A stretch of DNA of 20,418 bases from Rhizaria sp. SCN 62-66 (taxonomy: Eukaryota): positions 62,001 to 82,418 of the forward strand of contig MEDY01000092.1 in the NCBI GenBank assembly GCA_001724265.1, in the 5' to 3' direction. Every line of letters starts with the position of its first letter. Position 1 is the first letter of the stretch. Below, piece by piece: positions 1 to 20,418 of this stretch. The notes beneath the pieces are model-generated. The model made no database searches, was not told the origin of the DNA, and worked only from the letters and a program-made list of their open reading frames with translations. The translations under genes and the position numbers were made by a program.

Positions 1-1165
1 AAAAGGGCAGTGGTTGTAGAGTTAAAAACGTCGGGAGAGAGTGATACGACGCCATCACAACACAAACAACTGGTGAAGAAACGAGCAAGAACTAGACAAT
101 AAAGTGAGTGCTAAAAAAAAAAACGTGGAGTTAGGGAAGGAACCTTCGCCAGCATGGTGCATACTATCGTAAAGTAAAGCAAGATCAAGCACACAAGCGC
201 GCACGTAGAAACCGCAATCAACGAACGATGCGATGTTACACGCGAAGCATGCTGCCATGATTTGCCAGACAAGTAATAGGGGGAAACATACTGTTCACCT
301 TGTCGCCGTGATGATATTTGTGACGTTATTAGGGTGATTTTGTCGCGACATCTAAACGAAAACACGCGTGGTATTTGTTGTAGGTTTTTGTTGGGTGTTT
401 TGCGCGGAGAAAATAAGCGTTTGCTTTAGGTTCTCAATCACACTCTCAATTTCACGCACTTACTACGCTCTTGCGTGTCAGTATGCTGTGCTTGTTATAT
501 GCGTAGAGGCTTTGTCGTGATGAATATTGCAGCACAGGTACCGTAGTTTCAGTTCACGTTTGTGTGAGTGTGATAAGTTATCATGCGATGGGTGCTGTGC
601 TGAGTGTGCGTGGTGTGATATGACGGCGCTTGATATCAGCGCCAATAACAACACGGCACATAACTGCACTAAAACACGTCAAAACATACAATACCACACG
701 GCACATTTAAGCACGGGTCAGATGCAGAAGAAAGCACATCCGACGAAGCCAACGTACACGAAAACAGAGTTAACACTACCATGGATACAAACGAGACAAA
801 GCTACTACACATAAAGTGCACACAAACATCTGAAACTGGGGAAGAGCTAGTGAAGACGAAAGGGAGTGGGATGGAGGCGGAGAGGCGGATGTAGTAAAGC
901 AAAAACTCGAAGGCCAGGAGCACGACCACACATGAATGGTGAGGTGCAGTCACACGAGAACGAGACAAACTAAAAAGAAGATCAAATGAAGATACAAATA
1001 AGCGTGCACATAAACAAGAGAACATGAAAAAAGAGTTACACATGATGAAGCAGGTGTGAACTGAAAGCACATGCTGTTAAACAAAAAATACAAGCAGTGA
1101 AGGAACCATATGGAGCGACAAAGAGTCGTCTTTGACGCTTAATCGAAACCTTAAGAGAAACATGA

Positions 1166-1183
1166 ACTACTACTACTACTACT
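1166..1183. repeat. (ACT)6 microsatellite
   Basis: actactactactactact read directly. Confidence 0.85.
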
Positions 1184-1795
1184 GTTACTAAGCTAAACGC
1201 ATTCAATTGTCGTTTAAACAACGTATGATATCACGTGTACGGTGAATGAGTGATTGTACGCGAGATGACACCGCTGTCATTTGGACTGTTGAACGAGACT
1301 GAAATACTGATCAACTGATTGATTTGGTGCAAAGTAGAAATTGGTTTTGCAGCAAAAAATGGGTGATATTGTTGCTTGAAGTCTTTGATGATCATTCTGA
1401 CGATCATAATATCGCATTGCGCCCCTTGGCAACAATGTTGAGATTTACGACATTCCAAGCACATGCTATCATTCTTCCGTGCTCAACTGTGTTCACAGTC
1501 GTGTGTTGGCTTGACACTCTCACTTAGAGATCGTGTGGAAAATGAATTCAGATGTTGACTGTTCGTTGCAGGGTTTCAGTGAGGATATAGGACACACTAC
1601 ACACATTGGGAGTGAATATAGTATTGTCCACATGATCACAGCAAGCACCACAAAATTGAACAAATAAATGACACACGAGTATACACAGTGCGCGAGCACT
1701 CGCGGTTGGGACGAACACAATGACAATCGCACAAAGGACTGCGTGACAGAGTGTGACCAATAAGAGTGCGAGTAATGAGATTGAGCAAGAGAAAA

Positions 1796-1811
1796 AGAGA
1801 GAGAGAGAGAG
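1796..1811. repeat. (AG)8 microsatellite
   Basis: agagagagagagagag read directly. Confidence 0.85.
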
Positions 1812-2034
1812 GGAGCATATGCGAGGCGAGATCCAGGAACAAGTCAAAGACAAGACAAGTTTCACAACACCAACAGTCGCAACGAAGTCTTACAATGACT
1901 GACAAGAACAAACAATTCATCGAATTGTTAATGTTATTTTCGCCACCGTCGGTTCGTTACTAGTGCCAATCGATTGCTGAGCCGTGATTGTTTTGTGATG
2001 TTCTAATGTAGTTGCATGATTGATATGATAGTAC

Positions 2035-4284
2035 TTAAAGCTCATCCTTGTTCTCCGCCTCACTCTCAGTCTCCTCCGCCTCAACCTCAGCCTCAACAGA
2101 CTCACTGTCGTCGTCGTCGAGCGTGGCCACATCGAGCGTGGCGACGACGGGGTCCAGGTAGGCGTCCTCGTCGTGCGCCAGCCCCGGGTGCTTAAGCGCA
2201 ATCGTGCGGCTGACGTCGCGCGCGAGCGGGATGGCCAGCGTGCGCAGCGCCTCCTCGCCGGCAACCGAGGACAGCGACTGCGCGAGCACACCGTGCCACA
2301 CGTCGTCCATTCTACCCATAACGTAGGCGCGCAGACGCTCGCGCGCGCCTGGGTTGGCCTTAAGCACGGCCTCGATCTCGTCGCCGGTCAGCGCGCGGGG
2401 CTCCTCGTCCTCGTCCTCGGCCTCGCTCTCCTCAACGGCTGCGGACTCGGCCGCGGAGACGTCGTCGGCGTCGATAACCTTCTTGCTCTTGCGGTTCTTC
2501 TTCGTGGCCGCGAGCAACGGGCGCACGACCTCCTCGATGCCGAGCGCGAGGGAGATGGCGAGTTCGGAGCGGTCACTCTCGGCCGTCTTGAGCAGGTCCG
2601 TCAGCAGCCGCTTGGTCTCGGCCGCGTACATAACCACGAGCCGCTCGCGCGCCGTCAGCACACGGAGCGTGAAACCGGTCTTAGCGTCGGTCAGCGTGCC
2701 CGCGGCGGCCGCGGCAGCCACGGACTCGGACGTGGCGTCGAGCAGCGCGTCGTCCTGCTCCAGCGTCGTCGGGTAGTCGGACAGCGCGGCGCGGAAGACT
2801 GAGATGACGTGGTCGTACGTCGCCAGCGTGGGGCCGTCGAAGTGGCCGAAGGCGCCGGCGTTAAGGGACGCGAGCAGCGCTGGGGGGATGTGGTCGCCGT
2901 AGGACAGCACGGCGAAGAACGGGATGCGCAGGCCGGCAGCGCCGCTGGAGACGGGGTTGCCATCGGCGTCAACGTCGTTGACATCAGCGTACTTTTTGTC
3001 CGCAGACGAGGACGATGAGGACGAAGACTTGTCTTCTTCGTCTTCGTCATCGTCAGGTGCGCTGGCCTCGGACTCGAGCGAAGGGTACATGTTGAGGAGC
3101 TCAGACATCTGTGCCGCTGGCTGGCGGCGCGCGTTGGCAAGCACGGCGGGCGTGAACGACACGAAGATGTGGTCGCGGCTGTTGCGCTTGAGCATGAAGC
3201 CGTAGTCGGACAGCAGCGGCGAGTTGGGGTAGTTAGGGTGGTAGGAGATGGCCGCCGACTCGCCCTTGACGGCGGGGCGACCAGGCGTGTAGACCATCTC
3301 GTGCGCAGAGGTGTAATGGTACTTGTTCGGCACGTCATTGTCGTGGTTGATCAGATCGATGCCGGGCACGAGCGTCATGGAGAAGTGGTAATGCTTTCGG
3401 CCCCAGGCGAAGGTGCGGGAGCAGATGATCGAGATGGCCCAGTCGCGGAGCTCGGTGTTAACGGCCAGATGCTCGAACAGCGGGTCAGAGGCGAGAACGA
3501 GGTTCAGGTCCTTGAGCAGCTGCGCGCGCGTCGCGAAGGCCACCGACGCGTCACGGGGGCGGTCGAAGAGCACGGGGGCGACTTCCTCGTCGGTGAGCAT
3601 GAAGGGCAGTACGGGCGACGGGAGAGACGCGAGGTAGCGGGCAAACTTGGACTCGGGGTTTGCGCGCTCATTCATCAGGGCAATGATGGCAAGGATGCGG
3701 GACTGATCAGCGATGACGTACTCGATGCCGGGCGCCCAGAAGAGCTCGGAGATGCGCTGGACGAGCCGCTTCGTCGAGGGAAGCAAGTTCGGGTTGAAAG
3801 GATGCAGGAAGCATGCACCGGGGGTCGCGAGCAAGGGCTCTTCGTCGGTGACATCCTCGGTGAAATACATGTTGAAGTCGCCGAGCCCCGACTGACGGAG
3901 CTCGATCTTGCGAGAGGTAAAGCCGCACGAGACGAGGAAGTTTTTAAGAGCCTTGAACTCCTCGGTGATATTCTCGAGGGACGGGTGACCGAAGAAAGTT
4001 GCCTTGTCTTCGGGAGCCCACACGCCGCGCTCGCCTGTGATGTGGACGGACTGCTCCCAGCCGTCAATAGATGTGGTGGAGGCGTTCTCGCTCGCCAAAG
4101 TTGTCTTGGGAGGAGCACGCGTAGCAGTCTTGTCACAGACAGTGCCGTCAATGTTCGCCTCTGCGGCGTGCGCAGTGCTCGCCAGCAAAAGAGCTGAAGC
4201 AAGAATTGCACAGAACGCAGTAACACAGAGCAGCCATAAAGGCCGCGAGCGCGTAAAAACGTGTGGGTGGGCGATGAGGGCCAT
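2035..4284 (-). CDS. SET-domain protein methyltransferase, Rubisco LSMT/SETD3-SETD6-like, with N-terminal signal peptide and C-terminal KDEL (749 aa, intronless model)
   Basis: First in-frame ATG at 4284 (the ORF track starts at a GTG 9 nt upstream), stop TAA 2037-2035. LSMT-type SET motifs: WAISIICSRTF, LVPGIDLINHD, GESAAISY...NSPLLSDYGF; substrate-binding-domain motif LSDYPTTLEQDDALL. Hydrophobic N-terminus LWLLCVTAFCAILASALLLASTAHA; protein ends ...ENKDEL*. Confidence 0.88.
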   Translation of the reverse strand: MALIAHPHVFTRSRPLWLLCVTAFCAILASALLLASTAHAAEANIDGTVCDKTATRAPPKTTLASENASTTSIDGWEQSVHITGERGVWAPEDKATFFGHPSLENITEEFKALKNFLVSCGFTSRKIELRQSGLGDFNMYFTEDVTDEEPLLATPGACFLHPFNPNLLPSTKRLVQRISELFWAPGIEYVIADQSRILAIIALMNERANPESKFARYLASLPSPVLPFMLTDEEVAPVLFDRPRDASVAFATRAQLLKDLNLVLASDPLFEHLAVNTELRDWAISIICSRTFAWGRKHYHFSMTLVPGIDLINHDNDVPNKYHYTSAHEMVYTPGRPAVKGESAAISYHPNYPNSPLLSDYGFMLKRNSRDHIFVSFTPAVLANARRQPAAQMSELLNMYPSLESEASAPDDDEDEEDKSSSSSSSSADKKYADVNDVDADGNPVSSGAAGLRIPFFAVLSYGDHIPPALLASLNAGAFGHFDGPTLATYDHVISVFRAALSDYPTTLEQDDALLDATSESVAAAAAAGTLTDAKTGFTLRVLTARERLVVMYAAETKRLLTDLLKTAESDRSELAISLALGIEEVVRPLLAATKKNRKSKKVIDADDVSAAESAAVEESEAEDEDEEPRALTGDEIEAVLKANPGARERLRAYVMGRMDDVWHGVLAQSLSSVAGEEALRTLAIPLARDVSRTIALKHPGLAHDEDAYLDPVVATLDVATLDDDDSESVEAEVEAEETESEAENKDEL

Positions 4285-4958
4285 AGTTTGCACTCACCTG
4301 CTCCTTCGGAATAGTATGGTCGGGGCGCGGCCAAAGCGTAAGGATTAAGGTGAGTGAGACTGACTTTTAACAAAGAGTATAGTTTGACCGCCATAAAAAG
4401 TGACATAATATTAAACGTTGACAGATACTGAGCGGTCTGAAAGGTAAACTATGCATCCATAACCCCGACGCCCCTTGTCTCCCTTTGCCCCCCTACAACC
4501 GGCTGTATGTCTGGTATGTCTGTACTTTGACTGACAGTGACCGTGAGCATAGAGCGCTCACGGTCATCAGCGACGAGCTGTGTTGGACGGTCAGAGTCCT
4601 CGTCGATCTCTTGCTCGTGCCTCAGGGTGACGCGGGGATAACTTTATAGTGCACGCTGGACGGGGTTTGGGGTAACATAATTTTGCAAATGAGACGACGC
4701 AATGCAAACCTATTTCGTGCGCTGTTTAGTTTTAACAGTGACGATATACTAGATGATCTATTCCCCGTTTTATGCAGCGATTGATCTGCTCGACGCCGTC
4801 ATCTTAGCGCTCACTTGGCTCTCTCGCCATGGCTCCAACATTCTCCGACCACTTTATGCTTCTACCATATGCTGAACCGAGTTTTTTTACATTCCTTTCA
4901 CCGTATACATTACTCCCATCCCTCCTGGTCTTTGTTTTGTCCGCCAATTTAGATCAAG
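4285..4958. promoter_or_regulatory. Divergent (probably bidirectional) promoter region between the SET gene and BCAT
   Basis: Head-to-head start codons about 670 nt apart; lower GC than flanking exons. Inferred from gene geometry only. Confidence 0.5.
4538..4566. repeat. Perfect 11-bp inverted repeat (7-nt loop) in the divergent SET/BCAT intergenic region
   Basis: tgaccgtgagc-atagagc-gctcacggtca. Confidence 0.8.
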
Positions 4959-6535
4959 ATGCTTCGCAAGACCATTGGTCGCGTTGCCTCGCAGGCCATC
5001 GGCGTTTCCGCCCGCTGCGCCTTCTCCACCACCCCCGCTCCTTTCGACGTACGGTCTCTCTTCACATATACTTTATCTTCATCACTCCAAGTGCCCTATT
5101 CTTAATGACTTTGTTTGTACCCGTTTCCAGCTTGTTCTTACTAATCTCCGAGCATTCAATCTGCTCTAGCACAACAATCTTTCCGTTGTTTGCACCCCTT
5201 CCTCATCTTTGTCGCTTCCCATTGCTGCGTTTCTTTGTTCATCATGTACAGGCGTCTAAGCTCACCGTGACGCGCACTACCTCCCCTAAGGAGAAGATTC
5301 CTTACGAGAAGCTCAAGTTCGGCCACACCTTCACTGACCACATGATGGAGATTGACTGGAACGTACGTTAACAAAGACAAATCAAATCACGATATCATAC
5401 CATTTAAGATTATTATTTATTCTGTGATCATGTACCTTTTTATATAGTTTTATTTCTTTACTCACACATCCTGTGTCATGCACTCACTCTTTTTGTTTCG
5501 TGTTCCATTTGATTGACTTTTTTTGTTTCACTTTGCTTTTGACTTGCACAGGTCGCCAAGGGCTGGTCCGCGCCCGTGATCCGTCCCCACGGCCCGCTCT
5601 CGATTGACCCCGCCGCGTCATCCCTTCATTACGGCCTCCAGGGCTTCGAGGGCATGAAGGCGTACATCGACGCCTCGGGCAACATCCGTCTCTTCCGCCC
5701 CGACATGAACATGAAGCGCATCAAGACCACGGCCAAGCGCCTCCTGCTGCCGCAGATCGACGAGGAGCAGGCCCTGCTCTGCCTCAACGAGCTGCTGCGC
5801 ATTGACAAGGACTGGATCCCTAACAAGCGCGGCTATTCGCTCTACCTGCGCCCCACGATCATCTCCACCACGCCTTTCCTCGGTGTCGCGCCGCCCACCG
5901 ACGCCAAGTTCTACATCATTGCCTCCCCCGTCGGCCCGTACTATCCCACCGGCTTCGCGCCCGTCAAGCTGCTCGCCGACCCCAAGTACGTCCGTGCCTG
6001 GCCCGGCGGCACCGGCAACATCAAGTGCGGCGGCAACTACGCCATGTCCATCGGCCCGGCCCAGGAGGCCGCGCAGAAGGGCTACCAGCAGCTGCTCTGG
6101 CTCTTCGGCGAGGACCACCAGTGCACCGAGGTCGGCACCATGAACCAGTTCTGGTACTGGGTGTCGCCCGTGGACGGCGAGAAGGAGCTCGTCACCGCGC
6201 CTCTCGACGGCACGATCCTGCCCGGCGTGACCCGCGACTCGATCATCCGCCTCGCCAAGTCCTGGGGCATCCGCGTCCGCGAGGAGCACTACACGATCAA
6301 TGACGTGCTCAGCGCCATCAAGGACGGCCGCATGATCGAGGCCTTCGGCTCCGGCACCGCCGCTATCGTGTCCCCCGTCTCGGCCGTGGGCTACGAGGGC
6401 GTGGACCACCAGATCCCGCTCTCACCCAACAACCCCGCGCAGCAGGCCGGCGACCTCACCAAGAAGATCGCCGACACGCTCATGGACATCCAGTATGGCA
6501 CCGTCCCCCACGAGTGGTCCGTCGTCGTCAATTAA
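4959..6535 (+). CDS. BCAT: Branched-chain amino acid aminotransferase (PLP fold type IV), probably mitochondrial (394 aa, 3 exons)
   Basis: Exons 4959-5048, 5252-5362, 5552-6535 join in frame across phase-0 introns (GTACGG...ACAG; GTACGT...ACAG). Motifs LKFGHTFTDHM, LHYGLQGFEGMKAY, YLRP, catalytic KCGGNY, EVGTMN, ILPGVTRDS, EAFGSGTAA. N-terminus MLRKTIGRVASQAIGVSARCAFSTT is Arg/Ser/Ala-rich with no acidic residues, typical of a mitochondrial presequence. Stop TAA. Confidence 0.96.
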
Positions 6536-7115
6536 GTACCAAGACACTTCGACGACGCCGAGATTCTTCATCTAAGTAGGATGCCTAGTAGCTGAAGCTC
6601 CAGTCGAGGGTCTTGCTTTGTGTTTAACGTATGTACTACTATCTGTTGCGTTATAAACAGACCAAAAGAGTGATGATGATATGACGACGTGTGAAGGCAG
6701 TGGCATGATTACAACAATGCGCTACACTTGTTGCAATACGTGCGAGGAGTGAGTGAGATTCTTTGCGTGCTTTTAGCACACATGCTCACTGTTCTAGGCT
6801 TCATACGTATCATGAAGATAGTTAATAAACAATCTATTTATAAGAAAAACTTGTTTCGACGTCGCGTTTTTTCAACGTCACATATCCACTTGCTCGTCTG
6901 AGCTTGTTTCGTTGTCTGCGTTGGTTTTGATCTGGAAGTAGGTTAAGTGCTTGTTTATTGCTATATATAATTCATCACTAGTCAACGACTATAATCATAA
7001 TACATGACCATGCCATGCATAGATTACTGGCCTTTGTTATTTTAACATACATGAGCTAAAGCGACGCGATTTGCGCTTGTCAAGTTTCCTTATTGCGCTG
7101 CTAGTTGTCACTGCT

Positions 7116-10040
7116 TCATTCGCGGAGGATGGCGCCCAACCGCGACGTGATGCGACTCGCCTGCATCGCCTCGGCGTCGCTGCCATCGCTCGCACCCTCG
7201 CCAAACGCGCCGCCAAAGCGCCCGTTGTCACTGGTGTTGCCGCCGCCGCCGGCGCTCAGCCCGGCGAATCCTCCGAGTCCAGTCCTCACGCTCGCATTGC
7301 CGGCGCCTAGGCTGCCGGCGGCGGCAATGGACACGAGGCTGTGCGAGTCGGCCGAGTGCTGACCGGCCCAGGAGCCGTACCCGGCCTTGCCACCGCCGCC
7401 GCTGTGCTGCGCGACGGACGCGAGCGAGTGGCCCTGTCCGCTGCTGCTCAGCGGCTGCTGCGGCGGCGAACTCGGCAGCTTGGCGTTGCTCGATGCAGAC
7501 GACGACGCGGAGGAGGAGGAAGAAGATGCGGACATCTTGGCCGCCTTTGCGCGCACGATAGCGAACACCTTTGCGCCGCCGAAGACCATCGCGGCGACGA
7601 CCAAGCACGCGCCCAGCAGCGCCGAGAGCAGCCGCGCGTCCCGCAGCTGCGCGGTCACTTTGTCTTTCTCCTGCACGGCCGCCGCCAAGGCTTCGGCAAC
7701 GCGGACCGTGGCCGCGGTCTCGGTTGCAAGGCGCTGCGACGCCTCGGCGGCGTCCGCGGCGGCCTTGGCGGCGGTTTTGGCCGCGGTGGCGGCGACCGTG
7801 CGCGCCTGGGTCATGCCGGCCTCCGCGGCGGCGGCGGCGGCGGCAACGGCAGCGGCGGCGTCCGCGGCGGACACACTCTGACTGGCGCCGTTGCTGTGAC
7901 TATCGGAGTCATCATCGTCGTCGTGGACGCAGATAATCGTCGTGATGGGGCGAGTGCAGGTGAAGACGGCCTTGCGCTCCCAGCGCTCTTTGTCGGCGTG
8001 CGCGGGGGTCGCGCCGGCCTCGCGCGCGGCGACGCCGATGCGCCACTTGAAAAAGAAATCCACACATAGAACAAGAAATGCGAAAGCATATATGAGTGGA
8101 GAAGTAACATGGAGGTTTAGTTCAGATTTAACCAAAACAGATAAGACTTGCATGCATTAAACTGCAAAACGGACCTGTGCATTGTCGTCCTTGGGGGAGT
8201 AGTTGATACCGCCGCGGCACATGTCATCATCACTGGGAGTGTTCACAACGACGCTGTCAAACAGCACAGTCGCCGAGCCGCCGCCGTCGAGATTCATCGC
8301 GTTGACCGCGCCGAGCTCGAACATAATCGCGGCCATCTCGGGCAGATCCACGCCCGTGTCCGTGAACGACTTGCCGTCGACAGTCGCCATGAGGAATTCG
8401 CCCGCAGCCGTGAAGCCGATCGCGGTGCGCGCGGAGCGGATCGACACGAAGCCAGAGCCGGACTCCTAAAAAGTTTGAGGCAGAGTCACAAAGAGTGACG
8501 AATGAAAACAAATGAGTGTTGCGTTGAAATATGCACATGATATTACAAAAGACGTGTGAGTTGATCACACGATTCAGAACAGTTACATTGTTGAAATGAT
8601 GTCTGTACGTACCTGGCCAGACATGTCTTCACCACGAGCACAGTCCTATACAGCAAGACAACAAGTAGAATCGAGAAAATACATCAAGAAAGGAAATTAG
8701 AATCCACAGAAGGTCGTATTACTAGAATAAACCAATAAGATATTGTCAATGACATCTTTCATCTTAGTTTCGATATATCATTGTTGACGTACGTGAGTGG
8801 TTTCGCACACGTTTTGCCCTTCCCTGACAAGCCACACAATGCCGCCCACGAGCTGCGTGAACCGCCAGTCGCGATCCTCGGCCATGGCCCGCGTAAGCTC
8901 GCCGCCGCGCAGCCCCGCGTGTGGGAAGCCCCTGCGCACGGTCACCGACAGCCGCGACAGGGCGCTCTCGGGCAGCTCGGTCAGGCTCTCCCCGGCGCGC
9001 GCCGCCGCCAGTGGGGCGTACGTCAGCAGCGGTGGCACGGGCTCCAGCGCGGCGGTCGCGCCGCCGGTGGCCCTGCGCTGTTCGCGCTCGCCCTTCTCGC
9101 TGTTGCTGAGGGCCTCCGCGCGGCTCTGCTCTGCCAGTACGGTTTCGATCACGGTGATCGCGCGCTCGATGGCCCGCTGATCGGCCTCGCTCTCAGTAGC
9201 CGCCTCGTTGTCATCATTGTGAGCGTTGCGACGTGACTCGTGCTGCGCAATCAGCGCCTGCGCCTGCGCCAGCTCGGCCGCGAGCATCTCTGCGCGCGCG
9301 GCGCGGGCGGCCCGCGCGTCTTCGCCCTCCCGGCCCGCCGCGGCCTCGGCCTGGGCCTTGGCGAGCTCGGGGAGCAGCGCACGCTCGCGGGCCGTGCGCT
9401 GTGCCTGCTCCGCAATCGACGCAGAGATGTCGCGCGGGTTGGACGACCACGGAGAGGAGGGCAGACGGCTCGCGAACTCGTCCAAGTATCCCATGAAGAA
9501 GAAACCGTTGTCGGTGACGCCGAAGTGGACGTTGCGAAACGTCGCCGGCTGCACGGTGCGGCCCTCGGAGACGACGGCGTTGATGCACGCGCCCGTGTCT
9601 GTTTTGAAGAACCCGCCGTTTGTCGCCGCGACGCAGAGGCGCGAACGAGAGGTGAGAACTGGGTCGACACGGGTGCCGCAGCCGGTGGGCGGGGGCGTCA
9701 CGGAGATGTGGCCGCGCGGGTTGCGGGACAGCATGGCGTTGCCGAAGTCGCGGTTGCCGCCGCGGATGGAGCTGAAACGGCGCCAGTCAACCTGCGACGA
9801 CGAGACATTGGAGTCTGCTAGCGGGAGCGCAATGGGGTAGAACGATTGGTGTACGCCGCCGTACTGCTCGGTGTTCGTCTCGACAGCTGTGACAAGAGAC
9901 GGGAACGCGATGGTGATCAATGCGAGGGCGATGACGAGCAGAGAACGGCACTGTGTACGATATTGTTTGAGTTGTGTGTGCAGTGCGACTTGAGGTGCGC
10001 GTGTGGGGGAAGAAGGCTTCCGCCACAACTGCGGTCGCAT
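7116..10040 (-). CDS. NAGPA: N-acetylglucosamine-1-phosphodiester alpha-N-acetylglucosaminidase-like (uncovering enzyme / phosphodiester glycosidase), type I membrane protein (833 aa, 4 exons)
   Basis: Exons 10040-8793, 8645-8613, 8465-8175, 8045-7116, all phase-0 GT-AG junctions. Motifs CVAATNGGFF, NVHFGV...GYL, QLVGGIVWLVREG, SARTAIG, NAMNLDGGGSAT, PSD, CTRPITTIICVH match the NAGPA family. N-terminal hydrophobic segment LLVIALALITIAFPSLVTA; C-terminal TM LLSALLGACLVVAAMVFGGA; Ser/Gly-rich tail; stop TGA. An alternative exon-1 donor (GTGTGC, 18 nt upstream) cannot be excluded. Confidence 0.88.
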
Positions 10041-10757
10041 TGCGAGGAACAACAGCGACTAGATAGTAAGTCAAGGAGCAACGGGGGTTGTTGTCAGGGT
10101 TGCGGTTTCACGTGAGAGAGCATAGCAGATATTGGTGTGGTTAGATTCGGATGCAGCAAAGGAGGGAGCAAAACGATTGGGCGAGAGAGACATTCAGGAG
10201 CTGAAAACAAACGGCTCCACGGGGTAGTTGTAATACAACACAATAAAGCAAGCAGCGGCGCTCGTTATTCTAGTAGATCCATCTTTGAAGCATGCACGGA
10301 GTAGTTAAGCAATCAGACTGGGATGAGTGACGAGAGGCATCGGTTAGCAGCGTCTTCGAAGTAGCTAGATATGCGTCACGCATCCGTCCAGCGCCATTAT
10401 ACTACAACAGTCATATTGAATATGATGCATGTGGTATGCTTCTATTTACCATTCTACTATACGACGTTGTTGACGAGCCAAGTACACACTTTCTTTTCTG
10501 TGCACTTGACACTCACTTGCGCTCCGACCACGAACCATCTTGCTTCCTCGCAAATGCCATTATCTCTTTCTCACAGACCACTATTCACTTGAATTTGCAA
10601 GTGACATAACTTTAAATGATGCGAAAATTAACCAACGAATGCTGTTTTTTCTCAACCTTACTGTCCTCTATGTATATCCCCTTGCATTCGCTCTGATCCG
10701 GCTCGCACCAAATGACATCAACATCTCGTCCCCAACCCCCCCCGGCTGCCCCTCTAG
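10041..10757. promoter_or_regulatory. Divergent (probably bidirectional) promoter region between NAGPA-like and ZNG1-like genes
   Basis: Head-to-head start codons about 720 nt apart; each half is pyrimidine-rich on the strand of the gene it precedes. Inferred from geometry. Confidence 0.5.
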
Positions 10758-12779
10758 ATGAGCTCCAATGGTCCTGCACCACCGAACCCGGGCTCGTACG
10801 CCGACGAGTTCGACGCCATCCCCGACCTTGTCGACCTGAACGTCCCCGTTGAGGCCCCCGTCGCGATCCCCCTGTCAGCTCTCGTCCACGACGTTCGCAG
10901 TGGCGCGAACACCACCACTGACGGCGCCAGCTCTAACTCGGCGAACCCCGCCGCACAAGCCGAGTTCCCGACCTCCGAAGACGTCACCACGGGCGTTGTC
11001 CCGCTGACTATCCTCACCGGCTGGCTCGGCGCCGGCAAGACGACCTTTCTGCACCACTTAGTCTCCGAGATCTCGCGCACCAACCGGCGCGCCGCGATCC
11101 TCCAGAACGAAACGTCGTCGCTCATGGGCGTCGAGCGCTCGCTCGCGCTCACCGACGCCAACGGTACCGTCGGCGAGGTCTTCGAGCTGGGCAACGGCTG
11201 CGTGTGCTGCTCAGTGCGTTCCGACTTCAGCTCTGCTGTGGAGGAGCTTCTTGCACGCCGTCGCTTCGACTTCGTCATCGTCGAGTGTTCCGGCCTCGCC
11301 GACCCGGGCCGGCTGGCCAACTCGCTCTGGGCCGACGACGAGCTTGGCGGACGCGTGTATCTTGACGCGATCATCGCGTTCGTGGACGCGCCCGCGTTTG
11401 CCGACTCGGCCGCTAACCCCTTCGCGCTCACGGTCAGTTCCGAGGCGGTGAAGCAGGCCACCGAGGCGCTCCGCACCGCGGTCGCGCAGGACCCCTCGAT
11501 CGCGGGCGCCACGGACGCCATCGCCGCTACCCGCGCCGCGGAGGCCGCGAGTGGCGACAGCAACAGCAACGGTCCCCGCGTGATTGCTCCCCGAGGCATC
11601 GAGGTTGTTCCTGACTCGAGCTCCAACTCTAATGCGACCGCGACTGTAACTGCGGACAAGCCCGCTGCTCCCGGCCAGCTCTCCTCCGAGACGGACGCGA
11701 CGGCCGCCGACGTTAGCGCCATGATCTCCCTCCAGATCAGCGACGCTGACGTCATCGTCCTCAACAAGGCCGATCTCTTCCCCCAGAGCGCAGTCCCCAC
11801 TTCTGTCACCGCCGCGGTGCAGGCGCTGAACCCGTCCGCCGCCGTCGTCGCTGCCGAGCGCTCGCGCGTGCCGCTGGATCTCGTACTAAACCGCCGCGCG
11901 CTCCGCCTCGGCGCGGCCGCCACGGGCGCTGCGGTCACGCGCGCGTTCGGCGGCGACGATAAGTGCACTGCAGAGTGCACTGCAGAGTGCGCTGCAGACT
12001 GCGCTGCTGCGAACGCAAAGTGCACGACGGAGTGTACGGACGCTGCTCACAGTCATTCTGCTCAAAATTACACCCATAGGCATAATCATAAGAGCGCCCA
12101 CAGCCACTCTTCTGCTCATGCGAGTGCGAGCTCGATCGATGAGCAAATCGGCTCTTGGCTTGTCTCGCGCACCGGCACGAGTACCGCGAATTCTAGCACT
12201 AACAACGCTAGCACTGACTCCAGCGCTCCCGCGGCTGGCACACATCACGGTCTGTCGACGATCTTGCTGCGCCGCCGCTTCCCCGCTGGGCGCGGCTTCG
12301 ACCACAAGCGGCTCCAGCTCTGGCTCACGACCACGCTCGACGACGCCAATGTCGCGTACACCGTGGCGCAGCAGCAGGCCGCGCGCGGCGCCGACGCTGA
12401 GACGGCCGCGGCGGCGGCGCGGGCCGCGTGGGTGGCCGAGGGCGCGGCGGCCGACGCGGGCCGGCGCGGGATGTATTTCCTCCGCACCAAGGGCGTCGTG
12501 CCCGTACAGGGCGAGCTGAAGCGGTGGTATCTGCAGGCCGTGCGGGAGACGTTTGACCTGGCGCCCGCGACGGCGCACGCGCTGATCGACCTCGTTCCGG
12601 CTGACGGTGCCGTGGCCGCGAATGCTGAGAACGTGACCGCGAGTGCAAGTGCGTCTGAGTCGGGGGCGAACAGCGACGTGTGGAGCGAAGGGAAGGAGAG
12701 GGAGGCGCGGATTGCGGTGATTGGACTGGGGTTGGACGCGAAGTTCATCTGTGAAGGCCTCGAGACGTGCATTGACTGA
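10758..12779 (+). CDS. ZNG1: CobW/COG0523 G3E-family GTPase, zinc metallochaperone (ZNG1/CBWD-like), 673 aa, intronless
   Basis: Walker A LTGWLGAGKTT, ILQNE, metal motif ELGNGCVCCS (CxCC), Walker B ECSGLADPG, G4 NKAD, His-rich linker, CobW C-terminal motif LRTKGVV, and N-terminal acidic IPDLV resembling the ZNG1 PELV motif. ATG to TGA. Confidence 0.9.
   Translation: MSSNGPAPPNPGSYADEFDAIPDLVDLNVPVEAPVAIPLSALVHDVRSGANTTTDGASSNSANPAAQAEFPTSEDVTTGVVPLTILTGWLGAGKTTFLHHLVSEISRTNRRAAILQNETSSLMGVERSLALTDANGTVGEVFELGNGCVCCSVRSDFSSAVEELLARRRFDFVIVECSGLADPGRLANSLWADDELGGRVYLDAIIAFVDAPAFADSAANPFALTVSSEAVKQATEALRTAVAQDPSIAGATDAIAATRAAEAASGDSNSNGPRVIAPRGIEVVPDSSSNSNATATVTADKPAAPGQLSSETDATAADVSAMISLQISDADVIVLNKADLFPQSAVPTSVTAAVQALNPSAAVVAAERSRVPLDLVLNRRALRLGAAATGAAVTRAFGGDDKCTAECTAECAADCAAANAKCTTECTDAAHSHSAQNYTHRHNHKSAHSHSSAHASASSIDEQIGSWLVSRTGTSTANSSTNNASTDSSAPAAGTHHGLSTILLRRRFPAGRGFDHKRLQLWLTTTLDDANVAYTVAQQQAARGADAETAAAAARAAWVAEGAAADAGRRGMYFLRTKGVVPVQGELKRWYLQAVRETFDLAPATAHALIDLVPADGAVAANAENVTASASASESGANSDVWSEGKEREARIAVIGLGLDAKFICEGLETCID
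11961..12008 (+). repeat. Coding 12-nt tandem repeat encoding (K/E/D)C(T/A)A units
   Basis: aagtgcactgca gagtgcactgca gagtgcgctgca gactgcgctgct = KCTA ECTA ECAA DCAA inside the CobW ORF. Confidence 0.85.
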
Positions 12780-13346
12780 GTGAGCTGACACTCGTAATTC
12801 TTCATTGCCATGACCTGACTGCTTTGGCCAGTTTATTTGCTGTGCCATTTAGTCCGCATTACAAGTATCCTGTTGAAGGACGAATCTAGACTTATGTTTA
12901 AAGATGCATTTACTTAGAATACATCACGAAACATGTATTACATGGATATTCATTGATTGAAACAATGACGAGAGCGTATTAAAACGATGATACTCGTGAC
13001 GAACTCATTATCATTGATCATCTCTGAGGCAAAGCCCTTGGCAAGGCGACCCGCGGTGATCGAGCCCAGATACATTTTAATTGAGTCCATTGACACCACA
13101 TCGAACTCATGCTGACCAAGGTGACGAGTTCCTCGCAACGCACACACACCTCATTTCAGAAATCCGCAACAAGTCTGCAGACATTCGATGACTTTGACAC
13201 AAGGTGTAAATGATTTTGATAGATTTCCAACCACATGTTTATTTTCAACCAGTGCCATGTTTCATATGGCCCATGTTCTTTCTCTTTTCTTCACTTCAAA
13301 TCAAGCTGATAGCATTATCGTATAATCCTCATTGTTTACCCCGCAT

Positions 13347-16208
13347 TCAAGCCACCACATTGCCGCGCCCCGCGCGGAGCATCTCCCTCCAGTCCTCGGC
13401 ACGCGCGCGCATCGCCAGCGCGCTCTTCTGCGCGGCCAGCTCCATCCCGTACAGGCGCTGCGCCTGCGGGCCGACGACGGCGATGTGCCGCTTCGTCGCC
13501 AGCACGGCTTTGGCGACGTCGGGGCGCGAAGTGGCCGCGATCGCGCGCACGTGCTCGCGCCCGCGCTCCAGGTCCTTCTCCGTCACCGCGGGCACCTCGG
13601 TGTCGCCGAGCAGCTCGCTCACAGCGCCCAGCAGCTCAGTCTCGCACTGCCACAGCGTGCACGCGGCACTCTTCTTGCCGCGGCCCCAGTGCATGCTGGC
13701 GTCGCCCGTGGGAACGGAGCCCGCGCCCGCGGACTGGACCGCGGTGCAGCCGCCGTCGTGGCCGCCGTTCTTGCACTTGTGGAACCACACGAGCTCGTTC
13801 TGCACCGCGACGAGCGACACGGCGAGGCCCTGAGCGCCCGCGCGGCCCGTGCGGCCGACGCGGTGGACGTAGGTCGCGGCGGCCGCGGGCAGCGTAAAGT
13901 TCACGACAAGGGGTAGACCCGCGATGTCGATGCCGCGCGCGGCGACGTCCGTGCAGACGAGGAAGCGGGTAGAGCCTGCACGGAAGGCCGCGAGCTGCGC
14001 AGCACGGTCAGCCTGAAAGAGTGACAGACGGAGAAAATAAATACAAGAACGAGAATGTCAGCAATACATCATGACTTCTAGCAATTAGCAAGAAAAACCT
14101 TGTTTAAAGTGGCTTGTTGTTGAAAAACGTGGAATATGATCGATATCGTGTAAAATCAGTGTAAATTGACATACCTGGCCTGCGTGCAGCGCGAGCGCCG
14201 AGTGGCCGCAGTGGACCAGGAAGCGCGCCACGAGATCGCAGTCAACGCGCGTGCGGCAGAAGACGATCGCGGACGAGGGCGCGAGCGTCGCGATGATCCG
14301 CGCCAGTGCCGCGAGCTTAAGTGACTTGACGCCGAACGACAGCACTTCGGCCGCGTCCGAGCCTGCCGTCGTGTTGAGCAGCGTGTGGATGCCGTCGGTG
14401 AAGTCGCGCAGACCGGCGAGCGAGACGCTGCCCTCGGCGCCCTTGCCGTCGAGCGCGGGCATGTCGCGGAAAGTCAAGCCGCTCTCGCGGGGCAGGAGCT
14501 CCTCGGGGTCAAGCCCGCTGTACGTCCCCTTGAACAGCGCGGGCTCCGTCTTCGGCCACCCAGCGGGCATGTTGCTGTTATCACCAGCGCCAGCGCCCGC
14601 AGCGCCTGCGGCGGCGGTGTTCCAGTCCGCGGGGACCCAGGAGCGGTCGCGCAGCGCGTCGATGGTGAGCGCGACGTGGTCGACGTTGACGGGCACCGTC
14701 GTCTCGCCCTTAAGGTCGACGAGCTGCGGCGTGCGGCACAGCGCGCCAGCCATCGCGCGTGCATCGAGCGAGTGCAGCGTCGCCGAGCAGATGATGCGCT
14801 GCGCGCGAGGGGCCGGCGCGAGCGGCAGCGCGGCCGCCAGCTCCATCACGAGAGCGCGCGAAGAGCCCGAGAAGAGCTCGTCGGCCTCGTCCAGCACGAA
14901 GAAGCGCGCCTTGGACAGGGAAACCTCGCCCGACGCGACGGCGGAGCGCACGCAGGCGACGGTGCCGACGAGCAGGTGCGCCGTGTACGCGGCAGAGTTG
15001 GGCAGCTTGACCGCGAACGACGAGGCCGCAGCAGCATCGCTGTTGTCATCACCCTTCTTGCCGTTGTTGTTGTTTGACTTGGCAGCGCCGCCGGAGCGCG
15101 ATGCCACGGCGCCGTTGGGCGTGAGCAGGCCCATGGTGACCGAGGGCGCAGTCAGGTGCGCGGTGAAGGACTGGAGCTCCTCGTACACCTGCTGTGCGAG
15201 TTCGCGCGTGGGCTCGAGGATCACGCACACGACGTGTGACGCGGACGCGGAGTCAGACTTGGCGGTCTTGTCGCCAGCCTTCGCCCCACCCTTGGCGTTG
15301 GTGCCGCCGGACTTGTTCGCGGTGCCCTTGTTGTTCGTACCCGCCGCAGCGGCAGTGGTGTCTGCGACCTGAGCAGAGCCGAGGGGCTTGTAGCCCATCA
15401 GATCAGTCGCCACAAAGGGGCCCGCAAAGTTCACGACGACGTCGGCGTTCGAGATGAGGACCGCGGGGAAGAGCGGGGCCGCGCCGCCCTTGGGGAGGTT
15501 GGCGAAGGCCTGTGCTACGAACGCGCCGTTCTTGCCGAAGCCGATGGTGCCGGCGTCAACGTCGAGGAACACACCGATCGTGTCGCCCGCAGTGTACTTG
15601 GCGGGGAAGTCACCGAAGGTGCCGGCGTGCGAGGTCTTGCCCGCGGCGCCGTAGCCCCAGGACAAGGCGTCGAGCCCCAACCCGGCGACCGGGGAGGCGG
15701 CGGTGCTCACGCCGATGCGCGCCATGCCCTCATCAGTCAGCGTCACCTCCCAATACCAGCGGCCGCGGGTAACGCCAAGCAGGCTGCGCGCGCCGTACCA
15801 GCCGCTCTCGGCGCGGCACTGCGCGCGGAGGCCCGGTCCGCCCGCGCCGCCGTAGAGAGGCTTCTCGCCGCCGTCCGCAGAGGGAGCGAAAGGAGCGATG
15901 GTGACGGGCTCAGAACGGTCGTGCGGGGAGAGCTGGAAGTTGGGCCGCCCGTCGGCGAGCACGACCGGCATGACATCGGGCGCGGAGACGGTGGCGACCC
16001 CGCGGAGCGTCTCTGTGATGAGCTGGAGCACGGGCAACGCGAGGGCGCCCGTCTTGCCGGAGCCCGTCTCGGCGGCAATCATGACGTCGGCACCGCCCAG
16101 AATGAGCGGGATGGCCTCGTCCTGCACGTCGCGGGGAAGCAACCAGCCCTTCTCCTCGACCGCGGTGATGAGCTCGGGGCACAGACCCAGCGCCTCGAAG
16201 GAAGACAT
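13347..16208 (-). CDS. DDX1: ATP-dependent DEAD-box RNA helicase with SPRY insertion, DDX1 (899 aa, 2 exons)
   Basis: Exons 16208-14175 and 14012-13347; phase-0 intron 14174-14013 (GTATGT...TTTCAG). Q motif GWLLPRDVQ, motif I AAETGSGKTGA, SPRY domain (GRWYWEV...ARIGVS...SWGYG...GDTIGVFLD...LFPAV) between motifs I and Ia (diagnostic of DDX1), PTRELA, DEAD, CSATLH, IVFCRT, TDVAARGIDI, YVHRVGRTGRA, VWFHKC. Stop TGA. Confidence 0.94.
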
Positions 16209-16768
16209 TACGCAAAAGAGTGATGACCTGCAAAGTAGGGAGCGTCTTGTTTAGGGATGCGTCTGTGACGCGAACGCGAGGGTTTATCAAAAATTACGGG
16301 TACAAAGTTGGTGGTTTGTGAGATTTAGTTCAAGGTTATCGAACGTTGTTCCGGTGAATGTGTGTCTGGGGCGTCGCAGAGCGACAGATATAGGAGGATG
16401 ATGTGGAGGCACGGTCAACCCGTAGGAGGAATTGAGACGAGTCGGGTAATCGACATGCGAGGAGAAAAGGAAAATAATTAAATACGCCACCAACACAATA
16501 AAACGCGTTCAAATAAAATGCAGTCATTTTGGCGCTTATCTAGACTGTCGGTTTGAGTTCTTTTGTTTCGCACTCGCTTTTGATTTGCGTTGGTGGTGGC
16601 CGCCACCACAAGCCGGAAAACGTTTGTGGTTAGATACAAAATTGCAATTATATTTCGAGCACCAATCCTAGAGAAGGTGAATCAATTGATACTATGTATT
16701 CATGAGCTAGTTACTGATGGAAATCGCATCTTTGGCATATGAAGGGTCACATATATATGATGATCATC

Positions 16769-17894
16769 TCATTTCTCATCTTGCTTGTCCCCATCGTCAT
16801 CACCACCTTCCCCATCCACTTCCACGTCCTCCTCCTCCTCCTCTTCATCCGAGCTCACCTCATAGTCGCTCGCCGCCACGGGGTCCTCCCGCAGCCGCTC
16901 CTCGGCGTACACAGCCGCGTCCCCCGGGTTCGCAAGCGCCTCCTCGACCACGGTCATCCCGCGCCGCCGCGCCCAGTCGAGCGCGGTCGCATTGGCGGGA
17001 TCGCGTGCGCCGGCGTCCGCGCCCGCCGCCAGCAGGTGGCACACCAGCTCCAGGTGGCCGTTGTAGGCGCACCAGTGCAGCGCCGTCCACCCGCGGCCGT
17101 CGCGCGCGTTCGGGTCCGCACCTGTTTGTTGTTTGTTGTGTTAGCACAAGTTCACAGTTTGATGAGACAAAACATATATGAAGTATAAATCATAATTTGG
17201 GAAGTAATGCTGTTATATTTAAGGTAATTTCAGTCATAAAACACGATTAAAGACGGAATATATCAATAAAATTGTATGACCACAAGATATGGTGGGTTTT
17301 GTTCATTTTCGTTGGCGTACCGTGAGAGAGGAGATAGACGAGTGTGTTGCGGTGGCCTTTCATCGCAGCGCAATGCAGCGGCGTCCCGCCAAACTCGTCG
17401 CGCACAGCTGCTACAGTGCCGGGCGTTTCTTCACGCGCAACGGCGCTACGGAGAGCGCCGACATCGTTGCGCCTGAGCATGCACCAGGTAGCGAAGGTAA
17501 ACAACAAGAAAGTTCAGATGAGGATGAGCTAAGCGTCGTTTACACAATAGTTATTGCGCAAATACAGATATGATGCAGGTAAATATCATATAACTACTAG
17601 ATTCATAATGGGGAGCCATTTTGTCAAACATGATGGCCTATATAGCGACATGTGTGTAATTGTTTTGATTCGATAACCGTACCTGGCAGCTTTGATGACG
17701 TCGGGGACTTGGGTGACGTTTGACTTGGCAAGAACAGTAGATGTGGTCTTAGTCGGCGGCGGCGAGAAGTGCGGCGTCAAAAAAGACGACAACTCACGGG
17801 ATGAAGGCATGAACGCGTTGAAGCCGGGCAGGCCGCCGGTGCGCGAGACAGAGATCGATGACCTCTGCTGCTGTCCATTGAAGCCGAACGACAT
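16769..17894 (-). CDS. Ankyrin-repeat protein with acidic C-terminal tail (238 aa, 3 exons)
   Basis: Exons 17894-17683, 17472-17321, 17121-16769 total 717 nt and join in frame (phase 2 GTACGG...TCAG; phase 1 GTACGC...ACAG). Ankyrin repeats DEFGGTPLHCAAMKGHRNTLVYLLSHGADPNA and DGRGWTALHWCAYNGHLELVCHLLAAGADAGA, partial DPANATALDWARRRG; tail SDEEEEEEDVEVD. Stop TGA. Confidence 0.9.
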
Positions 17895-18619
17895 TACGGA
17901 TAGCGTGTACAGGATAGCTTCCTAAAGAGTATAATTAAGGGAGAGTGCTTGTTTCCCCCAGTTTAATACCCAACTGAATGCGGTTTTCTTGTTGACGGAT
18001 GTTGTGTCGACTTGGTCCAAAGTCTAATTGACCTCTCTCGACCCCCCAAGCCAGCCGCCAGAGCCAGCAACAGCTCCCGCCCAGTCGCACAGTTGATCAA
18101 GCAATCTATGCAGATATCACGAGTTGAACGCAAATACAGCTGGGTTTGCGGTTTTCATTGAAAAAAATACCACATAAATTTACTTGTTATAAGCGTGGCG
18201 TGACTTAAACAAAGGTATCCAAGGTGACTTTCCAACCGAACTCATGACTCGAAGGGATATTAATATGCTGAGAGAGATGTATCAACGCGCCCACGATGTT
18301 GACAGGCTTTCACTGCTTTTACTGCGCATGCATGTTGATCGCAAAGCAAAGCCGTGCAGCTCGGTCAATACTACTCTGCTGTCGTTCGTGCTCTCACGGG
18401 AGTTAATGTCGTTGCACTTAGCTGAAGTACTGGCGACATTTCAACTTCAGTTACTGCTAAATATTTCAAGCCGAAGATTCCTCCAAGAACGCATGGATTT
18501 TTTGATTTAAGACAAGATAATATGTATTTAATCCGATTTCTAGGTAAGTTAGTTGAATTACGTTTTTGGCCACACTAAATCATCATCAACGCTTGTCACA
18601 AGCAAACACTCTTAACACG

Positions 18620-20418
18620 TTAGCAATCGGGTACAACACTCGCGTCCACGGTCTGGCTCATCACCCCCGCGCCGGCAACAACATCATTGTCATTCCACGC
18701 CCGCGTCGCCACGCCTCCACCACTCGAAGCACCATCACCATCAACTACGCGAACGCCGCTCTCATTCACACCACCGTCGCTTTTGTGAGAGAGTGCGGCG
18801 GTGTCGTAAGATGAGGCAGCGGGCCAGCTCGCGTCGCCAGCGCCCCACGTACCGGGGGCCAGGAGCCGTCGGGCCAAACTGGCCGCATCCGCCGCGGCCG
18901 CGGCCGCAGCAGAAGCTGCAGATGAGGCAAAGTTCAGGTTCGCGAGTGAGTGCACCTGCAAGTGCGCGTGCGACTGAGTCTGGGGCTGCGCGTGACGCGG
19001 CGGGCGCTAGTGCTGGTGCTGCTGCTGGTGCTGTGGGTAGGCGTTAAACGGCTCAGGATACGCACTCGGCTCTTGTTGCTGTTGACGTTGTTGCAGAGGA
19101 GCCGCAAGTGCGGAGGGCGCGGCTCTCACCGCTGCAGCACTGCTAATGCTATCGACGTTGACACCGCTCTTACAGCTCGCGTCACTAGAGTGCAACCCAC
19201 GCTCAGCGTTCTCCACATTCGAGCCACTGTTGTCGTCCGCGTCGTTGCTGTTCTGGCCCAGCAGCGCGTGGAACCGGTCCCTCAGGGTGTCCAGCTGGCC
19301 CCTCAGTGCCGCCGCGCGCGGCGCCACGGGCGGCACGGCCAGCGCGTGCACCGTCATCGACTCGCCGGCATGCGTGTGTAGCTGGGACTCCAGCTGCACT
19401 TGTGACCGGTGCGGCGGCGGCGGCGGTGGCTGCGGCTGCGGCGCCGCGGTGGCGAGTGCAGCTGTAGTGATAGGAGGGACACGGGCGCTGGCGGTGAGGC
19501 TGGGGACTGGGATTGAGCCGGGTGTGTAAGCAAGGTTACCGCGAATCGGCACACTAGCTGGCCCATTACTGATAACATTCGCACTTGAGCTGGGAGCAGA
19601 GTCCGTTGCGGCCGGAGCGTAGGAACCTGAGTCAGAGCTCAAGCTCGACGTTGAACCCGCGTTTGAGACAAACGCGGGCATTGACACCGGAGCGACAGAG
19701 GCAGCGACTGGAGCTGCTGCAGGAGTTGCAGCAACAGCGACATTAAGAACGTCCTGCGGGTGGTACTGCGGTTGATAATGTTGTTGTGGAGCGCTGATGA
19801 CGACTGGAGCAGCGTTGCCACTGGAGGAGCCCTGCACGGTCGCGTGGTTGCCCTGGGCGCCATAGTTAGCGCCCATGCTCGTGGCAGAGAGGAGACTCTG
19901 ACTTGCAGCCAATGCACTGCGCAACGCCTCCACCTCCGCCCTCAACCGAGCCAGCTCCAACGCACTTCCACCGGCACAGTCACCCGCAGCGGCCTTCGCG
20001 CTACACTGGCGATGATGCTCGCACTCGTGGTGGTCGTTGCTACTACCACCACCACCACCGCTGCCACCGCGCATCATTTTCCCCCATGCGAGCCGCATGC
20101 GCGCCCTGGTCGCCGCCGCCGTCACTGCCTCCGCAGCCCGCTCGCGCCTGTCCTGCGCGCGCTTCGCTTGCTCCGCCGCCGCACGCCACCGTCGCAGCGC
20201 GTCGCGCGCCTCTGCTTCACGCCGCAGCACCGGCGCCGCCAGCGCGCGCTCCAGCCGCACGCGCCGCGCCGCGTCGGCCGCCACCGCGGTCAGCGCGGCG
20301 CTGCGCCAGCGCTGAACCATCGCCGCGAGCTTGCGCCGGCGCGCCGCAGCGGCCGCGGCGTCGGCAACGGCGGCGAGCTCGCTGGAGCGCGCGGCCCGGG
20401 CGCGCCACTGCTGCAGCG
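18620..20418 (-). CDS. 3' part of a large helical/low-complexity protein with Sfi1-like (centrin-binding) Trp repeats; 5' end outside the window; interrupted by one in-frame TAG at 19009-19007
   Basis: The frame is open from the window edge (LQQWRARAA...KLAAMVQRWR...DALRRWR...RLAWGKM; Trp spacings 33, 40, 34 aa), then a short coiled coil (LELARLRAEVEALRSAL) and a Pro/Ala/Ser/Gln-rich region. After the TAG the same frame stays open and GC-rich to TAA at 18622-18620. If the TAG is a true stop the CDS ends at 19007. The Sfi1 call is by pattern only. Confidence 0.6.

Follow-up and report, generated by a model that had tools for sequence, protein, structure and literature searches.

Does a SET-domain methyltransferase work inside the endoplasmic reticulum (ER) of a protist? 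Protein lysine methylation is usually seen as a cytosolic, nuclear or plastid process, and methylation of proteins in the ER has scarcely been described. The question is raised by a gene on a 20,418-nucleotide stretch of DNA from Rhizaria sp. SCN 62-66 (contig MEDY01000092.1, positions 62,001 to 82,418; hereafter the window), in which a first-pass annotation had read a SET-domain enzyme addressed to the ER lumen by a signal peptide and a C-terminal KDEL. The organism is uncultured, the sequencing samples that match the locus come from wastewater and bioreactors, and our analysis was in silico throughout. We find a transcribed gene with an uninterrupted ORF, a signal-peptide-like N-terminus, a terminal KDEL, a SET-type fold and the cofactor and catalytic residues, and we weigh below what this combination implies for the address and activity of its product.

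A transcribed single-exon gene

The gene is a single exon on the minus strand (2035..4284), one uninterrupted ORF of 749 codons plus TAA (stop 2035-2037). An in-frame TGA lies 12 nt before the start codon at 4284, which is the first ATG to follow it and is flanked by A (-3) and G (+4); the second Met of the protein, residue 140, is already within the conserved domain. GC3 of the ORF is 0.83, whereas the GC content on its two sides is 0.43 and 0.49, which is a coding signal (Table 1).

Transcription was assessed with contigs from several sequencing sets. Those of sets X5 and X6 carry the run label 'RNA? (probably DNA)', no run is on record as RNA, and depth is about 2; we take both as RNA of this organism because they contain spliced joints and show exon-only depth. 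In the neighbouring aminotransferase gene, GT..AG joints are present at 5362>5552 and 5048>5252, and X5/X6 depth is absent from that gene's second intron (5363-5551) and from intergenic bins. Contigs of these two sets are colinear with the SET gene at 1979-2128, 2316-2737, 2897-3092, 3424-3617 and 3969-4267, including two X5 records with 0 differences, one across the signal-peptide codons (record 20, 4117-4267) and one across the KDEL/stop end (record 17, 1979-2128). The poly-A library X17 covers 3865-4020 of the gene, and assembly X4, from another study, independently reproduces both gene ends, its record 9 (1500-2473) differing at one position, 1609, which lies beyond the ORF. Whether transcripts lack the signal-peptide segment, a check proposed in the first-pass annotation, was answered favourably: wastewater cDNA contigs match codons 6-56 and the KDEL/stop end colinearly and without splice joints.

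Contigs of X4, X5 and X6 have loose ends at 3029-3055, and those of X17 at 2403-2424 and 2922-3005, in low-complexity acidic/Ser codons. Because a colinear X6 contig bridges 2897-3092, we do not take these ends for introns; in our reading they come from other genes' contigs or from breaks induced by repeats. Elsewhere in the window, the adjacent DDX1-like helicase has Atlas look-alikes only in animal and apicomplexan clusters (scores 0.89-0.92), and Rfam and tRNA scans of the window found nothing.

Table 1. Features of the predicted protein and their coordinates in the window.
Feature	Residues	Position	Strand	Basis
Signal peptide or signal anchor	1-41	4162..4284	-	Sole hydrophobic stretch, AlphaFold helix, cDNA
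Disordered Ser/Thr-rich linker with sequon N67-A-S	42-83	4036..4161	-	pLDDT <50 at 40-82
Split SET catalytic domain (putative) with inserted helical i-SET region	~100-376	3157..3987	-	Structure match, invariant columns
Low-complexity acidic/poly-Ser insert	~395-455	2920..3102	-	Insert in alignment; without counterpart in all aligned relatives
Helical Rubisco-LSMT substrate-binding-type domain	~456-587	2524..2919	-	Pfam and fold alignments
C-terminal extension: helices, family-conserved strand (EEALRTLAIPL), disordered acidic tail	588-745	2050..2523	-	Alignment, model, composition
Terminal KDEL (AAG GAT GAG CTT), ER-retrieval tetrapeptide		2038..2049	-	ORF, cDNA

SET core, catalytic residues and predicted target

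Assignment to the LSMT/SETD3/SETD6 type of SET enzymes, already made at first reading, was borne out by Pfam, phmmer, profile, Foldseek and VIA comparisons. The Pfam SET model often overlooks the split SET domain found in this class, and the HMM search suggested in the first-pass annotation succeeded only in part: the substrate-binding family PF09273 was matched at E 3.2e-4, barely passing its cut-off (21.8 versus 21.6 bits), whilst Pfam SET (PF00856) was not matched even at E up to 1. Among 12 clade members, PF09273 matches five (best E 1.9e-13) and PF00856 matches three with E no higher than 0.01 (best 5.8e-8). Against PDB sequences, phmmer placed PAP7 first (1.4e-7), with pea LSMT at 7.6e-5, and a profile of the clade returned SETD3 as best match (1.5e-43), followed by LSMT (1.4e-38) and SETD6 (6e-20). 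Structure comparison gave the same enzymes: Foldseek found SETD3, LSMT and SETD6 at E 6e-15 and weaker, and VIA Z scores to SETD6, LSMT and SETD3 were 23-24, with 358-375 residues aligned at rmsd 4.8-6.0 in the model range 100-589; SMYD proteins were far below at Z 12. The fold alignments reach residues 569-589. In the AlphaFold model the core has a pLDDT of mostly 90 or higher and overlays enzymes bound to SAH or sinefungin at Z ~24; pLDDT is low at residues 417-434 of the acidic/poly-Ser insert, a region spanned by the colinear cDNA contig over 2897-3092.

The residues that bind cofactor and support catalysis in this class are retained. R290, D310, N313, H314, Y348 and Y361-G362-F363 are invariant in 12/12 clade rows of a MAFFT alignment, and, with the exception of G362, each also reaches at least 90% conservation over 74 rows; with F292, which is also kept, they make up the set R290, F292, D310, N313-H314, Y348 and Y361-G-F. 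The NH (INHD) and post-SET Tyr motifs named in the first-pass annotation are accordingly present, as DLINHD (N313-H314, nt 3343-3348) and DYGF (Y361, nt 3202-3204). Its description of the first SAM-binding GxG strand (SGLGDFNMYF, residues 133-142) as atypical holds for the second glycine: of the two glycines in the usual G-x-G, the first is matched by G136 and the second by F138, where the relatives P0002 and P0003 have Y and F, so that an aromatic residue occupies this position in all three proteins. Glycines are not absent from the strand, G134-L-G136 being there. On sequence and model, the protein is predicted to be a two-domain SET methyltransferase of the LSMT/SETD3/SETD6 class (residues ~100-587) and is probably active, with the reservation that motif retention does not prove activity, because the best PDB match, PAP7/pTAC14, is a plastid RNA polymerase subunit.

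Lysine and histidine had both been offered as possible targets, and the comparison favours the former. The SETD3 residues N255 and W273, which we take to have a role in target choice, correspond to Phe292 and Ile309 here, and the clade consensus at these positions is Phe plus an aliphatic residue. F292 also aligns with the Phe of the LSMT 'RAF' motif, and a Phe at this R+2 position suggests a lysine pocket; I309, at the position of SETD3 W273 and the LSMT Ala, agrees with neither model enzyme. According to PDB titles, SETD3 is the actin histidine-73 methyltransferase, and its N255F/W273A mutant has been crystallised with a Lys-substituted actin peptide. The clade profile scores this Lys-adapted mutant 5.5 bits higher than the wild type (152.6 versus 147.1 bits). 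The target would therefore appear to be lysine, with histidine disfavoured.

Terminal signals and their distribution among relatives

The N-terminus reads MALIAHPHVFTRSRP-LWLLCVTAFCAILASALLLAS-TAHA/AE and comprises an n-region with R12 and R14, an h-region (residues 16-36, nt 4177-4239) and, last, the c-region TAHA/AE, where positions -3 and -1 hold small residues (A-x-A). Residues 14-41 are the only hydrophobic stretch of the protein, the Kyte-Doolittle 19-residue mean exceeding 1.6 only in windows beginning at residues 14-23 (maximum 2.52), and residues 14-39 are modelled as a helix by AlphaFold. Both the AxA-type hydrophobic N-terminus and the two sequons of the first-pass annotation are confirmed, the latter as N67-A-S and N105-I-T, with no others in the protein. 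At ~21 residues the h-region is long for a cleaved signal, so a signal anchor is possible instead; with this signal-peptide-like N-terminus, the protein would be either soluble in the ER lumen or held there by a type-II anchor. At the end of the linker begins a motif, G-W ... W-x-P-E ... F-F-x-H-P-S, that the protein shares with P0002 and P0003 in the MAFFT alignment.

At the opposite end, the final 49 residues contain 20 D/E and 1 K/R, and KDEL stands directly before the TAA stop; sequence, cDNA and assembly X4 all agree with the acidic tail and perfect KDEL (AAG GAT GAG CTT TAA) first reported. The tail has pLDDT <50, and its KDEL is thus probably exposed. KDEL at an exposed C-terminal end is the textbook ER retrieval signal, and the tetrapeptide fits [KRHQSA][DENQ]EL, which we take to be the PROSITE-type pattern of ER-retrieved residents. 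The chance of an exact terminal KDEL is 2.4e-5 from the composition of the protein and 9.8e-5 from that of the tail, and the chance of any ending of the wider pattern is 6e-4 to 2e-3.

To place these signals in context, we gathered 73 relatives, all from one exhaustive protein search. Word-indexed protein searches with the whole protein or with residues 84-400 returned the query itself only, and a word-indexed search with the clade profile returned the query and one weak match (P0075). In a 74-row tree, the protein (P0001) groups with P0002, P0003 and P0004 (SH-aLRT 100) inside an 11-row clade (99), support values that deserve less trust as they come from a 'quick' LG+G4 run. Six of the 11 clade rows, P0001 included, pass the threshold for a hydrophobic N-terminus, P0012 is weaker and four start inside the domain. 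Mapped on the tree, this label changes 10 times, a number as low in 16 of 500 shuffles; the trait is clustered, yet far from a single origin across the 74 rows. The metagenome loci L001 and L002, 52% identical to P0002, have a predicted signal peptide as well, and signal peptides occur in both GC-rich and very AT-rich eukaryote contigs. The neighbours of the P0002-like L001 locus differ from those of this gene (for example an ORF that by its look is of proteasome beta type), and the neighbours compared show no positional orthology between the two loci. Look-alikes in the Atlas include Bacillariophyta SET clusters (feature rank 18, structure row 3), which we regard as a lead only.

The first-pass annotation had asked whether orthologs keep both terminal signals, and the two fared differently. 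A hydrophobic N-terminus is kept in the closest relatives of full length (P0002, P0003 and L001/L002) and in more distant clade members, and the secretory N-terminus is conserved within the clade, whereas a K/HDEL ending was found in 0/73 relatives and 0/45 related metagenome loci. Because KDEL is not conserved among the relatives, its use is argued here from one sequence and general knowledge.

Proposed address, alternatives and known systems

With a signal-peptide-like N-terminus and a terminal KDEL, the likeliest address of the protein is the ER lumen, as the first-pass annotation had proposed. We give an even chance to the full reading that an LSMT/SETD3/SETD6-class enzyme enters the ER, is retained there by KDEL and methylates lysines of ER and secretory proteins in the lumen. 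The protein would cross the ER membrane by means of its signal peptide or an uncleaved signal anchor, would then probably be N-glycosylated at one or both sequons, and would be held in the lumen by the KDEL receptor acting on the exposed KDEL of the disordered acidic tail. There it would transfer the methyl group of S-adenosylmethionine to the epsilon-amino group of lysine, not to histidine, in ER-resident or transiting secretory proteins. Logically, such a reaction would need a supply of SAM into the ER lumen. That scales, tests or surface proteins are involved is no more than conjecture.

A secretory enzyme that is not an ER resident, acting instead in a later compartment (Golgi, vesicles or cell surface) or secreted, with a leaky, masked or incidental KDEL, is unlikely in our view. 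All relatives found are without K/HDEL though many keep a signal peptide, so that the ancestral address of the clade was probably beyond the ER, and the acidic tail lifts the chance of a KDEL-like ending to ~1e-4 to 2e-3. Even this raised estimate does not exceed 2e-3, however, and an exact KDEL closing a disordered, exposed tail is a classic retrieval signal. A parallel for dual location is METTL9, a signal-peptide methyltransferase of another fold that is both in the ER and secreted, according to the available text of its preprint (bioRxiv 10.64898/2025.12.23.696137). Residence in the lumen need not entail catalysis, since the SET fold might bind a client or partner like PAP7/pTAC14, without methyl transfer, and lumenal SAM would then not be required. 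PAP7 is the best PDB sequence match, P0001, P0002 and P0003 have an unusual first cofactor strand, the Pfam SET model is unmatched and lumenal SAM supply is only inferred for this organism. We nonetheless judge such a pseudoenzyme quite unlikely, given that the clade- and family-kept residues R290, F292, D310, N313, H314, Y348 and Y361 are all present, in a confidently modelled core (pLDDT mostly 90 or higher) that matches SAH- and sinefungin-bound enzymes at Z ~24.

That the hydrophobic stretch is no ER signal seems very unlikely, whether through a wrong 5' gene model or through tail- or membrane-anchoring with a cytosolic catalytic domain acting on SETD3/SETD6-like substrates. The start codon (4282-4284) lies beyond RNA cover, which ends at 4267, a donor-like CAG/GTGAGT is located 5-16 nt upstream of ATG 4284, and the h-region matches a transmembrane helix in length. 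Against this, an RNA contig is colinear from 4267 down, leaving <30 nt for an intron from that donor, and no other Met precedes the conserved domain. Basic residues before the helix favour an N-in, C-out (lumenal) topology, the clade has signal peptides repeatedly, and a terminal KDEL would be meaningless in the cytosol. Heterokont plastid import uses an aromatic or Leu residue right after cleavage, and here Ala follows the predicted cleavage site, which speaks against the extremely unlikely case of a secondary alga sending an LSMT via the ER to a complex plastid to methylate Rubisco or aldolase. The Ser/Thr-rich disordered stretch 42-83 after the signal peptide would suit that route, and plants and Nannochloropsis have LSMT-like enzymes in their plastids (PMC11012178, available text). 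The stretch contains several acidic residues, however, KDEL is at odds with onward transport, and the samples are wastewater and bioreactors, with no algal sign in the window.

Returning to the ER-retained lysine methyltransferase as our preferred reading, we suggest, far more tentatively, that it belongs to a widespread, undescribed protist clade of secretory-pathway SETD3/LSMT-like lysine methyltransferases. Supplied by an ER SAM carrier, lysine methylation in the ER and the compartments that follow it might then be a general eukaryotic system and not a diatom speciality, a combined proposal that we hold to be possible rather than probable. A SAM importer has so far been proposed only for the plant Golgi, as far as the available text of that preprint goes (bioRxiv 10.1101/2021.07.06.451061). 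Signal-peptide SET proteins are already known in diatoms, and ER or extracellular protein methylation is known for other folds. No description of a SET protein with KDEL was found among the literature matches listed, which left subscription journals mostly uncovered. In the open literature searched, signal-peptide SET proteins are discussed only for diatom silica walls, and the protein methyltransferases of the secretory pathway (METTL9 and fungal NHMT) have different folds and target histidine. With its explicit signal for ER retention, seen as yet in a single sequence from an uncultured organism, this SET enzyme is a tangible candidate for methylating lysines in the lumen of a non-diatom; it offers a handle on the substrates and a reason to seek an ER SAM importer.

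Among known systems, pea LSMT (PDB 1mlv, 1ozv, 1p0y, 2h21-2h2j) has the same split SET and helical substrate-binding domains (VIA Z 23.6-23.9 over 358-363 residues), and its R-x-F, D-L-I-N-H and D-Y-G-F motifs match this protein residue for residue, although identity in structure-based alignments is ~20% and the LSMT Ala is Ile309 here. LSMT is sent to the plastid stroma by a transit peptide, whereas a signal peptide, two sequons and KDEL stand here instead, along with a 60-residue acidic/Ser insert and a 160-residue C-terminal extension. SETD3 (6mbj, 6ict, 3smt and others) and SETD6 share the fold at Z 23-24 but are cytosolic or nuclear, in contrast to the ER signals found here. Diatom BacSETs are likewise SET-domain proteins linked to the secretory pathway; they are described as diatom-specific and silica-wall-linked, whereas this gene comes from a wastewater eukaryote and encodes a KDEL, and we set the two side by side by description only. 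The 2020 BacSET paper is said to report ER signal peptides in these diatom proteins. In Seminavis, BacSETs are SET proteins co-expressed with silica-deposition-vesicle genes, according to the text available (bioRxiv 10.1101/2020.11.23.393678). Two enzymes set a precedent for methylating proteins in the ER or further along: METTL9, which has a conserved signal peptide and is N-glycosylated (bioRxiv 10.64898/2025.12.23.696137, available text), and the fungal NHMT, an ER resident that methylates His1 of secreted LPMOs (PMC10349129, available text). Both are Rossmann-type (seven-beta-strand), histidine-targeting enzymes rather than SET proteins, described without KDEL in the portions of these sources available, and NHMT is anchored by seven transmembrane helices, unlike the present protein with its single hydrophobic stretch.

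Class, cofactor pocket and likely target residue

By fold and motifs, the protein of the SET gene (P0001, the query) is a member of the LSMT/SETD3/SETD6 class, as the first-pass annotation had proposed. Pfam matched only the Rubisco-LSMT substrate-binding domain, barely over cut-off, and a PDB sequence search returned PAP7/pTAC14 (1.4e-7) and pea LSMT (7.6e-5); the clade profile reached SETD3 at 1.5e-43, LSMT at 1.4e-38 and SETD6 at 6e-20. In the AlphaFold model, built from 74 aligned sequences (mean pLDDT 73, pTM 0.67), the two core domains were mostly at least 90, and Foldseek ranked SETD3, LSMT, SETD6 and PAP7 at the top. VIA-align superposed 358-375 residues within model range 100-589 at Z 23-24, with SMYD proteins next at Z 12, and the Atlas look-alikes belonged to the same families as the Foldseek and VIA-align matches.

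Residues R290, D310, N313, H314, Y348, Y361, G362 and F363 were invariant in a 12-row clade alignment and, G362 excepted, each at least 90% conserved across 74 rows. Because these residues are kept and align with the LSMT motifs R-A-F, D-L-I-N-H and D-Y-G-F, the predicted cofactor pocket looks intact, with the caveat that an aromatic replaces the usual second Gly of the first strand in P0001 and its relatives P0002 and P0003. A Lys/His target had been suggested; the sequence favours lysine and not histidine, since F292 and I309 occupy the positions of SETD3 N255 and W273 (Phe and Ala in LSMT) and an N255F/W273A SETD3 chain scores 5.5 bits above wild type against the clade profile. Both SETD3-specific residues are therefore absent here; the two positions, named in titles of Lys-converting mutants, presumably play a part in the choice between Lys and His.

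Predicted targeting signals and their conservation

The N-terminus reads MALIAHPHVFTRSRP, then LWLLCVTAFCAILASALLLAS, then TAHA and AE on either side of the predicted cleavage site; it is the only stretch to exceed a Kyte-Doolittle 19-residue mean of 1.6, and was modelled by AlphaFold as a helix (14-39). Exactly two sequons occur (N67-A-S and N105-I-T), and the final 49 residues hold 20 D/E versus 1 K/R and end in KDEL, a terminus expected by chance at 2.4e-5 under the protein's own composition or 9.8e-5 under that of the tail (6e-4 to 2e-3 for any PROSITE-like ER ending). All features noted at first pass, namely the hydrophobic N-terminus, AHA/AE site, two sequons, acidic tail and KDEL, are present.

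An exhaustive search recovered 74 proteins at E <=1e-3, the query counted, and 9 at <=1e-10, the closest being P0002 (38% identity) and P0003 (32%). In a quick LG+G4 tree, P0001 groups with these two and the fragment P0004 (SH-aLRT 100), nested in an 11-row clade (99). A simple N-terminal hydrophobicity threshold was passed by 6 of the 11 clade rows, with a signal anchor placed at about residue 43 in P0009, and by 7 of 63 rows outside the clade; in P0012 the N-terminus is hydrophobic but more weakly so, and the remaining four clade rows start no earlier than the conserved domain. Among 45 loci from a metagenome scan, the L001/L002 protein (52% identity to P0002) carries a clear signal peptide, and L031, L032, L036/L037 and L042, read stop-to-stop in the standard code without intron modelling, encode LSMT-like SET proteins of 364-396 aa opening with signal-peptide-like stretches. 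Since the latter lie on very AT-rich (GC 0.19-0.22), eukaryote-like metagenomic contigs, secretory SET proteins seem to be present in quite different organisms. Given such stretches in clade rows, L001/L002 and the AT-rich loci, the predicted secretory N-terminus is a conserved clade trait that recurs elsewhere in the family. Of the two signals whose retention in orthologs had been in question, only this one is kept: KDEL is not conserved, with K/HDEL endings in 0 of 73 relatives and 0 of 45 metagenome locus ORFs, and the nearest relatives end about 160 residues before the C-terminus of P0001.

Gene model, transcription and neighbourhood

Features of the window discussed here
Feature	Position	Strand	Detail
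SET gene ORF	2035-4284	-	749 codons + TAA, uninterrupted
Donor-like CAG/GTGAGT	4289-4300	-	5-16 nt upstream of SET ATG
Branched-chain/class-IV aminotransferase gene	4829-6535	+	PF01063, E 1.6e-28
ORF with internal signal-anchor-like stretch (LLVIALALITIAFPSLVTA)	8778-10052	-	
CobW/ZNG1-like GTPase	10758-12779	+	PF02492, E 1.4e-38, plus CobW_C
DDX1-type helicase (SPRY inserted in DEAD domain)	14085-16208	-	

An in-frame TGA lies 12 nt before the ATG at 4284, which has A at -3 and G at +4, and another start is not plausible because the next Met (residue 140) lies within the conserved domain. GC3 of the SET ORF is 0.83 versus flank GC of 0.43 and 0.49, and throughout the window coding blocks are likewise richer in GC than the spacers between them. 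The window is eukaryotic DNA, and near-identical DNA occurs in bioreactor and wastewater metagenomes from several studies. Two GT..AG introns interrupt the aminotransferase gene, at 5049-5251 and 5363-5551, and public cDNA contigs confirm that both are removed by splicing.

These contigs come from two cDNA libraries, X5 and X6, made from the same wastewater sample and labelled 'probably DNA' in the run annotation; they contain the joints 5048>5252 and 5362>5552, and depth falls only in exons, with zero in intron 2 and in intergenic bins. Along the SET gene, colinear X5/X6 contigs cover 1979-2128 (spanning KDEL and stop), 2316-2737, 2897-3092, 3424-3617 and 3969-4267, and no joints inside the ORF were found among them. 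The last contig corresponds to codons 6-56, so the full hydrophobic core and predicted cleavage site are present in RNA, and the transcripts without a signal-peptide segment considered at first pass did not appear. This backing is supportive and not conclusive, because cover ends 15 nt short of the start codon, the contigs are only about 2 deep and the runs bear the 'probably DNA' label. X17, a poly-A library from another study, covers 3865-4020, and X4, an independent assembly, reproduces 1500-2473 and 3942-5674, with a single difference listed within the ORF (position 2881, a synonymous third-position change at Pro468). The donor-like motif is probably fortuitous; provided that the RNA contig reaching 4267 is real, <30 nt are left, too few for a true intron to begin there. 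X4, X5 and X6 contigs break at 3029-3055 into unrelated continuations, inside acidic/poly-Ser codon repeats; the repeats may have caused mis-joins, or the low-complexity insert may vary in length.

At the aminotransferase gene, X4 and X17 contigs of 90-95% identity, most of their mismatches falling on every third base, reveal a sister strain or species. The helicase ORF stops abruptly past '...LHAGQ', then GT, without Helicase_C, and its last exon(s) probably lie beyond an intron. A long, low-complexity insert in the CobW/ZNG1-like GTPase contains runs rich in Cys (CTAEC repeats) and in His (HSHS...HRHNH...HSHS), which possibly bind metal. The ORF with the signal-anchor-like stretch, two genes from the SET gene, may encode another lumenal protein and matches the phosphodiester glycosidase family NAGPA weakly, below threshold (E 0.004).

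Proposed route, alternatives and known systems

Sequence features and clade conservation suggest that the protein would enter the ER co-translationally through its N-terminal signal; the core of about 21 residues could instead be retained as a type-II anchor, with lumenal topology unchanged. N67 and/or N105 could be N-glycosylated; the KDEL receptor, from what is established of it, would retrieve the protein via its exposed KDEL; and fold and motifs point to SAM-dependent lysine methylation of ER residents or passing cargo, which would require SAM in the lumen. The initial interpretation is partly supported, its underlying observation confirmed, and we regard the whole chain of ER entry, KDEL retrieval and lumenal lysine methylation as an even call.

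With a predicted secretory N-terminus shared in the clade and KDEL seen in P0001 alone of the sequences compared, at a low chance expectation, a post-ER or secreted enzyme is a minority reading that deserves some weight. A lumenal pseudoenzyme, considered beside the first-strand aromatic and the retained pocket residues, is unlikely. That the protein faces the cytosol or is mis-modelled is improbable, RNA cover stopping short of the start codon and yet including the hydrophobic core, and plastid targeting, with which the terminal KDEL conflicts, is very improbable indeed.

In full-text searches of mainly open-access literature, we found no SET protein with KDEL described; this one, a single sequence from an uncultured eukaryote, gives lumenal lysine methylation a concrete candidate that can be put to the test. 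Diatom BacSETs, SET proteins with signal peptides, reportedly go back to a founding paper by Nemoto (2020). They are treated in a Seminavis preprint (bioRxiv 10.1101/2020.11.23.393678), and another preprint describes putative carriers of SAM in the Golgi of plants (bioRxiv 10.1101/2021.07.06.451061). Secretory proteins are already known to be methylated by enzymes with folds other than SET, namely METTL9, which carries a signal peptide and N-glycans, localises to the ER and is secreted (bioRxiv 10.64898/2025.12.23.696137), and fungal NHMT, a seven-transmembrane methyltransferase in the ER (PMC10349129).
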